Origin: Candidatus Kaiserbacteria bacterium
GTDB lineage: Bacteria; Patescibacteriota; Minisyncoccia; Phycocordibacterales; UBA2100
Direction of reading: 5' to 3'
NCBI GenBank assembly: GCA_016217965.1
Contig: JACRFI010000016.1
Coordinates: 65,837 to 129,836, forward strand
Length of the DNA stretch: 64,000 nt
In this document: positions 1 through 64,000 of the stretch, one piece after another
Position numbering within the stretch: position 1 is the stretch's first letter
Layout of the letters: each line of letters starts with the position of its first letter
Made by a program: the position numbers and the translations under genes
Notes under the pieces: generated by a model
The model's database searches: none
Told to the model about the DNA's origin: nothing
What the model saw: the letters and a program-made list of their open reading frames with translations, nothing else

Positions 1-1
1 T

Positions 2-898
2 GCACTTCTTGACCAGTCATTTCCTACCGAGAGATATGAGATTATCCTCCCAGATGTCTCAGGCAACCAGATGAGCGCCGCGCTCTCGGAGATGCCGGCA
101 ATGAAATCGGAGCGCCCGTCTGTTGTGCCGGGAAGGGGTGGTAATTTCAGTGAACGCATAGAGCGAGCACTGTCCATCGTCCGCGGGCAATATGTCTGCT
201 TTACTATTTCCGATTGTATTGTTCCGCACGATTGGCTTCTTTCTTTTCTTGCAGCATACAAACGGTATCCAGGCGCTGGTGGTGTTGGCGGGTATGTTCG
301 CGTCAGTCCTGAACACTACACGATATACGACGAGTTGCAGCACTATGAGTTGGCGCAGCGTTTAGGCGTGGAGCGAGAAAAGAAGTTTCTAACAAGAATA
401 TACGAGGTTTGTAATCAGGCATTTTACCAGAATCCGACAGGTGATCTCGCAAATATTTCGTACTTGAAAGAAGTAATCCCAACCGATCTTGCAGGAGCGA
501 GGAATATTTATGATCTGGAACTGCATCTTAAGATAAGCGCGATGCGAGAAAGGCCTCTAGTTTTTATTCCGAAGGCCGTGGCTCGCGATACACCATTGTC
601 CGCGAGCGAATTTCTTCGCATTGAGTTCGAGCGCGGTTTTTTGAACCGCCTAGCGCGCGAATCAATCTATGCGCTCGGGAAGTATCGTCGCCAAACACTC
701 ATGGCAGCACTTGCACAAGCGGTGCGCACGACGCTTCGATACAGAGATATGCGCTACGGGGCTCTGAGCTTTCTAGCGAGTATTGCGCGTTGGGTGGGGA
801 ATATCGGGGCGTCACACGTACGTCTGCGCCAGAGAGCACTGCGTGAATATCTTGATCGACGCCGAGAGTACGTCGTGCCAAACAGTGTGATAAAATAA
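2..898 (+). CDS. glycosyltransferase family 2-like protein, C-terminal part (5' end runs off window)
   Basis: Frame is open from nt 2 with no upstream stop. The upstream in-frame residues ...ERYEIILPDVSGNQ resemble a degenerate GT-A 'DxD' region. Remaining sequence has no stronger motif. Confidence 0.4.
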   Translation, partial: ALLDQSFPTERYEIILPDVSGNQMSAALSEMPAMKSERPSVVPGRGGNFSERIERALSIVRGQYVCFTISDCIVPHDWLLSFLAAYKRYPGAGGVGGYVRVSPEHYTIYDELQHYELAQRLGVEREKKFLTRIYEVCNQAFYQNPTGDLANISYLKEVIPTDLAGARNIYDLELHLKISAMRERPLVFIPKAVARDTPLSASEFLRIEFERGFLNRLARESIYALGKYRRQTLMAALAQAVRTTLRYRDMRYGALSFLASIARWVGNIGASHVRLRQRALREYLDRRREYVVPNSVIK

Positions 899-913
899 GA
901 GTTAGTCAAATAC

Positions 914-942
914 TTGACATATATCGCTGTGTGGGGTATTAT
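914..942 (+). promoter_or_regulatory. near-consensus sigma70 promoter (TTGACA - 17 nt - TATTAT)
   Basis: TTGACA at 914-919, a 17-nt spacer, then TATTAT at 937-942. The only in-frame start of the overlapping ORF (GTG at 931) lies inside the -10 region. Confidence 0.6.
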
Positions 943-949
943 GCGAACG

Positions 950-1385
950 ATAAAGATAATCTCCACGTTGGTTGCGAGACATTCGTACAGACTTCATGGG
1001 GTGTGTCTGGATGCCTCGTAACCGTACGGGTGTCAGGTGACACTCGGCGAGAAGTACGGGGGGAGGTTATCGGTGTGAACCGATTTACCAAGACTGCCTA
1101 CTCAGCGGGGTTTTCGTTGGGCGTTCTGGCGGGGGCCGTAACCTTGCCGTCTACTCCAGCGGAGGCGCGGTGCTGCGGAAGCACATGCCAGCAAAAGTGT
1201 AAGGATACCCATCACATTGGGGGCCATACACTCCAGGGTTGCTACAACTACTGGGGCGGGCTGTGCAAGAAGCCAGCCGCGAGCAAGCAGGCAGTAGGCT
1301 CTCGCGCTCTGAAGCCGGGCACGAGCAAGGCACGGTAACGCGTGCTGAGGGGGCTCGGTCCAACCGGGCCTCTTCGATTTTGGAA
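950..1385 (+). ncRNA. candidate structured non-coding RNA of unknown class (about 430 nt, GC-rich)
   Basis: Lies downstream of the consensus promoter. No translatable ORF follows the predicted TSS. Many GC-rich hairpins are present (e.g. GCACGGUAACGCGUGC). It ends in a 7-bp GC stem (GGCUCGG/CCGGGCC) followed by a U-rich tract (UCUUCGAUUUUGG) at about 1346-1385. The class could not be assigned by eye. Confidence 0.35.
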
Positions 1386-1392
1386 AAGCGCC

Positions 1393-2103
1393 CTATTTTA
1401 AGAATCTGTTTCCCAACACTATTACCGACACAGGTTGTTCCATCGCACTATCAACATCAAGAAGAGTGATGATCACATCATCGTTGAGAGCGCCAAGTGG
1501 GCATGTCGCTAGTGAGAGCGCTTCGCTGACAATTAGGATGTTTTGAGAGAGATGGCCGGCTTCTAGCAGTGAAAGCACATACGCAAAATCTCGATATTTT
1601 TGCGCGCTGCGATCCCATGCTGCGGTACATACAATGACTGCGGTTGGCGATGCATCGCCATTGATTTTCACGTATGAAGAAGGAGAGGCGTCATCCGGGA
1701 GTTTCCAAAGTTGACGCAATACGTGGGTGTCAGGCTCATAATGGAGCAGTATACGTTCACAATTCTCGACAGTGAAGGAGATTACATATATTTCAATAGG
1801 ATACAGACCACCCCCTGAAGGATATGGTCGTCTACCCGATCCACTTTTGTGGGCTGCATAGTAAAGGAGGGAAGATAATGCGCTGAGAGAAACAGGCGTT
1901 CCGCTAAATTCTTTGCGTGACTTGCGCTGCTCTAATGCCTCTGCAAGTGATAGCTTCAGGGGCAACGGCTCTGGCAACGGCACAACCTCCATTCGTTCAT
2001 ATCGTTTCGGTCCGTTAGTGGCGTTAGGTGGTTGAGTGAGCCGATGCTGGTTCTTTCGTATGTACTCGTGAATGCTTGGGATAAAATCGTCCATACACAT
2101 CAA
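1393..2103 (-). CDS. SagB-type (McbC-like) FMN-dependent dehydrogenase, nitroreductase fold
   Basis: Motifs RKSRKEF (nitroreductase RRSxRxF), RRPYPSGGGLYPIEIYV (SagB signature PSAGGLYP) and a C-terminal ATCPLGALND. The gene overlaps the YcaO stop by 4 nt (2100-2103). Confidence 0.8.
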   Translation of the reverse strand: MMCMDDFIPSIHEYIRKNQHRLTQPPNATNGPKRYERMEVVPLPEPLPLKLSLAEALEQRKSRKEFSGTPVSLSALSSLLYYAAHKSGSGRRPYPSGGGLYPIEIYVISFTVENCERILLHYEPDTHVLRQLWKLPDDASPSSYVKINGDASPTAVIVCTAAWDRSAQKYRDFAYVLSLLEAGHLSQNILIVSEALSLATCPLGALNDDVIITLLDVDSAMEQPVSVIVLGNRFLK

Positions 2104-3521
2104 ACGAATGGATGGGGCACGTCGGCGAACACTTCCGAACGCGCGAGATATCCAAATTGCTTCGGTATGCTATGCAAACGTTCTCCCCCTTCGCAGCGAT
2201 TTTTTTCATTGAGATAGAGAGGTTGCAATTCAGGTATGACGGCAAATACGACATAGAATCCGAGGACATTCTTTTTGGAAACCCCTAGGTCTACATACAG
2301 GCATTCATATCCTGTTCTCTGGCACCATTTTGTGATTCGCTCCAGATGTTCTGGCGCTACGTCATTTTCCCACTCTGCGTTCTCAAGCGGGGCCTCCCTT
2401 CCGCTTGTGAGGAAATCCATCATATGCGCCTTCGCAGGATCAGCCCAGTAGATATGCCTATCAGTAAATGTAATATTTTTTTCATCCCGAAGCGTTGCAT
2501 GGTTTCTGACGAGATCCCGAGCATTCTTTCGTGCACGCAGCGCTTCAAGGAGCGCTTTTTCTGCCGCATGCGAGGCAGATGCATGTGCGCTGGTCCCAAC
2601 CGAAAAAGGCGGGAGATTTGCAGAATCGCGCACAACCACCATTATGACGTGGGCAGGCGCATCCGTAATGAGACGGACGAAATGCACGCGTAAATTGTAA
2701 CGGTCGCATCTTGCTAGAAGCTCATGCAATGCAGAGTTGTTTTCTGCGATGGACGCTCTCGCTACTTGGGGAAGCGAAAGTCTATTCAGCCACATGATCA
2801 TAAACGCATCCCGCTCGATGGCTTCGAGCAGTCCCGAAAGTATCGCCTGCGTCTTATCAGGATGTGTCGCGACACCCGTCGTTATCGGCTCTCTCAGCAT
2901 AGGCTCCTTCCGATCTCGCATTGCATCGTGGGCATGGACCCGACTCACGATTTGTGCGGGTAGTAGCAGCGATTTTTTTTGCACGAGCGAGCGTCCTTTT
3001 GTCCATAGAAACTGTGTAGCCTTAGTAACGGACAGTCTCGGCACGGCGTTACGTTGGGTATTTGAGTAGCCTGCAAAGCGTAACGGATCAATAGCTTTTC
3101 CACCCCCGAGTTGATCGAATGTTGAACAAGCCGTCCCCCGGAAGTAATCGTGCTCGTGTCTCCATATATGGCGCTCCTGCGCTTCCGAGACGGCAGCTCG
3201 TAATGCCTCTTTGTCGCTCCTGACAGAGAGACCGCCCGCCTTTTCACCGCCCATATCCACCCACCAGGACCGCATAGGTGGCTCATCGGGGAAAGCATGA
3301 GCGGTCCCAAAGGCGGTTGCAATGTTCGCATCGGCAAGTTTCCGATAGTTGCGCAGCACGTCTTTTAGGTCAGGTCGCGACAATCCGTTTCTTCTGGCAT
3401 CTTTAACTGCTGAGAGGCCAGCTGCAGCCGCGATGTGAGTTGCAAACAAGCGGACGCCTCTTTCCGAAATCGTCCATTCTTCATCGTGTTTCGTAGCCGT
3501 CGGGATCAAAAAATAGCCCAT
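2100..3521 (-). CDS. YcaO-domain protein (azoline-forming cyclodehydratase, TOMM D-protein type)
   Basis: YcaO hallmark segments ITTGVATHPDKTQAILSGLLEAIERDAFMIMW and GTSAHASASHAAEKALLEALRARKNA. There is an N-terminal region of about 200 aa whose function is not recognisable. Confidence 0.85.
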   Translation of the reverse strand: MGYFLIPTATKHDEEWTISERGVRLFATHIAAAAGLSAVKDARRNGLSRPDLKDVLRNYRKLADANIATAFGTAHAFPDEPPMRSWWVDMGGEKAGGLSVRSDKEALRAAVSEAQERHIWRHEHDYFRGTACSTFDQLGGGKAIDPLRFAGYSNTQRNAVPRLSVTKATQFLWTKGRSLVQKKSLLLPAQIVSRVHAHDAMRDRKEPMLREPITTGVATHPDKTQAILSGLLEAIERDAFMIMWLNRLSLPQVARASIAENNSALHELLARCDRYNLRVHFVRLITDAPAHVIMVVVRDSANLPPFSVGTSAHASASHAAEKALLEALRARKNARDLVRNHATLRDEKNITFTDRHIYWADPAKAHMMDFLTSGREAPLENAEWENDVAPEHLERITKWCQRTGYECLYVDLGVSKKNVLGFYVVFAVIPELQPLYLNEKNRCEGGERLHSIPKQFGYLARSEVFADVPHPFV

Positions 3522-3605
3522 GCACGCATACTATCACGCAGGGTATGAGGGTTATGCACATGACCCTATTAGACACTATGCGAGCGCGCAATTATCATTT
3601 GCAGT

Positions 3606-3992
3606 ATGGTAGTAAAGATGCGCGGGCATACCCTTCGAGGGATTGGTTTTGTTCGAACGGTCGGATTGTTTTTACTTGGCGCTTTTGTCGTTTTTCTCGC
3701 AATAGTATTTCCAAGGTGGTTTGGTGCTGGGTCTACACACGGTCTTTCGGGTACTGGTATCGCGCTTGCCGATGCACCGAGTTGCTCTGGCGGCGGAGGT
3801 TGCGGGGGAGACGGCAACTGCAGCGGTTGTAGTACTTGCAGCGGTTGCACTGGAGATAGCTGCGGCAATGGCTGCGGTGGTGATGGATGTAGTTGTAGTG
3901 GCGATTGTGGTTGTGGCAATGGTAACGGAGGTGGCGATGGTGATGGTGGGGACGGAGGAGGAGGAGGAGATTCTTCGGCTTGTGGAAGCTGA
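3606..3992 (+). CDS. candidate TOMM (microcin B17-like) precursor peptide: hydrophobic leader plus Gly/Ser/Cys/Asp-rich core
   Basis: 128 aa; the alternative start is the ATG at 3618. Residues 1-45 are a basic, then 20-aa hydrophobic stretch (VGLFLLGAFVVFLAIVFP). The C-terminal 68 aa is CSGGGGCGGDGNCSGCSTCSGCTGDSCGNGCGGDGCSCSGDCGCGNG...DSSACGS, with 14 Cys almost all flanked by Gly/Ser. It is divergent from the YcaO-SagB pair across an 84-nt spacer. Confidence 0.5.
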   Translation: MVVKMRGHTLRGIGFVRTVGLFLLGAFVVFLAIVFPRWFGAGSTHGLSGTGIALADAPSCSGGGGCGGDGNCSGCSTCSGCTGDSCGNGCGGDGCSCSGDCGCGNGNGGGDGDGGDGGGGGDSSACGS

Positions 3993-4010
3993 TGCAAAAA
4001 AATAGCGAAC

Positions 4011-5147
4011 ATGCTCTCAAACAGCAATTTGCGTACGTTTCTTGTTGCAATGGTCGTGAGTGTAATGGCGATTCTGGGAATTTTTTACTGGTGGCTTGGT
4101 ATTAAAGTAAACAATGATGCAGCTCAAGAAGTCAACCTTGTTATCGAAGGCGTACGACCAATAAGTATTTACAACCACACAGGGGACAACGCATATATCG
4201 TTAATGACCTTTCTGCAGCAGTGATTTCCGTTTTGGAATACTATGGTGCAAATTTGTCGCAAAGCAATCTCAAAAAGATAAATGGCAGATTTTGGGACGA
4301 CAGTAATCCAAGCGCTTTGCACCAGCTGGAAGACGTCAAGCTTCTCACGGAAGAACTTGGCTACAGTGCAACGATTGAAGTCGCGGAATCCATCGCAGAT
4401 TTCAAGAAATATTTCTCAGGTATACCAACACCTGTCATTTTCTCGCATTTCATTGAGATCGACCAAAATCCGGAGATTCAATTCAAGCCTATGGGAGTTC
4501 TCATCGGCATGTTGGATAGTGAGCAATCTGTCATTATTCACGACTATTATTTTGGCTACAACAAGAAACTCTCGTATTGGCAATTTGCGAGGCTTGGTGC
4601 ATACCCTGCGCAAGTTTTGGTGATTAAGCCGAAAATCCCGAGGGTCGGTGCACCTGATGCAAGCGAGGAATACGTGCGAACGGAATCGATGGATAAGGCA
4701 GAACCGATCATAAATAAGATAACACTTGGGCGTGTAGCACAGGCGCAGCAAAAATATAGGATCGCCGCAAGTTACTATAGCGCTGCGTTAAAGCACCCCG
4801 ACCGGGATATAGTACCTCCGTATTACAAAGTAGTCGCGCTCAACGGCGGTGTTGGCAGTTATATACGGCTCGATGGTGATTATGATTCAGCATACGAGCT
4901 CGCGAAATTGGGGGAGGAGTTCAATCAAAATCTAGACGAGCCCTATGGGGATTATTGGCCGGGATTTGTCGACGGCACTAACCTCATTACAGATCAGTTC
5001 GCCGGTATATACTACTGGCTCGGTAGGATATATGAACACAAGGGTGATGTAGCGCAGGCTAAGGCGAATTACGAACACGCGCTTGAAATATATCCATATG
5101 GACCGTCTATTGATGCGCTTGAACGCATCAAAACTGAGAGCGAGTGA
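4011..5147 (+). CDS. membrane-anchored protein with peptidase-C39-like (papain-fold) domain and C-terminal TPR
   Basis: N-terminal TM helix. The segment NDLSAAVISVLEYYGANLSQSNLKK aligns by eye to the C39 motif DCGxAxLxMxxxYYGxxxSLxEL, but the nucleophile Cys position is not Cys. A later PVIFSHF/IIHD His region follows. The C-terminus has a TPR-like repeat (YYWLGRIYEHKGDVAQAKANYEHALEIYP). Confidence 0.45.
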   Translation: MLSNSNLRTFLVAMVVSVMAILGIFYWWLGIKVNNDAAQEVNLVIEGVRPISIYNHTGDNAYIVNDLSAAVISVLEYYGANLSQSNLKKINGRFWDDSNPSALHQLEDVKLLTEELGYSATIEVAESIADFKKYFSGIPTPVIFSHFIEIDQNPEIQFKPMGVLIGMLDSEQSVIIHDYYFGYNKKLSYWQFARLGAYPAQVLVIKPKIPRVGAPDASEEYVRTESMDKAEPIINKITLGRVAQAQQKYRIAASYYSAALKHPDRDIVPPYYKVVALNGGVGSYIRLDGDYDSAYELAKLGEEFNQNLDEPYGDYWPGFVDGTNLITDQFAGIYYWLGRIYEHKGDVAQAKANYEHALEIYPYGPSIDALERIKTESE

Positions 5148-5941
5148 TGTTTACAAATCGAAGAGTGTTTGTCGTAGGAAGTTTCTCGTTATTTCTTTTG
5201 GCAGCGTTGCTGGGTAGGCAACAAGTACAAGCCATCGGCGAGACCGCATTATTCCTCGTTTCTCCGACGGCAGAGCGTGCGTATGAGTATGGTGCGCGGC
5301 ATTTTGATGCAATTCATGCACGGGATTACGACATGGATCGCGCTGTATTTTTTTTCAAGGAGGCCGAGAAAATCGATGCCGATTATCCGTATCTCCAACA
5401 TCAGCTCGCAAGAATTTCGTTTCTAAAAGGAGATTTTGCAAATGCTCTCCGCCGAATTGATCGTGAAATAGAGAATAATCCATCCCCCTCGCTGTCTTCC
5501 TTTTATGTACGAGGACTTGTGAAAGGATTCGCCGGCGATTACCTTGGTGCGATACCTGATTATCAGAAGTTCCTGGAATCTGAACCCGCGAATTGGGCTG
5601 CTTCCAATGATCTCGCGTGGGTATATTTGAAGGCGAATCGTCCGAGTGAAGCGCTTGTGGCGATTGACGCAGCGTTATCAGCGAACATAGGTAATCCATG
5701 GCTCCTCAACAGCAGGGCGACGGCGCTGTTCGAACTGGGCCGCCTTGAAGAAGCGCGTGATGCAGCCCGGCTTTCCTTGTATGCGGTCAAGGGAATAACA
5801 AAAGAAGACTGGCTCAAAGCATACCCCGGCAATGATCCTCTTATCGCGCCAGAAGGCATGCATGCGTTCCAATCGGCTGTTCTTGCGAATATGCACAGTA
5901 TTCTTATTGCGATGGAGAAGGAGCAGAAAGGTGTGAGATAA
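5144..5941 (+). CDS. TPR-repeat protein with N-terminal signal/anchor
   Basis: N-terminal hydrophobic segment, several TPR-like repeats, and a 4-nt overlap with the upstream gene. Confidence 0.5.
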   Translation: MMFTNRRVFVVGSFSLFLLAALLGRQQVQAIGETALFLVSPTAERAYEYGARHFDAIHARDYDMDRAVFFFKEAEKIDADYPYLQHQLARISFLKGDFANALRRIDREIENNPSPSLSSFYVRGLVKGFAGDYLGAIPDYQKFLESEPANWAASNDLAWVYLKANRPSEALVAIDAALSANIGNPWLLNSRATALFELGRLEEARDAARLSLYAVKGITKEDWLKAYPGNDPLIAPEGMHAFQSAVLANMHSILIAMEKEQKGVR

Positions 5942-5953
5942 TCCTCTTATCTT

Positions 5954-6646
5954 ATGGCTCATAACGAGGGACAGCGTCGTTGGCGGCTATTTTCAGCTCG
6001 AGAGATATTGCTTTTGGGAGCATTCGTTATTGTGCTTGCCGCCGCATATCAGTTTGACGGAGCGAGGCTTCCTATCACGTCAGCGGAAACGCAATTTGTG
6101 GAGCGTTCGGCATCTGGCCTGCAGATTGTGCCAGCCTCGTGTCCCTCGAACCCGCATGGCGGGCAATCATGCTATTCGCAAAGTTATTATCAAGGCTACT
6201 ACCAATCGTATTATCAAGGCTACTACCAATCTTCATACTGCACGACGCAGTATCAGTGCTCGGGCGATTCGAAGCGCGTCATCGACAGCTGTAATCCTGC
6301 GGGGACGATACTAACCTGCTCTTCGTCGCAGACATGTGTCAACGCGAGCTGCGTATCCATAGATGCTTCTCTCACGGTTGTTCCCAACCTGCTCCGTTCG
6401 GGAGAAACGACCCAGGTAACGTGGAAAGGCACGAATGTGTCGTCGTGCACGGTCACCGAAGATAACCCAGGATTCACGGATTCGTGGAGCTGTAACTCTG
6501 TTGCCTCGTGCACCGCAAACCATACAAATACATCGAGTCCCATCGACGCGGAGACAAAATACACGTTGACGTGTACCGCGCCTAGTGGCTCAACAATCAT
6601 AAAGACAGCGACTGTTCGCATCATCCCGGTGTGGATCGAGGAATGA
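5954..6646 (+). CDS. membrane-anchored Cys-rich protein with tandem YYQ(G/S) repeats
   Basis: N-terminal TM helix. The repeat is SYYQGYYQSYYQGYYQSSY, visible in DNA as ctactaccaatcgtattatcaaggctactaccaatc. 15 Cys are scattered through a Ser/Thr-rich ectodomain. Confidence 0.5.
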   Translation: MAHNEGQRRWRLFSAREILLLGAFVIVLAAAYQFDGARLPITSAETQFVERSASGLQIVPASCPSNPHGGQSCYSQSYYQGYYQSYYQGYYQSSYCTTQYQCSGDSKRVIDSCNPAGTILTCSSSQTCVNASCVSIDASLTVVPNLLRSGETTQVTWKGTNVSSCTVTEDNPGFTDSWSCNSVASCTANHTNTSSPIDAETKYTLTCTAPSGSTIIKTATVRIIPVWIEE

Positions 6647-6662
6647 TGGTACACTGATTTAC

Positions 6663-7076
6663 ATGAAAGCTATCGCTGTCGCATATCTCGGAATATTCAT
6701 TGCCTTCACAGCGATGCCGGCCGTTACATCCGCGCAGGAGATGTATCAGGACGATTCATCAGTTCTTCGCTCTGAAATACGTCTCGCGCTTCTTGCAGAC
6801 GCCCGTTCCAGCGAACTTACCGATGAGGAAGTTGCAATGCTCGTTGAGTCACTTGCGGGGGAGGCGGAGGCACAGGGAATAGCGCAAGAATTTCTGCCCG
6901 AGCGGGCACAAACCATGCGGGCAGACGCAATTGCTAATTGGTGGGAAAACCTCTCGGAGCCTATGCTTTACGGGATAGTGCTCGTTGCGCTCGCGCTCGC
7001 GATGGTCCTCATGAAGCGCATCATTGATTCGCACCACCACGCTGCCCGCCCGCCGGATACGCCCGCAGCTGTGTAG
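6663..7076 (+). CDS. small secreted/membrane protein (signal peptide plus C-terminal TM)
   Basis: Signal-like N-terminus MKAIAVAYLGIFIAFTAMPAVTSAQE, a C-terminal hydrophobic helix and a His-rich tail. Confidence 0.4.
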   Translation: MKAIAVAYLGIFIAFTAMPAVTSAQEMYQDDSSVLRSEIRLALLADARSSELTDEEVAMLVESLAGEAEAQGIAQEFLPERAQTMRADAIANWWENLSEPMLYGIVLVALALAMVLMKRIIDSHHHAARPPDTPAAV

Positions 7077-7104
7077 TTGCGTATTGGAACCCTCTCCTAT
7101 ATAG
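7077..7104 (+). promoter_or_regulatory. possible promoter of the r-protein operon (TTGCGT ... TATATAG)
   Basis: A -35-like TTGCGT and a -10-like TATATA/ATATAG 15-16 nt downstream, about 90 nt upstream of rplC. Confidence 0.3.
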
Positions 7105-7194
7105 TACTCGCACCTCGAAAGAGGCATCCCAAGTCCCCATACGGGACCACTGGCTCGGAAATAGGTCCGCGCTAGCTGCGCGGATAAACTATAT

Positions 7195-7803
7195 ATGGCA
7201 ACAAAGTTCATGCTCGGCACAAAAGGCCGAATGACACAGGTTTTCGATGAGAGCGGCGCAGTCCATGCGGCGACCATCATTACTGCCGGACCCCTCACTA
7301 TTACCCAGGCAAAGACCGCAGAAAAAGACGGATACGAGGCGTCGCAGGTCGGTTTCGGCGAACGAAAAGAAAAGAATCTTTCAAAAGCAGTGAAAGGGCA
7401 TTTCAAGGAGCTCGGTAATTTCCGATATGCTAAGGAATTCCCCATCTCTGGTGAAAGGGGAACAAAGATTGACGTGTCCGTGTTCGTGCCGGGGGATGCT
7501 GTCACAGTCTCTGCCATCTCGAAGGGCAAAGGGTTTCAGGGCGTGGTGAAGCGCCACGGATTCCACGGAGGCCCGAGGAGCCATGGCCAGAAGAACAAGG
7601 AGAGGGCGCCGGGTTCTATCGGCGGCGGAGGCCGTGCGGGCGGACGAGTCGTCAAGGGAATGCGCATGGCAGGAAGGATGGGGGGAGAGCGCGTAACGGT
7701 GCGGAACCTTCGCGTCTTGCAAGTGGACACGAGTTCGAATACGCTCGTCATTTCCGGCGCAGTACCGGGAAAGCCGGGAACGCTTGTCGAAATACGCGGT
7801 TAA
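7195..7803 (+). CDS. rplC: 50S ribosomal protein L3
   Basis: MATKFMLGTKGRMTQVFDESG... with a typical L3 N-terminus and a Gly-rich loop. Confidence 0.95.
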   Translation: MATKFMLGTKGRMTQVFDESGAVHAATIITAGPLTITQAKTAEKDGYEASQVGFGERKEKNLSKAVKGHFKELGNFRYAKEFPISGERGTKIDVSVFVPGDAVTVSAISKGKGFQGVVKRHGFHGGPRSHGQKNKERAPGSIGGGGRAGGRVVKGMRMAGRMGGERVTVRNLRVLQVDTSSNTLVISGAVPGKPGTLVEIRG

Positions 7804-7937
7804 ATTCGAAATCCGAATATCGAAATCTGAAAAAATATGAAATCAAAAATTAAAAATCAGAAAAGTTTGAAGTTTAGAATTTTTCCAAGTTGTGCTTTTT
7901 CGAATTTCGTGCTTCGTGCTTCGAATTTTTAAAACAT

Positions 7938-8687
7938 ATGGAATCACCAATTTACAACACAGCAGGCAAAAAAACGGGAACAATTGCGCTTCCTGAGAGT
8001 ATTTTTGCCGTCAAATGGAACGACTCTTTGATGTATCAGGTCGTTACCGCCATGCAAGCGAATGCACGCACGCCCGTTGCCCATGTGAAAACAAGGGGGG
8101 ATGTGAGGGGCGGCGGCAAGAAGCCATGGGCGCAAAAAGGAACCGGCCGCGCTCGGCACGGCTCTATCCGCTCGCCCATCTGGCGAGGCGGGGGAGTGAC
8201 GCATGGCCCTAGGAGCGACAAATCATATGCGCGCACGATACCAAAAAAAATGCGCATTAAGGCTCTCACGATGGCACTTTCCCAAAAGTTCAAGGACGGT
8301 GGGGTCGTGTTCATAGATTCTCTTGGCCTCGAGGAGCCGAAAACCGCTGCTGCGAAAAAAGTGCTTGTTTCTGTCAGCGGTGCACTTGGCCTCAAGGGTC
8401 TTGTGGAAAAGAAGGCAAATGCAGCGTTTGTCGCGCTTGCCGATCCTCGCGAATCGGCGACAAAAAGTTTTCGGAATCTCGGCAATATCGAGTGCAAAGC
8501 AGTGCGAGAGCTTAACCCGGTCTCTGTGCTCAAGCATTCGTATCTCATCATTGAAAATCCGGAAGCAGCGCTCGCAATTCTTTCCCACCGTATCGGAGAA
8601 AAGGTTGAAACGACGACGCCACGAGCCAAAAAGCCGAAGAAAGTCAATATGAAGGCCGTGCACGCTGCCGAAAAAGGAGACCAGTAA
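7938..8687 (+). CDS. rplD: 50S ribosomal protein L4
   Basis: MESPIYNTAGKKTGTIALPESIF...RGGGKKPWAQKGTGRAR. The start was moved to the internal ATG at 7938. The C-terminus has a basic extension. Confidence 0.9.
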   Translation: MESPIYNTAGKKTGTIALPESIFAVKWNDSLMYQVVTAMQANARTPVAHVKTRGDVRGGGKKPWAQKGTGRARHGSIRSPIWRGGGVTHGPRSDKSYARTIPKKMRIKALTMALSQKFKDGGVVFIDSLGLEEPKTAAAKKVLVSVSGALGLKGLVEKKANAAFVALADPRESATKSFRNLGNIECKAVRELNPVSVLKHSYLIIENPEAALAILSHRIGEKVETTTPRAKKPKKVNMKAVHAAEKGDQ

Positions 8688-8727
8688 TTGAATTCAAATT
8701 TGAAATTTTAAATTTAAAATTCAGCAT

Positions 8728-9102
8728 ATGGCACTATTTTCAAGAAAAAAGAATAAAGAGGTTGAGGCAACAACGGCGCCAGCGCCTGTCAGCACCCGCG
8801 TGGAGCCGAAAACAACTGTCGCCGACCTCTCACATGTCCTCATGAATCCGCGCATTACTGAAAAAGCGACGATGGCCTCGGCAGAGGGCGTGTATGTTTT
8901 TGATGTCGCGGAGCGTGCAAACAAAAAAGATATTGCACGCGCGGTCGCGCAGTACTACAAAGTAATTCCGCGAAAGATATCGGTTGTGACTATTCCTGCG
9001 AAATCGACACGAAGCACGAGGACGGGAGTGCGAGGTGTCAAACAGGGAGGCAAGAAAGCCTATGTGTATCTTAAGAGGGGAGAAACGATAACCATTGCAT
9101 AA
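8728..9102 (+). CDS. rplW: 50S ribosomal protein L23 with N-terminal extension
   Basis: ...LMNPRITEKATMASAEGVYVFDVAERANKKDIARAVAQYYKV... Confidence 0.9.
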   Translation: MALFSRKKNKEVEATTAPAPVSTRVEPKTTVADLSHVLMNPRITEKATMASAEGVYVFDVAERANKKDIARAVAQYYKVIPRKISVVTIPAKSTRSTRTGVRGVKQGGKKAYVYLKRGETITIA

Positions 9103-9105
9103 CAT

Positions 9106-9954
9106 ATGAGCATGAAATTTTACAAACCAACGACAGCGGGCCAGCGAGGCATGAGCCGGGTCAATTTTCGCGCTGCCCTCTCTGGAAAAGGGCGAGCGAA
9201 ATTCCTCACAGAAGGAGGAAAGCGCGCAGTCGGAAGAAACGCGTTTGGCCGCATCACGACGAGGCACAAGGGTGGAGGGCACAAACGCGTGTGGCGCGAT
9301 GTGGATTTCCAACTCAATAAGAAGAACATCCCTGCGCGCATCGCCACGATCGAATACGACCCAAATCGCTCCGCGTTCATCGGGCTTGCTATCTACAAGG
9401 ACGGAGAGAGGCGGTATGTGGTAGTTCCTAAAAATATGAACGTTGGAGACACATTTCTCGTCTCTACTGATGCTCCTATTGCGCCGGGGAATCGGCTTCC
9501 TCTTGCGAATATCCCCGTTGGCACATTCGTATTCAATATAGAGCTCTCTCCAGGCGGAGGCGGCAAAATTGCAAGGAGTGCGGGCAACTTCGCGGAGGTT
9601 GTTGCGCAAGACGCGGGATACACACACCTCAAAATGCCTTCGACAGAAGTTCGTCGCGTCATCGGAACTGCGTGGGCAACTGTGGGCGAAGCATCAAATG
9701 ATGAACATCGTTTGCAAGTCATCGGAAAGGCTGGCCGCACGCGTTGGATGGGCGTCCGCCCGACGGTTCGAGGCTCCGCAATGAATCCTGTGGACCATCC
9801 ACACGGAGGAGGTGAAGGAAAACAAGGGAGAGGCCTCCGTCGAGCTAAATCTTTGTGGGGCAGGCCAACAGGGAAGGGACAGAAGACCCGCCGCCCGAAG
9901 AAATACTCAAACGTATTTATCGTTTCTCGCCGCCGTGTAGGTAAGCGAAAATAG
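9106..9954 (+). CDS. rplB: 50S ribosomal protein L2
   Basis: MSMKFYKPTTAGQRGMSRVNF...GGGEGKQGRG, the L2 signature. Confidence 0.95.
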   Translation: MSMKFYKPTTAGQRGMSRVNFRAALSGKGRAKFLTEGGKRAVGRNAFGRITTRHKGGGHKRVWRDVDFQLNKKNIPARIATIEYDPNRSAFIGLAIYKDGERRYVVVPKNMNVGDTFLVSTDAPIAPGNRLPLANIPVGTFVFNIELSPGGGGKIARSAGNFAEVVAQDAGYTHLKMPSTEVRRVIGTAWATVGEASNDEHRLQVIGKAGRTRWMGVRPTVRGSAMNPVDHPHGGGEGKQGRGLRRAKSLWGRPTGKGQKTRRPKKYSNVFIVSRRRVGKRK

Positions 9955-9979
9955 TTCGGTTAAAAGCTAATTTATTGAC

Positions 9980-10045
9980 TCAAAGCGTTTTCTTCGCTAC
10001 ATTGTCGCTACCCGCTCCGGCGGGATTTAGTTTGGTTGGATTTTC
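9980..10045 (+). promoter_or_regulatory. intra-operon spacer with promoter-like (TTGACT-17-TACATT) and terminator-like hairpin (CCCGCuccgGCGGG plus U-tract)
   Basis: The 126-nt rplB-rpsS spacer holds a hairpin at 10011-10024 followed by AUUUAGUUUGGUUGGAUUUU. Confidence 0.35.
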
Positions 10046-10080
10046 CTATCACCTAGAACCTAGTTCCTAGAACCTACTTT

Positions 10081-10431
10081 ATGGCACGTTCAGTAAAAAA
10101 AGGCCCCTACGTGGATGCCAAATTGATGAAGAAAGTCGGGAACCGCAAACCAACAGCGGGAGGCATTAAGACGTGGGCAAGGGCCAGCCAAATACCGCCT
10201 GAATTTGTCGGCTTCACATTCCTTGTGCACACGGGCAAAAATTTCGACGAGGTTTTCATAACTGAAGACATGGTCGGGCATCGCCTCGGTGAATTTGCTC
10301 CGACGACGAAATTCATCCGCCACGGAGGCAAGATGCAGAAGGAGATCGAGATGAAAGCAAAAGAAGCCGAGATAGCAGCCGCGACGGCTGCGAAGGCAAC
10401 GGGAGATGCCGCAAAGACGGCGAAGAAATAG
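10081..10431 (+). CDS. rpsS: 30S ribosomal protein S19 with Ala/Lys-rich C-terminal extension
   Basis: [12 protein letters not shown]...[27 protein letters not shown]...[12 protein letters not shown]. Confidence 0.9.
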
Positions 10432-10524
10432 TATGAAGTCACAAGTCATCAGTCATAAGTCAACAGAGAATACTGAAACGCAAAAGTGCGATGCATTTGG
10501 CTTTGGACTCATGACTTCAAACTA
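10432..10524 (+). repeat. about 90-nt spacer element, copy 1 (AGTCACAAGTCAT[C/A]AGTCATAAGTCA ... TTTGGACT[C/A]ATGACTT), internally dyad-symmetric
   Basis: Shares two conserved blocks with the rpsZ-rpsH spacer at 14118-14227. AAGTCAT and ATGACTT form an inverted repeat. Confidence 0.6.
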
Positions 10525-10878
10525 ATGACTATCCGTATGAAAGCCTCGCTCTCAAATTTCCGCCAATCTCCGCAAAAGGTTCGTCTTGTGGCGAATGCCA
10601 TCCGCGGGAAGAAAGTTGCAGTAGCGCGGCGAGCGCTCTCGTTCTTGCCGAAGAAATCATCCCCAATGTTCCAGAAGCTCTTGGATTCTGCAGTTGCGAA
10701 CGCGAAGGGGATGGATGTAAATACGGACGAGCTCATCATCAAAAGCGTCTCTGTTGATAAGGGATTGGTGATACGTCGTTACAAGCCGATGGCGCGCGGC
10801 CGTGCAGCAGGTGTCAGAAAGACTCGCAGCATGGTATCCATAGTGCTAGGTCTGCCAGAGGACCCAAAAAGAAAATAA
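10525..10878 (+). CDS. rplV: 50S ribosomal protein L22
   Basis: MTIRMKASLSNFRQSPQKVRLVANAIRGKKVAVA.... The start was chosen at the internal ATG; the ORF-track start would overlap the repeat element. Confidence 0.85.
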   Translation: MTIRMKASLSNFRQSPQKVRLVANAIRGKKVAVARRALSFLPKKSSPMFQKLLDSAVANAKGMDVNTDELIIKSVSVDKGLVIRRYKPMARGRAAGVRKTRSMVSIVLGLPEDPKRK

Positions 10879-10879
10879 T

Positions 10880-11566
10880 ATGACACACGTTGTACATCCA
10901 TATGCGCATCGCCTCGGCATCATCAGGGATTGGAAGTCCCGTTGGTTCGCTGCAACTCCTGCGCAGTATCGCGACCAGGTTATGGTCGACGCTGCCATAA
11001 GGCGTTTCCTTAAAAAGCGGCTGCGCGGACACTACGTCACTTCCATCGAAATAGAGCGAAATCAGAAGATGATACGGGTTCTCATCAAAACATCTCGCCC
11101 AGGTTTCATCATTGGCCGTGGTGGTGAAGGTAGCGCGAAGTTGACGAAAGAAATAGAACAAGTTGTGCGAAAAGTTGTCCCGCCAGCAGGAGCGAAAAAG
11201 CCTGTTGCGATGCCGGTGAGGCTTGATATAGAAGAAGTACGTTCTCCCGAATCACAGGCGCCCGTTGTTGGATACATGATCGCGGAAGGCCTTGAGAAGC
11301 GGCAACCATTCAGGCGCGTCTTGAAGCAGACGGTTGAAAAAGTAATGGCGAACAGAGACGTTGAAGGTGTACGCATCGCCATTTCCGGCAGGCTTGGCGG
11401 CGCAGAAATGTCGCGTGCAGAAGAGATAAAGAGGGGACGCGTACCGCTACAGACTCTTCGCGCTGATATAGATTTTGCGCGCGAAGAAGCATACCTTCCG
11501 TACGGTGTGATCGGCATCAAAGTCTGGATATATCGGGGGGAAATATTCGCCGAAGGCAAGAAATAA
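10880..11566 (+). CDS. rpsC: 30S ribosomal protein S3
   Basis: MTHVVHPYAHRLGIIRDWKSRWFA... with KH and S3-C domains. Confidence 0.95.
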   Translation: MTHVVHPYAHRLGIIRDWKSRWFAATPAQYRDQVMVDAAIRRFLKKRLRGHYVTSIEIERNQKMIRVLIKTSRPGFIIGRGGEGSAKLTKEIEQVVRKVVPPAGAKKPVAMPVRLDIEEVRSPESQAPVVGYMIAEGLEKRQPFRRVLKQTVEKVMANRDVEGVRIAISGRLGGAEMSRAEEIKRGRVPLQTLRADIDFAREEAYLPYGVIGIKVWIYRGEIFAEGKK

Positions 11567-11572
11567 ACTCGT

Positions 11573-11995
11573 ATGCTTAGCCCGAAAAAAGCAAAATACC
11601 GGAAGTGGCAAATGGGCCGCAAGAACCCAAGTCGCCTTAACGCGCCCGAGACGCGCGGCATTACTGTTGCGTTCGGTTCGTTCGGTTTTAAAGCGACGAC
11701 GCAAGCGCGCGTGACATCGAATCAGCTTGAAGCAGCGCGCCGCGCTCTCACGCGAGCCGCAGGCAAAACTGCGAAGATCTGGACCCGCGTTTTTCCTGAC
11801 AGGCCGTTCACACAAAAGGCGGCTGAAGTCGGCATGGGAAGCGGCAAAGGCGATGTGCAGGGGTACGTTGTAGAGGTGCGTCCCGGCCGCGTCATCTTCG
11901 AAGTTGACGGGGCCTCAGAAGAGATTGCTCGTGAGGCGCTTCGCAAGGCAGGTACGAAGCTTCCACTGAAAGGAAAAGTTGTAGCTCGCGCATAG
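11573..11995 (+). CDS. rplP: 50S ribosomal protein L16
   Basis: MLSPKKAKYRKWQMGRK... Confidence 0.95.
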   Translation: MLSPKKAKYRKWQMGRKNPSRLNAPETRGITVAFGSFGFKATTQARVTSNQLEAARRALTRAAGKTAKIWTRVFPDRPFTQKAAEVGMGSGKGDVQGYVVEVRPGRVIFEVDGASEEIAREALRKAGTKLPLKGKVVARA

Positions 11996-12023
11996 TTCGA
12001 CGACACTCGCTATAAATAAAAAT

Positions 12024-12233
12024 ATGAAAAAAACAGACTTCAAAAAATATTCAGCAGATGACCTGAAGAAAGAGGTCACCGAGAAGCGGGAAGCGCTTCG
12101 CACATTCCGCTTTGGCGAGGCAGGGAGCCGTTCACGCAATGTGAAAGAAGGCCGTTCACTACGGCGCGACATCGCCCGCCTTCTCACTGAGCTACGAGCT
12201 AGGTCTCTTGCGTCTAATAAGAAGTCTGCGTAG
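12024..12233 (+). CDS. rpmC: 50S ribosomal protein L29
   Basis: Small coiled-coil protein of 69 aa at the L29 position between L16 and S17. Confidence 0.85.
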   Translation: MKKTDFKKYSADDLKKEVTEKREALRTFRFGEAGSRSRNVKEGRSLRRDIARLLTELRARSLASNKKSA

Positions 12234-12248
12234 TATTGCGAATCTTGT

Positions 12249-12518
12249 ATGGAACCAAACACTTCAAAAGGCAAAGTACTCGTCGGCACCGTCGTCAAAA
12301 CGGCGATGAAAGACACAGTTACTGTGAGAGTGGAGCGCTACGTCAAGCATCCAAAATATAAGAAGTACATCTCGCGCAGCAAGAAGTACCTCGTGCACAA
12401 CCCAGGGAATACGATGCAAGTGGGTGACAAGGTCTCGATACGCGAGACGAGGCCGATCTCGAAGCACAAATCTTTTGTCATAGCTGAGAGGCTGCACGCT
12501 GCGGCGAAAGAAGAATAA
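12249..12518 (+). CDS. rpsQ: 30S ribosomal protein S17
   Basis: KVLVGTVVKTAMKDTVTVRVERYVKHPKYKKY... Confidence 0.9.
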   Translation: MEPNTSKGKVLVGTVVKTAMKDTVTVRVERYVKHPKYKKYISRSKKYLVHNPGNTMQVGDKVSIRETRPISKHKSFVIAERLHAAAKEE

Positions 12519-12522
12519 TTTT

Positions 12523-12903
12523 ATGATACAAGACCGAAGCATAGTAAAAATAGCGGACAATTCGGGCGGGCAAACCGGACGTATCTTTAAGGTGCCCGGA
12601 GGCAGCAAACGCCGGTATGCTTCGATCGGGGACGAAGTCATTCTCTCGATACAGACGGCGCAGCCGAGAAAGACCGTGAAAAAGAAGGAAGTTCATCGAG
12701 CTGTTGTTGTTCGCCAATCAAAGCCATTTCGGCGCAAGGACGGCTCGTACATTCGATTCGACGAGAACGCAGTGGTCCTTCTCGAGAAGTCAGGAAAAGA
12801 CAAGAAGGAGCCAAAAGCGAATCGTGTGTTCGGCCCTATCCCGCGCGAGATAGTCGAACGAGGATACCAAAAGATCGGCTCACTTGCGCCCGAAGTCGTA
12901 TGA
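12523..12903 (+). CDS. rplN: 50S ribosomal protein L14 (with a short insertion)
   Basis: MIQDRSIVKIADNSGGQ... Confidence 0.95.
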   Translation: MIQDRSIVKIADNSGGQTGRIFKVPGGSKRRYASIGDEVILSIQTAQPRKTVKKKEVHRAVVVRQSKPFRRKDGSYIRFDENAVVLLEKSGKDKKEPKANRVFGPIPREIVERGYQKIGSLAPEVV

Positions 12904-13205
12904 AAATCAAAAAAGGCGATAAAGTAATAGTGATAGCTGGGAAAAGCCGTGGCGAAACGGGCACTGTTGTCCGCGCGCTCCCCAAGGACGATCTTGTCGT
13001 TATTGACGGCATCAACATAATGAAAAAACACCGCCGGGCAACGGGGCGAAGCCGTTCGGGCCAGATAATTGAGAAAGCCATGCCGATCCACGCATCGAAT
13101 GTGATGCTTCTTGATCCTAAGTCAGGAAAACCGACCCGCATTAAGATAGAAAGGAAGGATGGCAAGCGGCAGCGGCTGGCAGCGAAGAGCGGACAAACTA
13201 TATAA
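12900..13205 (+). CDS. rplX: 50S ribosomal protein L24
   Basis: MKIKKGDKVIVIAGKSRGETGTVV..., a KOW motif. Confidence 0.9.
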   Translation: MKIKKGDKVIVIAGKSRGETGTVVRALPKDDLVVIDGINIMKKHRRATGRSRSGQIIEKAMPIHASNVMLLDPKSGKPTRIKIERKDGKRQRLAAKSGQTI

Positions 13206-13207
13206 AT

Positions 13208-13747
13208 ATGGCAACCATACCAGCAGCAGAAAAGATACGAGGGGCGTTCAGCGCCATGAAAGGCGATTTTAACTACACGTCACCAATGCAAGCGCCGCGC
13301 GTCACGAAGATTGTTGTTTCGACAGGTGTCGGGGCATCAATAGATAAAAAGAGGCGTGAGCTTGTCGTTGATAGGGTAACGCGATTCACGGGCCAAATGC
13401 CCTCCCCTCGGTCCGCGAAGAAATCAATCGCGACATTCAAGTTGCGAAAAGGCGATACCGTTGGCTACCAAGTCACGCTTCGAGGAAATAGAATGCGTTC
13501 GTTCCTCGATAAGCTCATCAACATTGTCCTTCCGCGCGTCCGCGACTTCCGCGGCATCAAACCAGCGTCCATCGACGAGATGGGCAACATCACGATAGGC
13601 ATCAAGGAACACACCGTGTTTCCAGAAACTGCTGACGAGGACATCAAAGATATCTTCGGTGTTGCTATCACAATAGGCACGACCGCGAAGAATAAAAAGG
13701 AGGCAGAAGCGTTCCTCCGCCACATCGGTATTCCTCTTCAGAGTTAA
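13208..13747 (+). CDS. rplE: 50S ribosomal protein L5
   Basis: ...NYTSPMQAPRVTKIVVSTGVG... Confidence 0.95.
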   Translation: MATIPAAEKIRGAFSAMKGDFNYTSPMQAPRVTKIVVSTGVGASIDKKRRELVVDRVTRFTGQMPSPRSAKKSIATFKLRKGDTVGYQVTLRGNRMRSFLDKLINIVLPRVRDFRGIKPASIDEMGNITIGIKEHTVFPETADEDIKDIFGVAITIGTTAKNKKEAEAFLRHIGIPLQS

Positions 13748-13931
13748 TGAAGCTGATTGACAGTGCCCCCGATCTCGCGTATATTTCGCGAGCTTCGTGG
13801 GGGGCTTCTGTTTCGGAAAGAGCGAATAGCTGACTGCCGAACATGATGCCACGCGGGAGTTTCTCTAACCTCAAGGCGCGAGCCGAGGTGCAGGGACTCC
13901 AAGCCACTCCTTGCGCTGCAATCCAATTTAT

Positions 13932-14117
13932 ATGGCAAAACGATCAATGGTAGTAAAGGCGCAGCGAAAGCCTAAATTCTCAAGCCGTACCGTACGGCGC
14001 TGCTTCAAGTGCGGTCGTCCGCGCGGTTTTATACGCGATTTCAATCTTTGCCGCATCTGCTTCCGCGAGGAAGCGCTCCAGGGGAATATCCCGGGCATTA
14101 AGAAGTCCTCTTGGTAG
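13932..14117 (+). CDS. rpsZ: 30S ribosomal protein S14 type Z (zinc-binding, 61 aa)
   Basis: [46 protein letters not shown]... with a CxxC...CxxC pattern. The start was moved to the internal ATG. Confidence 0.9.
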
Positions 14118-14227
14118 ATACATATGCAGTCACAAGTCATAAGTCATAAGTCATTAGAAAACACAGGGATACGAGAACGTGGCGCATTTTTCTTTGGACT
14201 AATGACTTTGGACTACTAACTATTTTT
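14118..14227 (+). repeat. about 90-nt spacer element, copy 2 (same conserved blocks as 10432-10524)
   Basis: GCAGTCACAAGTCATAAGTCATAAGTCA ... GCGCATTTTTCTTTGGACTAATGACTTTGGACT. Confidence 0.6.
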
Positions 14228-14623
14228 ATGGTAACTGACCCGATCGGAGATTTTATAGTGCGGCTCACGAATGCCGGCGCCGTCAAAAAGGCGAATGTCT
14301 CGGTGCCGTTCTCCAATTTCAAAATGGCGATAGCGGAAAAATTGAAAGATGCCGGTTTCGTAAAGGCGGTGGATAAAAAAGGAAAGAAAGTGAAAAAAAC
14401 CATCGATGTCTCTTTGAAATACGACGAGAGCGGAGTGCATGTTATCCGCGGCGTAAAGCGTGTTTCGAAGCCCGGCCGCCGCCTGTACAGGGGCGTGAAC
14501 GAGATCGTATCTGTGCGCTACGGGCACGGTTCCTTGATACTCTCGACTCCACGCGGAATTCTCACAGATAAAGAAGCGCGCAAGGAGAAAGTCGGCGGCG
14601 AAGCACTGTTTGAAATTTGGTAA
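14228..14623 (+). CDS. rpsH: 30S ribosomal protein S8
   Basis: MVTDPIGDFIVRLTNAG... Confidence 0.95.
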   Translation: MVTDPIGDFIVRLTNAGAVKKANVSVPFSNFKMAIAEKLKDAGFVKAVDKKGKKVKKTIDVSLKYDESGVHVIRGVKRVSKPGRRLYRGVNEIVSVRYGHGSLILSTPRGILTDKEARKEKVGGEALFEIW

Positions 14624-14633
14624 TACTGAATAT

Positions 14634-15179
14634 ATGAGCCGCATAGGAAAAAAAACAATACCAATTCCGCAAGGGACTGATGTCTCTGTCGGGAAGAGCG
14701 AGATAACCGTGAAAGGAAAAGGCGGAACACTCACACGCCAGCTCCACCCTTCTATTGCTGTTACGATCACGGACGGAGTGGTTTCTGTCGCGCCGAATTC
14801 GAATACGCGTGTTGCACAGGCGCTTTGGGGTACGTTTTCCGCACACATCAACAATATGGTGGCAGGCGTAAACACCCCGTTCGTTAAGAAGCTGCAGATA
14901 GAAGGCATTGGGTATCGTGCTGAGCTCTCCGGGAAAAATCTTAAGCTCGCGCTCGGCTTCTCCCACCCAGTCATTGTTGGCGTGCCCGAAGGCATAACGG
15001 TCGCGGTCGAGAAAAATATCGTCTCGGTCTCAGGTGCCGATAAAGAGAAGGTCGGGCAGTTCGCGGCGTCTGTGCGGGCGCTCAAAAAGCCTGAGCCGTA
15101 TAAGGGCAAGGGCATTCGCTATGAAGGGGAAGTAGTCCGCCAGAAACAAGGCAAGAAAGCTGCCGCAGCAGCAGCATAA
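14634..15179 (+). CDS. rplF: 50S ribosomal protein L6
   Basis: MSRIGKKTIPIPQGTDVSV.... The start is at the internal ATG after the S8 stop. Confidence 0.9.
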   Translation: MSRIGKKTIPIPQGTDVSVGKSEITVKGKGGTLTRQLHPSIAVTITDGVVSVAPNSNTRVAQALWGTFSAHINNMVAGVNTPFVKKLQIEGIGYRAELSGKNLKLALGFSHPVIVGVPEGITVAVEKNIVSVSGADKEKVGQFAASVRALKKPEPYKGKGIRYEGEVVRQKQGKKAAAAAA

Positions 15180-15192
15180 TCAAGTTCAACGT

Positions 15193-15540
15193 ATGAAAAC
15201 TTTAACGAACATCGAGAGGAGGGAGAGGCGGCATCGCCGAGTACGCGCGAAGGTCTCTGGAAGCGCGTCGCGGCCGCGGCTTTCTGTTTTCAAATCGAAT
15301 ACGCGTGTCGTCGCGCAGCTTATTGACGATTCGAAAGGCGTTACGCTTGCAGCAGTGAGCTCGCACCAAGAGAAAGGGAAAACACCCCGAGAGAGGGCAG
15401 AGATGGCGGCTAGAACACTGGCGAAGCAGGCAGAGGGAAAAAAGATAAGTGCCGTAGTGTTCGACAGAGGAGGCTTTCAATACCAAGGGACTATCAAGGC
15501 ATTTGCCGACGCGGCGCGCGCAGCGGGATTGCAATTTTAA
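15193..15540 (+). CDS. rplR: 50S ribosomal protein L18
   Basis: ...RPRLSVFKSNTRVVAQLIDD... Confidence 0.9.
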   Translation: MKTLTNIERRERRHRRVRAKVSGSASRPRLSVFKSNTRVVAQLIDDSKGVTLAAVSSHQEKGKTPRERAEMAARTLAKQAEGKKISAVVFDRGGFQYQGTIKAFADAARAAGLQF

Positions 15541-15545
15541 ACAAT

Positions 15546-16148
15546 ATGGCTGAACAAAACACACAAGAAACAACAGGAGCACCGGTAGTAGCAGGACCAG
15601 CTGTGGCAACTCCTCAAGATGAAAGGGGTGGAAGAGGCGGGCAGCGAGACCGGCGTGGAAGAGGGGGAGGACGCAGGGGCGATCGTGGGGGACAACGAGG
15701 AGGCGAGCGTCGCAGCGAATTCGCACAAAAGCTTATCGGTATTCGCCGAGTCGCGCGTGTCATGGCGGGAGGCAGGAGATTCAATTTCAGCGTGTGCATC
15801 GTGATAGGCGACAAGAAAGGCCGCGTCGGTGTCGGGCTAGGGAAAGCAGCGGATACTGCACTTGCGATAGAAAAAGCGACGCGTGCCGCAAAGCGGAACA
15901 TGCTCACGCTTCATCTCACGAAAACTCGCAGCATTCGACATAACATCGAGGCGAAATACACGGCATCTGTCGTCGAGATACGCCCAAGTCCTGGAAGAGG
16001 GTTAGTGGCAGGTTCGTCGGTTCGTACCGTCTTGGACCTCGGTGGTGTCACCGATGTTACGGCAAAAATACTCTCACGTAGTCACAATCCGATAAACAAT
16101 GCGCGTGCAGCTATTGAAGCCCTGAAGCAAATATCCGAAAAACGATAA
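15546..16148 (+). CDS. rpsE: 30S ribosomal protein S5 with Arg/Gly-rich N-terminal extension
   Basis: About 55 aa of N-terminal extension (...ERGGRGGQRDRRGRGGGRRGDRGGQRGGERR), then IGIRRVARVMAGGRRFNFSV... Confidence 0.9.
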   Translation: MAEQNTQETTGAPVVAGPAVATPQDERGGRGGQRDRRGRGGGRRGDRGGQRGGERRSEFAQKLIGIRRVARVMAGGRRFNFSVCIVIGDKKGRVGVGLGKAADTALAIEKATRAAKRNMLTLHLTKTRSIRHNIEAKYTASVVEIRPSPGRGLVAGSSVRTVLDLGGVTDVTAKILSRSHNPINNARAAIEALKQISEKR

Positions 16149-16152
16149 ACGT

Positions 16153-16593
16153 ATGGTTAGCTTACACACACTACGAAGGACAACGAAGCGCTCATTGCAG
16201 CGCGTTGGCCGAGGGCAGTCGAGCGGACGGGGAAAAACCTCTGGGCGCGGTACAAAAGGCCAGAACGCGCGCTCGGGAAGGAAGAAACGCCCAGAATGGC
16301 GCGACATCATCAAGAAGCTTCCGAAACGCCGCGGCTACGGAAAGAACCGAGGCCGCACAGTCGTCGCAAGGCCAAGATCAATCGCGATCTCGCTTCAACG
16401 GCTCAGCGAGGTTTTTGAGAATAATGCTACGGTTACAAAGAAGGCGCTTGAGGAGAAAGGCCTTGTACGCGGGAAAGAGCGATGCAAGATCGTAGGGGGA
16501 GGCACTATCTCGAAAAAGCTTTCAATATCGGGATGTGTTGCAACTGCCTCAGCGAAAGCAGCGATAGAAAAAGCAGGAGGAACGGTCGCATAA
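16153..16593 (+). CDS. rplO: 50S ribosomal protein L15 (directly after S5; no L30 gene in between)
   Basis: ...LQRVGRGQSSGRGKTSGRGTKGQNARSG... Confidence 0.9.
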   Translation: MVSLHTLRRTTKRSLQRVGRGQSSGRGKTSGRGTKGQNARSGRKKRPEWRDIIKKLPKRRGYGKNRGRTVVARPRSIAISLQRLSEVFENNATVTKKALEEKGLVRGKERCKIVGGGTISKKLSISGCVATASAKAAIEKAGGTVA

Positions 16594-16597
16594 GCAT

Positions 16598-17872
16598 ATG
16601 TTTGATTCATTTTTGAGAAAGATCCAGCTTGTCATCGAAGATGAGACGCTCCGGAAACGCGTGTTGTTTGTGCTCGGCGCGCTTGTTGTATTCCGCATTC
16701 TTGCGGCCATCCCGACTCCAGGCATCAATATCGCGGCACTCGACGCGTTCCTTGCGAACAACCAATTTTTCGGCCTCCTCAACATTTTCTCTGGCGGCGG
16801 ATTCTCGAACCTCTCCATTGTGATGCTTGGGGTCGGTCCCTACATCACTGCGTCCATTATCATGCAGCTCATGACCATCCTTTCTCCGAAATTGAAAGCG
16901 CTCTATCAGGAGGAAGGGGACGCGGGAAGGCAGCGGTTCATGCAATATTCGCGCTACCTCACGGTCCCGATGGCGTTCTTTCAGGGATTTGCATTCCTTA
17001 TGCTACTGGAGCAGAACGGCATTGTGCCGCCACTCGATCTGTTGGGCACGGCAACAAACGTGTTCGTCATTGCAGCCGGATCCCTACTCCTCATGTGGAT
17101 TGGAGAATTGATAACCGAATTCGGCGTTGGGAATGGCGTGTCCCTCATCATTTTTGCAGGCATCGTCTCCTCGATTCCAGCTGCTGTCGCGCAGGCCACC
17201 TTTAGCTTTGATATTTCGCAGCTTCCAGCGTACATTGCATTTCTTGCCGCGGCAGTTGCGATCACCGCGGGCGTCGTATTCATTACTGAAGCCGAACGTC
17301 CAGTTCCTGTTACGTACGCGCGTCGTGTGCGGGGGATGAAGGTTCTCGGCGGCATCTCGACGTACCTTCCCCTCCGAGTGAACCAGGCGGGAGTCATTCC
17401 AATAATCTTCGCCCTTTCCCTCATTCTCTTTCCTCAGATGATAGCGACGTTTCTCTCGCGCTCACCGATCGAATGGCTCGCGAGCGGCGCTTCTGCCGCG
17501 GTCACGTTTCTTAGTAACCAATGGGTGTATGGCATCTTGTACTTCTTCCTCGTATTCCTCTTCACGTACTTCTATACGGCAATCACGTTTGAGCCGCACC
17601 AGATAGCAAAGAATCTGCAAAAGAACGGTGCGTTCATACCAGGCGTGCGCCCTGGAATAATGACTGCCGAATACCTTGGCAATATCATTACGCGCATCAC
17701 GCTCGTAGGTGCGCTCTTTCTCGGAATCATCGCGGTTCTCCCAATAATTCTCCAGGGGGTGACTGGACTTACGGCGGTTACAATTGGCGGCACTGCGCTT
17801 CTCATTGTTGTATCAGTCGTTTTGGATCTCGTGAAAAAAATAGACGCACAAACTTCGATCAGGGAATACTGA
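16598..17872 (+). CDS. secY: preprotein translocase subunit SecY
   Basis: 424 aa with 10 TM segments, at the SecY position after L15. Confidence 0.95.
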   Translation: MFDSFLRKIQLVIEDETLRKRVLFVLGALVVFRILAAIPTPGINIAALDAFLANNQFFGLLNIFSGGGFSNLSIVMLGVGPYITASIIMQLMTILSPKLKALYQEEGDAGRQRFMQYSRYLTVPMAFFQGFAFLMLLEQNGIVPPLDLLGTATNVFVIAAGSLLLMWIGELITEFGVGNGVSLIIFAGIVSSIPAAVAQATFSFDISQLPAYIAFLAAAVAITAGVVFITEAERPVPVTYARRVRGMKVLGGISTYLPLRVNQAGVIPIIFALSLILFPQMIATFLSRSPIEWLASGASAAVTFLSNQWVYGILYFFLVFLFTYFYTAITFEPHQIAKNLQKNGAFIPGVRPGIMTAEYLGNIITRITLVGALFLGIIAVLPIILQGVTGLTAVTIGGTALLIVVSVVLDLVKKIDAQTSIREY

Positions 17873-17968
17873 TCGAAGTAAGTATCAAGTACCAGGTATC
17901 AAGTATCAGGACATTTTGATACTTGATACTTATTCACTTGTTTGATACTTGTTACTTGATACTTTGGT
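17873..17968 (+). repeat. dyad-repeat spacer: GTATCAAGTA x2 followed by three copies of its complement TACTTGATAC
   Basis: AGTATCAAGTACCAGGTATCAAGTATCAGG ... GATACTTGATACTT ... GATACTTGTTACTTGATACT. This is a different motif from the other spacer element but with the same architecture. Confidence 0.55.
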
Positions 17969-18553
17969 ATGTCTAAGCAAGTTGTAGTCCTCGCGGGGCC
18001 ATCGGGAAGCGGAAAGAATGCGGTCATAAGCGCTATCATGGCGCGGCATTCGAATGTTGCCCGGCTTGTGACTGCAACGACGCGAGTAATGAGGCCCGGG
18101 GAACAGGATGGCGTTGATTACCACTTTTTTTCGCAAGAGCAGTTCGATTCTGAAATGAATGCGGGCAAGATTCCCGAACATCGCTTTGTGCCGGCACTTA
18201 ACACATACTACGGAACGTATCTACCAGACCTGGAGAAAAAACTCGCTGAAGGCAAGACACTTTTCGCGCAGGTTGATATTGAAGGCGCGCGCCTCATGAA
18301 AGAGAGATATGGCGCAACAACGATATTCATTATGCCTGAATCGATGGAGCAATTCCGTGGCAGGCTTCGCGCGAGGAATCCGGAGTGGAGTGCAAAAGAA
18401 TTTGAGGAGCGGATGAAAATATCAGAAGAAGAGATACGCATGCATTCTCCGCAATATGATTATCGCGTGGTGAATGCGGATGGCGCGCTGCAGCAAACGG
18501 TCCAGGAGGTAATAGATATTCTTAAAAAAGAAGGGTACAATCTCGGCTCATGA
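17969..18553 (+). CDS. gmk: guanylate kinase
   Basis: GPSGSGK P-loop and ATTRVMRPGEQDGVDYHFFS. Confidence 0.8.
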   Translation: MSKQVVVLAGPSGSGKNAVISAIMARHSNVARLVTATTRVMRPGEQDGVDYHFFSQEQFDSEMNAGKIPEHRFVPALNTYYGTYLPDLEKKLAEGKTLFAQVDIEGARLMKERYGATTIFIMPESMEQFRGRLRARNPEWSAKEFEERMKISEEEIRMHSPQYDYRVVNADGALQQTVQEVIDILKKEGYNLGS

Positions 18554-19137
18554 ATCCCATCACCGTTCTTTTCTTTGGTCCACAGGGTTCCGGTAAGGGC
18601 ACGCAGGTAAAATTGCTCATTGATGCCTTGAAAAAGCGTGGTGAGCAGGGTGTCATTCACATTGACATGGGGCAGCTCCTCAGAAATATGGTTGCAAGCG
18701 GCTCGTACAGCGGCACGCTGACCGCAGAAGTTATCGAGGTAGGGAAGTTGATGCCAGATTTCATGCCTATCTATCTCACAACGGATGCTCTAGTGCGGCA
18801 ATTCACGGGAAGCGAACACATCATCGCAGATGGGCTCGCACGGCGTCCTGACCAAAGCCGCGCGTGGGACGATGCGATGCAATTCTATAAACGTGAGGAT
18901 TATAAAATTATCGCGCTAGAATTGTCCGAAGAGGAAAGCATCAAACGCCTCCTTCTAAGAGGGCGCAATGACGACACGGAAGAAGCGATACGAAAGCGGC
19001 TAGGTTGGCATAAGACGGAGGTTGAGCCGCAGCTTGAAATGCTTGCCTCTCGGGGGCGCACAGTGTTCCGCATAGACGGCTCTCCCTCTATGGAAGATGT
19101 GCACAAAAAAGTTATCGAGTGCCTTGGAATAAAATAA
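18550..19137 (+). CDS. adk: adenylate kinase
   Basis: FFGPQGSGKGTQ... Confidence 0.9.
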   Translation: MNPITVLFFGPQGSGKGTQVKLLIDALKKRGEQGVIHIDMGQLLRNMVASGSYSGTLTAEVIEVGKLMPDFMPIYLTTDALVRQFTGSEHIIADGLARRPDQSRAWDDAMQFYKREDYKIIALELSEEESIKRLLLRGRNDDTEEAIRKRLGWHKTEVEPQLEMLASRGRTVFRIDGSPSMEDVHKKVIECLGIK

Positions 19138-19141
19138 TCTG

Positions 19142-19918
19142 ATGATTGCGAGAAATAGCAGCGAAATAGAGGCGCTCCGCGAAGGCGGTAGGCGTCTCGC
19201 GCAACACTTACAAACACTCGCAGCCATCGTGAGGCCGGGAGTCTCGGTGAAGGATCTTGAGAAAAAAGCGCTCGAACTCGTACGAGCTGACGGAGACAGC
19301 CCCGCATTTCTTGATTACGAATATGGGAAAGATAAGAATCCATTTGCCTCTGCCTTAAGTGTTTCGATAAACGATACGATAGTCCATGCTCCTGCTGGTG
19401 TAAGTAGCGAGGTCATACAAGACGGCGATGTTGTCTCACTCGATTTTGGTATCGTCCATGATGGTTTCTATACCGACCACGCGGTCACGATTATTGCAGG
19501 AGAAAATCGCGATCCTGAGGACGAGAAATTAGTGCAAGCAACATATGAGGCGCTAGAGGCGGGCATTGCGGCAGCAAAGGTGGGCGGCAACACAGGCGAC
19601 ATTGGGCATGCAATCGAACGTGTGGCAAAAAAATATAAGCTCGGATTCCCTCGAAATTTAAGCGGACACGGTGTCGGGCGTACCGTTCACGAAGAGCCTC
19701 ACATTCCTAATTACGGCATGCCGGGAGAGGGAGACACTCTCGTTGAGGGGCACATCATCGCAATCGAGCCGATGTTCACACGCGGTTCCGGGGAGTTGCG
19801 TGTCGATGCCGGGAGAGATGGACATGCGTATCGAACCAAGGACAAAAGCCGAACCGCACACGCCGAGCACACAGTGCTTGTCACAAAAAGCGGGCCAGAA
19901 ATACTTACGAAAGTGTAA
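19142..19918 (+). CDS. map: methionine aminopeptidase type I
   Basis: ...VVSLDFGIVHDGFYTDHAVT...HGVGRTVHEEPHIPNYG... Confidence 0.9.
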   Translation: MIARNSSEIEALREGGRRLAQHLQTLAAIVRPGVSVKDLEKKALELVRADGDSPAFLDYEYGKDKNPFASALSVSINDTIVHAPAGVSSEVIQDGDVVSLDFGIVHDGFYTDHAVTIIAGENRDPEDEKLVQATYEALEAGIAAAKVGGNTGDIGHAIERVAKKYKLGFPRNLSGHGVGRTVHEEPHIPNYGMPGEGDTLVEGHIIAIEPMFTRGSGELRVDAGRDGHAYRTKDKSRTAHAEHTVLVTKSGPEILTKV

Positions 19919-19930
19919 TACAATGCCGAA

Positions 19931-21211
19931 ATGGCAGTGGATGTACTAGTTGTCGGCGCATATCCAAGGGAGCACGCGATTGCATGGAAGCTGAAGCAGT
20001 CTCCTCGTGTCGGAAAGATATACATTGCGCCAGGAAATGGGGGTACGGATAACGTCGGGCAAACGGTTCCCATTGGTGTGATGGAATTTGAGAAGTTGGC
20101 AGATTTTGCTGTCGAAAAAAAGATTGGGTTTACCGTGGCAGGCTCGGACGATCCTATCGTAGGAGGCATCGGCGACGTGTTCAGGGCGCGGGGGCTGAAG
20201 ATATGGAGTCCATCGAAAGTCGCCGCGCAACTCGAAGGCTCCAAAGCATTTGCGAAGGAAGTCATGCGGGAAGCAGGCGTTCCGACGGCTGAGTTTAAAG
20301 TATTTACCGAATACGAAAAAGCTGTCTCTTATGTTCGCGCTAAGGGCGCGCCGATTGTCGTAAAGGCGAGTGGGCTCGCACTAGGAAAAGGCGTCATGGT
20401 TTGCCAAACTCTGGAGGAAGCAGAAAGTTTTCTGAACGACGTAATGGTAAAAAAGATATTCAAAGATTCAGGAAATGAGGTCGTTATCGAAGAGTTTCTC
20501 GAAGGACCAGAAATTTCTATCCATGCGCTTTCTGACGGAAAAGACTTCTTGATATTTCCAACATCGCAAGACCATAAGCGCTCAGGCGACGGGAATACAG
20601 GGAAAAATACTGGAGGTATGGGCGTAATTGCGCCGCTTCCTTGGGTAACTGATGCTCAGATTGAAGACATACGTCAGCGTATCGTTGCCCCGACTATTCT
20701 GCGGATGTCAGATAGGGGCACGCCTTTCCAAGGACTTCTGTATCCCGGACTCATGATGACGAAAAATGGGGCGAAGGTCATTGAGTTCAATGCTCGATTC
20801 GGTTGTCCTGAGGCGGAGGTATATATGCGGCTTATGAAAAGCGACCTTCTTGATCTTCTGGAGGCGAGCGAGGGCGGCACCATCCTCTCGCAAAAACTCG
20901 AGTGGCATTCTGGGTTTGCTGCAACGGTCATAGTTGCATCAGGCGGCTACCCAGATGACTATAAAAAAGGACTACCAATTACTGGTATTGACGAAGCAGA
21001 GAAAGTCCCAGGCGTTGTAGTATTTCATGCAGGAACCAAAAAAGAAAATGGGCTGTTGGTTACAAGCGGCGGGCGAGTGTTAAGTGTTTCTGGCGTTGGC
21101 GCGACGCTGAGCGAGGCGCTCGATAAAGCATATGAAGGCATCAGCAAGATCCATTTCGACGGAATGTACTTCCGTCGCGACATCGGCGCGAGAACGCTCG
21201 AGATGAGATGA
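19931..21211 (+). CDS. purD: phosphoribosylamine--glycine ligase (ATP-grasp)
   Basis: MAVDVLVVGAYPREHAIAWKLKQSPRVGKIYIAPGNGGT... with an ATP-grasp core. Confidence 0.85.
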   Translation: MAVDVLVVGAYPREHAIAWKLKQSPRVGKIYIAPGNGGTDNVGQTVPIGVMEFEKLADFAVEKKIGFTVAGSDDPIVGGIGDVFRARGLKIWSPSKVAAQLEGSKAFAKEVMREAGVPTAEFKVFTEYEKAVSYVRAKGAPIVVKASGLALGKGVMVCQTLEEAESFLNDVMVKKIFKDSGNEVVIEEFLEGPEISIHALSDGKDFLIFPTSQDHKRSGDGNTGKNTGGMGVIAPLPWVTDAQIEDIRQRIVAPTILRMSDRGTPFQGLLYPGLMMTKNGAKVIEFNARFGCPEAEVYMRLMKSDLLDLLEASEGGTILSQKLEWHSGFAATVIVASGGYPDDYKKGLPITGIDEAEKVPGVVVFHAGTKKENGLLVTSGGRVLSVSGVGATLSEALDKAYEGISKIHFDGMYFRRDIGARTLEMR

Positions 21212-21223
21212 TATAATCCCGAG

Positions 21224-24049
21224 ATGCCTCCTCGCTCTGCGATGGGAGAGCGGCTGCATACCACCGCTTCCCAAGGGAAATTTAAGACTCCTGAAGAGGA
21301 GTTAGCCTATTTGCGCGATAGGGTAAAACAAAAAGAGGAAGAGTTGGAGACAGCGGGCAACAAATTAGAGCAAGAACGCATCGCAAAACGTGAGATAGCT
21401 GAATATGCGGCAACGCCTGCCGCGACCGTACTCCATGAAGCAGTGGTTCTTCCGGAACATGAAGCAATGCGTCAAGCTCTGCAACTCGAGCCTGAGACGC
21501 ATGATGCCCAGATAGACGAGCTTCTCAAGATCGTGCAGCTGCACGGCATCCGTAACGCACTTACGGTCGTTGCAAAAATGAAGAGCCCACACCTTGAGGA
21601 CGATTTGCATCGTGCGCTCGTCCGGTACATTGCGCAGGGCCTGCCGCAGCATGGCGCGAAACCAGCGGAAAAAATGATGCGCTCTCTTAAGATGGTGCTC
21701 TTTGAGATACAGCCTCAGGCACATAGTGAGGGTTCCAAGGAGACAGAACAGCAGCAAAAGCTTGAACAGATCCTCTCCTCATCCGAACAGCTCTACGCCG
21801 GCCTGCTTCCCTTGATAAGCAAGCATGAAGGTTTTTCGCTTGAACTTGCGGTGGGCGAGGGCACGGAAGAGGCATCGCTCTATCTTGCGGTACCGCGTGC
21901 ACGCCAGGCGCTTGCAGAGCGGTTGATGTCGTCTGTCTTCCCAAACGCGAAAATAACGGAATGCCGCGGTGATTACAACATTTTCAATTACGAGGGCTCG
22001 CATGTCGGCGCATACGCTGCGTTCACGCAGCATCCGGCATGGCCTCTCAAAACTCCGGAGATGTTCGAGCATGACCCGATGAACGTGACGCTCGCGGCAT
22101 TTGCGAAGATAGCAAAACATGGTGAAGGCGCGGCGCTCCAAATTGTGGTTGGCAACGACGGCGATCGGTACAACGAGCACTACAAACGCATCATCAGAAA
22201 ATTGGAGAAAGGGAAGATGATACACAAAGCGCTCAAAACGCCGGAAAGCCACTTTCTTGACCAAGTGAAGGAATTGGCTGAAATGACATTTAAATCTGAG
22301 AAACAGTTGCAACATGAAAAGGACAGCACATATCGCCGCAATCCAGACCAGGTTGCGAACGAAGAGATAGGGAGAAAGATTAAAAGCCGTATTACGCCGA
22401 CCATCATTCGGATTGTTGCATCTGCGCCGAACGCGGAAAGAGCGAAGGAGCTCATCCAGAACCTCGAAGCGCCATTCAAGCAATTCGATGATCCGCGAGG
22501 CAACGGGCTTAAATTCAAGACGGTCTCGTCATGGAATCTTTCTGGATTCCTCCGCGATTTCACTTTTCGCTCGTTCGATGCGTCGTATTCCATCCCGCTT
22601 TCGCTCTCGGAGATCACGGCGATATTCCACTTCACCGCGCAGCGCGTCACCACATCCAGAGAATTGAAGAAATCATACGCGAAGCAGGCCCCTTCGCCCG
22701 TCGAGATGCCGGAGGACGGCATTGTCGTCGGTATAAACCACTATGGCGCCGAGGAGAAAGAGGTGAAATTCGGCCAACAAGATCGCCTCCGCCATTGCTA
22801 CGTGATAGGGCAGACCGGTACCGGTAAAACGTCGCTTCTCAAGAACATGATCCTGCAGGACATGAAAAATGGCGATGGCGTCGCCTATATTGATCCGCAT
22901 GGCACTGACATTGAGGATATTCTTGCCTCCGTCCCTCCTGAGAGGATGAAGGACGTGATCTACTTCGATCCTGCATATACTCCTCGCCCGATGGGCCTCA
23001 ACATGCTCGAGTACGACCGTTCGAAACCTGAGATGAAGACGTTCGTTGTCGATGAAGTGTATGGGATATTTAGGAAATTGTATGCCGATGTTCCCGAAGC
23101 GTTCGGCCCGATGTTCGAGCAATACTACCGCAACGCCGTGCAGCTTGTAGTTGAAGATCCAGACTCTGGTTCGACCTTTCTTGAGATACCGCGCATTTTT
23201 GCTGACCCAGCTTTCAGAAATCTGAAGCTCGCACGGTGCCCGAACCCTGTCATCATCCAATTCTGGAGAGGCATCGCGGAAAAAGCTGGTGGAGACCCAT
23301 CACTTGAGAATGTCGCGCCGTACATCACATCGAAATTCGATGTGTTCCTCGCGAACGACATCATGCGCCCGATTGTTGCGCAGGAAAAAAGTGCATTTGA
23401 TTTCCGGGAGATTCTAGACGGCAAAAAAATATTTCTCGCGAACTTGTCCAAGGGACGGTTGGGGGACAGGAACACATCGCTTCTTGGCCTTGTTCTCGTT
23501 TCGAAATTTTTGCAGGCGGCATTCTCCCGCGTCGACATGCGCACGGCGGATCTGCCGACCTTCTACCTCTACATCGACGAATTCCAGAACTTCGCGACGC
23601 CATCAATCGGCACCATCCTTTCTGAGGCTCGAAAATATAAGTTGTCGCTCACCATCGCGCACCAATTCATTGCGCAGCTTGAAGAGAAGATTCGTGACGC
23701 AGTCATCGGTAACGTGGGTACGAAAATGGTATTCCGCATCGGTACGACCGACGCTGAATTCCTCGAGAAACAGTTCCACCCGGTTTTTACACGCAATGAC
23801 CTTGAGAACCAGCAGAATTACCATGCGAGCGTTGCGCTCCTGGTGAATGGTGTCCCTGCGCGCCCATTCACTATCAAGACCGTTAAAATGCCACCAATCG
23901 ACTACAGCCGCGTCGAAGAGTTAAAGAATCTTTCCTACAGCACGTATGGGCGAGACAGGCAGGGAGTGGAAGACGAGATAAAAAAGAAATATGCGGCAGA
24001 CCAACCCGCGGATCCATATGCGCCTGATCCGTTGATGCCGTCGTACTAG
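21224..24049 (+). CDS. large P-loop ATPase, FtsK/HerA superfamily, TraD/VirD4-coupling-protein-like C-terminal half; N-terminal about 450 aa unknown
   Basis: Walker A is YVIGQTGTGKTSLL and Walker B is FYLYIDEFQNF. The segment ARKYKLSLTIAHQFIAQL resembles the TraD/TraG C-terminal motif. No obvious TM helices. Confidence 0.5.
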   Translation: MPPRSAMGERLHTTASQGKFKTPEEELAYLRDRVKQKEEELETAGNKLEQERIAKREIAEYAATPAATVLHEAVVLPEHEAMRQALQLEPETHDAQIDELLKIVQLHGIRNALTVVAKMKSPHLEDDLHRALVRYIAQGLPQHGAKPAEKMMRSLKMVLFEIQPQAHSEGSKETEQQQKLEQILSSSEQLYAGLLPLISKHEGFSLELAVGEGTEEASLYLAVPRARQALAERLMSSVFPNAKITECRGDYNIFNYEGSHVGAYAAFTQHPAWPLKTPEMFEHDPMNVTLAAFAKIAKHGEGAALQIVVGNDGDRYNEHYKRIIRKLEKGKMIHKALKTPESHFLDQVKELAEMTFKSEKQLQHEKDSTYRRNPDQVANEEIGRKIKSRITPTIIRIVASAPNAERAKELIQNLEAPFKQFDDPRGNGLKFKTVSSWNLSGFLRDFTFRSFDASYSIPLSLSEITAIFHFTAQRVTTSRELKKSYAKQAPSPVEMPEDGIVVGINHYGAEEKEVKFGQQDRLRHCYVIGQTGTGKTSLLKNMILQDMKNGDGVAYIDPHGTDIEDILASVPPERMKDVIYFDPAYTPRPMGLNMLEYDRSKPEMKTFVVDEVYGIFRKLYADVPEAFGPMFEQYYRNAVQLVVEDPDSGSTFLEIPRIFADPAFRNLKLARCPNPVIIQFWRGIAEKAGGDPSLENVAPYITSKFDVFLANDIMRPIVAQEKSAFDFREILDGKKIFLANLSKGRLGDRNTSLLGLVLVSKFLQAAFSRVDMRTADLPTFYLYIDEFQNFATPSIGTILSEARKYKLSLTIAHQFIAQLEEKIRDAVIGNVGTKMVFRIGTTDAEFLEKQFHPVFTRNDLENQQNYHASVALLVNGVPARPFTIKTVKMPPIDYSRVEELKNLSYSTYGRDRQGVEDEIKKKYAADQPADPYAPDPLMPSY

Positions 24050-24112
24050 CTAGACTCTTCGCGACATGCAGTATATGATGCTGCGCATCGTAAGGACGTA
24101 AGATCATTTTTT

Positions 24113-24724
24113 ATGCCAGCTGACCATCACAGCAAAGAACGCACGCTTGTTGTTATAAAACCTGACGGTGTGCAGCGCTCGCTTATCGGCGAGATAATAA
24201 AACGATTCGAGGGAACGGGCCTGAAGCTTGTTGGGATGAAGATGCTTGTGCCGAGCGCTGCACACATTGAGGCGCACTATACGCTCGACCCGAATTGGCG
24301 CCGAGTGACAGGGGAAAAAACAATCAAGGGATACCAAGACAAAGGAATGACACCGCCCTCGACAGATCCACTAGAAATTACGGCGAAGATCTTGGCAAAT
24401 TTGAAAAAATACCTCTCATCCGGGCCTGTCATAGCGATGGTGTGGCAAGGAGCCCACTCGGTGAAGATCGTACGGAAGGTAACGGGGGGCACAGAGCCTC
24501 TCACATCCGACGTCGGCTCCATTCGTGGTGATTTTGTCCTCGATTCGTACCAAATGGCAGACGAAGATGGCCGCGCTGTCCGAAACCTTGTGCACGCATC
24601 GGGTTCAGTGGATGAGGCGAACCTGGAAATATCGCACTGGTTCAAGTCCGACGAGCTCACTAACTACCGCGTCATTCATGAAGAGATTTTGTACGACGTG
24701 AATCTTGACGGGATTTTGGAATAG
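24113..24724 (+). CDS. ndk: nucleoside diphosphate kinase with internal insertion
   Basis: ERTLVVIKPDGVQRSLIGEIIKRFE...GSIRGDF...NLVHASGS.... At about 203 aa it is longer than the usual ~140 aa, with an insert near NWRRVTGEKTIKGYQDKGMTPPS. Confidence 0.75.
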   Translation: MPADHHSKERTLVVIKPDGVQRSLIGEIIKRFEGTGLKLVGMKMLVPSAAHIEAHYTLDPNWRRVTGEKTIKGYQDKGMTPPSTDPLEITAKILANLKKYLSSGPVIAMVWQGAHSVKIVRKVTGGTEPLTSDVGSIRGDFVLDSYQMADEDGRAVRNLVHASGSVDEANLEISHWFKSDELTNYRVIHEEILYDVNLDGILE

Positions 24725-24849
24725 CGCGCGAGTTGTTATAGTCTCTAAATGATTAGTGAGTCTCCAAGGTCGGTAGTACCTGTTGGCGGTCAAGCTGGAG
24801 GCGAAGATTCTGTTGAAGTCTCGACAGTTAATCTTAGGGAGCGTTCAAA

Positions 24850-25728
24850 ATGGTCAGAGTAATTAGGGCGGGCATTATTTATATGTCAGAAGATTTTAGT
24901 TTTAAAAAACTCCCAAAGCTCGTCTCGGCAGATCCATCTCAATCTTCTGTAGTTCCTCAGTCAGGAATGGAACAAGGAGCATCGAGGCTCATCAAAGATG
25001 AGGCTGATCATACTTTTCATGAGATTGAAAATCACAGCGCGGGTCAAATGTTATGTGTGCGCCTTTTGAAGGGGGTGATAAATGTGTCGGATGTTGTGCG
25101 AACGCGAGTGCGGCGTTTCGGTGTTTTTTACGGGGACACTTTTGCATCATATGGCATGCCTATTGAAAAAATTGCTAAAGAAACTTCTAGTGACGAAAGA
25201 AGGGCGGATGAAGAAATTCTCAGGATTATTTTCAAGGATCCCGATAAAGGAGCTAAGTATGGCCCAGAGAATAATAATATTAAAATTGATTCGAGCGGCA
25301 AAGCCGCATATTTTGATTTTGAATTCTTTGCAGCATTTTTTATGTATCCTCGCATAAGGAACAGAGAAGATCGCTTTGTAAAACGACTTCTCGAGTTGGG
25401 TTTCGATAACGGATTAAGAGAACTCGACAGGAAACCCTCGGTTATATATGTTGAATTATCTCGCCTTTCGCGACAAGCGCTTGATATTCTGATTGATAAG
25501 TTGCGACGCTTGAAGAAGGCATATGAGGATGATAACGGGCAATTCGTGCGAGATGTAATAATCTCGCTCCCAGTGCCCTTACGCGAGGCTATATATTTTC
25601 CTGAAGACCTCTTGCAAAAAAGTGATGTCGAACTTGCGAACGAGTTTCTCGCGCTTCTTACTCACCGTGTAGATGAGATGCTTGATATTGCCATAACCGT
25701 TCGCAACGAACGAAATCTGACAAAATAG
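24850..25728 (+). CDS. hypothetical protein (AT-richer segment)
   Basis: ORF only; no motif recognised. Confidence 0.35.
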   Translation: MVRVIRAGIIYMSEDFSFKKLPKLVSADPSQSSVVPQSGMEQGASRLIKDEADHTFHEIENHSAGQMLCVRLLKGVINVSDVVRTRVRRFGVFYGDTFASYGMPIEKIAKETSSDERRADEEILRIIFKDPDKGAKYGPENNNIKIDSSGKAAYFDFEFFAAFFMYPRIRNREDRFVKRLLELGFDNGLRELDRKPSVIYVELSRLSRQALDILIDKLRRLKKAYEDDNGQFVRDVIISLPVPLREAIYFPEDLLQKSDVELANEFLALLTHRVDEMLDIAITVRNERNLTK

Positions 25729-25957
25729 ATTTATCTTCATTTGTGTTTCTTGTAGGGATGTTATAGTCAGGCGAGCGGCTGGTACTAAAACCTGCTTGGT
25801 ATTTCTCCGGGATTCCTACATCGCTGTGACCCTTGGGTTACATGCTGCGGAAACCCACCTGGACTTCAAGCCCAGGCTTGCCGTACTCGCCGCACCCGTC
25901 GCACCCACCGCAAAGGTGGGTGTTGTGGTTTAGGCATATTTTGGCAATACTTGCGAT

Positions 25958-26347
25958 ATGGAAGCGCGCCGACTTTTATTCGTGCAGTTCACCCTCCTTG
26001 CCGTTATCGCATTCCTATACTTCCTTGGTTTTTGGCTCTACCTTCATTGGGTTTTCTGGTGGTACGATATTCTGCTCCATTTCCTCGGCGGCGTATGGGT
26101 GGCGCTTGCGGCACGCTGGATATTTGCACTTAAAGGAATCGTACCGCCCGGCTCGTGGATACTTGCTCTCGTCATTGTTGTAGGGCTCCTGTGGGAGCTA
26201 TTTGAAGTCGTCGTTGGCATGCCCAGAGAGTCGAATTATCTTTTCGATACGTCACTCGATCTTCTGATGGACGTTCTCGGCAGCATTGCCGCGCTTATGT
26301 TTCTTGGCAGCGCACGCGGCGGCGAAAAAGGCGCCCTGCCCCGTTAG
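25958..26347 (+). CDS. small multipass membrane protein, hypothetical
   Basis: 3-4 predicted TM helices. Confidence 0.4.
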   Translation: MEARRLLFVQFTLLAVIAFLYFLGFWLYLHWVFWWYDILLHFLGGVWVALAARWIFALKGIVPPGSWILALVIVVGLLWELFEVVVGMPRESNYLFDTSLDLLMDVLGSIAALMFLGSARGGEKGALPR

Positions 26348-26452
26348 AAGCTCTTCGTAGCTACGAGTGTCTTTACCTTTCGAACAATGTGTACGAATCG
26401 TGCTGTGGATGCATGAGGCGAAGCTTCTAATGGGGTGATAGAATGACACGTC

Positions 26453-27142
26453 ATGGCGAGTAGCGTTCGTACAATTCATCCGAACCATACGGCAGTTCCC
26501 AAGAATTTTTGCCGCCTTCCGAGTGGATATGGCGTTGTGAAGGTGGGAGTGTCAGGAGCGGCAGAAACAGGGCATTGTGGGCTTGATGCATTTGAAAAAG
26601 CAAAGGAAGTAGGGCGCGAGATAGCAAAACAGGGCGCCATCATCGTAACTGGCGCGACAACGGGTTTTCCGATGTATGCAGCGATGGGGGCAAAGGATGA
26701 ATGCGGTTTTTCAATTGGGTTTTCTCCGGCATCAACGGAACGCGAGCACGTTGAAGTATATAAATTGCCGCTCGAATATATGGATGTTGTTGTCTACACT
26801 GGCTTTGGCTACGCAGGGCGTGATCTTCTCCTGGTTCGTTCCGCGGACGCAATGGTAATTGGGTGCGGGAGAATTGGCACTATCAATGAATTTGCCGTTT
26901 CCTTTGAAGACAGGCGCCCCATCGGCATCCTCGAAGGCTCGTGGCAGACGGATGAAGAGTTGAGGCGCATCATCGATGCAGCGCACCGCCCGAACGACAA
27001 GATATATTTCGATTCCGACCCGAAGGCACTCGTTGAGCGCCTCATCGAACGCGTCATGAAAGACAAGGAGGAACTTAATCTTGTATTCAAGAATTACGAT
27101 GGCTGGAGCGCCACCGGGAAGGGGGCAGAGGTTATCCTCTAG
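26453..27142 (+). CDS. LOG/TIGR00725-family Rossmann-fold protein
   Basis: VKVGVSGAAETGHC...AKEVGREIAKQGAIIVTGATTG...AAMGAKDECGFSIGF. Confidence 0.55.
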   Translation: MASSVRTIHPNHTAVPKNFCRLPSGYGVVKVGVSGAAETGHCGLDAFEKAKEVGREIAKQGAIIVTGATTGFPMYAAMGAKDECGFSIGFSPASTEREHVEVYKLPLEYMDVVVYTGFGYAGRDLLLVRSADAMVIGCGRIGTINEFAVSFEDRRPIGILEGSWQTDEELRRIIDAAHRPNDKIYFDSDPKALVERLIERVMKDKEELNLVFKNYDGWSATGKGAEVIL

Positions 27143-27150
27143 ACAACTTG

Positions 27151-27173
27151 TTTTGCCAAGCGGGCAAAAGCTT
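27151..27173. terminator. bidirectional hairpin terminator between convergent genes
   Basis: GUUUUGCCaagcgGGCAAAAGC with a 7-bp stem. It lies between the LOG-like gene and rplT. Confidence 0.5.
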
Positions 27174-27248
27174 CTGGATGGTCCTTCGCGAGCGCCGCGA
27201 CCCCAGTACCACAGCACTGCGCGCTGGCTACGGGGCGAGATGTGCCAA

Positions 27249-27599
27249 CTAAGAGACTATCTGCTCAGCCAAACGTTTGAAAGCCTCTGGGTGTGTCATT
27301 GCCAATGTGGACAGAGATTTCCTATCAAGCGCAATGTTCTTTTTCTTGAGTGCGCCGATGAATTTGCTGTATGAAGGAAAACCGCCCTCCCGAAGGGCTG
27401 CGTTAAGGCGAAGTGTCCAAAGCTGCCTAAATTCACGTTTTTTCGTGCGGCGGTGGCGGAACGCATGCACTCCGGCATGCATAATGGCTTCTTTTGCTAC
27501 GCGTTCTTTTGACTTTCTCCCGAAGCGATAGCCTTTTGTCTGCGCAAGGATATTCTTGCGGCGCTTATTCTTCTGTGTACCTCGTTTAACGCGTGCCAT
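27249..27599 (-). CDS. rplT: 50S ribosomal protein L20
   Basis: MARVKRGTQKNKRRKNILAQTKGYRF... Confidence 0.95.
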   Translation of the reverse strand: MARVKRGTQKNKRRKNILAQTKGYRFGRKSKERVAKEAIMHAGVHAFRHRRTKKREFRQLWTLRLNAALREGGFPSYSKFIGALKKKNIALDRKSLSTLAMTHPEAFKRLAEQIVS

Positions 27600-27639
27600 A
27601 AAATTATGAGAATTTTACCCTGAGCTTGTCGAAGGGTTG

Positions 27640-27825
27640 TTAATTCAAGTATCTGCTTTTTGCAGTAGCGTCCATCGCTGTGCGCAAACCTGTGGCCCGT
27701 GCGCGGCGCTGTCTCTCTCCGCCGCTTCTCTTTGCATTGAAATGGTTGTGGCCAGGGACTCGAGCGACTATCTTGCCCTTTTTGGTTACTCGCAGTCTCT
27801 TTGAATATGATTTGTTGCCTTTCAT
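27640..27825 (-). CDS. rpmI: 50S ribosomal protein L35
   Basis: A 61-aa basic protein between infC and rplT, the classic infC-rpmI-rplT operon position. Confidence 0.85.
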   Translation of the reverse strand: MKGNKSYSKRLRVTKKGKIVARVPGHNHFNAKRSGGERQRRARATGLRTAMDATAKSRYLN

Positions 27826-28439
27826 ATTGATTCTTCTTGGGACACAGGAACACCAGCTTCCGGCTTCGCAGCCTGAGGCTTTGAAGTGGGCTTTTTCGAA
27901 GGGTCCTTTTCGATGACTATCGAGAGGCCCTTAGGGCTTTTCCGTATCTCGTCGGCTACTTTATACGATTCCGGGATGATTGCAAGGAAGCGTTCCAATC
28001 GTTCCTTGAGGAAATTGAAGTCCATATACTTGTACCTTCCCCATAAAAAGAGGTCTATTTTGACGCGGTGGCCCTCTCGAAGCCACACCCCTATCTTCGA
28101 CGCCTTGATGTTCATGTCGTTCGTCGAGGTTCCTATCTTGACCTGCGCCTCCTTTGTCTCGGACACGCGCACTTTTGACTTCACCTCCTTGTCTTTTTTC
28201 TTCTGCTCGTACTTATGTTTTCCATAGTCTGCGATTTTCGCGACGGGCGGATTCGCGTTCGGAGAGACCTCGATGAGATCAAGCCCGGCCTCGCGAGCTT
28301 TTTTCAAAGCTTCCTCTATAGGAATTACGCCGTAGTTCTCGCCGTTAGGGCCGAGCACGCGCACTTCGCGAGCGCGGATGCCCTCGTTCATGCGCACGCG
28401 CTCTTCCTGCTTTTGTGTCGTGTACTTAGTGAATCCCAT
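27822..28439 (-). CDS. infC: translation initiation factor IF-3 (true start probably a non-AUG codon inside this ORF)
   Basis: ...NEGIRAREVRVLGPNGENYGVIPIEEALKKAREAGLDLIEVSPNANPPVAKI... with a Lys-rich linker. It overlaps rpmI by 4 nt. Confidence 0.85.
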   Translation of the reverse strand: MGFTKYTTQKQEERVRMNEGIRAREVRVLGPNGENYGVIPIEEALKKAREAGLDLIEVSPNANPPVAKIADYGKHKYEQKKKDKEVKSKVRVSETKEAQVKIGTSTNDMNIKASKIGVWLREGHRVKIDLFLWGRYKYMDFNFLKERLERFLAIIPESYKVADEIRKSPKGLSIVIEKDPSKKPTSKPQAAKPEAGVPVSQEESI

Positions 28440-28572
28440 TAGTTGAGGGAGTATACCCCGTGAGATAGGAAGTGTACAGTTGGTTAACGACGTATTGCAT
28501 GCAAAACAGAATTACTTCGAGAGAAGATTTTGGCGCTTTTATCTCATGGGGTATAGCACGAGGGAGCGAATA

Positions 28573-29832
28573 CTACTCTGCGTAGAAGTCGCCACCCTCT
28601 CCTTGTAGAGAGGCTCGCAGGCTGAATGGCCGCAACATTTCAAGAGCCCACAAGAGCCGCTCTTTCATATCCGCCAGGTAAAAAAGCACATCCTGTCTCG
28701 TTTCCGAGGTTCCGAGAGAAGGGAATGATAGGTCGGAAGAAATAAAAGTTTGCGTCGGGTGGTAAGCCCAAGAGGTACTTGCCTGAAGGCTCGATGATGA
28801 TGTCTTCTGCGTTCCACTCATGATGCTGCCTTTATCTTTTCCATCTATGAATATAGGCACACTCGTCGCGATGTCGCTTGCTGAGCCGATTGTCGAAGTG
28901 CCGTACGCAAGCTCGAGCAATTTGTCTGCAATGGAGGAACCTTTTTGTCCGGAAGTCTCGTCATCCAAAAAGTCATCGAAGGATGAACCGGTTCCAACTT
29001 TTGTTTTTGATGTTGTGCCTATCTCTCCGGGCAAGAGGGTAGTGCCCGCCGTATCGTTTGCGGGAACCGATTGGGCTCCTTGGAAATAGTTCAGGGGCTG
29101 CTGGCTCTGTTGGAGTTGCTGTTGCGGCATTTGTTGCTGGGGTTGTTGTTGCGGCTGCTCAAGGCCAAGCGCTTGCCGTAGGGATTGGCCGAGGGATTGG
29201 GGTCCGCCTCCACTACCGCTTGGCACATTTGTAAGTTCTCCCCCTGGACCTCCAGAGCACGCGCCGCATTGACCAAAAATACCACGCATATCCTGAAAAT
29301 GTCCGGGGTCCCACCCGCCAGGCCCTGTTATTGGCCTAAGGCCAAAGTTACGCGAATTTGCATGCATCCATTGCAAGTTTGCCTTCGAGTTAAAGTCAGC
29401 GGCGAGTCCGTATTGATGATACGAGCCACATGGGCCAACTTTTGTACTCCCCCGCGGAAGCCTTGCTTGTGCCTGCGGGCTTCTATATCCGTCGGTGATT
29501 ATCGGTGGACCACCTGGCGCCGCTTCCATGAACGCTTTCAATTTTTTTGCGAATTCTGGCTCGAAACATGCAACCTGAACATTTTTCGCTGCGTGTTTAG
29601 CTAGCCATTGTTTTACCTCGCCGGCGTCTTTGCCAATGTTTGGGTCGCTCGGGTTCCACAGCTGTCCAACTTTTGGGTCCTTGTATCCCGCATAGCGCAT
29701 AAGAGGGATATCCGCCTCTGTCGCAGGAACACCGAGTGGGTTAGCTGCGAAAGCGCTGTATGGCACAGCAATCGCAATTACAAAGAGAGCGGTTACGGAT
29801 GCCACAGCGCCACTGCTTCTCCTCAACTCCAT
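28573..29832 (-). CDS. secreted peptidase M15 (VanY/LAS-fold D,D-peptidase-like) with Gln/Pro-rich linker and C-terminal domain
   Basis: Signal peptide. Motifs TDGYRSPQAQARL (SxYRS..Q) and GSYHQYGLAADF (SxHxxGxAxD). A poly-Q/P linker and a C-terminal domain are shared with the neighbour. Confidence 0.6.
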   Translation of the reverse strand: MELRRSSGAVASVTALFVIAIAVPYSAFAANPLGVPATEADIPLMRYAGYKDPKVGQLWNPSDPNIGKDAGEVKQWLAKHAAKNVQVACFEPEFAKKLKAFMEAAPGGPPIITDGYRSPQAQARLPRGSTKVGPCGSYHQYGLAADFNSKANLQWMHANSRNFGLRPITGPGGWDPGHFQDMRGIFGQCGACSGGPGGELTNVPSGSGGGPQSLGQSLRQALGLEQPQQQPQQQMPQQQLQQSQQPLNYFQGAQSVPANDTAGTTLLPGEIGTTSKTKVGTGSSFDDFLDDETSGQKGSSIADKLLELAYGTSTIGSASDIATSVPIFIDGKDKGSIMSGTQKTSSSSLQASTSWAYHPTQTFISSDLSFPSLGTSETRQDVLFYLADMKERLLWALEMLRPFSLRASLQGEGGDFYAE

Positions 29833-29861
29833 GCGCCTGAATTATAGCAGCGATTCTAGAG

Positions 29862-31130
29862 TCACTCTGAGAATTCATCGGGTTCAACAGATATAGTGCG
29901 CAAGCTGAATGGGCGCAGTATTTCGAGCGCCGCAAGGAGGCGTGCACGCATGTCTCTCAAGAATACAAGAATGTCGTTTTGTGCGACTCCATTTCCTCCG
30001 CGATAACTTAGATCGCCTGAAACGAATGTCTGCGTAGGGTGAAGTGTATCTTTCTCGCCCAGCGAGGACGAAGTTGAAGAAGTGGTCGTTCCGGATTTAC
30101 CGGAACTTTTCAACCCAGCAGAATCTTTTTCCGAAACGAAAATCGGCACGCTTGTAGCGATTTCTGTGGAAGACATGAGGCTTGATGTCCCGTATGCGAG
30201 CGCCATAAGCTGGTCGCCAATTGAAGGTTTTGTATCTTCGAATTGCACTCCCTCGTCGGTACTAAGAGGAGAACTTGATATCGGCACGGAACTTCCAATC
30301 GGCGTTACTGTATTGCCAGGGCTGCCAGATGTTGGCGTTCCTGTAAGCCCAGGTTGTCCCGCTTGTTGAGGTGCTGCTTGCTGCGGTTGAAAGTACTGTG
30401 TTGGTTGTTGTACCGCTTGCGCAGGTTGTGGAGGTATCGCGGGTTGCGCTTGTGGCTGAGGTTGGTCGAGCCCCATCGCTTGACGCAGTGAATCCCCCAA
30501 TCCAGAAGTGGGTGATGTATTCGCGGGAGCGCCGCCGTCCGGCTGTGTTCCGCTGACAGAACCATTTGGTTCTATGTGCCACGGTTCGTGGCCCATTCGG
30601 AATGTGAGTCCGAACGATGCGGCATCGCCTCGAGCACCACCGGGCACATTACATAGATCCGCCGCTAGTCCCTTGTTGTGCATGGATGAACCCGGCGGGG
30701 CCACCCATTTTCGTGCAGCCGACGCGCTTCCATATTTTTGCAATGCTTGGTTCCACAAAACTGTCTGGGTAGCGACGGATCTATATGCGCTAATGATACA
30801 AACACTCGGATATTTTTTTATGAATTTGGATAAGCGGCACGCAAAATCTGAATTGAGTTTTGTTATCCCCGCCTGCCCCTCCTTTGAGCTCTGTGCTCCG
30901 GGTTTGTACTTGGTAAGTAGAAAAGCATACGGGCTTTCCCCACATCCGCCTCGTAGTTGGGACAATTCTTTATCGGTAGTTTTCTCTCCCTTTAATCCCA
31001 ATAGTTGCAGTTCTTGTTTTTCCGCGGCAGTTGGGTCGCGCATGTCCCCAGCAGCGGCAAGTACGAATACGGGCAACGACACGACCGCGATTGCGAGCAT
31101 CGACAGGTGGGCGAAGACATGGGACATCAC
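29862..31130 (-). CDS. secreted peptidase M15-like, tandem paralog
   Basis: Signal peptide. Motifs SAYRSVATQTVL, GSSMHNKGLAADL and HEPWH. The Q/P-rich linker and the C-terminal domain end ...LRPFSLR as in the paralog. Confidence 0.6.
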   Translation of the reverse strand: MMSHVFAHLSMLAIAVVSLPVFVLAAAGDMRDPTAAEKQELQLLGLKGEKTTDKELSQLRGGCGESPYAFLLTKYKPGAQSSKEGQAGITKLNSDFACRLSKFIKKYPSVCIISAYRSVATQTVLWNQALQKYGSASAARKWVAPPGSSMHNKGLAADLCNVPGGARGDAASFGLTFRMGHEPWHIEPNGSVSGTQPDGGAPANTSPTSGLGDSLRQAMGLDQPQPQAQPAIPPQPAQAVQQPTQYFQPQQAAPQQAGQPGLTGTPTSGSPGNTVTPIGSSVPISSSPLSTDEGVQFEDTKPSIGDQLMALAYGTSSLMSSTEIATSVPIFVSEKDSAGLKSSGKSGTTTSSTSSSLGEKDTLHPTQTFVSGDLSYRGGNGVAQNDILVFLRDMRARLLAALEILRPFSLRTISVEPDEFSE

Positions 31131-31180
31131 ATGTGATTATAGCCCTCTTTGTTCTCCGGGTTGGCTTGATTGGGGACAGG

Positions 31181-31954
31181 CTACGGTAAGCTCTCGCACA
31201 CGACTCCATCCTTATCGCTATCGAGCTTATGCACGTCATTTGCGTTTCCGCCACAGCTCTCGAACGCTGCCTGTGCTTCTTTTTGCATGGAAAAGCTTGC
31301 ACAGTTATAGGTGTTTGCGGCGCATTCATACGCGCCACTTTTCGGCGCGGGCGTTACGGTAGATTGCTGCGTGGGGGCGCGAGTAGATTCAAGCGCACAC
31401 GCATCATCTGCCCACAACCCTTTCTTCTCTTGTCGCGCTGCTTTCTCCGCAGCCTTGAATTGCGTTTGGTATTTGTATGGCAGGTTGTAGGTGTACTCGT
31501 GCCCGAATCCTTCAGCAATCATGTATTCATTGAATAGGGTGCCATTCGGCAAGTATACGTAGGCGAGTACGCGGTTGTACTTGTCGAATTTTCCTTGGGA
31601 CGCGTCTGTTTCTATTGTGACATTCTGGCCTGATAATAATTCTTTTGCCATGAGAGATGCTTCGACGCCAAAGCATTGCACGGGTTTTCTCGGGTCCGAG
31701 GTTTCTGGCGTGTCGAGCCCGATAAGCCGCAACGTCGTGTTCTTTCCATTCATCTCGATGGCAAGCGTGTCGCCATCAATGACTTTTAAAACCCGATAAC
31801 GCTGAACTGAATCTTGCTTTGCCGCTAGTACCGTGGAGCTTGCTGCTTCCGACGAATGTGGCGTACTCTGCGGCGCCTCGTGCTCGGGTTTCATCGTAAA
31901 TACAAACGCAGTTAGCACAATCAAAACCGCACCAACGAGCAAGGCGAATCGCAT
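31181..31954 (-). CDS. secreted thermonuclease (SNase-like) with C-terminal Excalibur Ca-binding motif
   Basis: Signal/anchor, then VIDGDTL...RLIGLDTPE (SNase). The C-terminus has DSDKDGVVCE, the Excalibur DxDxDGxxCE motif. Confidence 0.7.
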   Translation of the reverse strand: MRFALLVGAVLIVLTAFVFTMKPEHEAPQSTPHSSEAASSTVLAAKQDSVQRYRVLKVIDGDTLAIEMNGKNTTLRLIGLDTPETSDPRKPVQCFGVEASLMAKELLSGQNVTIETDASQGKFDKYNRVLAYVYLPNGTLFNEYMIAEGFGHEYTYNLPYKYQTQFKAAEKAARQEKKGLWADDACALESTRAPTQQSTVTPAPKSGAYECAANTYNCASFSMQKEAQAAFESCGGNANDVHKLDSDKDGVVCESLP

Positions 31955-31988
31955 GCGCTTATTGTAGCGCTACTTCGAAACAGCGCGT

Positions 31989-32426
31989 ATGATGCGAAGC
32001 ATGATGATCGAAAAGCTCACTAAGGCAACAGAAGAAGCGCTTGGCGATATCAATGTGCTACTTCGGCAATTGTCGGAACGTGTGCCTCTCTGCACTAGTG
32101 AACTACTCAAAAGTATTGTAGAAAATGATTCACTCGAATTGTGGGTTGCGAAGGATGGAGAGAGAATAGTGGGAATGGGTGAACTTGCTATCGTTCGCAA
32201 GCCGGAAGGCATCATTGCTCAAGCCGAGGATATTGTGGTAGACGAAAAACAGCGTGGGCAAGGGATAGGCAAAATGCTCAGCGAGAAATTGATCGAACGA
32301 GCGCGGGCGCAGGGGGCGCGAGTTATCCAGCTTTCCAGCCGGCCTTCTCGGCTTGCTGCAAATGAGCTCTATCAAAAGCTTGGTTTCAAATCGCACGAAA
32401 CAAATTCCTATTACCTAAATTTGTAG
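31989..32426 (+). CDS. GNAT family N-acetyltransferase
   Basis: ...VDEKQRGQGIGKMLSEKLIERARAQG... Confidence 0.7.
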   Translation: MMRSMMIEKLTKATEEALGDINVLLRQLSERVPLCTSELLKSIVENDSLELWVAKDGERIVGMGELAIVRKPEGIIAQAEDIVVDEKQRGQGIGKMLSEKLIERARAQGARVIQLSSRPSRLAANELYQKLGFKSHETNSYYLNL

Positions 32427-32429
32427 CGC

Positions 32430-33842
32430 ATGCGTTACGTCTCGACACGGGGAAATCCAGGCTCGCGCGCATTCCTCGACATTCTTCTTGAAGGGCTTGC
32501 GCCAGACGGAGGATTATACGTTCCCGAAGAATATCCGAGAATTTCTCAAGGTGAACTGCAGGCGATGCGAGGAATGGGATATTCTGACGTTGCTTTCAAA
32601 ATTCTCTCGAAATTCATTGATGACATTCCTGGGGAAGATCTTAAGAAACTTGTCGATGCGACGTATACGGAAGAAGTTTTTGGCAAGGACATCGTGCCTC
32701 TAAAGGAGTTAGAGCCTGGGTTTTTCATACTTGGGCTTTCGAATGGCCCGACGCTCGCATTTAAAGATATCGCGCTGCAATTCCTCGGCAGGCTTTTCGA
32801 ATACGCGCTCTCTTCTAGTGGGGAGGAACTGAATATTCTTGGTGCGACGTCTGGCGATACCGGCTCTGCCGCAGAGTACGCAATGCGCGGAAGAAAAGGG
32901 GTGCGCGTCTTTATGCTCTCGCCTTATGGGCGCATGAGTGATTTTCAGAGAAAACAGATGTACACGCTCGATGACGCGAATATCTTCAATATCGCAATCA
33001 AAGGCACATTCGATGATTGCCAGGACGCGGTGAAAAAAGTTAATGACGATGCTTCCTTCAAAAAAGAATTCAACCTTGGCGCCGTGAATTCTATAAATTG
33101 GGCGCGCATCGCAGCGCAAGTCGTCTACTACGTGTGGGGGTATTTGAAAGTTTCGAGATCAAACGAAGAACAAGTTTCATTTGCGGTGCCGACGGGGAAT
33201 TTCGGGAACATTCTTGCTGGATATGTTGCAAGAAAAATGGGGGTGCCGATAAAGCAGCTTGTGCTTGCGACGAACGAGAACGATGTTCTCGAAGAGTTTT
33301 TCCGAACGGGCGTGTATCGTCCGAGAAAAGGGAGCGAGGTCGCGGTTACCTCGAGCCCCTCTATGGACATATCGAAAGCTTCGAATTTCGAGCGATACAT
33401 ATTCGATCTCGTGGGGCGTGACGCGGCGCGCATGAGCGAACTGTGGGGAAATCTCACAAATGGCGGCTCATTCAATATTTCACCCCCCGAGATCGAAAAG
33501 ACAAGACAAGATGGATTCGTCGCCGGTTCGAGCACGCATGAAGATAGGCTACGTACCATTAAGAGCGTTTTCGAGCTGTATGGTGTACTTATCGATCCTC
33601 ACACAGCCGACGGACTTCATGTTGGCTTAGAGCATCGGGAGAAAGACATTCCCTTGCTCTGCCTTGAAACGGCGCTCCCTGTTAAATTCGAGGCGACGAT
33701 TCGCGAGGCTGTTGGCAAGAACCCAGAATTGCCGACAGGATACAGGGAACTTGAAGGGAAGAAAGAGCGATTCGAAATACAGGAAGCAGATGCCGAGCGA
33801 ATCAAATCGTTCATACGTGAGCACGTGAATGTGGTATCGTGA
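32430..33842 (+). CDS. thrC: threonine synthase
   Basis: MRYVSTRGNPGSRAFLDILLEGLAPDGGLYVP... and the PLP fold. Confidence 0.9.
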   Translation: MRYVSTRGNPGSRAFLDILLEGLAPDGGLYVPEEYPRISQGELQAMRGMGYSDVAFKILSKFIDDIPGEDLKKLVDATYTEEVFGKDIVPLKELEPGFFILGLSNGPTLAFKDIALQFLGRLFEYALSSSGEELNILGATSGDTGSAAEYAMRGRKGVRVFMLSPYGRMSDFQRKQMYTLDDANIFNIAIKGTFDDCQDAVKKVNDDASFKKEFNLGAVNSINWARIAAQVVYYVWGYLKVSRSNEEQVSFAVPTGNFGNILAGYVARKMGVPIKQLVLATNENDVLEEFFRTGVYRPRKGSEVAVTSSPSMDISKASNFERYIFDLVGRDAARMSELWGNLTNGGSFNISPPEIEKTRQDGFVAGSSTHEDRLRTIKSVFELYGVLIDPHTADGLHVGLEHREKDIPLLCLETALPVKFEATIREAVGKNPELPTGYRELEGKKERFEIQEADAERIKSFIREHVNVVS

Positions 33843-33846
33843 GCCC

Positions 33847-34530
33847 ATGAGAATGGGTATTTCAATAGTCGCTGTCATCATTCTCTCTTTTATTGCATTC
33901 GGGCTGTGGGCATATATGCGCCCGGAACGGGCAGCACAAGTGCCGGAGCAAAAAGAAAAACAAGAAACGCCACAAATACAGTTAACGGAAAAGACGCTTG
34001 AAGAAGAAAACGACGTGTTCAAAGTTTCGATGCGCTACCCACAGTTCGGGATTCCGGCGATAGACACACAGGTACAAGGCCTCGTCACAGATGCGGCTGC
34101 AGAATTCACATCCGACTCGCCGGATACGTTGGTGACGAGTGCAAAGTACGAATTAATGTCTACGTACGACAAGCTCTATGTAGGTGACGGGATGGCAAGC
34201 ACGCGTCTCGCGATCTCCAGTTACATGGGCGGGGCGCATCCGAATACCGGCATAGTGGGGTTGAACTACGAACTCTCGACCGGCAAGCAGCTTTCTTTAA
34301 ACGATGCGCTGTCGATGATAGGAATGACTCTCGGAGAGGTGGCGTCGAAGGCGGATGCAGAACTGTCGAAGACGCTGAGAGAAGCATATTTCAAGGAAGG
34401 AGCAGAGGCGAAAGTGGAGAATTACGAGACGTTCATCGTAAGTGCGGACGCCGTGACGTTTATCTTCCAGCAGTACCAAGTCGCGCCGTATGCGGCGGGC
34501 GTACAGGAGGTTTCGTTCAAGCGAAAATAG
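33847..34530 (+). CDS. membrane-anchored DUF3298/DUF4163-like (RsiV-like) protein
   Basis: TM anchor plus ...SSYMGGAHPNTG.... The start is at an internal ATG after the thrC stop. Confidence 0.5.
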   Translation: MRMGISIVAVIILSFIAFGLWAYMRPERAAQVPEQKEKQETPQIQLTEKTLEEENDVFKVSMRYPQFGIPAIDTQVQGLVTDAAAEFTSDSPDTLVTSAKYELMSTYDKLYVGDGMASTRLAISSYMGGAHPNTGIVGLNYELSTGKQLSLNDALSMIGMTLGEVASKADAELSKTLREAYFKEGAEAKVENYETFIVSADAVTFIFQQYQVAPYAAGVQEVSFKRK

Positions 34531-34544
34531 TTGCGAAACTCTCT

Positions 34545-34660
34545 TTCGGTGCAGGTATTTTTGCCGTCGCTGTCTGGCGTTGCTACGCCAGCGCTCGGTC
34601 TCGGCTGTCCGGGGTCGGCAGACGACGCGCCTGCGAAGACGGCAAAATACCTGCACCTCA
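34545..34660. repeat. long imperfect hairpin: 21-nt arms GGTGCAGGTATTTTTGCCGTC / GACGGCAAAATACCTGCACC flanking about 70 nt of GC-rich sub-hairpins
   Basis: Seen directly in the sequence between the DUF3298 gene and tdh. Confidence 0.55.
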
Positions 34661-34727
34661 GCGAGTCTCGTGGTTAATCATATTTTCAGCGGGGCTGTTG
34701 TTGTATTAAGCGAGCCCTGTTGATACA

Positions 34728-35945
34728 GTGGCAACCATGGCTAAAAAGATGATAAAAGCCCTCACATTCGACACGAAACGAGATGGGTGGGAGAAGAGCA
34801 AGGGGTTCATCATGCGGGAAGTCCCGATGCCTATCCTCGACGAGAAGGAAAATCCCGAAGACGCACTCTCAGTGATCCTCAAGATCCGATACGCAGGTGT
34901 GTGTGGGACGGATAGAGGCATGTGGCATCGCGCCGCGTTCAAGGACCTACTCCACGATTCGCTGCAGCGGGAAGGAAAAACAATGCGCATCAATGGGCAT
35001 GAGTTTGTTGGAGAGGTCGTGGAGATGGGTTCCATGGTGGAACGCCTCTATAACGATCTCGACCCGAAGAATCCCACGAAGATAGAAATCGGTGCGCTCG
35101 TCTCCGGCGATTCACACGTGACATGCGGCCGCTGCTTTCAGTGCCGCATAGGCGAAGGCCATGTATGCATGAATGAAGCGATACTTGGTATTTCGATAGA
35201 CGGCATCTATGCCGAATATGTAAAAGTTCCGGCAAAAAATCTTTGGGCAGTCGATGAAAGCCGCATTCGGCCGGAAATAGCTGCGATCCTCGACCCGTTT
35301 GGAAACGCAGTGCATTCAACAACGGTCGTTGATTATCGCGGCCAACGTGTCGCCATCATGGGCGCGGGGCCAATTGGCATGTTCTCTATTTTGCTCGCGA
35401 AAAGTTTCGGTGCAGCAAAAATAATTGTCGCCGACATCAATCCGGAAAACTTGAAGATGGCCAAAGAGCTCGGTGCGCACGAAACTATTTTGATTGAGAA
35501 AAAAAAGAAAGAGCACGGATGGGAACACGACCCAGAGGTCGTCGATCGCATCACGGAGCTTACGTACGGGAAGGGGGTGGATATTTCGATGGAAATGGCG
35601 GGGCCTGCGTCATCTCTCAATAACTGCATTCTCTCGACCCGCCGGGGTGGCCATGTCATTGCGTTCGGCATAAAAGACGGTGCGATGACAATCCCAAATT
35701 TTTCTCCGAAAGTCATCGTTCGAGGACTGACCATCCATGGCATCATCGGGCGCCGCATTTTCAGCACGTGGCAAATAGCGCAGCGTATGCTTTCCGATAA
35801 AACGAATGGCATACAGGAGAAAATGTGGGACGTTATCCTCAAAAAAGGAAAGGGCACAATTCTCGATTTTACGAAATTCACGCCTGAGAGTTTTGAAAAA
35901 GCGATGGACCAACATCCAAAAGTGATCTTTAAGATCAGCGGCTAA
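34728..35945 (+). CDS. tdh: L-threonine 3-dehydrogenase-like Zn-dependent dehydrogenase
   Basis: GHEFVGEVVEMG..., a Cys cluster CGRCFQCRIGEGHVC, and GAGPIGM Rossmann. It is adjacent to kbl. Confidence 0.75.
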   Translation: MATMAKKMIKALTFDTKRDGWEKSKGFIMREVPMPILDEKENPEDALSVILKIRYAGVCGTDRGMWHRAAFKDLLHDSLQREGKTMRINGHEFVGEVVEMGSMVERLYNDLDPKNPTKIEIGALVSGDSHVTCGRCFQCRIGEGHVCMNEAILGISIDGIYAEYVKVPAKNLWAVDESRIRPEIAAILDPFGNAVHSTTVVDYRGQRVAIMGAGPIGMFSILLAKSFGAAKIIVADINPENLKMAKELGAHETILIEKKKKEHGWEHDPEVVDRITELTYGKGVDISMEMAGPASSLNNCILSTRRGGHVIAFGIKDGAMTIPNFSPKVIVRGLTIHGIIGRRIFSTWQIAQRMLSDKTNGIQEKMWDVILKKGKGTILDFTKFTPESFEKAMDQHPKVIFKISG

Positions 35946-35950
35946 AAAAT

Positions 35951-37138
35951 ATGTACGGCAAGCTACAAGAACAATTGTCAAATGAGCTTGTTGCAATGAA
36001 GGAGAATGGCACGCATAAAGTTGCGCGAATCATTGAATCGAAACAGGGAAGAGAGATAAAGGTGGGAGGAAAGAAATATCTAAATTTCTGCTCCAATAAT
36101 TATCTTGGTCTTTCTGGCACGAAACTACTTGAAGATGCATCCGAAAAAGCGGTGAAGAAATGGGGGTATGGACTTGCCTCAGTGCGGTTTATCTGTGGCA
36201 CACAAACAATCCATAAAGACCTCGAGAAGGCGGTAGCGGATTTTGTGGGGATGGAAGATGCCATTACTTATTCTTCCTGCTTCATGGCGAACGTTGGATT
36301 ATTCCAGACGTTCTTTACGGACCAAGATGCGATCATCAGCGACGAATTAAACCACGCATCCATCATCGATGCGGTGCGCCTCACGAAATCCGAGCGGCAT
36401 GTCTACAAGCACATGGATATGCAAGACCTTGAGGAAAAACTTAAGGCTACGAAAGACAAGCGCTTCCGCGTAATCGCGACAGACGGCGTGTACAGCATGG
36501 ATGGCGATATTGCCCCACTCGATAAGATCTGCGATTTGGCTGATAAATACGATGCGCTTGTGATGGTAGACGATGCGCACGCAAATGGCGTCATGGGAAA
36601 GAAGGGCGGTGGAACGCCGCAGCATTTCGGTGTCGAGAAACGGGTAGATTTTCTCACCGGTACGTTTGGAAAAGCCCTGGGCGGGGCAGGCGGAGCATTT
36701 ACTGCAGGGCGCAAAGAGACGATAGAATACCTTCGCAATCGCTCGCGCACGTACCTTTTCTCCAATTCATTGGACACCGCAGTGACGGGCGCTTCGCTTT
36801 TCGTCATCAACTACCTCAAGAAGCATCCCGAACATCGTGAGAAATTGTGGGAGAACACAAATTTATTCCGGAAACTGATGAAAGAGAAAGGCTTTTCTGT
36901 ACCGGACGCAGAGCACCCGATCACGCCCATCATGCTTGGAGATGAGAAAAAAGCAGTTGATATGGCGGCAGCTCTCTTCAAAGAAGGGATATATGTTATC
37001 GGATTTGCATTTCCTGTGGTTCCAAAGGGGAAAGCGCGCATCCGCGTGCAAGTTTCGGCAGCCCACACGACGAAAGATATAAAAACCGCAGTCGAAAAAT
37101 TCGCCAAGGTAGGCAAAAAATTCGGCGTTATTTCCTAG
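35951..37138 (+). CDS. kbl: 2-amino-3-ketobutyrate CoA ligase (glycine C-acetyltransferase)
   Basis: Alpha-oxoamine synthase family; ...YLNFCSNNYLGLSG... and a PLP Lys region. Confidence 0.8.
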   Translation: MYGKLQEQLSNELVAMKENGTHKVARIIESKQGREIKVGGKKYLNFCSNNYLGLSGTKLLEDASEKAVKKWGYGLASVRFICGTQTIHKDLEKAVADFVGMEDAITYSSCFMANVGLFQTFFTDQDAIISDELNHASIIDAVRLTKSERHVYKHMDMQDLEEKLKATKDKRFRVIATDGVYSMDGDIAPLDKICDLADKYDALVMVDDAHANGVMGKKGGGTPQHFGVEKRVDFLTGTFGKALGGAGGAFTAGRKETIEYLRNRSRTYLFSNSLDTAVTGASLFVINYLKKHPEHREKLWENTNLFRKLMKEKGFSVPDAEHPITPIMLGDEKKAVDMAAALFKEGIYVIGFAFPVVPKGKARIRVQVSAAHTTKDIKTAVEKFAKVGKKFGVIS

Positions 37139-37154
37139 TGCTATACTGCCGCGC

Positions 37155-38291
37155 ATGAATGCGAAGCTGCGTGCTGAAGAATTTCTGTCTCGAACCAGCG
37201 TAACGCTGAATGGTCCCAATCCTTGGGATCCGCAGATACACGACGAACGGTTGTACGACCGTATTTTTAGCGGCGGAACACTCGCGGTCGGGGAAAGTTA
37301 TATGGACGGATGGTGGGACGTGGAGAATATGTCGGAGTTTTTCTTTCGGCTCTTCCACTCACAAGCAGCTCAAACGGCGCCACTCCTTAGCGTGGCGATG
37401 GTGATCCAGTTGGCGAAGTCGGCATTTCTGAATCTGCAAAATCAAAAAAGAGCATACGAAGTGGGCCGAAGGCATTACGACATCGGCAACGATCTGTATG
37501 AAAAAATGCTCGATACGCGAATGATGTATTCCTGCGGATATTGGAAAGAAGCGAAGACGCTGGAAAAATCGCAAGAAGATAAACTTGATCTCATCTGCAG
37601 AAAGATCGGCCTTAAGACGGGGGATACCGTACTCGATATTGGATGCGGATGGGGCGGCTTTGCAGCGTTTGCCGCTGAGAGGTACGGAGCGAAGGTAACC
37701 GGTATCACTATCTCGAAGGAACAGGCAGCGTTAGCACAGCAGAGGACAAGCGAATTGGACGTTGACATCCGTTTGCAGGATTGGCGCACGCTTGGCGGAG
37801 AAACGTATACGCATATTGTTTCTGTCGGCATGTTTGAACATGTCGGCCCCAAAAATTATCGGGTATTCATGCAAAAAGTACGAGAATTACTCTCTGATGA
37901 GGGGCTATTCCTACTCCAGACGATCGGTAACGGCAAGACCGTGCGGCATCTTGAGCCATGGTATGACAGATATATCTTTCCTAACGGGCATTTGCCGTCC
38001 ACGGCGCAGATAACGAAAGCCACCGACCGAAAATGGTACGGGGAGGCCTTGCTCACGATGGAAGACTGGCACAATTTCGGTTCCGATTACGATAAGACGC
38101 TCTCTGCCTGGTACGAAAACTTCGAACGCGCGTGGCCGGATATAAAAGAAAAATATGATGAGCGATTCCGGCGCATGTGGAAATATTACCTGCTTCAGTC
38201 GGCAGGGATGTTCCGCGCACGTTATATCCACCTCTGGCAGATCGTATTCTCAAAAACGGGCATGGTTGGTGGGTACGCGTCAATACGCTAG
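37155..38291 (+). CDS. cfa: cyclopropane-fatty-acyl-phospholipid synthase family methyltransferase
   Basis: ...VLDIGCGWGGFAAFAAERYGAKVTGITIS... Confidence 0.8.
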   Translation: MNAKLRAEEFLSRTSVTLNGPNPWDPQIHDERLYDRIFSGGTLAVGESYMDGWWDVENMSEFFFRLFHSQAAQTAPLLSVAMVIQLAKSAFLNLQNQKRAYEVGRRHYDIGNDLYEKMLDTRMMYSCGYWKEAKTLEKSQEDKLDLICRKIGLKTGDTVLDIGCGWGGFAAFAAERYGAKVTGITISKEQAALAQQRTSELDVDIRLQDWRTLGGETYTHIVSVGMFEHVGPKNYRVFMQKVRELLSDEGLFLLQTIGNGKTVRHLEPWYDRYIFPNGHLPSTAQITKATDRKWYGEALLTMEDWHNFGSDYDKTLSAWYENFERAWPDIKEKYDERFRRMWKYYLLQSAGMFRARYIHLWQIVFSKTGMVGGYASIR

Positions 38292-38376
38292 AAGGGTAAG
38301 ACATAAGACAACTTATCAACACCTCTCTCTTGCACTGCCGTTTGACTGTAGAACGTTCGTTCTATAGACTGGAGGG

Positions 38377-39063
38377 ATGGGTCCCATTAGAAATAGCACA
38401 CCTAAATCCTCCGGACGCGTTGGTGCGGGTGTGATTTCTAACGGGATACATAATTACGAGAGGACAAAGGCGAGGAGGCGGGCGTATAGAAAGAAGATGC
38501 AGGGCGAGTTTGATGAACCTCTGCGGCGGTTCCTCTCGGAAAAGAAGCGAATGCCGAGCTTCGCGGAACTGATGGAGATATGGAACTATCGAACGAAGAG
38601 CGCCGTGCACTATCGTATCCAAGAGTTAGCCGATAGAGGTGTCATCCGAAAGGATGGGACGGGAAGAATAGTGCCCCTCCGGCTAGAGAAGGGAACAAGG
38701 CTTCTGGGCGTCGTCGAAGCCGGGTTTCCTTCGGCTGCCGAAGAAGAGCTTTTGGACGTCATGAATTTTGACGAATTTCTGACGCCCAATAAAGAATCGA
38801 GCTACATCCTCAAAGTAAAGGGGGACTCGATGAAAGATGCCGGGATACAGCCAGGAGACATGGTCATTGTCGAGCGAAAAAATAATTACAAGCCAGGGCA
38901 AATAGTTATCGCGATGATAGACGGCGAGTACACAATGAAGTATTTGCGAAAAAGAGGCGAGCAGCACTATTTGGAGCCTGCGAATTCGCGGTACAAACCT
39001 ATTTTTCCCAAAGAGTCGTTCAAGATAGAGGCTGCAGTAACCGCCGTAGTGCGCAAGTATTAA
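38377..39063 (+). CDS. lexA: LexA-like S24 repressor (start may be an internal Met)
   Basis: An HTH region, then ...KVKGDSMKDAGIQPGDMVIVER...GQIVIAMIDGEYTMKYL... (Ser/Lys dyad context). Confidence 0.7.
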   Translation: MGPIRNSTPKSSGRVGAGVISNGIHNYERTKARRRAYRKKMQGEFDEPLRRFLSEKKRMPSFAELMEIWNYRTKSAVHYRIQELADRGVIRKDGTGRIVPLRLEKGTRLLGVVEAGFPSAAEEELLDVMNFDEFLTPNKESSYILKVKGDSMKDAGIQPGDMVIVERKNNYKPGQIVIAMIDGEYTMKYLRKRGEQHYLEPANSRYKPIFPKESFKIEAAVTAVVRKY

Positions 39064-39068
39064 TTTTT

Positions 39069-40376
39069 ATGACGTGGGGACGCTCTCTTTCATTCCCTCG
39101 TGCGATCATCCACATCGATGGCGATTCTTTTTTTGCCTCGTGCGAGATAGCAAAAGACCCGAAGTTGAAAGGGAAGCCAGTCATTACGGGAAAAGAGCGG
39201 GGCATCGTGTCCTCGTGCACGTATGATGTAAAAAAACGCGGTGTACAACGTGGCATGGAGTTAGGAGAAGCGAGAAAGATTTGTCCTGATGCGATCATCT
39301 TGCCGTCCGACTACGAAACGTACTCGCTCTTTTCAGAAAGGATGTACGAGATAGTGCGCCGTTACACGCCCACCGTCGAAGAGTATTCGATAGATGAATG
39401 CTTTGCGGACCTGACCGGCCTCAGGCGCGTGAACAAAATGAATTACCGTGATATGGCGCACTCCATCAAATTGGAACTTGCCGTAGAGCTTGGCATTACA
39501 TTTTCTGTCGGGCTTTCTGCGACGAAAGTCTTGGCGAAAATCGGCTCGAAATGGAAAAAACCAGATGGCTTCACCTCCATCCCCTTAAAGGACGCTCATA
39601 AATTTTTGGTGAAAACGCCAACAGGGAACATCTGGGGTATTGGGCCGAATACTGCAGCGTATCTCAAGAAGTACGGCATACAGACCGCTCTCGATTTCGT
39701 GAAGAAAGAAGAAGCGTGGGTTACCTCGATGCTCTCGAAACCATTTATTGAGACATGGAATGAATTGCGGGGCGAGGCTGTGTATGAAGTAACCACAAAG
39801 GGTAGAGAGTCATACCAATCCATCCAGAAGACGAAGACGTTCACGCCTCCGTCGCGCGACCAAAAATTCGTATTCTCGCAACTCTCAAAGAATATAGAGA
39901 ACGCGTGCATTAAGGCACGGCGCTGGAATGTGGCGGCTCCCGCAGTATTTTTTTTCCTCAAGACACAGGATTTTCGTTACCAGGGGTTTGAAATAAAGTT
40001 GTCGCATCCTACAAATGTGCCGCAGGATATTCTGCGTGTGGTAACGGGCTATTTCCCGAAAGTCTTTAAAAACGGCGAGTTGTATCGTGCGACCGGCGTC
40101 ACTTTGATGAAATTACAGAAAAGTACTTCTGCCCAACTCGACCTTTTCGGGAACGTGGTCGCAACCGAGGGCCTGAGACAAGTATTCGAGAGCGTGGACG
40201 ACTTGTCGCGCCGATACGGGAAGCATGTCGTATTTCTGGGTTCCAGTTTTGAGGCAATGCGTTTCGGGGCGCATCTAGGAGAGCGCGGAGACATGCCGGA
40301 GCGCACCAGACAATTATTTAAAGGCGAAACTGCTCGGCGGCGGCTGGCAATTCCCATGCTGGGCGAGGTTAATTAG
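39069..40376 (+). CDS. dinB: Y-family DNA polymerase IV
   Basis: IIHIDGDSFFASCE...YSIDECFADLTG... Confidence 0.85.
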   Translation: MTWGRSLSFPRAIIHIDGDSFFASCEIAKDPKLKGKPVITGKERGIVSSCTYDVKKRGVQRGMELGEARKICPDAIILPSDYETYSLFSERMYEIVRRYTPTVEEYSIDECFADLTGLRRVNKMNYRDMAHSIKLELAVELGITFSVGLSATKVLAKIGSKWKKPDGFTSIPLKDAHKFLVKTPTGNIWGIGPNTAAYLKKYGIQTALDFVKKEEAWVTSMLSKPFIETWNELRGEAVYEVTTKGRESYQSIQKTKTFTPPSRDQKFVFSQLSKNIENACIKARRWNVAAPAVFFFLKTQDFRYQGFEIKLSHPTNVPQDILRVVTGYFPKVFKNGELYRATGVTLMKLQKSTSAQLDLFGNVVATEGLRQVFESVDDLSRRYGKHVVFLGSSFEAMRFGAHLGERGDMPERTRQLFKGETARRRLAIPMLGEVN

Positions 40377-41676
40377 GTTTCTTCAGAATGAGGCGCGTGA
40401 GGGGAGAGGCTTTCGAATAATGCACGTGCTTCGAAATGCGATTCCATAGCGACGAGGGGTCTTGAACTGCTCTTTCTGCCTCATCCCAGTCGAAATCGCC
40501 GCGCACGTACGCCCGTGAATCAAGTACACCATCCTCCGGCGGGAGATTTCTCATCCCGATCTCGTCGCCATAGTACATGATGATGGCGCCAGGAAGCGAA
40601 TACAAAAGTTCTAAGGCATCGAATATCCGCTCAGGCTCCTTCTCAAATATTGAGCCGAGGCGTACCGCCGTGTCTCTTTTGTGCCGAAAGAGATACTGGC
40701 GTTTTGGGTCAAGAAAATGAAGAAGCGCCGCGCGATCCTCCTCAGCAACGGTCGAGAAGGATATTTCATCATGGTTACGAAGGAAGTAAGCCCAGGCGCA
40801 GCTGTGCGGGATATCCCTTGATCTCTCTAGCATCAATTCCATCGGTTTTGTGTCGCGGCGCATTAGCGAATCGAAGAGTGCCTCGGCCATGGGGAAGTTG
40901 TATGCGAGATGGCATTCGTCACCATTCCCAAAGAAGGTTTTTATCTCTTCAACTTGGCGGTGCGCTTCGGCAAGTAGTACGATGCTGCCTCCGTACTTCG
41001 TGTCGAGATGCTTACGCAGGCGTTTCAAAATGGCATGCGTTGCCGCAAGGTCCTGTGATTTTGTCTCGTACTTGATGAGGTGCGATGTTGCATCAAGGCG
41101 GAAACCATCCACGCCGCGGTCTGCCCAAAAGTCCATATGCGCGAGCATCGCCTCGACCACCTCTTCGTTTCTCCAATTCAAGTCAGGTTGTTCTGAATAG
41201 AACGTTGCAAAGTAGTAGTCGCCAGTAGGTTCATTGCGTATCCAGTTTGATGGTTTTATGTGCGGAAACGAATTGGTCTCGTGTGCGTACTCTCTTCCGC
41301 TTTCGCTCCACAAAAAATAATCGCGCTTGGAATTATGTCTTGAAGAACGCGCCTCGATGAACCATGGGTGATGTTCGGAAACATGGTTCAGAACGAAATC
41401 AACAATTATTTTTATGCCTTTCTCGTGAGCTGCAACAATGAGCGCATCGAAATCGTCCAGAGTTCCCAATTCAGGACGAACATTAAGGTAGTCCATCACG
41501 TCGTACCCCCCATCAACCATTGGCGAAGGATAGTGAGGAAGAAGGTGGAGCGCATTTATTCCCAGTTTTTCAAAATAATCGAGCCGTGTTGTGAGATTCG
41601 CTATTGTCCCCGCGAACTTATCTATATAGAGCTCGTATATGCTTGCGTCTTTCCACCAGTGTTTTTTAACGGACAT
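40369..41676 (-). CDS. glycoside hydrolase family 13 (alpha-amylase/trehalose-synthase-like); alternative upstream start at 41874 would add a signal-like N-terminus
   Basis: ...DASIYELYIDKF...GIKIIVDFVLNHVSEHHPWF...GVDGFRLDA... Confidence 0.8.
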   Translation of the reverse strand: MSVKKHWWKDASIYELYIDKFAGTIANLTTRLDYFEKLGINALHLLPHYPSPMVDGGYDVMDYLNVRPELGTLDDFDALIVAAHEKGIKIIVDFVLNHVSEHHPWFIEARSSRHNSKRDYFLWSESGREYAHETNSFPHIKPSNWIRNEPTGDYYFATFYSEQPDLNWRNEEVVEAMLAHMDFWADRGVDGFRLDATSHLIKYETKSQDLAATHAILKRLRKHLDTKYGGSIVLLAEAHRQVEEIKTFFGNGDECHLAYNFPMAEALFDSLMRRDTKPMELMLERSRDIPHSCAWAYFLRNHDEISFSTVAEEDRAALLHFLDPKRQYLFRHKRDTAVRLGSIFEKEPERIFDALELLYSLPGAIIMYYGDEIGMRNLPPEDGVLDSRAYVRGDFDWDEAERAVQDPSSLWNRISKHVHYSKASPLTRLILKKPN

Positions 41677-42152
41677 ATGTGGGGATTGCCTTTGTATAAC
41701 ATGCGCGTGAGCGAGCAAGAAGCGCGAGTGTAACTTCAGAGAGGATTCATTCGTGCGTGCCACCGTGTGAGCGGCAGAGGGCTTCTGGGCGGGAGTGCTC
41801 TGCAGTCGCGCATTACAAGACCTAACAACCATTCCCACTATGGCTAATAACACGGCGAATAGTCCTGGCCGCACAGCGGATTCTTCTGCGGCGGGATGGG
41901 TCGTTGCGGCAGTAATTGTTGTTGCAGTGATCCTCGGACTTATCTACCTCTTGCCGTATCTTTCCGGCTCAACTACGTCGCCCGCAGCGAACGTAAACGT
42001 AGAGATTCCGAACACGGGAGAACAGCAGACTCAGAATATGCCGGCTATGCAGGCGACAAGTTCTGGACTCCAGGGAACGAGTTCTACCCGATACTAGGAC
42101 GGCCGAGAGAGTCGGAAGACCGCCGCGCAAGACGCGGCGGTTTGTTCGCTTG

Positions 42153-42443
42153 TCATTTTCTGTCCTTTGATCCGCCCTGGACGTCGCTTACAGAAAGAGG
42201 GCTCGGCATTGGCTCGTGTGGGAGCCTTCCATCGATGACAATATTGTTCTTTTTCTCTATCTCCTCGACTTGTTGCCCCAGGATGCGCCCAAAGCGTTTC
42301 CCAAGCACCAAATCCGATGTGAACGCATACACTTTGTCGCCGCTTTCGAGTGCAAAATGAAGGAGTCCATTGATTATGCGCACGTGTACTTTGTCGACAA
42401 ATATTTTTTCAGGCCCTTTATGGAAGTCGTGCTTGTGGTCCAT
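42153..42443 (-). CDS. hypothetical small protein (uncertain)
   Basis: ORF only. The start was set at an internal Met because the tmRNA terminator hairpin occupies the upstream part of the ORF-track call. Confidence 0.25.
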   Translation of the reverse strand: MDHKHDFHKGPEKIFVDKVHVRIINGLLHFALESGDKVYAFTSDLVLGKRFGRILGQQVEEIEKKNNIVIDGRLPHEPMPSPLSVSDVQGGSKDRK

Positions 42444-42487
42444 GCGTACATTATGCTCTTTTTTGTTCGGCAAGCCAAATTCCAACA

Positions 42488-42512
42488 CAAAAGCCCGCAG
42501 TATGCGGGCTTT
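42488..42512 (-). terminator. intrinsic terminator hairpin just 3' of tmRNA (AAAAGCCCGCAuacUGCGGGCUUUU)
   Basis: A perfect 11-bp stem flanked by A/U tracts on both strands. Confidence 0.7.
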
Positions 42513-42519
42513 TGTTGAC

Positions 42520-42908
42520 TGGTGGAGGTGGGGGTTTTGAAACCCCGTCCAGAAAATGATGCACAATAGCTTCTACAAGACATAGTTCATCTTGAAGGTT
42601 CGCCGACGCATGTAAAAGATGAACGAAATCATGCATCGACTAACTCTCTTTCTTTAGGTTTCTGCTCGGAGTGAAATAGAAACCGGACCCGATGGTTATG
42701 ACGCTCACATTAACGGTATCGGATACCCGCTAAACGAACGGTCGTCTAGGCTTTACGCGTAAACGAGGCCGAGGTCTTTCGCCTGAATCGGAGAAAGAAC
42801 CCCCCGTGCAGTTTTGTTTGCACTTAGAGTTTGAACATTTTAAGGAAGGTGTTCGCTTCCGTCTTGCACACAAGCACACTGAATTTCCTGTCGAAACCAG
42901 TCACCCCC
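42520..42908 (-). ncRNA. ssrA: tmRNA (SsrA)
   Basis: The minus strand begins GGGGGUGACUGGUUUCGACAGG (tmRNA 5' consensus GGGG..UGA..GGUUUCGAC). It ends GGACGGGGUUUCAAAACCCCCACCUCCACCA (T-arm plus acceptor plus encoded CCA). The 5' GGGGGUG pairs with the 3' CACCUCC. smpB lies about 430 nt upstream on the same strand. Confidence 0.75.
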
Positions 42909-43342
42909 CACCTCTGATCCTACAAGAGGATCAGAGGTGGGGACTGGCTGTCACGAGTGCTTGAGGGTGGGCAGGAGCATGGCATCGGAGCCGCGCTCGC
43001 CGCCCGCGGCGTCATCGGGTCAGAACCCAAAGAAAACGTAGGGATGCAAACATCAGTACGAGCATAAGCTCGTTCTTGTATGCTGCAAACCACGCCATTT
43101 TTGTGCCCTCCGTTGTCACCCTCAAGCACTCGTTATTTAATTTTCAAAGAACATCAATCGGCGCCAAAGTGTGGCGAGATGAGTTTCCCCAGAGCCCGCC
43201 CCCCGACCCTCAGGGATGAGTAAACTTGTTGAGTGCCGCAACAATCGCGGCAAGTATAACAAATCCTACCCCCAAGCCGATCAGAGTGTGGTACAGATCC
43301 AGTTGGATCACCTCCTTCCTGGCTGCCACACTTTGAAGCTGA

Positions 43343-43783
43343 TTACCTTTTTATCGTCCTCTCAATCCTTCTCTTCTCTTCGCGCTCGCGTATTGTATGA
43401 CGCTTGTCTTCTTTTTTCTTGCCTCGCGCGATGCCTATAGCGAGCTTAAGAACGTGACCTTTATTATACACCGAAATAGGCACTGCTGTCAATCCCTTTT
43501 CGCCTTCGGCTGAGGATATCCGGGCTATTTCCCTTGTATTAAGGAGCAATCGGCGCGGTCGTTCCGCATCATATCCCTTTGGCGCGTTCGCAATCTGCCA
43601 AGCAGGGATTGTCGCGCCAACCAAATATGCCTCGCCACCTCGCGCGACGACGCGCGCACCCTTTAGTGACCCCTGTTTATTCCGCAGCGATTTTACTTCG
43701 TAGCCAAAAAGCTCCATGCCTGCCTCGAGTTCCTCGATAACGTGGTATTCAAGCATTGCCCTTTTATTGTCGATGAGTGCCAT
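43343..43783 (-). CDS. smpB: SsrA-binding protein SmpB
   Basis: ...GYEVKSLRNKQGSLKGARVV...RPRRLLLNTREIARI...KGLTAVPISVYNKGHVLKLAIGIARGKKKEDKR... Confidence 0.9.
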   Translation of the reverse strand: MALIDNKRAMLEYHVIEELEAGMELFGYEVKSLRNKQGSLKGARVVARGGEAYLVGATIPAWQIANAPKGYDAERPRRLLLNTREIARISSAEGEKGLTAVPISVYNKGHVLKLAIGIARGKKKEDKRHTIREREEKRRIERTIKR

Positions 43784-43984
43784 GACGGCTACTATAGCGC
43801 GATTTTATGCTGCCTCTAAAAGTTGAGAAGAATGTATGCCTGCCCGTGCTGCCAATTTCGGCTTGCGCTAGCGTTTTCATCACGTGTTAATCACGTGAGG
43901 AGATGATTGTTGATTTGATGGCACGAAATATAATTTATTCAAAAAACTAGCCGAAATTGAGTTGCTGGGTATAATGCATCGTCT

Positions 43985-45925
43985 ATGTCCGAAGAAAAGG
44001 CTCCTGTGGGACAGAAGTCCCGAAAAGGAAAAAAGCCGAGTACACCGCCATCCGAGGGGCCAGGCATTTGGATGCAGCTTGCTGTTGCGTTTGCCGTGTT
44101 TCTCGTTCTTTCAGCCGGATACACTGCAGTACGCCAGTACCTCGATAGCAACAACGAAGAAATAGCCGTATCCCAACTCGCAGCAGACATAAAAGAAAAC
44201 AAAGTCGAGACGATAACAGTCGAAGGGGACACCATTAAGGCAACATACAAAGACAAGGCAGAAAAAACTTCTCAGAAAGAAAGCGAAGCGCCTCTTACTG
44301 AAACGCTTGAACGATACGGCCTTACGCCAGAGCAAATTGCGACAGTGAAAATAGAAATACAGGATCAGGGCGGCGTGCGTTTCTGGTTCCTCACTCTCGC
44401 GCCCCTTCTCATACCTGTCCTGCTTCTCATCGCCATCATGTGGTTCCTCTCGCGCCAGGTGCGCGGCGCGGGCATGCAAGCGTTCACGTTTGGCCGCTCA
44501 CTTGCGCGAATGATATCGCCTGATGACACGATACAGAAAGTCACATTTGCGGATGTTGCGGGCGCGAAAGAAGCGAAGTCGGAACTTCTTGAGATAGTAG
44601 ATTTTTTGAAGAATCCGAAAAAATTCATACAGATAGGTGCGCGCATTCCGAAAGGGGTACTTCTCATGGGTGCGCCTGGAACAGGAAAAACGCTTCTTGC
44701 GCGGGCAGTTGCGGGAGAAGCGGGGGTTCCATTCTTTTCCATTTCTGGCTCAGAGTTCGTTGAAATGTTCGTCGGTGTCGGCGCGTCGCGTGTCCGCGAC
44801 TTGTTCCAGACTGCGAAAAAAGCGGCACCCGCAATTGTGTTTATGGATGAAATTGATGCTGTTGGGCGAGTGCGGGGTTCAGGCGTGGGCGGTGGCAATG
44901 ATGAGCGCGAACAAACGCTAAATCAAATTCTTGTCGAAATGGATGGTTTCGAGCCGAATGAAAAAGTAATCGTGATGGCAGCATCAAACAGGCCAGATGT
45001 GCTTGATCCGGCACTCTTGAGGCCCGGACGATTCGACAGGCGCGTGACGATAGATCTTCCGGACCGTTCCGACAGAGAAGCAATTCTGAAAACGCATTCG
45101 CGGCAGAAGCCGATGGGACCTGACACGAATCTTATGGTCATCGCAGAGAGAACGCCTGGATTTTCAGGCGCGGACCTTGCGAATCTCATGAACGAGGGCG
45201 CAATCCTTGCGGCGAGGGAAGACAGGAAGGAATTGACCCAGTACGACCTCATTCGTTCGATAGAAAAAGTGATGCTTGGTCCCGAAAGGCGGAGCCATGT
45301 CCTCAATAAGAAAGAGAAAGAGATAACTGCATACCACGAAGCGGGCCACGCGCTAGTCGCTAGCGTCCTCACGTATGCCGATCCAGTCCATAAGGTTTCT
45401 ATCATTTCGCGCGGACGGGCCGCAGGCTACACACTGAAACTTCCGCTTGAAGATAGACGCATGCAATCGAAGTTGGAATTTCTGGATGACATCGCGGTTT
45501 CCCTCGGCGGTTACATTGCGGAAAAGATGGTATTCGAAGACATCACGACTGGTGCATCGAACGACCTTCAGGTTTTGTCGGCACTTGCGCGCGACATGGT
45601 CACAAAATATGGCATGTCTGACAAGATGGGACCCGTTGCGCTCGAACCCGCGCCTGGGCGCACACTTTTCGGCGCAGGAATAGAGCCGGGTGAGCAGTCA
45701 GAAGAAGTTGCTGCAGCTATTGATGGAGAGGTGAAGCTCATCGTCTCGGGTGCGTACAAACGGGCCGAAGAAGTCATGAAAAAACATCGCAAGGTCCTGG
45801 ACGCAATTGCGCATACGCTTATCGAGGTTGAGACTATCGAACGCGAGGAGTTCGAAAAGATCCTTATCGCTCATGGCATTGTTCCGAAGAAAAAACAAGA
45901 CATCGAACATCAGCCGTTAGCATAG
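43985..45925 (+). CDS. ftsH: ATP-dependent zinc metalloprotease FtsH
   Basis: N-terminal TM segments, the AAA module [23 protein letters not shown], and the HEAGHAL zinc site. Confidence 0.95.
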
Positions 45926-45985
45926 CTTGTAGCTTGTAATCGTCCTAGAAGCTGACAGCTAGAAGCTAGCAGCTATACTGGGGGC

Positions 45986-46249
45986 ATGGCGGACTACAAA
46001 CTTCCGGAGCCGGAAGATGAATTTGTTTCAGGAACGAAACCGAATTACTCCAAAACTGTCGCTGCGCACGTAAAAGATTTTACGGGCAAGATACGCCTCG
46101 CCAATACCATACAGCGGCTTGATGCATTGAAGCGCGACATCATCCGCTCTGACCTCGCAAATAATTTTCCCGCGAAAGAAGAACTGCGCAGGGCAGCGAA
46201 CGCAAGGGCAAAAGAGCTGGGTTTCAAGGGTGGAACATGGTGGAACTAA
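45986..46249 (+). CDS. hypothetical small protein
   Basis: ORF followed immediately by a strong terminator. Confidence 0.4.
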   Translation: MADYKLPEPEDEFVSGTKPNYSKTVAAHVKDFTGKIRLANTIQRLDALKRDIIRSDLANNFPAKEELRRAANARAKELGFKGGTWWN

Positions 46250-46284
46250 ATATCTCGCAGCAATCTGGCGAGATATTTAGTTTT
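46247..46284 (+). terminator. intrinsic terminator (11-bp stem AAAUAUCUCGC/GCGAGAUAUUU plus AGUUUUU)
   Basis: Seen directly in the sequence. Confidence 0.6.
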
Positions 46285-46437
46285 TGAGACCCGTCGGTTC
46301 TCAACGCTTGTCCACCAAGGTGGACTCCCGGCTCTCCTCGACGGGGAACCGAATGCGGTTCCCCGACCCCCTCCGCGCTTTGCGCAACGCGCAAAGATTA
46401 GCTGGAGAGACGGGGTTATGGTTAAATAACCCATGCT

Positions 46438-47829
46438 ATGAAGCCGGTCACCATCGAAGGGTTGATCGCAGGACATGATAAGAAGCCTTTTTGCGCCGTT
46501 GTTGAAGTGGATAGTAAGGGATTAATCTCAAAAATCTCGAAGCCAAAGAAAGGTTTTAAGGCAACACACACATTTGGAGACGACTGCTTAATTTTCCCAG
46601 GATTCGGCGACGTGCATATTCATGCTAGGGAAGACGACACAGGTAAGCAGGTTTACAAGGAAGAATATAAGACTGCGGCGGATGCGGCGCTTCACGGAGG
46701 CGTCGTGCATGTATCCGCCATGCCAAACACGCCGAATCCTGTCGTCGGCAAGGAACAGTTCGCGTGGCATCGCAACCGTGTGCGCCAACTAAACCACTCT
46801 GTTTCCATATTGAACTACCTCGGCATTGATTCGAAAACGAAACCGCTCGGAAAACCCGGCGAACATTTCTATAAGTTGTATTTTGGAAAATCAGTCGGGG
46901 ACCTCACGGTTACATATGGGAACGAACTTGACGTGATACTTTCGAAATACAAAAAGCACGATATTTCGTTCCATGTCGAATACGAACCGGTAGTGCAAGC
47001 GCACGCATCCGGAAAAACACACACACAGCGCCGTCCTCTCGAATGTGTAAATGAGGGGTTGAAGATATTGCTGCCACTCATCGAGAAATACAAAATACGC
47101 GCGAAACTGTGCCATTGGTCCATCGGGGGGACTAGTTTCAAGATGATAGCTGCGGCGAGAAAGCGCGGCGCAAACATCGTACTCGAAGTTTCCCCGCTGC
47201 ATCTTCTTTTCGACACATCTATGACGGATGCAGACCCGTCGCTGTGGACTAAGATACAAATGAACCCCGCAGTTCAAGCGCCGGAACATCGGAAAGACCT
47301 CATAAAAGGTTTGAAAAACGGCTTCATTCAATTCCTGGCCACCGACCACGCGCCACATACGGAAGAAGAGAAATTTTCTGCGTTCACAAAATTTGCACAT
47401 GAGTATCCCGGAAAAAATAACAAAGAAATTTCCGAGATAATAAAAAAGAAAGACAGGAAATTATTTCTCGACACTTGTTGCGAGAATAACCACAGTGGCG
47501 CGCCATGGCTTGATACCTATGCGCTTGTTGCTACTTGGCTCATGAAGGAACACAACTTCACCGCGCAAGATATCGCACGCGCCGCCGCGTACTTTCCTGG
47601 GAAATTCGTGAATCCACATTTGAAGCGGCAATTCCCAAAGCAAAATTTTGGGAAGGGTTTTGGCGAAATAAAAAAAGGATTCGTTGGCTCTCTTACGGTC
47701 CTGAACCTGAAGAAGAAAACGAAAGTGAATCGCAACGATCTGCGGACAAAAGTAAAATGGTCAGCTCTCGAAGGGCGAGAAATGCCGGGAAGTATTGAGG
47801 CTGTATTTATCCGTGGAAAACGTATATAG
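46438..47829 (+). CDS. dihydroorotase-like cyclic amidohydrolase
   Basis: Metal ligand motifs FGDVHIHARED and ...LATDHAPHT... Confidence 0.6.
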   Translation: MKPVTIEGLIAGHDKKPFCAVVEVDSKGLISKISKPKKGFKATHTFGDDCLIFPGFGDVHIHAREDDTGKQVYKEEYKTAADAALHGGVVHVSAMPNTPNPVVGKEQFAWHRNRVRQLNHSVSILNYLGIDSKTKPLGKPGEHFYKLYFGKSVGDLTVTYGNELDVILSKYKKHDISFHVEYEPVVQAHASGKTHTQRRPLECVNEGLKILLPLIEKYKIRAKLCHWSIGGTSFKMIAAARKRGANIVLEVSPLHLLFDTSMTDADPSLWTKIQMNPAVQAPEHRKDLIKGLKNGFIQFLATDHAPHTEEEKFSAFTKFAHEYPGKNNKEISEIIKKKDRKLFLDTCCENNHSGAPWLDTYALVATWLMKEHNFTAQDIARAAAYFPGKFVNPHLKRQFPKQNFGKGFGEIKKGFVGSLTVLNLKKKTKVNRNDLRTKVKWSALEGREMPGSIEAVFIRGKRI

Positions 47830-47836
47830 TCACCCT

Positions 47837-48985
47837 ATGAACAAGAATGACACTGCTAAGAAGGCCCTAGCGCTCCATAAAAAACTCGGCGGGAAAATAC
47901 GGATATCGCCAGCAACGCCCGTCCGGAACAGGGTCGACCTGTCGCTTGTATATACCCCTGGTGTTGGATATGTCTCGTCGTATGTTGCGAAGCATAAAAA
48001 GGACGCGCGCGAGTACACGATGAAAGGCCGCATGGTTGCAGTGATATCCGACGGTTCTGCGGTTCTTGGGCTGGGGAACATCGGTGCGCTCGGCGCGCTT
48101 CCCGTGATGGAAGGAAAAGCTGCGCTATTCAAGACGTTTGCCGATGTGGACGCATTTCCCATCGTTCTCGATACGCAAGATGCGGATGAGATAGTGGATA
48201 CAGTGCTCCGCATTGCGCCCGGGTTTGGCGGTATCAACCTCGAAGACATCGCGGCGCCGAAATGTTTTGAAATTGAACGAAAGCTGATAGAGCGTCTCGA
48301 TATACCGGTGATGCATGATGACCAACACGGCACTGCCATTGTCGTTCTTGCGGGGCTCATTAACGCGATGAAGGTTGTAAAGAAAGATATGAATAGGAGT
48401 ACGGTTACCGTTTCCGGTGTTGGTGCAGCGGGCGTAGCAACAATGAAACTGCTCAAGAAATATGCGCCAAAGGTTAGGATTCTTGCTGTGGATAGCACGG
48501 GAATCGTGTGGAGCGGGCGAGATGACCTGAATTCGACGAAAAAAGAACTCATAAAGCACAAGATCATTTTCTCAGATACAGGCGGAGATCTGGAGAAGGC
48601 GCTTATCGATTCCGACGTATTCCTTGGCCTTTCTCGCCCGGGAGTCATCAACGCCGCTATGATCAAGAAAATGGCAAAGGACCCGATCATATTCGCGATG
48701 GCGAATCCGACGCCCGAGATAATGCCGGATGAAGCGAAAAAAGGTGGGGCGAAAGTCATTGCAACCGGCAGGTCTGATTTCCCGAATCAGGTAAATAATT
48801 CTCTCTCATTCCCTGGAGTATTTCGTGGCGCGCTCGACAATGGTGTTCGGAAAATAACAGATGATATGAAGATCAACGCTGCCAAAGCTATTGCGAGCCT
48901 CATTCAAAAGCCGACAACGCAAAAGATTCTTCCCGATATGTTCGACAAGCGAGTTGCGAAAAACGTCGCGCGTGCTATACGTTAG
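47837..48985 (+). CDS. NAD(P)-dependent malic enzyme (short form)
   Basis: ...LVYTPGVG..., VISDGSAVLGLGNIGA, HDDQHGTA, VSGVGAAG. The start was moved to an internal ATG to avoid overlap. Confidence 0.8.
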   Translation: MNKNDTAKKALALHKKLGGKIRISPATPVRNRVDLSLVYTPGVGYVSSYVAKHKKDAREYTMKGRMVAVISDGSAVLGLGNIGALGALPVMEGKAALFKTFADVDAFPIVLDTQDADEIVDTVLRIAPGFGGINLEDIAAPKCFEIERKLIERLDIPVMHDDQHGTAIVVLAGLINAMKVVKKDMNRSTVTVSGVGAAGVATMKLLKKYAPKVRILAVDSTGIVWSGRDDLNSTKKELIKHKIIFSDTGGDLEKALIDSDVFLGLSRPGVINAAMIKKMAKDPIIFAMANPTPEIMPDEAKKGGAKVIATGRSDFPNQVNNSLSFPGVFRGALDNGVRKITDDMKINAAKAIASLIQKPTTQKILPDMFDKRVAKNVARAIR

Positions 48986-48990
48986 AGCGA

Positions 48991-49962
48991 ATGAACAGCG
49001 ATCGCCCCATCAAGATATTTACAGGCGTCGCAGGAAAGGCGATGGGGGAGGCGGTATGCAAGCACCTTGGTATAGAGCTTGGCCAGGCACACGTCGGGCG
49101 TTTCAAAGACGGCGAGGTGCAAATACAGATATTGGAGAATGTGCGTGACACGGATGTATTCATAATCAATCCCACGAATCCTCCCGCTGAGAACTTGCTT
49201 GAGATGGTATTTCTCGCAGAAGCCGCCCATGACTCTTCGGCTGGGCGCATCACACTCGTCCCGACGTATTTGGGATACAACCGGCAGGACAGAAAAGACA
49301 GGCCCCGCGTTGCAACGAGCGCCCGCGTCGTCATTGAACTTCTTGCCCGGTCCGGAGCAGACCGCGCGCTTCTATTTGATCTTCATTCTGAGCCGACCGC
49401 TGGCTTTTTCCATCCGCTTATGGTGGATCATCTGTATTCTTCGTCGGTGACTGTTCCGTACTTGAAGAAAGTTCTCTCCAGCGAGTCCATACTCGCAGCT
49501 CCTGATAAAGGCGGTGTGTATCGTGCCGAAGCATATGCCCGCCGGCTTGGTCACGACGACTTTGTTGTATTTTTCAAAAGCCGTTCAGCGCCGGGGGAGG
49601 TGAAGCGCGAATCTATAAAAATTATCGGAAGCGTGGAAGGCAAAGATGTATTGTTTGTCGACGACATGATCGATTCTGGCGGAACGATGCTTGCAGACGT
49701 AGATGCTGCGAAACAAGCAGGAGCGAAGAAAGTGATGTGCTACGCGACGCACGCCGTATTCGCGTCGGATCCGAGGAAGGTCATCGAAGCCTTCGATGCG
49801 AGTGCCGTAGACGAACTCATCATCACCGACACAATTCCCCACGACCCAGAGCTCCTTAAATCGAAGCGAGTAAAAATAACGGTTCTCTCTATGGCGGAGC
49901 TGGTTGCAGAAGGCATTAGGCGGTTGCACGAAGGGAAGTCCTTGTCGGAGTTGATCCGCTAG
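48991..49962 (+). CDS. prs: ribose-phosphate pyrophosphokinase
   Basis: ...KIFTGVAGKAMGEAVCKHLGIELGQAHVGRFKDGEVQIQI...DDMIDSGGT... Confidence 0.9.
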   Translation: MNSDRPIKIFTGVAGKAMGEAVCKHLGIELGQAHVGRFKDGEVQIQILENVRDTDVFIINPTNPPAENLLEMVFLAEAAHDSSAGRITLVPTYLGYNRQDRKDRPRVATSARVVIELLARSGADRALLFDLHSEPTAGFFHPLMVDHLYSSSVTVPYLKKVLSSESILAAPDKGGVYRAEAYARRLGHDDFVVFFKSRSAPGEVKRESIKIIGSVEGKDVLFVDDMIDSGGTMLADVDAAKQAGAKKVMCYATHAVFASDPRKVIEAFDASAVDELIITDTIPHDPELLKSKRVKITVLSMAELVAEGIRRLHEGKSLSELIR

Positions 49963-49997
49963 CGCAGAAAGCGAGACCTGACTATAATCCGAACGTT

Positions 49998-50071
49998 CCG
50001 CCTGTAGCTCAGTTGGTTAGAGCACGGAGCTTATACCTCCGCGGTCCTTGGTTCGAGTCCAAGCAGGCGGA
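49998..50071 (+). tRNA. tRNA with anticodon UAU (Ile-type, reads AUA)
   Basis: Folded manually: acceptor CCGCCUG/CAGGCGG, U8 A9, D-arm GCUC-AGUUGGUUA-GAGC, anticodon stem CGGAG/CUCCG, loop CUUAUAC, variable CGGUC, T-arm CUUGG-UUCGAGU-CCAAG, discriminator A. No encoded CCA. Confidence 0.8.
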
Positions 50072-50072
50072 C

Positions 50073-50420
50073 ATGAATACCTATCGAGGCACGGTGCAAA
50101 AAGGCATCGGGCATGCGAAGCATCTGGGGTTTTCAACCATCAATATTCCGTTTACAGGTGGCGATATCACTGGCGTGCACGCTGCCAAAGTTGCTATCGG
50201 CGATACCGTGTATCAGGCTGCAGCCTTTGTGAATAGCGATCGGAATATTTTGGAAGCGCATCTGTTGGATTTTTCTGGCGAAGACTTGCTAGGGAAAGAA
50301 GCCGTTATCAATCTTGAAAAGAAGCTGCGTGATGCGGTGGTATTTGGTGATGATGTCGAAGCAAAAGAAATAATAGCGAGAGATGTAGACATGGTCCGGG
50401 AGTTCTATAAGCTGGGCTAA
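50073..50420 (+). CDS. ribK: riboflavin kinase (monofunctional RibF C-terminal-domain type)
   Basis: ...RGTVQKGIGHAKHLGFSTINI...GVHAAKV...ILEAHLLDFSGEDLLGKEAVINLEKKLRD... The start is placed after the tRNA. Confidence 0.65.
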   Translation: MNTYRGTVQKGIGHAKHLGFSTINIPFTGGDITGVHAAKVAIGDTVYQAAAFVNSDRNILEAHLLDFSGEDLLGKEAVINLEKKLRDAVVFGDDVEAKEIIARDVDMVREFYKLG

Positions 50421-51004
50421 TGTTCACTGGTATCGTTGAAAAGAGAGGCGAAATACTGTCCGCAAAGCAGAAGGGCATGAGCCGCGTTATTCGTGTTGAA
50501 AAGCCCGCGAGCTGGATACTCAAGAAAGGGCAAAGCATCGCAGTGGATGGTATTTGCTCCACGGTGCAAAAGTTTGGGCCGCGGTATTTTGAAGTTACGT
50601 ACATGCCTGAAACATTGATGCGGACTATCGCGCGCGGTTATGTCAGGGGCCGCGTCGTGAATCTTGAGCGTTCGCTGAAGTTGGGAAGTGCGGTTGAGGG
50701 CCACCTCGTGCAAGGACACATCGACACGCAGGGGAAGGTCGTGCGCGTAGTGCCGAGAGGTTCTTCGCGTGAAGTATCAATACGAATTTCTTCTCGGCTC
50801 ATGCCATTCGTTGCACGGAAGGGTTCCATATCTGTGAACGGTGTCTCGCTCACTGTTGCTTCGCTCGGCAAGAATATCTTTACCGTAGCGCTCGTGCCAT
50901 ATACGCTCGAACACACGAACCTTGGCGGCCTGAAGAGCGGTAGTGAAGTAAATATCGAGACCGACATGATCGCGCGCTATCTCGCGAGGCTCGTGAATAG
51001 GTGA
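50420..51004 (+). CDS. ribE: riboflavin synthase alpha chain
   Basis: MFTGIVEKRGEI... with two lumazine-binding repeats (GQSIAVDGICSTV / GSISVNGVSLTV). Confidence 0.85.
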   Translation: MFTGIVEKRGEILSAKQKGMSRVIRVEKPASWILKKGQSIAVDGICSTVQKFGPRYFEVTYMPETLMRTIARGYVRGRVVNLERSLKLGSAVEGHLVQGHIDTQGKVVRVVPRGSSREVSIRISSRLMPFVARKGSISVNGVSLTVASLGKNIFTVALVPYTLEHTNLGGLKSGSEVNIETDMIARYLARLVNR

Positions 51005-51480
51005 TAAGGTTTTCTCCAATGCAGAGAAAACACTACGCGTTGCCCGTTCGAGCGAAAGACGCTTCCAAACTGCGGGTCGGCATAGTGATCTCTCGGTTCA
51101 ATGCCGACATTACCGATAATCTCCTCTGCGGTGCTCGTGAGACATTGGAACAATGGGGCGTTAAAAAGGCGAATGTACATGTCTTTCATGTGCCGGGAAG
51201 TTTTGAGCTTCCGCTCGGCGCGCTGAAGCTTATCCGCAAGAAAAAACTTGATTGTATAGTCGCGCTTGGTTGTGTCATAAAAGGAGAGACGAAACATGAT
51301 GAATACATTGCTTCTGCGGTTTCCCATGGGTTTATCCGGCTTATGCTTGATCACGCTATCCCGATCGGATTTGGCGTTATTACGCCGAATAGCCTCGCGC
51401 AGGCGAAAGTGCGTTCTCGTGGAAAAACAAACAAAGGTTCCGAGGCCACAATAGCCGCTCTCGAAATGGCGCTTCTCTAA
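51001..51480 (+). CDS. ribH: 6,7-dimethyl-8-ribityllumazine synthase
   Basis: ...RVGIVISRFNADITDNLLCGARETL... Confidence 0.85.
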   Translation: MIRFSPMQRKHYALPVRAKDASKLRVGIVISRFNADITDNLLCGARETLEQWGVKKANVHVFHVPGSFELPLGALKLIRKKKLDCIVALGCVIKGETKHDEYIASAVSHGFIRLMLDHAIPIGFGVITPNSLAQAKVRSRGKTNKGSEATIAALEMALL

Positions 51481-51530
51481 CGTGTGAATTCTTGGGTTGC
51501 ATGCTAGGTGTACCGTGCGACAATACTCGC

Positions 51531-52874
51531 ATGCGAAAAATTCTCCTTGGGTGCGCTCTTTTCTGTGCATGTGTGCCGTTCGTTGCAGGCGCACTCACGG
51601 TGGATGAGCTCCGCGCCCAAATAGAGGATCTCTTGCGGCAAATTGATGCCCTGCAACAGCAACTTGGCGGAGGGCAAACTACTCCCCAAACGGGAGGTAT
51701 GACATACATACCGCCGTCCGCGACGCCTACTGCAGTTCCCGCGTCATTTGATTGCCCATACATCAGCCGTTCCCTCAAGATCGGAAGTTCGGGGGATGAT
51801 GTTGCAAGGCTCCAACAATTTCTTGCGTTTGATCCGTCACTGTACCCAGAAGCACAAGTCAGCGGCTATTATGGCGCACTCACCGAAGCCGCCATACGTC
51901 GATTCCAATGCAAGAATAAGATCGTGTGTGATGGAACTCCTGCAGCCACCGGGTATGGTGTCACAGGTCCGCGCACTGCCTCGCTTCTCGCGCTCCAGTG
52001 CGCCGATAGGGCGGGGCAGGGGCAAGCGAGCGGATTCATACGGGTAACTCCAATTTCGGGTGCAGCTCCGCTTCCTGTTGCCGTGGAAGCTACGGTGAAC
52101 ACATCACGATCGTGTGCAGCAGCGACCTATGAGCTTGATTTTGGGGACCAAGCAGCAAGGATTCCTATCCACGTGCCTGCGAATACGTGCAACGAGCTTC
52201 GCCAGACGTTCAGTCACACGTACGTCTCTGGCGGTGTCTTTACTATTTTGCTTCGCTCCGGCACGCATCAGGTGTCAGCAAATGTCAGCGTCTCGGGAGG
52301 AAGCGGCCAGACTGGGGACACGATGTACGCATCGCCCACGTCAGGGGCTAGGCCGCTTCAGGCCACATTCACGGGTGTCGTGAACGCAGCGGGTGTGTGT
52401 GATTCGGGGCAGTACTCCATAAATTTCGGTGACGGACAAACTGCGACAATAAATCTGTCGGGCTGCACGCCGAATAGTTACAGCATCACGCACCGCTATG
52501 ATTCATCAGGAAATTTTATCGCGCGTTTATACCGAGGCGGGACAGAAGTACGAAGCGTTGGTATCACGGTTGCGGGGAGCGGGGGAAGCGGAGGAGATAC
52601 AAGCGGCGGCTATTTTGCAGTAAGCCCTGGCTTTGGCGGCGATGTTTACACAGTTGAGGCGGAATTTGAGTTGGAGAAAAGCTGCGCGCGCTATGATCTT
52701 GATTGGGGAGATGGCGCTTCCCACTCGTCTCAATCGGAGGGGAATTGCAATGGAAGCAATGTAACCAAAAAGATTACGCACACCTACGATGAATCTGGAA
52801 CGTACACGCTTGTTTTGAAACGTGGCTCGAATCTTTCTGCGGAAGATTCTGTCGGTGTTTCAATAGAATACTAA
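51531..52874 (+). CDS. secreted protein: peptidoglycan-binding (PG_binding_1-like) domain plus three PKD-like repeats
   Basis: Signal peptide. ...LKIGSSGDDVARLQQFLAFDP...SGYYGALTEAAIRRFQ. Three repeats of the pattern (Y/I)xxDFGDG...HTY...G. Confidence 0.55.
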   Translation: MRKILLGCALFCACVPFVAGALTVDELRAQIEDLLRQIDALQQQLGGGQTTPQTGGMTYIPPSATPTAVPASFDCPYISRSLKIGSSGDDVARLQQFLAFDPSLYPEAQVSGYYGALTEAAIRRFQCKNKIVCDGTPAATGYGVTGPRTASLLALQCADRAGQGQASGFIRVTPISGAAPLPVAVEATVNTSRSCAAATYELDFGDQAARIPIHVPANTCNELRQTFSHTYVSGGVFTILLRSGTHQVSANVSVSGGSGQTGDTMYASPTSGARPLQATFTGVVNAAGVCDSGQYSINFGDGQTATINLSGCTPNSYSITHRYDSSGNFIARLYRGGTEVRSVGITVAGSGGSGGDTSGGYFAVSPGFGGDVYTVEAEFELEKSCARYDLDWGDGASHSSQSEGNCNGSNVTKKITHTYDESGTYTLVLKRGSNLSAEDSVGVSIEY

Positions 52875-52878
52875 ATGT

Positions 52879-55149
52879 TCACTCTCGGTGAGCGGTGAGT
52901 TGCAAGGCAGCCACGCGAGCACTGAGAGCGGGATTCTTTTCAAGCGTAGGGTCATTCTTGATATAGTATGATGCCTCGTCGCGCGCCGCTTTGATAAGCC
53001 GCATATTTTGCAGCGCCTCCATGCCAAGATCGGACATGCCCCACTGGCGCCTCCCAAGCAGATCTCCCGCGCCGCGCGCTGCGAGATCCGCTTCTGCGAG
53101 CGCGAACCCATTGTCACTTTTTTCGAGCGCCTTGAGGCGCTTCATTGCCACTTGCCCTTTCGTTTCCGAGAGAAGGAAGCAGTGCGGAGGATGAGAGGAG
53201 CGCTGAACGCGGCCGCGAAGCTGGTGCAGCTGCGCTAAACCGAATCGCTCTGCGCCTTCTATCATCATTACGGTCGCGTTCGGGACATTAATGCCGACTT
53301 CCACAACAGAGGTTGCGACCAAGATATCTATTTCGTGCGCAGCGAATTGTCGCATGACGTTATCTTTTTCTCTCGGCGTTACTGAGCCGTGGAGGAGTCC
53401 GATGCGAAACTCGGGGAAGACGTCTTTTGCCAGCCGTTTGGCCTCTGCTTTTGCCGATTTTGCCTGCAGCGCGTTTATTTTTGCTGGATCGGGCTCGTCG
53501 ATGCGCGGGCATATCACGAAGGCTTGTCGCCCCTTCTGTAGTTCACGCCGCACGGCTTCGTACGCGCTGCCGCGTTCTCCTCTCGAGATTATTTTTGTAG
53601 ATATTTTTGCGCGTCCCGGCGGCAGCTCATCCAATATTGAGAGGTCCAAGTCCCCATACATAGTGAGGGCGAGTGTGCGCGGAATGGGCGTTGCGGTCAT
53701 CGAGAGAAAGTGGGGCGCAGCATCTCCTTTATGCGCCAATTCCCGCCGCTGCTTGGTGCCGAACCGGTGTTGCTCGTCTACGATAGCTAGCGCGAGGTGC
53801 TTGAACTCGACCTTTTTCTGTATGAGGGCATGTGTTCCAACGAGCATCGCTATTTCGCCCCCTTTCACCCATTTGAGGAGTTGTGTGCGGGAAATATCTG
53901 TCGCGTTGCCGGGTGAAGATTTTGATGGGAATTTTTTGCAGCCGCTTCCGGTTATAAGCGCGATATTGATAGGGAGATGTTTGAAATACTCGATAAAGGA
54001 TTGGAAATGCTGGCTTGCCAGTATCTCGGTTGGCGCCATGTACGCAACTTGAAGCGTACCGAAGTTTTGTTCGCGAGGCTTGCTGTTTACAACAGCGTAA
54101 CTTGCTGCGGCGGCAACAAGCGTTTTCCCGCTTCCGACGTCGCCTTCGAGTAGCCGTGCCATCGGATGCCCTTTTTCAAGGTCCGTGATGATGTCGCGTA
54201 CCGCACGTTTCTGCGCGGCGGTTGGAGGGAATGGGATGGTATCCAGAAATCGTGCGACATGTGTTTCCGCCCCGTCTATTCTGAAAGACGGCATCGTATC
54301 GTTTTCGGCTTTCTCACGGAGGCGCGTAATGTTAATGGCGTATATTTCTTCGAAGGCAAAACGTTTCCGCGCCGCTTCGGCATGCGTCTCTTTTTCCGGC
54401 TTATGTAGCCACACAAGCGCAGTCGCAAGGTCGGGCAGGTGATAGCGCAGGCGGATATCTTCTTGGATAGGGTCTGCGAGTGACGTATGCACTCCATGTT
54501 GGAAGACTCGTTCGAGTGCGTGGTAGAACCAACGTGACGTGATGCCTCGAGTTTCAGGGTAGATAGGGAAAAGAGAGGTTCTAGGTTCTAGGTTTGAGGT
54601 GCTAGCAGAATCGAATAAAGCATCCTCCTTTGCTGGTAGGATAAATCCTGCGGGTAAGGCCTCTATCTCAGGATTCGTTATGTACGGTTTGTTTTTTCCT
54701 GCGACTGTGCCGGTCAATTTCACCAATTGTCCTTGCGGCGCCATCTTCGCGATGTACGGCTGATTGAACCACAGCACTTTCACTTTCCCGCTCTGGTCTT
54801 CAAAGTAACCTTCGGTTGCTGTGCGGCGGCTTTTCCAGAGCCTCTTTGCTTCTAGTTTCGAAAGTGTTCCATAGAGCGTGACTTTAGTTCCGTATACGAG
54901 GCGCGATACGTCCGAAGACTCTCCCGCGCGTTCATATCGTGCTGGAAAATGCCGAAGCAGATCCTCGACGGTAGCTATATGAAGGCGTTTCAGCGCCGAC
55001 ACTTGTGTTTGTATGAGCCGGAAGTGTTGTGACAGTAGATCGCCGGGTTGCATTCCCGGATTATAAGCCCAGGCAGCGGAAACCTGCCCATGAACCAACT
55101 TTGGTCCTTCACACTGCAAGTGTGTCGGATTAGGTGCTGGGTTATTCAC
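52879..55149 (-). CDS. recG: ATP-dependent DNA helicase RecG
   Basis: Wedge/OB region; helicase motifs GDVGSGKT and DEQHRFG; and C-terminal ...QLHQLRGRVQR... Confidence 0.9.
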   Translation of the reverse strand: MNNPAPNPTHLQCEGPKLVHGQVSAAWAYNPGMQPGDLLSQHFRLIQTQVSALKRLHIATVEDLLRHFPARYERAGESSDVSRLVYGTKVTLYGTLSKLEAKRLWKSRRTATEGYFEDQSGKVKVLWFNQPYIAKMAPQGQLVKLTGTVAGKNKPYITNPEIEALPAGFILPAKEDALFDSASTSNLEPRTSLFPIYPETRGITSRWFYHALERVFQHGVHTSLADPIQEDIRLRYHLPDLATALVWLHKPEKETHAEAARKRFAFEEIYAINITRLREKAENDTMPSFRIDGAETHVARFLDTIPFPPTAAQKRAVRDIITDLEKGHPMARLLEGDVGSGKTLVAAAASYAVVNSKPREQNFGTLQVAYMAPTEILASQHFQSFIEYFKHLPINIALITGSGCKKFPSKSSPGNATDISRTQLLKWVKGGEIAMLVGTHALIQKKVEFKHLALAIVDEQHRFGTKQRRELAHKGDAAPHFLSMTATPIPRTLALTMYGDLDLSILDELPPGRAKISTKIISRGERGSAYEAVRRELQKGRQAFVICPRIDEPDPAKINALQAKSAKAEAKRLAKDVFPEFRIGLLHGSVTPREKDNVMRQFAAHEIDILVATSVVEVGINVPNATVMMIEGAERFGLAQLHQLRGRVQRSSHPPHCFLLSETKGQVAMKRLKALEKSDNGFALAEADLAARGAGDLLGRRQWGMSDLGMEALQNMRLIKAARDEASYYIKNDPTLEKNPALSARVAALQLTAHRE

Positions 55150-55492
55150 AGGTGTAGCGCTTGCATGCGCGGCACGCCTTTGTACGATTGCGGTGTTAGT
55201 AGGTAGCGATAATCACATCATGATGACTAATGATGATGAGGAGAAGGAAGAAGGAGAGGAGGGGGAGGACGCAGGAGCCGGCGATGATTTGCTAGAAGGT
55301 TTGGGGGATGAGATAGAGCCGGAATAACAGAGGATCGATAGAATCTTACTGGCGACGTAGAGCGAGTGAGGTGGGAAAACGTAGTTTTCACAGCTCCGAG
55401 CCGAGGAGCCAGAAATCTGAAGAGCCGATTTACACCCGCGGCTGAGGCCGCGGGTGTTTTCATATCGTGCATCGTGTCGTACTATTGCAACT

Positions 55493-55828
55493 ATGAATAC
55501 GCTTCTCACATTCGCAGGCACACTCGCAGCGGTTTTACTCACCGTCAATATCGTTCCAGGGATCACAATAGCAGGAGGATGGACCACTGTGTTTCTCGTC
55601 GCACTTGTGTGGTCCGTTATCGTGATGGTTATTCGCCCTGTCCTACAAGTGTTGACGTTTCCAATAACGCTCATCACATTTGGCCTTTTCTCATTCGTAT
55701 TAAATGCGTTTCTTTTTTACGCGATGACGTGGGTCGTACCGGGCTTTTCAGTTTCCGGTTTCTGGAGCGCAGCCTTTGGCGCAGTGGTTCTGTCGCTTCT
55801 GACGTGGCTGATTCAGAAAGTTTTGTAA
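55493..55828 (+). CDS. 4-TM membrane protein, PF04020 (phage-holin-4/DUF360)-like
   Basis: ...LTVNIVPGITIAGGWTTVFLVALVWSVIVMVIRPVL...VVPGFSVSGFWSA..., matching the family by eye. Confidence 0.45.
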   Translation: MNTLLTFAGTLAAVLLTVNIVPGITIAGGWTTVFLVALVWSVIVMVIRPVLQVLTFPITLITFGLFSFVLNAFLFYAMTWVVPGFSVSGFWSAAFGAVVLSLLTWLIQKVL

Positions 55829-55837
55829 AGCTTAGGC

Positions 55838-56704
55838 ATGAGCGACGTTCCTCCCAAGTTTCCACGTCGAGAGGCGCCGAGAATCCCGGGTCCGGAGCAG
55901 AAAAAACCCGAACAAATTCGACCGCCTTCAGCTCAGGCCCCCCGGCCGCTCACGACGCCTGCTCCTCAAGCCAAAATAGATAACAGAACTGATGAACAGA
56001 AGCGTTTAGATGCACGAAGAAACGCACTTGTCGCAAAGTCTCATGAAGACGCCAGGATCATCGAGGGAATCGAAAGATTAGAAAGTTCGAGAGAGGGATA
56101 TTTGCAGATCATTCGCGATGCGGGCATCAAGATCGGTGCGCCCACGTGGGAAGCGGTGAGTGAAAAGGCCTCGCCGTTTGGCATAGGGAGATCGATCAGA
56201 GAAGGAAAGAAAATAAAAAATATTGTTGAAAAAGTCGGTATTGGAAAGAATGAACGAGTGTCCCTTCTGAAATATCGGGATTGGCTGATCTCAAGAGTAG
56301 GAGAGAAGATAGGTGGTAATGTGCCGGGAACGCGTCCCGCGGGGATCGAAAGGCTTCTCGCGGACGTGTTGAGATACGAGTATAAAATTGGAGAAGAACC
56401 CGTAACTGATCCGAAGAAAGAGGCAATACGAGAGAAAACTAGACAGAAAGCGCTTAGCATATTGCGCGGGCTAAAGATTGAGGAACCGCACATCGTCGAT
56501 AGAATAAAAAGAGCTCTGAATGTAGAGCGGAAAGCGTGGATATACACGCCGCCACTATCTCTTCATGGTGGATATTTCTTTGTTCGTCCCGACGCAGAAC
56601 CAAAAGACATACATCGAGCTATTGAAGCAGCCATGGAAGAAAGAAAGCCACGGCAACAGAAAACGAGATCGAAGAAAAAGCAAAAAGCACCAAAGAAAAG
56701 ATAA
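55838..56704 (+). CDS. hypothetical protein with Pro-rich N-terminus and Lys-rich C-terminus
   Basis: ORF only. Confidence 0.35.
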   Translation: MSDVPPKFPRREAPRIPGPEQKKPEQIRPPSAQAPRPLTTPAPQAKIDNRTDEQKRLDARRNALVAKSHEDARIIEGIERLESSREGYLQIIRDAGIKIGAPTWEAVSEKASPFGIGRSIREGKKIKNIVEKVGIGKNERVSLLKYRDWLISRVGEKIGGNVPGTRPAGIERLLADVLRYEYKIGEEPVTDPKKEAIREKTRQKALSILRGLKIEEPHIVDRIKRALNVERKAWIYTPPLSLHGGYFFVRPDAEPKDIHRAIEAAMEERKPRQQKTRSKKKQKAPKKR

Positions 56705-56820
56705 GTAGATGCAAAGAAGTTTCAATCTGCGGTGTGATTATATCCTTTGTTCGAACTTTATTCGAGCGACGAGACTAGCGCTCGCGGCGCGACTCTCTCA
56801 AAACGCGAAGTCCTTTTCTG

Positions 56821-56910
56821 CGGAGAGGGAGGGATTCGAACCCTCGATACGGTTTTACCCGTATAGCAAGTTAGCAACCTGCCGCACTAGACCAGCTATG
56901 CGACCTCTCC
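56821..56910 (-). tRNA. tRNA-Ser (anticodon GCU), class II with long variable arm
   Basis: Folded manually from the reverse complement: acceptor GGAGAGG/CCUCUCC, a 3-bp D-stem, anticodon loop UUGCUAA, a 20-nt variable arm, T-arm GAGGG-UUCGAAU-CCCUC, discriminator G. Confidence 0.85.
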
Positions 56911-56928
56911 TGTAGGGCGCATCGTACT

Positions 56929-57921
56929 TCAAGAAGCATACCTTTTCAAATGTTTTGGATTACTTGAGCCTACGATAGTCATGTATTTCTTCATATCTGC
57001 AATGCTATCAAGTCGGACATCGTAACCCGAAATTCTGGCTCTCATCCCGAGATCTGTCAGAATACGCGCTACCGTGTATTGCAGCGGTTGAGAGCGGCTG
57101 CAAAAAGAAAGTTTTTTATAGCTGTACAATTTTCCTTTAACTTTGTATGAATGAACAAATATTGAGCCATCTGTATCTACGAGTCCGCGAACACAGGCAA
57201 TCGTGAATTCTTTGTTTTTCTTTATCCATTCCGGAATATCGAATTGTTGCCGGACTTTATTGCCGATAGGGAGACCAAGTGAGTGAAGATATCTAACAAT
57301 TTCCAATCGAGACACGACAATGTTGTAGACTGAATCCTCAGGTATGTGGTAGAGGCTTGGTTTTATACGAAAAAGATCATTGATTCGCTTCGCAACGAAA
57401 TCGATATATTGACGATCATCGACATGATGGAGAGTGATGCATGCTTGATACTTGCTTAAACCGCCATCTCCCATCATCGTGCCAATGAATTCCGCAAGCT
57501 CAACGGATTTATGGGGCTTATAAATATCCTTCGCCTGAAATTGAAGCGGCTGGCGAAACTGACCAACCTTTTTCCACCATTTCTGCCACTTCTCTCTTCT
57601 AACTGTTTCGTCAACGGGGACTCGTCCATATTTCGCCATAACAGCTTGAGAGCCTTTTCTTCCCGCTCGACTTGTGTGTGCGTATCTGCTTCGAATTGTA
57701 ATGTTTTTAGGCAAAGGAACATATGCACGATGGGAAAGAGAGCGTGCACACGCTAATTGCATATTGAATTTCTCTCTTCGCCAGTCGCGTATTGTTCGTG
57801 GTGAACATAAGCATATCTTTGCGATTTTCTCGACAGAATACTTCTTTTCAACCGTTTCGATGAACGCTCGTTGGGCGCCAGATTTAAAAACCGCTATCCC
57901 ATCTTTCAACGGTCCTGTCAC
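56929..57921 (-). CDS. free-standing LAGLIDADG-family homing-endonuclease-like protein
   Basis: Two LAGLIDADG motifs: LAEFIGTMMGDGGL and IACVRGLVDTDGSI. It lies immediately beside the tRNA-Ser gene. Confidence 0.6.
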   Translation of the reverse strand: MTGPLKDGIAVFKSGAQRAFIETVEKKYSVEKIAKICLCSPRTIRDWRREKFNMQLACARSLSHRAYVPLPKNITIRSRYAHTSRAGRKGSQAVMAKYGRVPVDETVRREKWQKWWKKVGQFRQPLQFQAKDIYKPHKSVELAEFIGTMMGDGGLSKYQACITLHHVDDRQYIDFVAKRINDLFRIKPSLYHIPEDSVYNIVVSRLEIVRYLHSLGLPIGNKVRQQFDIPEWIKKNKEFTIACVRGLVDTDGSIFVHSYKVKGKLYSYKKLSFCSRSQPLQYTVARILTDLGMRARISGYDVRLDSIADMKKYMTIVGSSNPKHLKRYAS

Positions 57922-57974
57922 CTCTCCATTTTATCCATAAAACCGCTTAGCATCGATGGTAAGTGGTGGATAAA

Positions 57975-58613
57975 TTATGCACGAGCGAGCGCGATTGCCG
58001 TCACCGTCGCACCCTCCTTTTCCAGCGCCATAGCCGCTTCAGCGAGGGTAGCGCCGGTCGTAGTTACATCGTCGATAATCATGGCGTGGTAATCATGCAT
58101 TGTGCCGCGAGCGGCGAACGCGCCAGCAACATTCTTTAGTCGTTCCGAGCGAGAAAGGCGAGTTTGCTGCGGTGTCGCTCGTGTGCGCGAGAGTAAATCG
58201 GCTGCTATGCGAGACACTGTCCCATCTCGAAATTCTTCTGGTAATTGCTGGAGCACGACTTCAATCTGGTTAAACCCGCGTTCCGCAACACGTGATGCGT
58301 GTAGCGGAACGGGGACGAGAATGACCTGCTTTGCCGAAAACATGCGGATACTTGCGATCTCTTCTTGTAAATATTCGGCGAGAACATCGGCGAGAATCTG
58401 TGCCGCATGGGTTGCTCTGTCGTATTTCAGCGCGCGAATGAGATCGTCGGCCGCTTTTGTGCGGTATGACATCAGTGTCGTTATCTCTACGCCATAGGCA
58501 TCATGTTGTGACGGGGATACCGCAAGATCCACCATGGAATACGAATCGATTCGAACCACTCGCTCTTTGCGGGGGAGTATGGTGTCCAGGAGCGTCTGAA
58601 AAAATCGCAACAT
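57975..58613 (-). CDS. comFC: ComF family phosphoribosyltransferase-domain protein
   Basis: ...HAMIIDDVTTTGATL... PRTase motif and an N-terminal ComF-like region. Confidence 0.7.
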   Translation of the reverse strand: MLRFFQTLLDTILPRKERVVRIDSYSMVDLAVSPSQHDAYGVEITTLMSYRTKAADDLIRALKYDRATHAAQILADVLAEYLQEEIASIRMFSAKQVILVPVPLHASRVAERGFNQIEVVLQQLPEEFRDGTVSRIAADLLSRTRATPQQTRLSRSERLKNVAGAFAARGTMHDYHAMIIDDVTTTGATLAEAAMALEKEGATVTAIALARA

Positions 58614-58680
58614 GGTACTATCATTGCACCTGCCCCGTTAGAGGCTATACAAATCGCTAGCGGAGTGTGAATACAAAAGT

Positions 58681-59049
58681 ATGTCTTATTCAAACGGTTC
58701 TCAAAAGGCGATGCGCTCTAATGGGGTGGACCTAACGCAGAAGAAGTGCATTCCGTGCGAGGTCGGTACGATTCCGCTTTCGCGTGAACAAGCAGAGGAG
58801 CTCCTGGCGCAGACGCCTGGGTGGGAGCTCGATGAAGACGCAAAGGAGATAGAGAGAAAGTTCAAATTCAAGGATTTCAAGGAAGCGCTTCTATTCGCAA
58901 ACAAGGTCGGAAGGATTGCGGAGGCCGAGGGGCATCATCCGGACATGAAGATAGGGTGGGGAAAGGTAAAAGTCGAACTTTCCACCCATGCAATCAAAGG
59001 ACTTTCCGAGAACGATTTCATACTTGCGGCGAAGATAGATGCGTTGTGA
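58681..59049 (+). CDS. pterin-4-alpha-carbinolamine dehydratase (DCoH family)
   Basis: ...EGHHPDMKIGWGKVKVELSTHAIKGLSENDFILAAKID... Confidence 0.7.
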   Translation: MSYSNGSQKAMRSNGVDLTQKKCIPCEVGTIPLSREQAEELLAQTPGWELDEDAKEIERKFKFKDFKEALLFANKVGRIAEAEGHHPDMKIGWGKVKVELSTHAIKGLSENDFILAAKIDAL

Positions 59050-59170
59050 ATGCTTGACGCTTTGCAAAATCCGCTCGTGGTACAATAACGGTCTCATGCG
59101 TGCTGAGGTCTTTTTGAGTTGGATTGCATTTTCTAGAAACTACAAGTCACTGGCTCCAGGCTATTGATAT

Positions 59171-60322
59171 ATGGCTTTCAACTTTAGTCCACTGGCGCAA
59201 ATAAAATCTGCTCTCGGTTTGAAAAGCAGCGCTGGAAGTGTGCTAGGGATAGATATCGGTGCATCGTCCGCGAAAATAGTGCAACTCCGGTCAGCGCATG
59301 GCGCGGCAATACTTGAGACATACGGTGAGATTGCATTGGGACCATATGGGGACGTCGCGATAGGGAGGGCGGTCAAGTTGACGCCAGAAAAAACTGCAGA
59401 AGCTCTCGTGGATCTGATGCGGGAAGCAAATGTCACGTCAAGGGAGGGTGGCATCTCGATCCCGTTCTCTTCCAGCCTCATTTCCATTCTCGATATGCCA
59501 AAGGTGGATTCAGACCAGTTAAAACGCATGATCCCCATTGAGGCGAGGAAATATATCCCGCTTCCCGTATCAGAAGTCATGCTCGACTGGTTCGTTGTGC
59601 CGCATGACGAGCCGCAAGACGCCGCGTTTGATCGCATAGAGAAAGAAACGCAGATGCAAAAAAGCGGGCAGGAGGTCCTCTTGGTCGCTATCCATAACGA
59701 AACTGTGCGCGCATACCAGACCATCGCGGCCGAAACTGGGCTCTCCGTGCGCTTTTTTGAAATTGAGATATTCAGTGCCGTTCGTTCCTCGCTCCGATCG
59801 GGGGTCGCACCTATACTGGTGATAGACCTGGGTGCTGCAACGACAAAGATGTATATCGTGGAGCGTGGAATAGTCCGCACGACGCATCTTGTAACACACG
59901 GCGGGCAGCACATGAGCGAGAATTTAGCGCGCAGCCTCGGTTGGGAATTCGAAAAGGCGGAACGCGTAAAGAGGGAAAGGGGGCTCGCAGATTCATCCGC
60001 TTTCTCGACGGATGAGAATGACAAGATAAGGACGGCGTTGTTATCAACACTAGAACGGGTGTTTTCGGAAGCGAATCGGGTAGTATTGAGCTACGGGAAG
60101 CGATACAACAAGAATGTGTCGCACGCTGTCCTTACAGGCGGCGGGGCGTCGCTCCCTGGCCTTCCGGCGCACGCGAACCAATTGCTTCAGGTCGAAGTCG
60201 AGATATCCGACCCGTTCGGGCGCACGGAAACTCCCGCATTCCTCGATAAGGTATTGAAGGAAATTGGCCCGGGATTCGCGGTCGCAGTCGGGCTCGCACT
60301 CCGGGACTTGCAACATCGTTGA
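59171..60322 (+). CDS. pilM: type IV pilus assembly ATPase-fold protein PilM
   Basis: ...VLGIDIGASSAKIVQL..., an actin-like fold. Confidence 0.8.
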   Translation: MAFNFSPLAQIKSALGLKSSAGSVLGIDIGASSAKIVQLRSAHGAAILETYGEIALGPYGDVAIGRAVKLTPEKTAEALVDLMREANVTSREGGISIPFSSSLISILDMPKVDSDQLKRMIPIEARKYIPLPVSEVMLDWFVVPHDEPQDAAFDRIEKETQMQKSGQEVLLVAIHNETVRAYQTIAAETGLSVRFFEIEIFSAVRSSLRSGVAPILVIDLGAATTKMYIVERGIVRTTHLVTHGGQHMSENLARSLGWEFEKAERVKRERGLADSSAFSTDENDKIRTALLSTLERVFSEANRVVLSYGKRYNKNVSHAVLTGGGASLPGLPAHANQLLQVEVEISDPFGRTETPAFLDKVLKEIGPGFAVAVGLALRDLQHR

Positions 60323-60326
60323 TACC

Positions 60327-61016
60327 ATGGAAACCGGCATCAAATCATCGTTTATTCCTCATGACGCAACAGCGCCAGTTGCGGCGCGGGTATCTAGGGG
60401 CCCCGGATTTTCAGATCTTTTGATCCTCATCGCAATAGTGCTCTTGGTAGCGTCGCTTGCGCTTGCAACGGGCGTTTTCCTGTACGTCCAATACTTGCAG
60501 ACATCAACCGCGAGCAAGCTTCAGCAGCTTGAGCGCGCCAAGCAAGCGTTCGAGCCATCCCTCATACTGGAACTCACGCGCCTCGATGATAGGATGAGGG
60601 CCGCTGACAAGATACTTTCGTCACACATCGCACCCTCTGTCTTTTTTCACTTGCTTGAAAGCCTTACGCTCCAGACAGTCGCGTACTCGAACCTTGATTT
60701 TCAGGCAGCGGATTCACAAAACATGCGCATAAAAATGCATGGACTTGGGCAAAGCGTGAACTCCATCGCGCTCCAGGCAGATTACCTTTCAAAAAGCGGC
60801 GCAATAGCAAGCCCGATATTCTCAAACATTGACCGGCAAGCGAACGGCGTGAATTTTGACCTGACTGCCCTTGTGAATCCTACAGCGCTCAGCTACACGC
60901 AAGTTGCTGGGGCAGCTGCTCTCCCGCAGCAGCAAGAATTGCCGGATGAGAGCGGGTTTCCCTTTGCTCCGCAGAACGGTTTGCCGGAGAGCCCGCCTGC
61001 AGGCGAAGTTGACTAG
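60327..61016 (+). CDS. pilN: type IV pilus assembly protein PilN-like (single TM)
   Basis: Position after pilM, an N-terminal TM segment, and a coiled-coil region. Confidence 0.55.
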   Translation: METGIKSSFIPHDATAPVAARVSRGPGFSDLLILIAIVLLVASLALATGVFLYVQYLQTSTASKLQQLERAKQAFEPSLILELTRLDDRMRAADKILSSHIAPSVFFHLLESLTLQTVAYSNLDFQAADSQNMRIKMHGLGQSVNSIALQADYLSKSGAIASPIFSNIDRQANGVNFDLTALVNPTALSYTQVAGAAALPQQQELPDESGFPFAPQNGLPESPPAGEVD

Positions 61017-61019
61017 CAT

Positions 61020-61607
61020 ATGACACGTACCATCATAGCGATACTGGGCTTGACGATTGCTATCGCGGTGTTTTTCCTGTATACGAAGCCAACGTACGAT
61101 GATGCGAAGGCCTTCCAGACCACAATTTCGGAATACAATGGGGCGCTTGAGAAAGCGAGCGAACTTCAGCGTCTCAAGCAAGCGCTCCTCTCCCGATATA
61201 ACGCGTTCAATCCGTCCGATATAGACCGCTTGCACAAACTCCTTCCTGATCACGTTGATAACGTTCGCCTCGTGCTGGATTTGGACAATATTGCTCAACG
61301 CTACGGGCTTGCTCTGCAGAACGTCGTTGTCGGAGCGCCGAGCCAGACTACTGCTGCACCTGCGGGCGCGATCGGAAGTACCGATGCATTCGATTCTTTG
61401 ACGTTTAAGTTCTCGACAGAGGGGACGTACGCGAACTTTGTCCGATTCATGGAAGACTTGGAGCGCAGCCTTCGCATTGTTGATCTTGTGACGCTCACGA
61501 TGTCCAACACGGGAAGCGGGCAGAACGAGCAACAGAACGCGAAGGGTCCGCCGGTGGAGCCGACGTATCGTTTTGATGTCACGGTAAAAACATATTGGCT
61601 CAAGTGA
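61020..61607 (+). CDS. pilO: type IV pilus assembly protein PilO-like
   Basis: TM anchor and position in the cluster. Confidence 0.5.
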   Translation: MTRTIIAILGLTIAIAVFFLYTKPTYDDAKAFQTTISEYNGALEKASELQRLKQALLSRYNAFNPSDIDRLHKLLPDHVDNVRLVLDLDNIAQRYGLALQNVVVGAPSQTTAAPAGAIGSTDAFDSLTFKFSTEGTYANFVRFMEDLERSLRIVDLVTLTMSNTGSGQNEQQNAKGPPVEPTYRFDVTVKTYWLK

Positions 61608-61611
61608 TTGT

Positions 61612-61956
61612 ATGATGGAAATGCTCGCAAAAAATAAAATAGTAGTTGGGGGAATTGCCATTTTCGTTTTGGTTGGCGCGTGGTACGGCCTTTCCGGAAA
61701 CACTGAAGCGCCCGAACTTCTTGTCACAGAGGATTTCACCGTGCCTTCGAGCGAAGCCGACAAAGACCTTGTCACAACGCTCTTGCAGCTTCGTTCCGTG
61801 TCGCTTGAGGGCACTATCTTTTCCGACCCTCTCTTCCAGACCCTCGTGGACCATGGCAGCGATATAATACCGGAGCCGGTAGGGAGGCCGAATCCATTCG
61901 CGCCGCTGCTGTTCGGGCAATTTGCGTCGGGCACTCCCGCTTCCGTTGGGCGATAG
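61612..61956 (+). CDS. small TM protein in pilus cluster (PilP-like?)
   Basis: TM anchor; context only. Confidence 0.3.
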   Translation: MMEMLAKNKIVVGGIAIFVLVGAWYGLSGNTEAPELLVTEDFTVPSSEADKDLVTTLLQLRSVSLEGTIFSDPLFQTLVDHGSDIIPEPVGRPNPFAPLLFGQFASGTPASVGR

Positions 61957-61994
61957 GCTTCTCCGCGATGCTATAATCAGTTTTCTGAGGCCGG

Positions 61995-63743
61995 TTGATT
62001 GCCGAGCATTTTCATCAGCGTATGACACTTACACAAGGAGGAACATCACTCGGGGTAGCCGGGCAACCTGTTGCACCACAAGTTGAGACGGTGGTTGATG
62101 TGCCGGCTCGGGCCATTGGAGACACAAAAGTTCCATATGATGTCTTGAAAATGATTCCGCAGGAATCGGCGGAACACTACAAGTTCGTGCCCATAGCGCT
62201 CCAAGAAGGCGTCCTTGAGGTTGGCATGGTTGATCCGGATGATATCGAAGGCATTGATGCGTTGAATTTCATTGCGCGGAAAACAGGCGCTCCGTTCAAA
62301 GTGTTTCGCATCACTGAAGCGGACCTGACAAAAGTTCTCGGGATGTATCGGGTTCTCGGGGGAGATGTTGATCGCGCCGTATCTGATCTTGCCAGCGAAG
62401 TAAGCGATCGGCGAGAGGCCGATGTCGAATCAGACATTTCCATCTTGGCGCTCGATGATGGGAAACAAAAGACTTCAAACGCGCAATCGATACAGGAAGA
62501 CGCGCCTACTATCAAGATAGCTTCTACGATATTGCGTTACGCTGTTGATGGCGATGCTTCCGACATTCATATCGAGCCGACGGCGAAAGGGGTGCGTGTG
62601 CGGTATCGCGTCGACGGCGATCTACATACAAGCGTAATACTTCCTTTAAATACGCATCGTGCGCTCGTTGCGCGCATCAAGGTACTTGCGTCCATTCGCC
62701 TCGATGAACAGCGCAAACCGCAGGATGGCCGTTTCTCCGCCACTATTGCGGACAGGCAGATTGACTTCCGCGTCTCAACATTTCCGTCGACCAACGGTGA
62801 GAAAGTTGTTATCCGTATTCTTGATAGAGAGAGAGGATTCATACCGCTCGACCAAATCGGCCTCAGCCAGCGCAATTTGTCAGTCCTTAGAAATGCAATC
62901 TCTCAGCCGCACGGGCTCGTTCTCATATCGGGCCCCACAGGAAGCGGTAAATCGACGACACTCTACTCGATGCTCTCCGAGCTTGATCTGGAGCACAAGA
63001 ATGTGCTCTCGCTTGAGGACCCTGTCGAGTATTTCGTAGAGGGCATGACGCAATCGCAAGTGCGGCCGGAAATAGGGTACACGTTCGCAAACGGGCTTCG
63101 AACGACTCTGCGCCAAGACCCGGATATCATCATGGTGGGCGAGATTCGAGATTCCGAGACAGCAAAGCTTGCGGTCCAGGCTGCGCTAACTGGGCATTTG
63201 GTCTTATCGACCATTCACACAAATAATGCGGTTGGCACCGTCCCGCGACTCATAGACATGGGTGTCGAGCCGTATCTCATCCCGCCGGTTTTGATAGCAT
63301 CGGTTGCACAACGTCTTGTCCGGACGCTCTGTGAAGGAACAGGCAAGGCAACACCAATATCGCCATCCATCAGACAAAAGATAACGGATGAACTTCAAAG
63401 CCTTCCCAAAGAACACCGTTTTGAAATTCCCGACGTCATTCACGAGCCTGAACGCTCTCCTGGATGCACCACGGGCCTTCGCGGCCGCATGGCGGTGTTT
63501 GAGGTTCTGGAGATGACCTCCGAAGTGGAGCGCATTATTTTAAAAAGCCCGGTTGAATCAGAATTGTGGCGTGCGGCAAGGCAGCAGGGCATGCTCACGA
63601 TGCGCGAGGATGCTATGCTGAAATCATTCGGCAAGAAGGTTCCGTATTCAGAAGTTGAGACACTGAGCTCTGTCCTTCTTGCAGAAGACGAGCCGGCAAA
63701 AGTGCCAGAGCCTATTAAAGAAGTCGAGAGCACAACACCATGA
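61995..63743 (+). CDS. pilB: type IV pilus assembly ATPase PilB (GspE family)
   Basis: ...LVLISGPTGSGKSTTLYSML... Walker A, GspE N-terminal region, and tetracysteine-like region. Confidence 0.9.
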   Translation: MIAEHFHQRMTLTQGGTSLGVAGQPVAPQVETVVDVPARAIGDTKVPYDVLKMIPQESAEHYKFVPIALQEGVLEVGMVDPDDIEGIDALNFIARKTGAPFKVFRITEADLTKVLGMYRVLGGDVDRAVSDLASEVSDRREADVESDISILALDDGKQKTSNAQSIQEDAPTIKIASTILRYAVDGDASDIHIEPTAKGVRVRYRVDGDLHTSVILPLNTHRALVARIKVLASIRLDEQRKPQDGRFSATIADRQIDFRVSTFPSTNGEKVVIRILDRERGFIPLDQIGLSQRNLSVLRNAISQPHGLVLISGPTGSGKSTTLYSMLSELDLEHKNVLSLEDPVEYFVEGMTQSQVRPEIGYTFANGLRTTLRQDPDIIMVGEIRDSETAKLAVQAALTGHLVLSTIHTNNAVGTVPRLIDMGVEPYLIPPVLIASVAQRLVRTLCEGTGKATPISPSIRQKITDELQSLPKEHRFEIPDVIHEPERSPGCTTGLRGRMAVFEVLEMTSEVERIILKSPVESELWRAARQQGMLTMREDAMLKSFGKKVPYSEVETLSSVLLAEDEPAKVPEPIKEVESTTP

Positions 63744-64000
63744 CCGATACCACGCAACAACCGGCGAATGCGGGAGCAGCGGGCACGATCCTTCTTCTGG
63801 ATGACGACCATTTTCTCCTTGATATGTACAGCATGAAGTTCATGCAAAAAGGATTTACTGTCGAGGCATGCCAATCAACCGCTGAAGCCCTCGTAGCGCT
63901 TCGGGGCGGTGTGAAGCCGAGCGCGATCCTATTTGACATCGTGATGCCCGGAGAAGACGGATTCAGCTTCCTTTCTTCTGTGAAGGGAGAAAAATTGGCT
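63740..64000 (+). CDS. response-regulator receiver domain protein (3' end runs off window)
   Basis: The ATG at 63740 overlaps the pilB stop (ATGA). ...ILLLDDDHFLLDMYSMKFMQKGFTV...ILFDIVMPGEDGFSFL.... It is not in the ORF track because it is open to the window end. Confidence 0.55.
   Translation, partial: MTDTTQQPANAGAAGTILLLDDDHFLLDMYSMKFMQKGFTVEACQSTAEALVALRGGVKPSAILFDIVMPGEDGFSFLSSVKGEKLA

Follow-up and report, generated by a model that had tools for sequence, protein, structure and literature searches.

In the tiny genome of a Kaiserbacteria member of the CPR, a thiazole/oxazole-type enzyme pair (a YcaO cyclodehydratase and a SagB-type dehydrogenase) adjoins a Cys/Gly/Asp-rich, substrate-like gene. 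The pair lies divergent to this 128-aa gene, and the arrangement is far beyond chance: dozens of independent CPR contigs show the same divergent layout of precursor and YcaO-SagB. Our preferred reading, to which we assign a probability of roughly 55%, is that of a CPR-lineage LAP/TOMM variant acting on an anchored envelope protein and not on a classical toxin precursor. Features are listed in Table 1; the window is the whole stretch of 64,000 nucleotides that was analyzed. All open reading frames of the initial annotation were found again at the same coordinates, and its observation of an enzyme pair with a divergent Cys-rich reading frame is real. Of its interpretation as a TOMM locus, the enzymes, the reading frame and the C39 fold stand; the microcin B17 likeness and the processing, export and immunity roles do not.

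Table 1. Features of the YcaO-SagB locus, with positions in the window.
Feature	Position	Strand	Remarks
SagB-type FMN-dependent azoline dehydrogenase	1393..2103	-	TIGR03605, PF00881; 236 aa (TTG 2103) or 235 aa (ATG 2100)
Stand-alone YcaO cyclodehydratase, 473 aa, without fused E1/RRE	2100..3521	-	PF02624, TIGR03604, AF2 model, Foldseek
Divergent intergenic spacer, 84 nt	3522..3605		Promoter-like site inside, no Shine-Dalgarno evident
Precursor-like gene, 128 aa	3606..3992	+	Homologues: BLAST matches and same architecture in >60 loci
Predicted signal-anchor TM segment, residues 18-36	3657..3713	+	Kyte-Doolittle, charge bias
Conserved (A/V)-x-A-D-(A/V)-P motif, A53-L-A-D-A-P58	3762..3779	+	Candidate cleavage and/or recognition site
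Core/tail D56-S128	3771..3989	+	13 Cys, 11 Ser, 2 Thr, 31 Gly, 9 Asp, 0 Lys/Arg
p4, 378 aa: N-terminal TM helix, C39-fold pseudo-peptidase domain, TPR repeats	4011..5147	+	
p4 C39-fold domain, ~residues 42-207	4134-4631	+	Fold-level likeness
p5, 265 aa: TM/signal sequence and TPR	5144..5941	+	TPR_19 at 2.8e-15; most consistently co-conserved partner
p6: TM-anchored, Cys-rich, Tyr/Gln/Ser repeats, conserved C-terminal domain	5954..6646	+	
p7: small, N-terminal signal sequence, C-terminal TM	6663..7076	+	Features read from sequence; last gene before rplC
rplC	7195-7803		

The YcaO protein matches PF02624 (1.4e-47) and scores 218.0 bits against the SagD family TIGR03604, i.e. 1.25 bits under the trusted cut-off of 219.25; other YcaO subfamilies reach at most 53 bits and the next-best families about 50. 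Its AF2 model has a pLDDT of 90.3, with poor order limited to residues 1-45, and Foldseek places LynD first (4v1v, E 2.6e-22, TM 0.70 over the whole query); TruD and McbD come next, McbD being a weaker match than LynD. Invariant elements are the acidic/Arg motifs (E113, E116, R117; E233, E236, R237) and PHPF at the C-terminus. Together, profiles and structure support a TOMM/SagD type, as initially proposed, and not a RimO/S12-associated or McrA-thioamidation type. The N-terminus had been described as an unassigned region of some 200 aa that might represent the E1-like partner. In fact about 100 aa fall outside the Pfam YcaO profile and, according to the model, only about 45 aa outside the compact domain, leaving no spare domain; an E1-like/RRE partner was found neither in the cluster nor in this N-terminus, nor elsewhere in the 64 kb.

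For the dehydrogenase the SagB-type assignment is borne out by TIGR03605, whose cut-off of 78.4 bits is exceeded with a score of 112.6, and by PF00881 (4.8e-17). Its K169-Y170 pair is kept in 64/66 (K169) and 66/66 (Y170) family members. The YcaO stop codon (TGA) occupies 2102-2100, and SagB may start at TTG 2103, with a 4-nt overlap, or at ATG 2100, the choice of the Logan gene caller, with a 1-nt overlap. Both starts overlap YcaO, so the suggested translational coupling holds with either. The divergent spacer measures 84 nt, as reported before, and contains a promoter-like site, TAGACA-17-TATCAT (3570-3598, + strand), of which the -10 element ends 7 nt ahead of the ATG. This promoter is putative, since it was recognized by consensus match only. 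No Shine-Dalgarno sequence is evident in the spacer upstream of the ATG at 3606.

The Cys-rich reading frame is a genuine gene. BLAST matches in this frame are found in three related loci (L022, L012 and L005) at E values of 1e-5 to 8e-7, and more than 60 loci share its architecture: a basic N-terminus with MVxV, a TM helix, a linker of 11-27 aa, (A/V)-x-A-D-x-P and an acidic tail devoid of Lys/Arg. This common build is kept although the tails vary widely in sequence. The one in the window is Gly/Ser/Asp-rich as described earlier, with 13 Cys instead of the 14 first counted. No other precursor-like reading frame was found in the window. The TM segment has a 19-residue Kyte-Doolittle mean of 2.54 with a net charge of +4 before and +1 after it (family means 2.2, +3.2 and +0.3), from which we predict an N-in/C-out topology. 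The leader, of about 55 residues, is a conserved TM signal anchor and not a short cytoplasmic one as in the microcin B17 system. The motif follows the TM by 11-27 residues in every family member, which is farther than the usual c-region of signal peptidase I; its x position is Leu in this window, not His.

The precursor-like gene is the first of a compact operon in which p4, p5, p6 and p7 follow, all of them extracytoplasmic or membrane proteins; N-terminal TM or signal segments are common to all four. The description of p4 as a membrane-anchored C39-like/TPR protein is right as to fold and repeats, the C39 likeness showing at the fold level alone, as the Pfam C39 profile gives no match to the 378-aa protein. 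It has no Cys at all, and Cys is likewise missing from the C39-like domain in each of its 12 homologues. The domain is therefore best described as a pseudo-peptidase, which cannot be the cysteine protease proposed for processing. Catalytically inactive C39-like domains are known, for example in HlyB. Gene p5, which overlaps p4 by 4 nt, is present in 27 YcaO-centered loci (28-51% identity) and has 404 relatives in metagenomes. Homologues of p6 come after p5 in 11 YcaO-centered and most p5-centered loci; p6 itself contains 12 Cys and a tandem repeat (24 nt x2 at 6185-6231), and its residues 13-105 resemble the precursor-like reading frame of two related loci (L021/L027). For p7, weak homologues are found at the corresponding place in L022, L016, L014 and several p5-centered loci. 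In related loci the operon also contains DsbA-like and rhodanese genes, which have TM segments. Neither an ABC exporter nor an immunity gene, including the pentapeptide-repeat type, was recognized among the neighbors, so the downstream genes do not qualify as the export or immunity components for which they had been taken.

On our preferred reading, the YcaO would recognize the linker/AHADAP-type region directly in the cytoplasm, because there is no RRE or E1 partner, and would together with SagB turn tail Cys (possibly also Ser/Thr) into thiazoles (oxazoles). The precursor's own N-in/C-out signal anchor may then carry the modified, flexible tail across the membrane via the general Sec/YidC route, which would stand in for a dedicated ABC exporter. 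Modification would have to precede export, as the enzymes are cytoplasmic and the tail would be exported; TM hydropathy, positive-inside bias and K/R-free tails hold family-wide. Outside, the tail could be cleaved free after A-x-A (a -3/-1 site of the signal-peptidase-I type) or remain anchored, and the Cys-less C39-fold/TPR protein and p5 may bind it. A search centered on p5 shows that the anchored-tail gene and the TPR genes are the constant unit, with YcaO-SagB in about 70% of such loci and the anchored-tail gene in 26 of the 27 that are YcaO-positive. The anchored acidic-tail protein and the TPR genes form a constant module, and YcaO-SagB an accessory modifying one. The product may serve as a surface or metal-binding peptide, polyanionic and bearing azoles, or as an antibiotic. 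That the YcaO modifies the tail at all is suggested by adjacency and by the correlation given below.

An alternative that we consider unlikely, if still a serious one, takes the tail protein for a plain anchored or secreted envelope protein of a TPR operon, binding metal or cations or disulfide-bonded; YcaO and SagB would act on another substrate and their adjacency would be conserved synteny. In its favor, 8 distinct loci carry the anchored-tail gene with hel380/p4-p5-p6 while YcaO and SagB are missing over distances of up to 10 kb. It follows that the protein has a role independent of YcaO, though those genomes might encode the enzymes at another place. The lack of an RRE for leader binding and the predicted topology, with the tail outside and the enzymes in the cytoplasm, also suit an unmodified protein, as do the DsbA-like and rhodanese genes mentioned above, which would fit exported free thiols. 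However, both Cys-richness and the motif His follow the presence of YcaO-SagB: among 51 YcaO-linked and 7 unlinked family members, at least 4 tail Cys occur in 36/51 against 0/7 (Fisher p = 6e-4), and His at the x position ("AHADAP") in 35/51 against 0/7 (p = 8e-4). Moreover, the tail gene is the immediate divergent neighbor of YcaO in most YcaO-centered loci, the window offers no other precursor candidate, and azole-forming YcaOs act on sequences of just such a Cys/Ser/Gly-rich composition.

It is less probable still that the YcaO performs other chemistry on the tail, either thioamidation with sulfur supplied via the rhodanese or ATP-dependent peptide cleavage. YcaOs are mechanistically versatile, and the top structural matches also include 7u58 (a YcaO ATP-dependent peptidase) and thioamidating archaeal YcaOs. 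Some YcaO-linked tails (L089, L092, L141) have 0-2 Cys, so that Cys cannot be the sole target, if those tails are targets at all. Nonetheless, about 70 of 80 related loci have SagB, which has no role in thioamidation or cleavage, directly downstream of YcaO. The TOMM SagD family also gives the best profile match, whereas the thioamidation family TIGR03266, with a cut-off of 365, scores only 53 bits. TfuA was not seen among the neighbors; the rhodanese of related operons has a TM segment and does not occur in this window.

A classical, microcin-B17-like secreted antibiotic, the model toward which the initial annotation pointed, with a short leader cut by the C39-like protease and downstream export and immunity genes, appears very improbable. 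The Gly/Cys/Ser-rich core does resemble McbA in composition, YcaO and dehydrogenase are present and p4 has the C39 fold. Yet the model is largely refuted because p4 lacks a nucleophile and there is no McbB-like E1/RRE partner; the missing transporter and pentapeptide-repeat immunity gene, the TM signal anchor and a strongly acidic tail, unlike that of McbA, count further against it. Finally, there is next to no chance that the Cys-rich frame is a low-complexity artefact and the true coding frame an antisense Pro-rich one (3569-4027, -) or 3724-4005 (+), the Logan gene call, for although all three frames are open over the GGY/TGY-rich stretch, the conserved architecture and the BLAST matches belong to 3606-3992 only. 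Both other frames were rejected, being without comparative support, the Logan call as a wrong frame.

Several known systems share parts of this organization. Stand-alone YcaOs, for example in bottromycin biosynthesis, likewise act without an E1-like/RRE partner; those of the bottromycin type use a follower peptide, form a single azoline or macroamidine, and have neither such a dehydrogenase coupling nor a membrane-anchored substrate. Microcin B17 (McbA with the McbBCD synthetase and McbEFG; PDB 6gos) has in common a Gly-rich core with Cys/Ser, a YcaO of McbD-like fold and an FMN dehydrogenase with a Lys-Tyr pair. In contrast, our locus has no McbB (E1-like/RRE) scaffold, ABC exporter, immunity genes or short cytoplasmic leader; its leader is a TM signal anchor and its core is polyanionic. 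Among solved structures, LynD and TruD (PDB 4v1v, 4bs9) come closest to the YcaO domain; they catalyze ATP-dependent azoline formation as fusions of about 750 aa whose N-terminal E1-like and RRE domains bind the leader, whereas here the YcaO stands alone with 473 aa. Unlike the C39 domains of PCAT/AMS transporters (LahT150 6mpz, PCAT1 8vp3), p4 lacks a fused ABC transporter and any Cys; the protein is anchored in the membrane, and its C39-fold domain, joined to TPR repeats, is predicted to lie outside the cell.

LAP clusters in CPR were published in 2020, which lessens the novelty initially claimed for such a cluster: Sharrar et al. 2020 (mBio, PMC7298704) report 110 of them in 93 CPR genomes, 51 of them Parcubacteria, and this window almost certainly belongs to that set. 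As far as the sections of that paper considered here go, the shared elements are a YcaO, an adjacent nitroreductase-type dehydrogenase and a small Cys/Ser-rich reading frame at their side, in Parcubacteria/Microgenomates. The same sections describe a single Microgenomates cluster, which contains a peptidase and a precursor of 84 aa, and make no mention of the signal-anchor leader, A-x-A-D-x-P, the missing RRE/E1, the TPR/C39-fold operon or YcaO-less loci. The bufferins (PMC11626156), MNIO-modified copper-binding RiPPs, differ in their enzymes (MNIO/DUF2063, yielding 5-thiooxazoles, against YcaO/SagB) and in their canonical cleavable signal peptides, where our family has a TM and an 11-27-aa linker before A-x-A. 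The analogy is thus in logic only, not in family membership. In that respect, however, they offer a precedent for the proposed order of events: long, Cys-bearing, protein-like precursors with an N-terminal Sec-type signal are heterocyclized at Cys in the cytoplasm and then exported by the general pathway, and the product acts outside the cytoplasm.

All open reading frames that the initial annotation had placed at this locus, which lies in a Candidatus Kaiserbacteria (CPR/Parcubacteria) genome, were exactly reproduced by our ORF analysis. The SagB start is overlapped by the YcaO stop codon TGA (2102-2100), and the overlap amounts to 4 nt if translation starts at TTG 2103 or to 1 nt if it starts at ATG 2100 (the start taken by the Logan gene caller). 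The divergent spacer between the starts of YcaO and the precursor-like gene is 84 nt long and carries a promoter-like site, of which the -10 element TATCAT (a consensus match) ends 7 nt 5' of ATG 3606. No Shine-Dalgarno sequence is visible ahead of this ATG, and the precursor mRNA may be leaderless. From the precursor-like gene to p7 the intergenic gaps measure only 18, 12 and 16 nt, and one pair of genes overlaps by 4 nt; given this tight packing the genes look like a single operon, which seems to run into the ribosomal-protein operon. An Rfam search of positions 1-8000 gave no match, and the only tandem repeats are GGA x5 and a 24-nt unit present twice in p6.

Coordinates of the features at the locus (window positions)
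Feature	Position	Strand	Remark
CDP-glycerol glycerophosphotransferase gene (PF04464)	71-898	+	teichoic-acid type, about 750 aa, cut by the window start
135-aa ORF	931-1338	+	8 Cys, convergent to SagB, no family matches
SagB-like	1393-2103	-	ORF
YcaO	2100-3521	-	ORF
Promoter-like site	3570-3598
128-aa precursor-like ORF	3606-3992	+	ORF
p4	4011-5147	+	ORF
p5	5144-5941	+	ORF
p6	5954-6646	+	ORF
Tandem repeat in p6	6185-6231		perfect 24-nt unit x2, encodes YYQGYYQS
p7	6663-7076	+	ORF
rplC	start 7195		after p7

The PF04464 gene (7030-9297 on L001, the Logan contig covering the locus) also stands beside YcaO-SagB in the two closest relatives (L081 2889-5153 and L082 10180-12420; L numbers denote related loci), and beyond it lie nucleotidyl-transferase and epimerase genes, an envelope-polymer context. 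Small Cys-rich ORFs with a hydrophobic N-terminal stretch are found 3' of SagB in other loci as well (L002 8206-8529, L004 4667-5062, L005 4754-5140, L014 9867-10154, L021 9681-10007); they show no BLAST similarity to the 135-aa ORF of the window.

Profile searches place the dehydrogenase in a TOMM family and YcaO closest to one. The YcaO protein matches PF02624 at 1.4e-47 (163 bits against a cut-off of 25.7) and scores 218.0 bits with TIGR03604, the TOMM SagD family, which is 1.25 bits short of the curated cut-off of 219.25. The McrA-thioamidation family (TIGR03266, 53 bits against 365) and the generic YcaO-kinase family (TIGR00702, 50 against 75.65) reach only about 50 bits, and the protein is therefore not placed in the non-TOMM clade that the initial annotation had named as grounds for doubt. 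The proposed SagB type of the dehydrogenase is confirmed by TIGR03605, the SagB family peptide dehydrogenases (112.6 bits against a cut-off of 78.4). An AlphaFold model of YcaO made from 30 family members (pLDDT 90.3) has as its best solved match, over the whole query, the azoline-forming cyanobactin heterocyclase LynD (E 2.6e-22, TM 0.70). A YcaO peptidase, thioamidating archaeal YcaOs, TruD, E. coli YcaO and McbD follow, and all top structural matches are YcaOs. The family keeps the paired acidic/Arg motifs E113/E116/R117 and E233/E236/R237, which we take to be the ATP/Mg2+ site. In SagB the residues of the K169-Y170 pair are conserved in 64/66 and 66/66 family members; this pair is presumably a hallmark of TOMM dehydrogenases, and our literature search located no source for the Lys-Tyr motif in that role. 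At the YcaO C-terminus (...VPHPFV) P469, P471 and F472 never vary in the family, and H470 shows at least 90% conservation, giving a PxP motif that resembles, but falls short of, the full PxPxP cited as canonical for azoline-forming YcaOs (PMC12338566).

In several genomes another YcaO (or another YcaO-SagB pair) lies close to the first (L006 2667-5891 (-), L009 5812-7317 and 10643-12580, L019 8905-11314); one of these ORFs is about 1070 aa long, and its C-terminal part is YcaO-like (24% identity). A YcaO-SagB pair of the same family also occurs on two contigs labelled Bathyarchaeia/Bathyarchaeota (L032 and L045, the former additionally with the precursor-like gene, p4 and p5), which could reflect misbinning or inter-domain transfer.

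As in TOMM/LAP systems, a small gene with a Cys/Ser/Thr-rich core adjoins the enzymes. Its 128-aa product contains 13 Cys (14 had been counted at first), all within the last 69 residues. The tail D56-S128 (73 residues) is made up of these 13 Cys together with, among others, 31 Gly, 11 Ser, 9 Asp and 2 Thr, and has no Lys or Arg. The low-complexity GGY/TGY-rich DNA keeps three frames open and the Logan gene call at the locus, 3724-4005 (+) (L001 3923-4204), is in another frame; public protein sets may therefore hold a spurious 93-aa product. A comparison of 79 genome loci centred on YcaO relatives shows that only the 3606 frame is conserved, and the BLAST matches of the window ORF to L022, L012 and L005 are all in this frame. 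The Logan frame is thereby rejected, as is an antisense Pro-rich ORF (3569-4027), for which comparative support is missing: the Cys-rich ORF is a gene and not the antisense artefact that the initial annotation had named as a possible refutation. At least one public annotation thus miscalls the frame of the precursor gene, and tools for genome mining that look for a short cytoplasmic leader and an RRE may therefore judge such clusters wrongly.

In most CPR loci among these 79, a divergent ORF with one constant architecture adjoins YcaO. It starts with 'MVxV/I' (mean net charge of the N-terminus +3.2), followed by a 19-residue hydrophobic segment (mean Kyte-Doolittle value 2.2, 2.54 in the window), a polar linker of 11-27 residues, the motif (A/V)-x-A-D-(A/V)-P (most commonly AHADAP, in the window ALADAP) and a tail of 25-100 residues consisting of Gly, Cys, Ser, Asp and Thr, essentially without Lys or Arg. 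The near-neutral charge after the TM segment implies, by the positive-inside rule, an N-in/C-out topology. The window protein shares the family-wide N-terminal Sec-type signal or anchor, with its positive-inside bias, and the A-x-A-type site (A53-L-A55 before D56), which lies farther from the TM segment than usual; Sec-type export and cleavage at A55/D56 are predicted from these features. Tails vary widely in sequence and the leader is conserved, a pattern that points to a leader/core RiPP precursor, the putative leader here being a signal anchor.

In some members the Cys/Gly/Asp tail is followed by additional C-terminal domains: the 272-aa version of L039 (43-861 (-)) ends in a Hint/intein-like module (CFIAG...IVHNC), and that of L004 (1-570 (-)) has an extension of about 90 aa. 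At the closest long relative (L082/L083, YcaO 54% identical) a phosphoribosyltransferase + PQQ-type beta-propeller gene is located between precursor and YcaO, an unassigned 366-aa gene follows SagB (extra genes at L082 4657-6381 (+) and 8576-9676 (+), L083 likewise), and the precursor tail is (GD)n-rich with one Cys.

Whether the anchored protein is the YcaO substrate was addressed by an inverse metagenome search centred on p5, which gave 404 relatives. From these 80 loci were fetched, and the following counts are based on the 38 with at least 3 kb upstream of p5. YcaO/SagB is present in 27 of the 38, and 26 of these 27 have the precursor-like gene. The other 11 lack the enzymes at the locus (several of them with the full 10 kb on both sides). 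Even so, the precursor-like gene with the TPR genes behind it is present in 9 of these, representing 8 distinct sequences; L100, L123, L135, L136, L145 and L147 are among the YcaO-less loci. The counts are lower bounds, our first precursor heuristic having missed L161 and L134/135, which were recovered by manual inspection. The gene for the anchored tail and the TPR genes therefore form the constant module, with YcaO-SagB as a frequent accessory. The main rival explanation sees in the anchored protein an envelope protein that stays unmodified, with a different substrate for the enzymes. Against this explanation has to be set the composition of the tails, compared after removal of near-duplicates for 51 YcaO-linked members and an unlinked group that is small (n = 7) and from genomes in which the enzymes could lie elsewhere. 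The median Cys fraction of the tail is 14% in linked and 3% in unlinked members (Mann-Whitney p = 1e-4), tails with at least 4 Cys number 36/51 against 0/7 (Fisher p = 6e-4), and His occupies the x position of the A-x-A-D motif in 35/51 against 0/7 (Fisher p = 8e-4). This is the direction expected if YcaO/SagB act on tail Cys and read a His-containing motif. Exceptions exist: YcaO-linked tails with 0-2 Cys are found in L089, L092 and L141, and the window motif has Leu, not His, at x. Altogether we regard an unmodified envelope protein as unlikely.

The initial annotation had seen plausible processing, export or immunity components in the genes downstream of the precursor. For p4, the C39/papain-like fold is indeed there, but a role as processing peptidase does not follow, as the catalytic Cys is absent: p4 has no Cys at all, nor do the C39-like domains of 4 close and 7 distant homologues, which rules out an active C39 protease. 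PF03412 and PF13529 gave no match in p4 even at E values up to 10 (8 family members). A sequence-profile search of the PDB with the p4 N-domain returned no C39 chain and no significant match, and therefore allows no residue-by-residue mapping onto the C39 catalytic positions; a 'Cys-to-Leu' equivalence at the catalytic position is a tentative reading. Only 4 homologues were found for full-length p4. The p5 product, a TPR protein with an N-terminal TM/signal segment, is present in 27 YcaO-centred loci (28-51% identity). Both p6 and p7 are membrane or secreted proteins, p6 with 12 Cys and YYQ repeats. Residues 13-105 of p6 resemble a precursor-like ORF of L021/L027, which has YSQGYY repeats after a VHADAP motif, and the equivalent site in p6 reads T-S-A-E; p6 may be a paralogous, domain-extended 'precursor'.

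In related Paceibacteria loci the place after the precursor is taken by the gene for another TM-anchored protein, helical/TPR in type and about 380 aa long (hel380), and a TM-anchored DsbA-like thioredoxin (PF13462), a TM-anchored rhodanese (PF00581), p5 and p6 follow. A search of the window for the DsbA-like, rhodanese and hel380 genes showed that it has none of them. In L022 the DsbA-like (CPYC) and rhodanese genes lie inside the precursor-TPR operon (3137-4332 (-)), and they take the same positions in L003, L009, L014, L020, L021, L026, L098, L107 and L147.

The E1/RRE partner, a defining TOMM feature, is absent at the locus: profile searches found no E1/ThiF/Ocin-ThiF or RRE-type match among the neighbour genes. 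It had been suggested that the N-terminal region of YcaO might conceal such a partner. In the AlphaFold model only residues 1-45, which include a single helix, are poorly ordered and the chain belongs to the compact YcaO domain from about residue 50; this leaves too little room for an RRE of about 90 residues, and a hidden RRE/E1 is thus ruled out. An E1/ThiF-like gene elsewhere in the 64-kb window was rejected as well, as fused E1-YcaO proteins matched only the YcaO domain in tblastn. Nor did Pfam/NCBIfam searches reveal an ABC transporter or immunity-type gene among the neighbours, either in positions 71-7076 of the window or elsewhere on the 15.8-kb L001 contig.

The scheme that we prefer, with a probability of about 0.55, is that YcaO and SagB would modify the precursor tail in the cytoplasm, after which the precursor's own signal anchor would take the tail outside by the general pathway, for which bufferins are the precedent. 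The A-x-A site before the invariant Asp would then be cleaved by a signal-peptidase-I-type enzyme, or the peptide would stay anchored, and p4 and p5 would bind the exported tail. Such a product, polyanionic, rich in Gly and bearing azoles, could be a metal chelator, a surface decoration of the episymbiont or an antibiotic. If the tail is heterocyclised and exported, YcaO enzymes can do without an RRE/E1 partner when their substrate is membrane-targeted, the Sec-signal RiPP logic of bufferins would apply to azole peptides as well, and CPR cells would acquire a chemically unusual component, for the surface or for metal binding, with possible importance for their episymbiotic lifestyle.

More tentatively, and with rather less confidence than in the scheme itself, one might envisage a widespread CPR-specific class of 'anchored azole peptides'. 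Here an RRE-less YcaO/SagB would heterocyclise a signal-anchored, polyanionic, Gly-rich tail, reading the linker/AHADAP motif; the tail would leave by general secretion, and outside the cell a C39-fold/TPR receptor without Cys would handle it together with another TPR protein. The product would be an azole-decorated cell-surface or metal-binding structure of episymbiotic ultra-small bacteria rather than a diffusible toxin. If true, YcaO RiPPs would have a new biosynthetic logic, one that does without a leader-binding domain or a dedicated transporter and in which a pseudo-protease does the binding. CPR/Patescibacteria have tiny genomes and almost no secondary metabolism, yet many lineages retain the module next to the ribosomal-protein operon. 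The general phenomenon has already been published, but the biosynthetic logic found here is unusual and open to direct test. Sharrar et al. 2020 (PMC7298704) describe a LAP cluster in a Microgenomates genome and count 110 LAP clusters in 93 CPR genomes (51 Parcubacteria), 89 of them with a nitroreductase beside YcaO. TOMM clusters in reduced CPR genomes are therefore already known at the level of prediction, so that the cluster in this genome is less notable than had been thought. A 2025 survey (PMC12153355) reads the CPR YcaOs it mentions as McrA-thioamidation enzymes; SagB coupling and profile scores argue against that reading for the YcaO family of the window. Our literature search found no description of a signal-anchor leader with an A-x-A-D-x-P motif or of signal-anchored YcaO substrates, of the lack of any RRE/E1, of a Cys-less C39-fold/TPR partner, of a tie of the cluster to a conserved envelope operon beside rplC, or of YcaO-less versions with Cys-poor tails.

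What the initial annotation observed is thus confirmed, and its interpretation holds in part. The locus had been likened to microcin B17, which has the McbB scaffold, the McbEF exporter, McbG immunity and a short cytoplasmic leader. Three features of that type were looked for and are missing, and the system therefore stands outside the microcin B17 type. Neither ORFs 71-7076 nor the 15.8-kb L001 contig has a Pfam/NCBIfam match to McbB-type scaffold, McbEF exporter or McbG immunity proteins. The leader differs as well, being a TM helix plus linker of about 55 aa instead of a short cytoplasmic peptide. In bufferins, Sec-signal precursors are heterocyclised and then exported (PMC11626156). The likeness is in logic only, given that the bufferin enzymes MNIO (DUF692) and DUF2063 had no match among the neighbour genes in profile searches. 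The system is best filed under the LAP/TOMM kind, with an export logic more like that of the Sec-exported bufferins.

What the first reader, a model, noticed from the sequence alone, without database searches (positions are those of the whole stretch)
3606..3992. Precursor-like peptide with a transmembrane/signal-like leader and an Asp-punctuated G/S/C core
Unlike the soluble McbA leader, residues 6-40 carry a basic n-region plus a 20-residue hydrophobic helix (VGLFLLGAFVVFLAIVFP) and then PRWFGAGS. This looks like a Sec signal or membrane anchor. The core has regularly spaced Asp (GGDGNC, TGDSC, GGDGC, SGDC, then GGGDGDGGDGGGGGD). That is a metal-chelating or acidic pattern not seen in microcin B17. 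The reverse strand of the same DNA gives a Pro-rich ORF (PPPPPSPPSPSPPPLPLP...), which is the expected mirror artefact of a Gly-codon-rich gene.
Basis: seen in the sequence. Interest (0 to 1): 0.8.

Follow-up and report, generated by a model that had tools for sequence, protein, structure and literature searches.

The report
Membrane-anchored azole-peptide precursor of CPR bacteria
This small gene is real and belongs to an unannotated family found next to azole-forming (YcaO/SagB) enzymes in ultra-small CPR bacteria, and its conserved front half is a membrane-spanning helix plus an AHA|DAP junction instead of the usual soluble leader, which suggests a modified peptide exported by the cell's general secretion route.

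Summary
An automatic gene call had picked a shadow frame instead.

- **Family:** It has about 60 distinct homologues in YcaO loci of Kaiserbacteria, Paceibacteria and other Parcubacteria. A whole-library search found 63 clusters at 50% identity. All are labelled hypothetical and none has a Pfam or NCBIfam model.
- **Shared architecture:** All members have a basic N-terminus, a roughly 19-residue transmembrane helix, a P-R/K cap and a 14-34 residue spacer. A conserved G-[VI]-A-H-A|D-A-P junction follows (GIALA|DAP here). The tail is hypervariable and acidic, rich in Gly, Ser, Cys and Asp.
- **Gene context:** The gene lies divergent from a YcaO cyclodehydratase plus SagB dehydrogenase pair. This holds in 36-38 of 40 loci of the close YcaO clade and in 0 of 32 distant loci. 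No E1/ThiF-type partner is present in the CPR loci.
- **Operon:** The gene heads an operon of membrane-anchored or secreted TPR proteins.
- **Best reading:** It is a linear azole peptide (LAP) precursor whose leader is a signal-anchor. It would be modified in the cytoplasm, then exported and probably cut after AxA.

Modification, topology and cleavage are all inferred, not shown. LAP clusters in CPR were already reported in 2020, but I found no description of this leader type. I rate it a new variant of a known kind, interest about 0.6.

The parts
3606..3992 (+). Precursor gene, 128 aa plus stop. It is a member of a conserved CPR family with a TM helix, an AHADAP-type junction and a C/S/G/D-rich core.
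   Evidence: The ORF is listed. It is the only family member in the 64-kb window.
3606..3770 (+). Leader, residues 1-55. It comprises a basic n-region (K4, R6, R11, R17), the TM helix, a P36-R37 cap, a 15-aa spacer, and ends in A53-L54-A55.
   Evidence: Leader alignment A2. Family statistics: N-flank net charge median +3 against +1 on the C-flank.
3657..3710 (+). Predicted transmembrane helix, residues 18-35 (TVGLFLLGAFVVFLAIVF).
   Evidence: Kyte-Doolittle 19-mer mean is 2.54. Equivalent helices score 1.6-2.8 in all family members. Gly25 is nearly invariant.
3756..3779 (+). Junction motif G51-I-A-L-A|D-A-P58. The family consensus is G-x-[GDN]-[VI]-A-H-A|D-A-P. It is the putative cleavage or recognition site.
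   Evidence: Position counts: A at -3 in 55/61, H at -2 in 43/61, P at +3 in 44/61. The A at -1 and D/E at +1 were imposed by the regular expression used to anchor the motif.
3771..3989 (+). Core, residues 56-128. It is acidic and Gly/Cys/Ser-rich, with 13 Cys, 13 Ser/Thr, 9 Asp and no basic residue. The first part is Cys-rich and the last part is a G/D-rich tail.
   Evidence: Family core composition is G 29%, S 15%, C 14%, D 13%.
3570..3598 (+). Promoter-like site TAGACA-17-TATCAT. Its -10 element ends 7 nt before the ATG, so the mRNA may be leaderless.
   Evidence: This is a consensus match only, with 0.7 expected by chance. No Shine-Dalgarno sequence is seen upstream of this or of the r-protein genes.
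2100..3521 (-). YcaO cyclodehydratase, 473 aa, transcribed divergently 84 bp away.
   Evidence: Pfam YcaO E = 1.4e-47. TIGR03604 SagD-type scores 218 bits against a cut-off of 219.25. The AF2 model has pLDDT 89 and its best fold matches are LynD, MusD, TruD and McbD. No TM segment.
1393..2103 (-). SagB-type FMN dehydrogenase, 236 aa, overlapping the YcaO stop codon.
   Evidence: TIGR03605 scores 112.6 bits against a cut-off of 78.4. Pfam Nitroreductase E = 4.8e-17.
4011..5147 (+). Gene immediately downstream in the same operon. It encodes an N-terminal TM helix, a domain with weak papain-like (Peptidase_C70) similarity, and TPR repeats.
   Evidence: 7 of 14 family members hit PF12385, best E = 2.8e-4. 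By my own reading of the sequences against recalled C39/C70 motifs, the position expected for the catalytic Cys is mostly T, V or L; no tool placed the catalytic residues. Homologues follow the small gene in L049 and in distant CPR loci.
5144..5941 (+). Secreted TPR protein, 265 aa, conserved in most related loci.
   Evidence: Pfam TPR_19 E = 2.8e-15. Homologues with E from 1e-20 to 1e-71 lie in the same operon position.
5954..6646 (+). TM-anchored Cys-rich protein, 230 aa, with a Y/Q/S repeat. It is conserved downstream of the TPR gene in many loci.
6663..7076 (+). Small secreted or anchored protein, 137 aa. It is the last conserved gene of the operon before the r-protein cluster.

Best explanation
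The ORF encodes the precursor peptide of a YcaO-dependent linear azol(in)e peptide (LAP/TOMM-type RiPP) of a Candidatus Kaiserbacteria (CPR) bacterium. Its leader is not a soluble recognition peptide. It is a signal-anchor built from a basic n-region, a roughly 18-19 residue transmembrane helix, a Pro-Arg cap, a spacer, and a conserved AxA|DAP junction.

**Proposed sequence of events:**
1. The 128-aa protein is made, possibly from a leaderless mRNA.
2. While the C-terminal tail is still on the cytoplasmic side, the soluble ATP-dependent YcaO converts Cys, and possibly Ser/Thr, of the core to azolines. The SagB-type flavoprotein then oxidises them to azoles. No E1/ThiF/RRE partner is involved.
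3. The helix inserts with the N-terminus inside. The tail has no basic residues and is rich in Asp, so it is translocated by a general route (Sec or YidC type).
4. The tail is released by cleavage after A53-L54-A55, by a signal-peptidase-like or other extracytoplasmic protease. Alternatively it stays tethered to the membrane.
5. Outside the cell it meets the membrane-anchored and secreted TPR proteins encoded downstream.

**What is shown:** the gene is real, the architecture is conserved, and the linkage to YcaO/SagB and to the TPR operon is conserved.

**What is inferred:** that it is the YcaO substrate, the order of modification and export, the topology, the cleavage site, and the biological role of the product.
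For: **Reality and frame**
- Comparison with the L002 homologue gives 26 synonymous and 28 non-synonymous codon changes. Differences by codon position are 24/13/40.
- An iterated HMM finds 76 ORF hits, about 61 unique sequences, with the same architecture.
- A whole-library search finds 63 clusters at 50% identity, almost all 70-125 aa long. All are labelled 'hypothetical' and none has a Pfam domain.

**RiPP logic**
- The leader is conserved. The core is hypervariable in length (16-74 aa) and sequence.
- Core composition is constant: G 29%, S 15%, C 14%, D 13%. The median is 6 Cys per core. Ser-Cys is enriched about 2-fold and Gly-Cys about 1.2-fold.
- Some loci carry 2-3 paralogous copies.

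**Linkage to the enzymes**
- 36 of 40 loci of the close YcaO clade have a member by HMM. Two more are found by composition.
- In 47 of 53 loci the gene lies upstream of and divergent from YcaO, at a median distance of 75 bp. None of 32 distant-clade loci has one.
- Three of three family members retrieved through the leader profile alone lie next to YcaO plus a nitroreductase.

**The enzymes**
- The YcaO is SagD-type and the dehydrogenase is SagB-type.
- The YcaO model best matches the azoline-forming heterocyclases LynD and TruD, and also McbD.
- Neither enzyme has a TM segment.

**No partner protein**
- A ThiF/E1-like ORF is found directly upstream of YcaO in 12 non-CPR loci, which serve as positive controls. 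None is found in any CPR locus or in the 64-kb window.
- The YcaO N-terminus is two low-confidence helices, not an RRE fold.

**Export**
- The N-flank has a median net charge of +3 against +1 on the C-flank. Cores have a median of 0 basic residues.
- Downstream genes all carry N-terminal TM helices or signal peptides.
- About 10 related loci include a DsbA-like thioredoxin in the same operon.

**Precedent**
- LAP clusters with YcaO plus nitroreductase in CPR genomes were reported in PMC7298704.
- RiPP precursors with Sec signal peptides are known for bufferins (PMC11626156).
- Lipoprotein-type signal peptides are known for DAG-RiPPs (PMC13056109).
Against: - There is no direct evidence of modification, export or cleavage.
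- Some family members have 0-1 Cys. Examples are the L003 GD-repeat core and L049, which has no Cys and no SagB within 8 kb. Cys-derived azoles therefore cannot be the universal point of the family.
- The gene is even more tightly coupled to the downstream TM-TPR gene than to YcaO. It stays next to that gene when the block sits 1.8-4.7 kb from YcaO.
- The AxA motif lies 18 residues after the helix here, with a family median of 21 and a range of 14-34. That is much further than the c-region of a normal Sec signal peptide, so cleavage by signal peptidase I is uncertain.
- A strongly hydrophobic signal-anchor would tend to be inserted early, which competes with cytoplasmic modification.
- A DsbA-like protein in related operons would fit disulfide-bonded Cys rather than thiazole Cys.
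- The TIGR03604 score, 218 bits, is just under its cut-off of 219.25.
Confidence: 0.68

Rival explanations
1. The protein is a membrane-anchored or secreted acidic Gly/Cys-rich envelope protein that works with the downstream TPR proteins, for example in surface structure, attachment or cation binding. It is not a YcaO substrate. Its Cys residues form disulfides or bind metal, and YcaO/SagB act on some other protein.
For: - The tightest pairing is with the TM-TPR gene immediately downstream. Each copy has its own TPR gene in L164.
- The whole operon encodes extracytoplasmic proteins.
- A DsbA-like gene is present in about 10 related loci.
- Members with 0-1 Cys exist.
- A few members are fused to large C-terminal domains, such as the Hint-like domain in L039.
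- Y/Q/S repeats are shared with the anchored 230-aa protein.
Against: - No other small hypervariable Cys/Ser/Thr-rich ORF is seen beside the YcaO-SagB pair in these loci.
- Linkage to YcaO is near-universal and clade-specific: 36-38 of 40 close-clade loci against 0 of 32 distant ones. Three of three independently retrieved members also show it.
- A conserved front with a hypervariable back, plus multiple paralogues per locus, is the RiPP precursor pattern.
- A SagB-type dehydrogenase has no known role other than oxidising peptide azolines (established knowledge of the family).
Confidence: 0.2
2. Biosynthesis is as in the best explanation, but the product is a metallophore or metal buffer analogous to bufferins. 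Thiazol(in)e nitrogens, leftover thiols and the interspersed Asp carboxylates would bind metal ions outside the cell. This concerns the function of the product and is compatible with the best explanation.
For: - The core is strongly acidic and rich in Cys and azole-forming residues. Gly-Asp is enriched 1.7-fold and basic residues are absent.
- Bufferins are exported by Sec, carry Cys-derived heterocycles and bind copper (PMC11626156).
Against: - Nothing in the locus points to metal handling. No metal-responsive regulator, transporter or MNIO enzyme is present.
- The acidic, basic-free composition is equally explained by a need to translocate the tail.
- Hypervariable cores fit antagonism or recognition functions better than a conserved chelating site.
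Confidence: 0.15
3. The region is not this gene. Either it is non-coding low-complexity DNA, or the real gene is the Ala/Val-rich + frame (3721..4005) or the Pro-rich minus-strand ORF (3569..4027).
For: - A codon-usage model built from the window's long ORFs scores the +1 frame best in the core: +0.33 against -0.28.
- An automatic gene caller chose that frame.
Against:
- Substitutions against L002 concentrate at the third position of that frame.
- In other loci the gene callers did call this frame.
- Shadow Val/Ala/Met-rich ORFs recur as by-products of Gly-codon runs.
Confidence: 0.02

Closest known systems
LAP gene clusters of CPR bacteria reported by genome mining (Sharrar et al. 2020, mBio, PMC7298704)
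   Same: The paper describes a YcaO next to a nitroreductase-type dehydrogenase in CPR genomes, with a small Ser/Cys-rich ORF beside YcaO. It reports 110 clusters in 93 genomes, including 51 Parcubacteria, and proposes a peptidase. The present locus is almost certainly one of this kind.
   Different: The words 'transmembrane' and 'signal peptide' do not occur in the paper's main text, and 'leader' occurs once. It therefore does not describe the TM helix, the AHADAP junction, the acidic core bias, the linked TPR/DsbA operon, or the lack of an E1/ThiF partner. Its worked example is from Microgenomates.
Microcin B17 (McbA with McbBCD)
   Same: The core is Gly-rich with interspersed Cys/Ser, including Ser-Cys dipeptides. 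It is processed by a YcaO (McbD) and an FMN dehydrogenase (McbC). The window YcaO model matches McbD structurally.
   Different: From established knowledge, McbA has a short soluble leader bound by the E1-like McbB, has no Asp in the core, is cut by TldD/E and is exported by an ABC transporter. Here the leader is a TM helix, no McbB-like partner is found, the core is acidic, and no ABC exporter is present in the cluster.
Streptolysin S, heterocycloanthracin and plantazolicin type TOMMs (SagBCD)
   Same: SagB-type dehydrogenase and SagD-type YcaO are present. The core is rich in Cys, Ser and Thr and is hypervariable.
   Different: Those systems need SagC or an Ocin-ThiF-like docking protein. 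From established knowledge they use membrane CAAX-type proteases and ABC exporters. None of these is found here.
Bufferins (BufA; MNIO-modified RiPPs with Sec signal peptides, PMC11626156) and DAG-RiPPs (PMC13056109)
   Same: The RiPP precursor's N-terminal part is a general-secretion signal. Cys is turned into heterocycles in the cytoplasm before export. The product acts outside the cytoplasmic membrane.
   Different: The enzyme class differs: MNIO/DUF692 with a DUF2063 partner rather than YcaO/SagB. Bufferins have a classical cleavable signal peptide and a folded core with conserved Cys. Here there is a TM-length helix, a long spacer, a dedicated conserved junction motif and a low-complexity hypervariable core.

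Membership tests
Linear azol(in)e peptides / TOMM (YcaO-dependent RiPP) | A YcaO cyclodehydratase is encoded next to the precursor. | tested here: met
   Pfam YcaO E = 1.4e-47. TIGR03604 scores 218 bits, with a cut-off of 219.25. The fold matches LynD, TruD and McbD. The gene is divergent, 84 bp away.
Linear azol(in)e peptides / TOMM (YcaO-dependent RiPP) | An FMN-dependent SagB/McbC-type dehydrogenase is present. | tested here: met
   TIGR03605 scores 112.6 bits against a cut-off of 78.4.
Linear azol(in)e peptides / TOMM (YcaO-dependent RiPP) | An E1-like (C protein) or Ocin-ThiF-like partner with an RRE binds the leader. | tested here: not met
   None is found among the neighbours. The ThiF-like part of P0062 detects partners in 12 non-CPR loci but none in CPR loci or in the whole window. 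The YcaO N-terminus is not an RRE fold. A SagC/McbB-type protein was not searched with its own profile.
Linear azol(in)e peptides / TOMM (YcaO-dependent RiPP) | The precursor has a conserved leader and a variable core rich in Cys, Ser and Thr. | tested here: met
   The window core has 13 Cys and 13 Ser/Thr in 73 residues.
Linear azol(in)e peptides / TOMM (YcaO-dependent RiPP) | Azole or azoline heterocycles are present in the mature product. | not testable with these tools
   This needs mass spectrometry of the product.
Classical Sec signal peptide cleaved by signal peptidase I | A positively charged n-region. | tested here: met
   K4, R6, R11 and R17 are present. The family median net charge is +3.
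Classical Sec signal peptide cleaved by signal peptidase I | A short h-region of about 7-15 residues, followed within about 3-7 residues by an AxA site. | tested here: not met
   The hydrophobic stretch is 18-19 residues, which is TM length. AxA lies 18 residues after it here, with a family median of 21 and a range of 14-34. Ordinary signal peptides in the same operon, in TPR265 and orf137, do have the short form. SignalP and TMHMM were not available.
Classical Sec signal peptide cleaved by signal peptidase I | Small residues at -3 and -1, and no Pro at +1. | tested here: met
   A53-L54-A55|D56 here. Across the family A is at -3 in 55 of 61 members and a helix breaker (G, D or N) sits at -5. 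Whether the site is cleaved is unknown.
Bufferins (MNIO-modified, Sec-exported RiPPs) | An MNIO (DUF692) enzyme with a DUF2063 partner, and a DUF2282 or BUF_6/12Cys precursor. | tested here: not met
   No such domains are found in the nine neighbouring proteins or in the precursor.
Microcin B17 family | Sequence relatedness of the precursor to McbA, and an McbB-type scaffold. | tested here: not met
   The precursor has no NCBIfam or Pfam hit. No partner protein is found.

The most novel reading that the evidence does not exclude
This would be a distinct RiPP logic in CPR bacteria, in which the leader peptide is a membrane signal-anchor.

- A partner-less YcaO/SagB pair modifies a substrate that is tethered to the membrane. 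Recognition would occur through the TM helix, the PR cap and the AHADAP junction rather than through an RRE.
- The acidic poly-azole tail is then pushed out by the general secretion machinery. It is either released at AHA|DAP or left displayed on the cell surface.
- Outside the cell, dedicated TPR proteins handle it. In these episymbiotic cells it could serve in host attachment, antagonism or metal capture.
Probability: 0.35. Interest if true: 0.8.

Novelty: new variant of a known kind. Interest (0 to 1): 0.62.

Why it matters
- **Substrate recognition:** RiPP enzymes normally recognise a soluble leader through an RRE-type domain, and the products leave through dedicated transporters. A YcaO system with a transmembrane leader, no partner protein and no dedicated exporter would show a second way of coupling azole formation to substrate recognition and export. 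It would extend to the YcaO class the recent finding of RiPPs with general-secretion signals (bufferins, DAG-RiPPs).
- **CPR biology:** CPR bacteria have tiny genomes and few recognisable secondary-metabolite genes. A conserved, hypervariable, surface-directed modified peptide is a plausible mediator of their interaction with hosts or competitors.
- **Annotation:** This family is mis-called or missed by gene finders because of shadow frames. The leader profile built here would allow systematic retrieval.

Tried and rejected
- **Direct homologue search:** A search with the whole 128-aa protein found nothing at E <= 0.01. The low-complexity core swamps the signal, and only leader-based profiles worked.
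- **Exact-product look-up:** It failed because the public gene call is in another frame.
- **Codon usage:** It could not decide the frame and in fact favours a shadow frame in the core.
- **Ribosome-binding site:** Uninformative, because this genome shows no Shine-Dalgarno sequence even before r-protein genes.
- **DNA tandem repeats in the core:** Only a (GGA)5 run was found.
- **Long whole-library hits:** P0101 and P0102 are repeat or TPR proteins that match only the short motif, so they were discarded.
- **Downstream 378-aa protein versus the roughly 380-aa TM-TPR 'X' family of most loci:** hhalign gave 59% probability at 11% identity, so homology is not established.
- **N-terminal domain of the 378-aa protein:** It had no significant match to solved structures by sequence; AvrRpt2 scored E = 0.9.
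- **Fused RRE in the YcaO N-terminus:** Rejected from the model's secondary structure.
- **Literature:** Searches for a TM-helix leader in YcaO systems returned nothing relevant.
Full report
**1. Observation**

The window comes from a Candidatus Kaiserbacteria (CPR/Patescibacteria) contig. The YcaO protein next to the finding is 100% identical to a protein carrying that name in the public collection.

- A basic N-terminus (K4, R6, R11, R17) precedes the most hydrophobic 19-mer of the neighbourhood, with a Kyte-Doolittle mean of 2.54. P36-R37 follows the helix.
- From residue 56 there is a 73-residue tail with 31 Gly, 13 Cys, 11 Ser, 9 Asp and no basic residue.
- All the quoted Asp-containing strings are present.
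- The Asp spacing is not really regular: 13, 15, 9, 7, 11, 2, 3, 6.
- The minus-strand Pro-rich ORF exists at 3569..4027.
- A third open frame lies on the + strand at 3721..4005 and is Ala/Val-rich. An automatic gene caller chose that frame for this very contig. That explains why the exact product is not on record.

**2. Is it a gene, and in which frame?**

Codon usage does not settle the frame. A model trained on the window's 38 longest ORFs slightly prefers the Ala/Val frame in the core. Comparative evidence does settle it.
- In a related locus, L003 to L005 (YcaO 54% identical), the syntenic small gene is MVKVIYRGPTRVYKAIRFITLFTIGAALVLFTVFFPKTF...GIANADVP followed by a GD-repeat tail.
- A two-sequence HMM of the N-terminal 63 residues was searched against six-frame ORFs of 163 loci collected through YcaO homologues. 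It found about 40 hits at once and 76 after iteration, which is about 61 unique sequences.
- Against the closest homologue (L002), 22 codons are identical, 26 differ synonymously and 28 differ non-synonymously. Differences by codon position are 24/13/40.
- The conserved 'MV[VA]...' start supports the ATG at 3606.
- The other frames are compositional shadows. Similar Val/Ala/Met-rich shadow ORFs overlap the true gene in many loci.

**3. Anatomy of the family**

All members share the following parts:
- a positively charged N-flank with a median net charge of +3;
- a helix of about 19 residues with a nearly invariant central Gly, often as Gly-Phe;
- a frequent P-[RK]-x-[FW] cap, with a C-flank median charge of +1;
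- a spacer, so that the junction lies 14-34 residues after the helix (median 21, and 18 in the window);
- a strongly conserved junction G-x-[GDN]-[VI]-A-H-A|D-A-P-[S]-[C].

At the junction, A is at -3 in 55 of 61 members, H at -2 in 43 of 61, and P at +3 in 44 of 61. The window has GIALA|DAPSC.

Everything after the junction is hypervariable in length (16-74 residues, median 41) and in sequence. Its composition is constant: G 29%, S 15%, C 14%, D 13%, A 10%. The median core has 6 Cys (range 0-17), 6 acidic residues and 0 basic residues.
- Asp is preferentially preceded by Gly (1.7-fold).
- Cys is preferentially preceded by Ser (2-fold); Gly before Cys is only mildly enriched (1.2-fold).
- Cys-Cys is depleted.

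The window protein is a large but typical member. Its Asp-punctuated character is a family trait.

A leader-only profile searched against 1.84 billion representative proteins found 63 clusters at E <= 1e-3, almost all 70-125 residues long. The word-indexed search found 19, all 'hypothetical' and without Pfam domains. Neither Pfam nor NCBIfam recognises the protein.

**4. Context**

The gene is transcribed divergently from two enzyme genes, with an 84-bp spacer.
- One is a SagD-type YcaO: Pfam E = 1.4e-47, and TIGR03604 at 218 bits against a cut-off of 219.25.
- The other is an overlapping SagB-type FMN dehydrogenase: TIGR03605 at 112.6 bits against 78.4.
- The YcaO model (pLDDT 89) is closest to the azoline-forming heterocyclases LynD and TruD, to MusD, and to McbD.
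- Neither enzyme has a TM segment.

Non-redundant loci were counted if they had at least 600 bp upstream of YcaO.
- The close YcaO clade carries a family member in 36 of 40 loci by HMM. Two of the four misses have compositionally obvious members.
- The intermediate clade has one in 17 of 40 by HMM. Further members with a diverged xxADxP junction were found by inspection.
- The distant, mostly non-CPR clade has one in 0 of 32.
- In 47 of 53 cases the nearest member is upstream of and divergent from YcaO, at a median of 75 bp.

Three family members retrieved through the leader profile alone all sit beside YcaO plus a nitroreductase.

The ThiF/E1-like part of a fused homologue (P0062) detects a partner ORF directly upstream of YcaO in 12 non-CPR loci. 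It finds none in any CPR locus or anywhere in the 64-kb window. The N-terminal 64 residues of the window YcaO model are two low-confidence helices, not an RRE. The CPR clade therefore pairs a partner-less YcaO/SagB with this unusual leader.

Downstream, the small gene heads an operon.
- In most loci it is followed, often with overlapping stop and start codons, by a TM-anchored TPR protein of about 380 residues (A5, with Pfam results).
- A DsbA-like TM thioredoxin with a CPYC motif often comes next (A6).
- Homologues of the window's secreted TPR protein (5144..5941), the anchored Cys-rich protein (5954..6646) and the 137-residue protein (6663..7076) then follow.
- In the window, in L049 and in the intermediate clade, the first downstream gene is instead the 378-residue type (4011..5147). 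It has a TM helix, a domain with weak Peptidase_C70 similarity (7 of 14 members, best E = 2.8e-4) and TPR repeats.
- By my own reading of the sequences against recalled C39/C70 motifs, the position expected for the catalytic Cys in that domain is usually T, V or L. No tool aligned or placed the catalytic residues.
- When the block lies kilobases from YcaO (L003, L006, L086), the small gene stays with its TPR gene.
- L164 has two small-gene/TPR pairs.

All products of this operon carry N-terminal TM helices or signal peptides. The operon therefore acts at or outside the membrane.

**5. Mechanism**

The most economical reading is a LAP/TOMM-type precursor whose leader is a signal-anchor.
- YcaO needs ATP and is soluble. 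Heterocyclisation by YcaO and oxidation by SagB must therefore happen on the cytoplasmic side before the tail is translocated.
- The positive-inside distribution predicts an N-in/C-out orientation.
- The complete lack of basic residues and the abundance of Asp in the tail are what one expects of a segment that must cross the membrane. From established knowledge, acidic segments of small membrane proteins are translocated with the help of the membrane potential. This offers a simpler reason for the Asp bias than metal binding, although the two are not exclusive.
- The AxA|D junction with a helix breaker at -5 looks like a signal-peptidase I site. It lies far from the helix, and ordinary signal peptides in the same operon are of the short classical kind. 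Cleavage there, and by which protease, is therefore an open inference. The junction could equally be the enzyme recognition element.
- A promoter-like site ends 7 nt before the ATG, and the genome lacks Shine-Dalgarno sequences. A leaderless transcript is therefore possible, but this is weak evidence.

**6. Points against, and rivals**

- Members with 0-1 Cys exist. These include L003, L049 (which also lacks SagB nearby) and several intermediate-clade cores ending in Tyr.
- The linkage to TPR genes is very tight.
- DsbA-like genes are present in related operons.
- A few members have the leader fused to large domains, such as the Hint-like domain in L039 and a shared C-terminal domain in L008 and P0145.

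These points keep alive the alternative that this is a family of anchored or secreted envelope proteins not touched by YcaO. I give that alternative about 0.2. The clade-specific, near-universal linkage argues against it. So does the absence of any other candidate substrate next to an enzyme pair whose only known job is making peptide azoles.

A metallophore role like that of bufferins is possible but unsupported. Non-coding status or another frame is excluded for practical purposes.

**7. Comparison with what is known**

- LAP clusters with YcaO plus nitroreductase in CPR genomes, including 51 Parcubacteria, were reported by genome mining in 2020 (PMC7298704). That paper's main text does not contain the words 'transmembrane' or 'signal peptide'. 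My literature searches found no description of a TM-helix leader for YcaO systems.
- RiPP precursors that use general secretion signals are a recent and still rare theme. Bufferins use a Sec signal with MNIO enzymes. DAG-RiPPs use a lipoprotein signal.
- The present family works like a LAP in its enzymes and like a bufferin in its export logic. It fails the membership tests of classical TOMM (no E1/ThiF partner), of bufferins (no MNIO enzyme) and of a classical Sec signal peptide (helix too long, AxA too far).
- It is best filed as a new variant of the LAP kind.

**8. Verdict**

- About 0.97 that this is a real, conserved gene in this frame.
- About 0.7 that it is the YcaO/SagB substrate.
- About 0.5 for the specific export-and-cleavage scheme.
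- Interest is about 0.6. The cluster type is already known, but the membrane-anchor leader, the conserved junction, the partner-less enzyme pair and the linked extracytoplasmic TPR/DsbA operon form a coherent, undescribed and directly testable system in a poorly understood group of bacteria.

Noticed in passing
window 931..1338 (+), probable true start near 1075: The ORF lies convergent with SagB. From an internal GTG it reads as a classical signal peptide (VNRFTKTAYSAGFSLGVLAGAVTLPSTPAEA) followed by a basic Cys-rich peptide (RCCGSTCQQKCKDTHHIGGHTLQGCYNYWGGLCKK...). L003 has an analogous secreted basic Cys-rich 93-aa ORF at 9348..9629(-). It could be a second secreted peptide of the locus.
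   Followed up: no
window 5954..6646 (+): The TM-anchored Cys-rich 230-aa protein carries a repeat SYYQGYYQSYYQGYYQSS. This resembles the cores of some family members (L116 2041..2418, L025 7456..7797, L113). The resemblance hints at a shared extracytoplasmic function or shared modification.
   Followed up: partly
window 3724..4005 (+) and 3569..4027 (-): The public gene call for this contig uses an Ala/Val-rich shadow frame instead of the conserved frame. Similar Val/Ala/Met-rich shadow ORFs overlap the true gene in many related loci. This family is therefore systematically prone to mis-annotation.
   Followed up: yes
window 4011..5147 (+): The first gene after the precursor has a TM helix, a domain with weak Peptidase_C70 (papain-like) similarity, and TPR repeats. 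By my own reading of the sequences, the expected catalytic Cys position is T, V or L in 13 of 14 homologues while a His is invariant; no tool aligned the catalytic residues. It may be a non-catalytic peptide-binding 'C39-like' domain.
   Followed up: partly
L026 4286..4987, L093 4135..4818, L025 4128..4817 and about seven other loci: A TM-anchored DsbA-like thioredoxin (Thioredoxin_4, CPYC motif) sits inside the precursor/TPR operon in many related loci. It is absent from the window's operon.
   Followed up: partly
L039 6879..7556; L008 1..612; P0145; L033 6839..7630: A few members carry the same leader and a G-rich linker fused to large C-terminal domains. L039 has a Hint/intein-like domain (CLGRGTKISMADG...VLVHN). 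L008 and P0145 share a domain (ICTE[LM][YF]RQG[RK]L...WYEAD).
   Followed up: no
L051, L054, L057, L064, L066, L068, L072, L078, L082, L083, L154, L160 (upstream of YcaO): A ThiF/E1-like partner ORF lies directly upstream of YcaO in non-CPR relatives (Nitrospinaceae, Actinomycetes, MAGs labelled Bathyarchaeota, Gammaproteobacteria). It is found in none of the CPR loci. Its loss coincides with the appearance of the TM-leader precursors.
   Followed up: yes
window 3570..3598 (+): A promoter-like site TAGACA-17-TATCAT ends 7 nt before the ATG, which would give a leaderless mRNA. The r-protein genes of the window also lack Shine-Dalgarno sequences.
   Followed up: partly
L003 4222..5946, L164 1010..2665, L167 1740..3377: A PQQ-like beta-propeller protein is encoded next to YcaO/SagB in several related loci, fused to a phosphoribosyltransferase domain in L003. 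It is not present in the window.
   Followed up: no

Follow-up and report, generated by a model that had tools for sequence, protein, structure and literature searches.

The 378-residue protein encoded at positions 4011–5147 of the window, the 64,000-nucleotide stretch of Candidatus Kaiserbacteria DNA analysed here, combines a TPR domain with a papain-fold domain of the C39/C70 type that has lost both its catalytic cysteine and its catalytic histidine. Its family comprises at least 149 sequence clusters, whose named sources are all Patescibacteria/CPR genomes except for one bin labelled Bdellovibrionales, and the gene for the protein is linked to one for a signal-anchored, precursor-like peptide. 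We think it somewhat probable that the protein serves as a non-catalytic receptor or chaperone for this upstream precursor, probably on the outer face of the membrane and working with a TPR partner. Our literature searches on YcaO in CPR/Patescibacteria, on C39-like domains with TPR, and on YcaO with Hint found no description of this system, and we found no curated model for a C39-like pseudo-peptidase–TPR family.

Domain architecture and C39/papain homology

The C39-like gene, the regions of its product, and the gene that overlaps its end are as follows.

4011–5147, + strand: C39-like pseudo-peptidase–TPR protein, 378 aa (ORF, AF2 model)
4029–4100, + strand: N-terminal transmembrane helix or signal anchor, residues about 7–30 (AF2 helix 4–31; hydropathy)
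4128–4640, + strand: papain-fold domain, C39/C70 type, residues about 40–210, catalytically degenerate (hhalign, AvrRpt2 profile match, Foldseek)
4683–5144, + strand: TPR-type helical repeat domain, residues about 225–378 (Pfam TPR_2, TPR_12, TPR_8, and TPR_16; AF2 helices 225–377)
5144–5941, + strand: overlapping partner gene, TPR protein, 265 aa, with a signal-peptide-like N terminus (TPR_19, E 2.8e-15)

The product of the C39-like gene is 100 % identical to P0001, which is labelled 'tetratricopeptide repeat protein [Candidatus Kaiserbacteria bacterium]', and current annotation of the family as a whole goes no further than 'tetratricopeptide repeat protein' or 'hypothetical'. An earlier note, made from the sequence alone, had proposed a membrane-anchored C39-like domain fused to TPR and sharing its operon with a second TPR gene. 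This arrangement was borne out. The AF2 model (pLDDT 94.4, pTM 0.88; a model built from only 3 sequences reached a pLDDT of 56 and was discarded) and the hydropathy profile, with a best 19-residue window of 2.31, both place a hydrophobic helix at the N terminus. The C-terminal region matches Pfam TPR_2 at residues 332–362 (E 1.3e-7, 31.6 bits against a cutoff of 27), TPR_8 (28.8 bits against a cutoff of 25.7), and TPR_16 at residues 238–294. The 4-nt overlap with the partner gene that the note had described holds for a GTG start, which shares GTGA with the stop of the C39-like gene in the junction GTGATG; an alternative in-frame ATG start at 5147 gives an overlap of 1 nt. The operon assignment was upheld, and most related loci have a homologue of the TPR partner downstream of the C39-like gene. 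A promoter and terminator scan of positions 3400–7300 gave counts no higher than those in shuffled sequence.

The homology of the window protein with C39 peptidases becomes visible only at the family level. By itself, the protein had no match to PF03412, PF13529, or PF12385 even at E ≤ 10 and no peptidase match in a single-sequence NCBIfam scan, while a phmmer search of the PDB with the single sequence returned TPR proteins only, and a 3-sequence profile showed no peptidase similarity in the PDB. A word-indexed homologue search found 3 proteins only, with the family becoming visible in an exhaustive search of representatives, and related loci were gathered with an 8-sequence subgroup alignment. 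Pfam matches among 124 relatives were to PF13529 (Peptidase_C39_2) in 26, PF12385 in 22, and PF03412 in 7. A search of 5.8 billion sequences with a family profile, A5, found the genuine double-glycine peptidase P0152 (E 2.3e-8), which itself matches PF13529 (E 1.7e-12) and which hhalign aligns to the A5 profile with 98.0 % probability. Comparison of the full family (149 cluster representatives) with 109 genuine C39 peptidases gave a probability of 98.65 % (E 4.6e-16). Profile–profile comparison, which the earlier note had proposed as a check, thus finds significant similarity to the C39/papain fold, with alignments overall at 98.0–98.7 % probability and E-values from 1.7e-13 to 4.6e-16. The note had aligned NDLSAAVISVLEYYG by eye with the C39 active-site stretch DCGxAxLxMILKYYG; this register is the one found in the profile–profile alignment, and the probabilities and E-values above indicate that it did not arise by chance.

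Structure prediction, proposed in the note as a further check, agrees with the profile comparisons. Although the top Foldseek matches of the AF2 model are TPR domains, papain-fold matches were obtained to 6hqz (AvrRpt2, E 6.5e-4), 8dck (HlyB, chain A, E 2.1e-3), 2bu3, and 1y4h, all with modest TM-scores; the proteins named for the Foldseek matches include Alr0975, phytochelatin synthase, PeiR, and staphopain. AvrRpt2 in 6hqz is matched by the family profile as well (E 2.7e-4). The resemblance to C39 could nonetheless be spurious and the domain an unrelated α/β fold, as might be suggested by the modest TM-scores, the missing Pfam match at E ≤ 10 for the window sequence, and the PDB phmmer search that returned only TPR proteins. 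However, HMM-to-sequence searches, profile–profile alignments, the Pfam matches of relatives, and the fold search agree with each other, and the conserved helix start, central strand, and HD hairpin are aligned in the correct order. We consider a spurious resemblance to be largely refuted by the tests that were run, with barely any chance of being correct, and the assignment of a C39/papain-type domain to be solid.

Loss of the catalytic cysteine and histidine

Alignment with genuine C39 peptidases, in which the triad C, H, and D are each present in 109 of 109 sequences, locates the triad positions in the window protein. In active enzymes of this type, the nucleophile Cys is at the N terminus of helix α1 and the catalytic His opens the central β-strand.

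4206–4208, + strand: codon for Asp66, at the position of the C39 catalytic Cys (aligned to C22 of P0152)
4488–4490, + strand: codon for Pro160, where active enzymes have the catalytic His (counterpart of H112 in P0152 and of the AvrRpt2 catalytic His)
4539–4544, + strand: codons for His177-Asp178, of which D178 keeps the third position of the triad (matched in the alignment by (N/H)127-D128 of genuine C39 peptidases)

The earlier note had claimed that the catalytic Cys is missing, and this claim is correct, but the residue that takes its place is Asp66 and not Leu67 or Ser68, as the note had read it. No Cys occurs in the equivalent column in any of the 149 relatives, where the residue is D in 52, S in 37, N in 12, P in 9, and A in 8, with E, T, and G also found. 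The note had also described a retained downstream His region. Instead, the catalytic His aligns to Pro160, in a family column that holds P in 63 members, G in 21, and S in 10, and the only part of the triad that is kept is D178, which aligns to D128 of P0152 and is D in 101 of the 149 relatives. With Asp66 in place of the nucleophile Cys and Pro160 in place of the general-base His, the domain is predicted to be unable to act as a cysteine protease.

Other residues that might have taken over catalysis were considered. H177 is conserved in 130 of 149 relatives and precedes the catalytic Asp, at a position where genuine C39 enzymes have Asn or His; it is probably structural and not the catalytic His. 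H146 is a His in only 11 of the 149. Judged by eye, N55 in the YNH motif is a possible counterpart of the oxyanion-hole Gln, but it falls outside the hhalign alignment, with an insertion of ~7 residues between. A Cys within 6 residues of the Cys-equivalent position occurs in 4 of 149 members and is out of register in each case; the Cys residues of P0031, P0040, P0099, and P0128 were rejected as candidate nucleophiles, being ~3 residues out of register and having no His with which to pair. The only near-invariant polar residues in the family are Y77, which aligns with the Tyr of the YW motif of P0152, and H177 in its Asn/His column, and so no replacement catalytic set stands out from the alignment.

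The upstream precursor and the gene neighbourhood

The genes that surround the C39-like gene and its TPR partner are as follows.

1393–2103, − strand: SagB-type FMN dehydrogenase, 236 aa, with a 4-nt overlap with the end of ycaO (TIGR03605, 112.6 bits against a cutoff of 78.4; PF00881)
2100–3521, − strand: YcaO cyclodehydratase, 473 aa, SagD type, divergent (PF02624, E 1.4e-47, 163 bits)
3606–3992, + strand: precursor-like gene, 128 aa, with a K/R-rich N terminus, TM helix, A-L-A|D-A-P junction, and 73-aa tail (ORF, conserved position)
5954–6646, + strand: membrane-anchored Cys/Tyr/Ser-rich protein, 230 aa (homologues in loci L001, L002, and L010)
6663–7076, + strand: small protein, 137 aa, with a signal peptide and C-terminal TM helix, the last before rplC (homologues in L001 and L002)

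The adjacent precursor-like gene of which the earlier note had spoken is indeed present, directly upstream of the C39-like gene. Its junction, A55|D56, is encoded by nucleotides 3768–3773, and the tail that follows is Asp-rich and contains 13 Cys, 11 Ser, and 31 Gly. Of 23 assessable non-redundant loci, 22 have the same type of precursor immediately before the C39-like gene, and L019 has no precursor ORF at this position. The precursors have 3–5 K/R before the TM helix, many conserve the linker motif (V/I)NLxxLExxxKxx(L/F), and 17 of 17 have a junction of the form [A/V/T/S]-x-A|[D/Q] with a variable residue at −2. Among relatives, some tails are Cys-free and some end in a Hint domain. From its sequence, the junction resembles type-I signal peptidase sites in its −3/−1 pattern and not the GG/GA sites of C39 enzymes. 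The AxA junction is ~20–30 residues past the TM helix, and normal signal-peptidase sites are nearer.

The conserved junction requires some protease, and the operon has no other dedicated one, which raises the question of whether the C39-like domain is still a hydrolase that cuts AxA|D with a non-canonical set of residues, such as Asp/Ser66 with His177/Asp178 or Asn55/His56. The conservation of D178 and H177, and of Asp or Ser in the Cys column of 89 of 149 relatives, would be compatible with such an activity. However, the same column also accommodates N, P, A, E, T, and G, the His column is mostly Pro or Gly, and nowhere is a nucleophile-type residue near-invariant. The probable structural role of H177, at an Asn/His position beside the catalytic Asp, also speaks against a hydrolase, as does a junction suited to type-I signal peptidase. 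We regard continued hydrolase activity as improbable.

The earlier note had suggested looking for co-occurrence with YcaO, and 14 of the 16 loci that could be assessed have YcaO within 8 kb of the C39-like gene. The YcaO in the window also scores against TIGR03604 (E 1.8e-64), its 218 bits being just below the cutoff of 219.25. Although the strand and position of YcaO shift between loci, the linkage stays. YcaO is absent from L023 and from L032, where radical-SAM/SPASM-like ORFs are found instead, and both loci keep the pair of precursor and C39-like genes. Some loci from relatives have no SagB nearby. The order of precursor followed by C39-like gene is conserved at 20–30 % identity in neighbourhoods that otherwise differ. 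The gene at 5954–6646 is conserved downstream in close relatives, and its product has no Pfam family. No Pfam or NCBIfam match to an E1-like partner or RRE was found among the nine window ORFs scanned, from 71 to 7076, and no Pfam match to an ABC-transporter family was found in the scanned ORFs or in selected related loci. An active C39 peptidase was considered as a regular member of the cluster and rejected, as L015 alone has one.

In the three closest genomes, the cluster sits amid envelope-related genes (glycerophosphotransferase/GT2, CTP-transferase), inside the S10 ribosomal operon region. This setting, together with the frequent use of TPR proteins as generic scaffolds, could mean that the protein is a general CPR envelope or surface scaffold, for example in surface-polymer or pilus assembly, and that the YcaO and precursor genes are near it through a shared neighbourhood instead of a shared pathway. 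The preservation of the precursor and C39-like pair at low identity in differing neighbourhoods, the YcaO linkage that survives changes in strand and position, and an upstream partner that is always the same type of peptide (22 of 23) all argue against a general scaffold, and we give this explanation little credence.

Proposed role and comparison with known systems

The role of leader-binding or export scaffold put forward in the earlier note is supported by the near-obligatory adjacency of the precursor gene, which is kept where radical-SAM enzymes replace YcaO, and would be compatible with a receptor or chaperone. We envisage a single-pass membrane protein, in which a papain-fold domain descended from C39/C70 "double-glycine peptidases" is joined to a TPR domain, that would be produced together with the upstream precursor, a secreted TPR partner, and peptide-modifying enzymes, here YcaO and SagB. 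In this process, the precursor tail could first be modified by the cytoplasmic enzymes, after which the signal-anchor would lodge the precursor in the membrane, leaving the tail outside. The dead peptidase domain could then hold the leader and junction, or the unfolded Gly/Asp-rich tail, in its ancestral substrate cleft, with further peptide binding contributed by the TPR domains. Finally, a different enzyme would cut the junction, and the product would be released or displayed. Because YcaO, SagB, and the radical-SAM enzymes are cytoplasmic, an outside tail would require export after modification. Set against the receptor reading are the distance of the AxA junction from the TM helix, the L019 locus without a precursor, and the window protein that alone matches no peptidase.

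Placement of the domain and the precursor tail on the same side of the membrane is suggested by K/R residues N-terminal to the TM helix in both proteins, by signal-peptide-like N termini in the partner proteins, by N-domains that are nearly Cys-free across the family (0.16 Cys per domain), and by the AxA|D-type junction in 17 of 17 precursors. That this side is probably the outer one rests on a modest positive-inside bias in the K/R flanking the helix (mean 2.4 vs 1.6): of 131 family members, K/R are more numerous before the helix in 86 and after it in 20, with equal numbers in 25. Alternatively, the domain could face the cytoplasm and act as a leader-recognition adaptor, a substitute for an RRE or E1-like protein that holds the tethered precursor for maturation by YcaO/SagB or radical-SAM enzymes. 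All of these enzymes depend on cytoplasmic cofactors, the nine window ORFs scanned with Pfam and NCBIfam gave no E1-like or Ocin-ThiF-type match, the conserved linker motif of the precursors could be a recognition sequence, and about one third of family members do not have the N-in charge bias. However, the bias is N-in, domain-out in 86 members versus 20, the precursors have K/R before their TM helices, and the co-translated TPR partner and downstream proteins have signal-peptide-like N termini. Furthermore, the pair is kept with different classes of enzyme, YcaO or radical SAM, and SPASM-type radical-SAM maturases often have a recognition element of their own. A cytoplasmic adaptor therefore seems unlikely to us, though it merits consideration.

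For the favoured receptor reading, a broader and more tentative picture can be drawn: a widespread, apparently undescribed CPR/Patescibacteria pathway in which the tails of precursors with a Sec-type signal-anchor instead of a soluble leader, some with self-cleaving C-terminal Hint domains, may be modified by YcaO/SagB or radical-SAM enzymes and exported to a dedicated extracytoplasmic dead C39–TPR receptor that presents AxA|D, at an unusual distance from the membrane, to signal peptidase or keeps the modified Gly/Asp/Cys-rich peptide at the cell surface. If true, episymbiotic bacteria would have at their surface a new type of RiPP maturation, guided by a pseudo-enzyme. To our knowledge, it is mainly at the N terminus of RTX-toxin ABC exporters that non-catalytic C39-like domains have so far been described. 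Here, the same catalytic loss appears in a new setting, a free-standing single-pass membrane protein with TPR, giving a pseudo-peptidase that spans ~150 CPR sequence clusters and is genetically tied to one precursor type. It is a concrete candidate for recognising signal-anchor "leader" peptides during or after modification by YcaO or radical-SAM enzymes, and it flags modified-peptide gene clusters in organisms that are usually credited with little secondary metabolism. Recognition of the C39 homology would improve annotation of the family, and the pairing of precursor and pseudo-peptidase offers a handle for mining such clusters whatever the modifying enzyme.

The window resembles TOMM or linear azol(in)e clusters in having a SagD-type YcaO, a SagB, and a Cys/Ser/Gly-rich core, a likeness at the level of the genes. 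It differs in its lack of an E1-like match in the ORFs scanned and in a precursor with an N-terminal TM signal-anchor and AxA|D junction, and some relatives depart further, with Cys-free tails, no SagB, radical-SAM enzymes, or Hint precursors. PA2778-family C39 peptidases (NF033920), which are treated as active peptidases, as their NCBIfam name implies, also have a C39-type domain followed by TPR. The ORF at 4011–5147 had no NCBIfam match to NF033920 at E ≤ 1, and the neighbouring TPR gene touches the TPR end of that model (E 0.067). Among solved structures, the AvrRpt2-type C70 proteases (PF12385; 6hqz) are the best match by profile and among the best by fold. AvrRpt2 itself is secreted as an active effector and has a Cys-His-Asp triad; in the domain described here, Pro aligns with the His, and the Cys is missing.

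The C39 and C39_2 double-glycine leader peptidases (PF03412, PF13529; ComA-PEP, PCAT1, LahT150) share a homologous fold with the window protein, including the helix α1 register xxAAVxSxLxYW and the HD-x-x-x-G hairpin, and are likewise associated with RiPP-type precursors. In contrast to these enzymes, the family described here has neither the triad Cys nor the triad His in any of the 149 relatives, with mostly Pro or Gly in the His column, and it has the ~7-residue insertion between the VPY strand and the helix. Moreover, the junction of its precursors is AxA|D instead of GG/GA, and it is not fused to a transporter.

The HlyB C39-like domain (CLD; PDB 3ZUA; Lecher et al, 2012, as summarised in PMC6363468 and PMC8277102) is described as lacking the Cys and tethering unfolded substrate without cutting it. 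Like the HlyB CLD, the domain described here has a C39-derived fold, has lost the nucleophile Cys, and is associated with the membrane. Unlike HlyB, which retains a flipped His, it has mostly Pro or Gly at that position, and in place of an ABC transporter (TMD and NBD) it is attached to one TM helix and TPR. The HlyB CLD is cytoplasmic, whereas the domain here is probably extracytoplasmic, and the HlyB cargo is a large toxin, whereas here it would be a small, signal-anchored, YcaO-linked peptide. The tails of these peptides are, like HlyB cargo, Gly/Asp-rich, a composition that is suggestive of binding to unfolded substrate without cleavage.

The C39-like gene and its neighbours

The C39-like gene encodes a protein identical to a GenBank entry whose sole annotation is "tetratricopeptide repeat protein", and this identity assigns the window to a CPR/Patescibacteria genome. 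It lies in the following setting:

1393-2103, minus strand: SagB-type dehydrogenase (TIGR03605, 112.6 bits)
2100-3521, minus strand: YcaO (PF02624, E 1.4e-47; TIGR03604, E 1.8e-64)
3606-3992, plus strand: precursor gene, 128-aa ORF ending 18 nt upstream of the C39-like gene
4011-5147, plus strand: C39-like pseudo-peptidase-TPR gene, 378-aa ORF
Residues about 7-30 of its product: hydrophobic N-terminal helix (AF2 helix 4-31 and hydropathy)
Residues 225-378 of its product: TPR-type repeats (Pfam TPR_2, E 1.3e-7; TPR_8; TPR_16)
5144-5941, plus strand: partner TPR gene (TPR_19, E 2.8e-15), with a signal-peptide-like N-terminus

The C39-like gene is translationally coupled to this second TPR protein, with the GTG start of the partner (5144) overlapping the TGA stop (5145-5147) by 4 nt; use of an alternative in-frame ATG at 5147 would shorten the overlap to 1 nt. 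Two small envelope-type protein genes follow on the 3' side of the partner, and then rplC and the remaining S10/spc ribosomal genes.

The wider cluster is seen in full in L001, a closely related locus from another genome, where ~11 kb (632-11870) located between rpsJ and rplC encode sulfotransferase-like, methyltransferase, CTP-transferase, glycerophosphotransferase/GT2, YcaO, precursor, C39-like, TPR, and two envelope proteins. The L001 cluster therefore interrupts the normally contiguous S10 ribosomal operon. The equivalent cluster in the window (1-7195) stops just ahead of rplC (7195), and its first ORF (71-898), truncated by the window start, is the C-terminal part of a ~700-aa glycerophosphotransferase and GT2 protein found at full length in L001 (3831-5933) and a second related locus, L002 (3735-5816). 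Between the glycosyltransferase and YcaO lies a small Cys-rich ORF (window 931-1338, L001 5962-6261, L002 5921-6190). The three sequences are poorly conserved, and those of L001 and L002 carry a hydrophobic segment at the N-terminus; the product might be another substrate or else a secreted but unrelated protein.

A papain-fold domain without the catalytic cysteine and histidine

On its own, the window sequence has no peptidase match in Pfam or NCBIfam, and searches of PDB sequences with it return TPR proteins only. When the three closest N-domains served as query in an exhaustive profile search (inclusion E ≤ 1e-3), 149 cluster representatives were recovered, including 67 at E ≤ 1e-10; nearly all are 350-420 aa long and share one order of parts, TM helix first, then N-domain and TPR. 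Pfam scans of family members gave Peptidase_C39_2 in 26 of 124 (best E 5.3e-7), Peptidase_C70 in 22, and Peptidase_C39 in 7. A 37-sequence family profile matched the C70 protease AvrRpt2 (6hqz, E 2.7e-4) and, among 5.8 billion sequences, the genuine "double-glycine peptidase" P0152 (E 2.3e-8), which itself matches PF13529 (E 1.7e-12); comparison of this profile with P0152 in hhalign gave a probability of 98.0 %. When all 149 relatives were aligned with 109 genuine C39 peptidases, hhalign returned 98.65 % with E 4.6e-16 over 124 columns. Profile searches, on which the earlier note had made its proposal stand or fall, thus support a C39/papain-type fold. Structure prediction agrees: AlphaFold with a deep alignment reached pLDDT 94.4 and pTM 0.88 (pLDDT 56 in a 3-sequence run), and Foldseek against the PDB matched, besides TPR proteins, AvrRpt2 (6.5e-4), phytochelatin synthase Alr0975 (1.5e-3), HlyB (2.1e-3), PeiR, and staphopain, all of which have papain-like folds. 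The N-domain is thus a papain-fold domain of C39/C70 ancestry that lacks the Cys and His, and a spurious C39 similarity is hardly credible.

The by-eye alignment had placed Leu/Ser at the nucleophile position and kept a downstream His. Both hhalign alignments reproduce its register, but the residues were misassigned: Cys22 of P0152 aligns with Asp66, rather than Leu67 or Ser68, and the catalytic His aligns with Pro160, with which the AvrRpt2 alignment concurs. The third triad residue, Asp, aligns with Asp178 in both hhalign alignments. Gln17, Cys22, His112, and Asp128 (P0152 numbering) are present in 108-109 of the 109 genuine peptidases. Among the 149 relatives the Cys column holds D 52, S 37, N 12, P 9, A 8, E 7, T 6, and G 5, the His column P 63, G 21, S 10, V 9, and T 9, and the Asp column D 101, S 20, and N 15.

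Three further candidates for catalytic residues were rejected. Sporadic Cys residues near the helix start (4 members) are ~3 residues out of register and have no matching His; H146 is shared by only 11 of 149 relatives; and H177, although His in 130 of 149, precedes the Asp, at a position where active enzymes carry Asn or His. The near-invariant residues, in full, are Y77 (aligned with the Tyr of the P0152 YW motif), P141, G166, H177, G182, and P207, and none is a replacement nucleophile. Because the Cys and His columns are degenerate and no nucleophile takes their place, the entire family is pseudo-peptidase, and we are highly confident that the window protein has a catalytically dead C39-type domain. 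An active protease with a non-canonical catalytic set is very unlikely, since no nucleophile is conserved. The family also conserves LNxDLDxPxGDxWPG (window 4920-5010, residues about 305-330), which falls in a long non-helical stretch separating two AF2-model helices. This motif is of neither the TPR nor the peptidase type and might mark a functional site.

Pairing with a signal-anchored precursor

We collected 33 loci, a modest sample consisting largely of metagenomic fragments, searched them with the window proteins and a family HMM, and merged duplicates. The named source organisms are Kaiserbacteria, Parcubacteria group, Moraniibacteriota, "Patescibacteria group", and one bin labelled Bdellovibrionales. 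Of the 23 loci with ≥250 nt of upstream sequence, 22 have a small ORF of the precursor type immediately 5' of the C39-like gene (for example L001 7711-7968, L002 7695-7964, L003 7773-7997, L004 1548-1802, and L006 7576-7848), L019 being the sole exception. The precursors are K/R-rich at the N-terminus (often M-x-I-I-K-K); next come a TM helix, a linker of 20-30 residues, often (V/I)NLxxLExxxKxx(L/F), and a junction [A/V/T/S]-x-A|[D/Q] that is invariant in all 17 non-redundant precursors, 44-59 residues from the N-terminus. At positions -3/-1 the junction follows the pattern of a type-I signal peptidase site, although ~20-30 residues separate it from the TM helix. The tails after the junction are 18-73 residues long, rich in Gly/Asp/Ser/Cys, and frequently end in G-x-Y/F. 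In the window precursor the same K/R-rich N-terminus and TM helix lead to junction A55|D56 (nt 3768-3773) and a tail whose 73 residues include 31 Gly, 13 Cys, 11 Ser, and 9 Asp.

The pseudo-peptidase is paired near-obligatorily with a signal-anchored AxA|D precursor carrying a Gly/Asp/Ser/Cys tail, and frequently with YcaO, with or without SagB. In the co-occurrence check proposed earlier, 14 of the 16 loci whose upstream sequence was long enough contained YcaO ≤8 kb from the C39-like gene, and in 8 of those SagB adjoined it; the variable strand and distance of YcaO argue for selection on the linkage. The precursor and C39-like pair is still present in L023 and L032, which are without YcaO, so that the pseudo-peptidase is linked most tightly and most generally to the precursor, not to YcaO. 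A generic envelope scaffold with no relation to the peptide is very unlikely, as the adjacency persists in relatives of 20-30 % identity whose neighbourhoods otherwise differ.

A TPR partner gene follows the C39-like gene in most loci. Four loci carry two tandem C39-like-TPR paralogues (L007 333-2747, L008 6687-9089, L021 206-2620, L029 6646-9101), with a longer TPR partner of 400-450 aa next. L032, with no YcaO found in 7.4 kb upstream, has two radical-SAM/SPASM-like ORFs with CxxxCxxC motifs (2773-4952) instead, and others of this kind occur in L029 (5090-6193), L015 (2219-3106), and L020 (3-806); additional loci have ORFs of methyltransferase and other tailoring types.

The precursors also vary. 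In L008 (5838-6656) and L012 (132-1004) a Hint/intein-like domain (PF05203, E 2.2e-10; PF14890), with Cys first and VHN last, directly follows the Gly/Asp/Ser-rich tail, which suggests self-cleavage or transfer at the tail C-terminus; the L010 precursor (5836-6711) has a different C-terminal domain that likewise begins with Cys. The three closest relatives, L001, L002, and L003, have Cys-free, Gly/Asp-rich tails with few Ser/Thr and keep YcaO, and SagB was not detected in their searched flanks. In contrast, the window combines a tail with 13 Cys (3771-3989) with SagB. This correlation is imperfect because L016 and L020 combine SagB with Cys-free tails. On Cys-free tails in general, YcaO might form oxazolines, modify the backbone, or do nothing.

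Topology, proposed role and relation to known systems

Among 131 members with a clear N-terminal TM helix, K/R residues are in excess on the N-side in 86 and on the C-side in 20, with 25 ties, and precursors have 3-5 K/R ahead of the TM helix. Classical-looking signal peptides are found in the TPR partner (...LLGRQQVQA|IGE) and a 137-aa protein (...AVTSA|QE), and N-domains contain 0.16 Cys on average. Given these indirect indications and the -3/-1 junction, we favour placing the C39-like domain, TPR partner, and precursor tail on the outer face of the membrane. This placement requires that cytoplasmic enzymes act before export, and the precursor junction is unusually far from the TM helix. A cytoplasmic adaptor that recognizes leaders for maturases would account for the absence of a Pfam or NCBIfam match to an E1-like or RRE partner in the scanned ORFs, but is at odds with the charge bias and the secreted partners, and we consider it unlikely.

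Overall, we lean somewhat towards the dead C39-type domain being a non-catalytic binder of the precursor peptide. In active C39 enzymes the cleft accommodates a leader helix together with the residues that precede the scissile bond (PMC6363468), and the ancestral cleft of the dead domain would hold the leader/junction or the unfolded tail. The TPR parts could contribute further peptide binding; the top Foldseek matches are to TPR domains with acidic C-terminal peptides as ligands, although the resemblance is generic. AxA|D would be cut by another enzyme, with signal peptidase I the obvious candidate. Beside SagB/YcaO in L015, a secreted protein (3461-4117) shows by eye the Cys, His, and Asp motifs expected of an active peptidase of the C39_2 type (...GSGC..., ...HFVVIVG..., ...ADPW...) and may be the missing protease at that locus; a search of the other loci found no homologue of it.

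NCBIfam has no model for the precursors or the pseudo-peptidase family, and its PA2778 C39+TPR model does not match the window protein. A full-text search returned no paper on the family, which is absence of evidence only, as most subscription journals lie outside its coverage. The family does not belong to the active C39/C39_2 families, because the defining Cys and His are absent, and falls outside the strict definition of a C39-like domain (CLD), as it does not form part of an ABC exporter. The nearest functional precedent is the CLD of HlyB, which is without the Cys and acts as a tether for unfolded substrate (PMC6363468, PMC8277102); the present family is more degenerate, since that CLD retains the His (PMC8277102). 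We regard the architecture, the type of partner, and the lineage as new for a non-catalytic C39-like domain.
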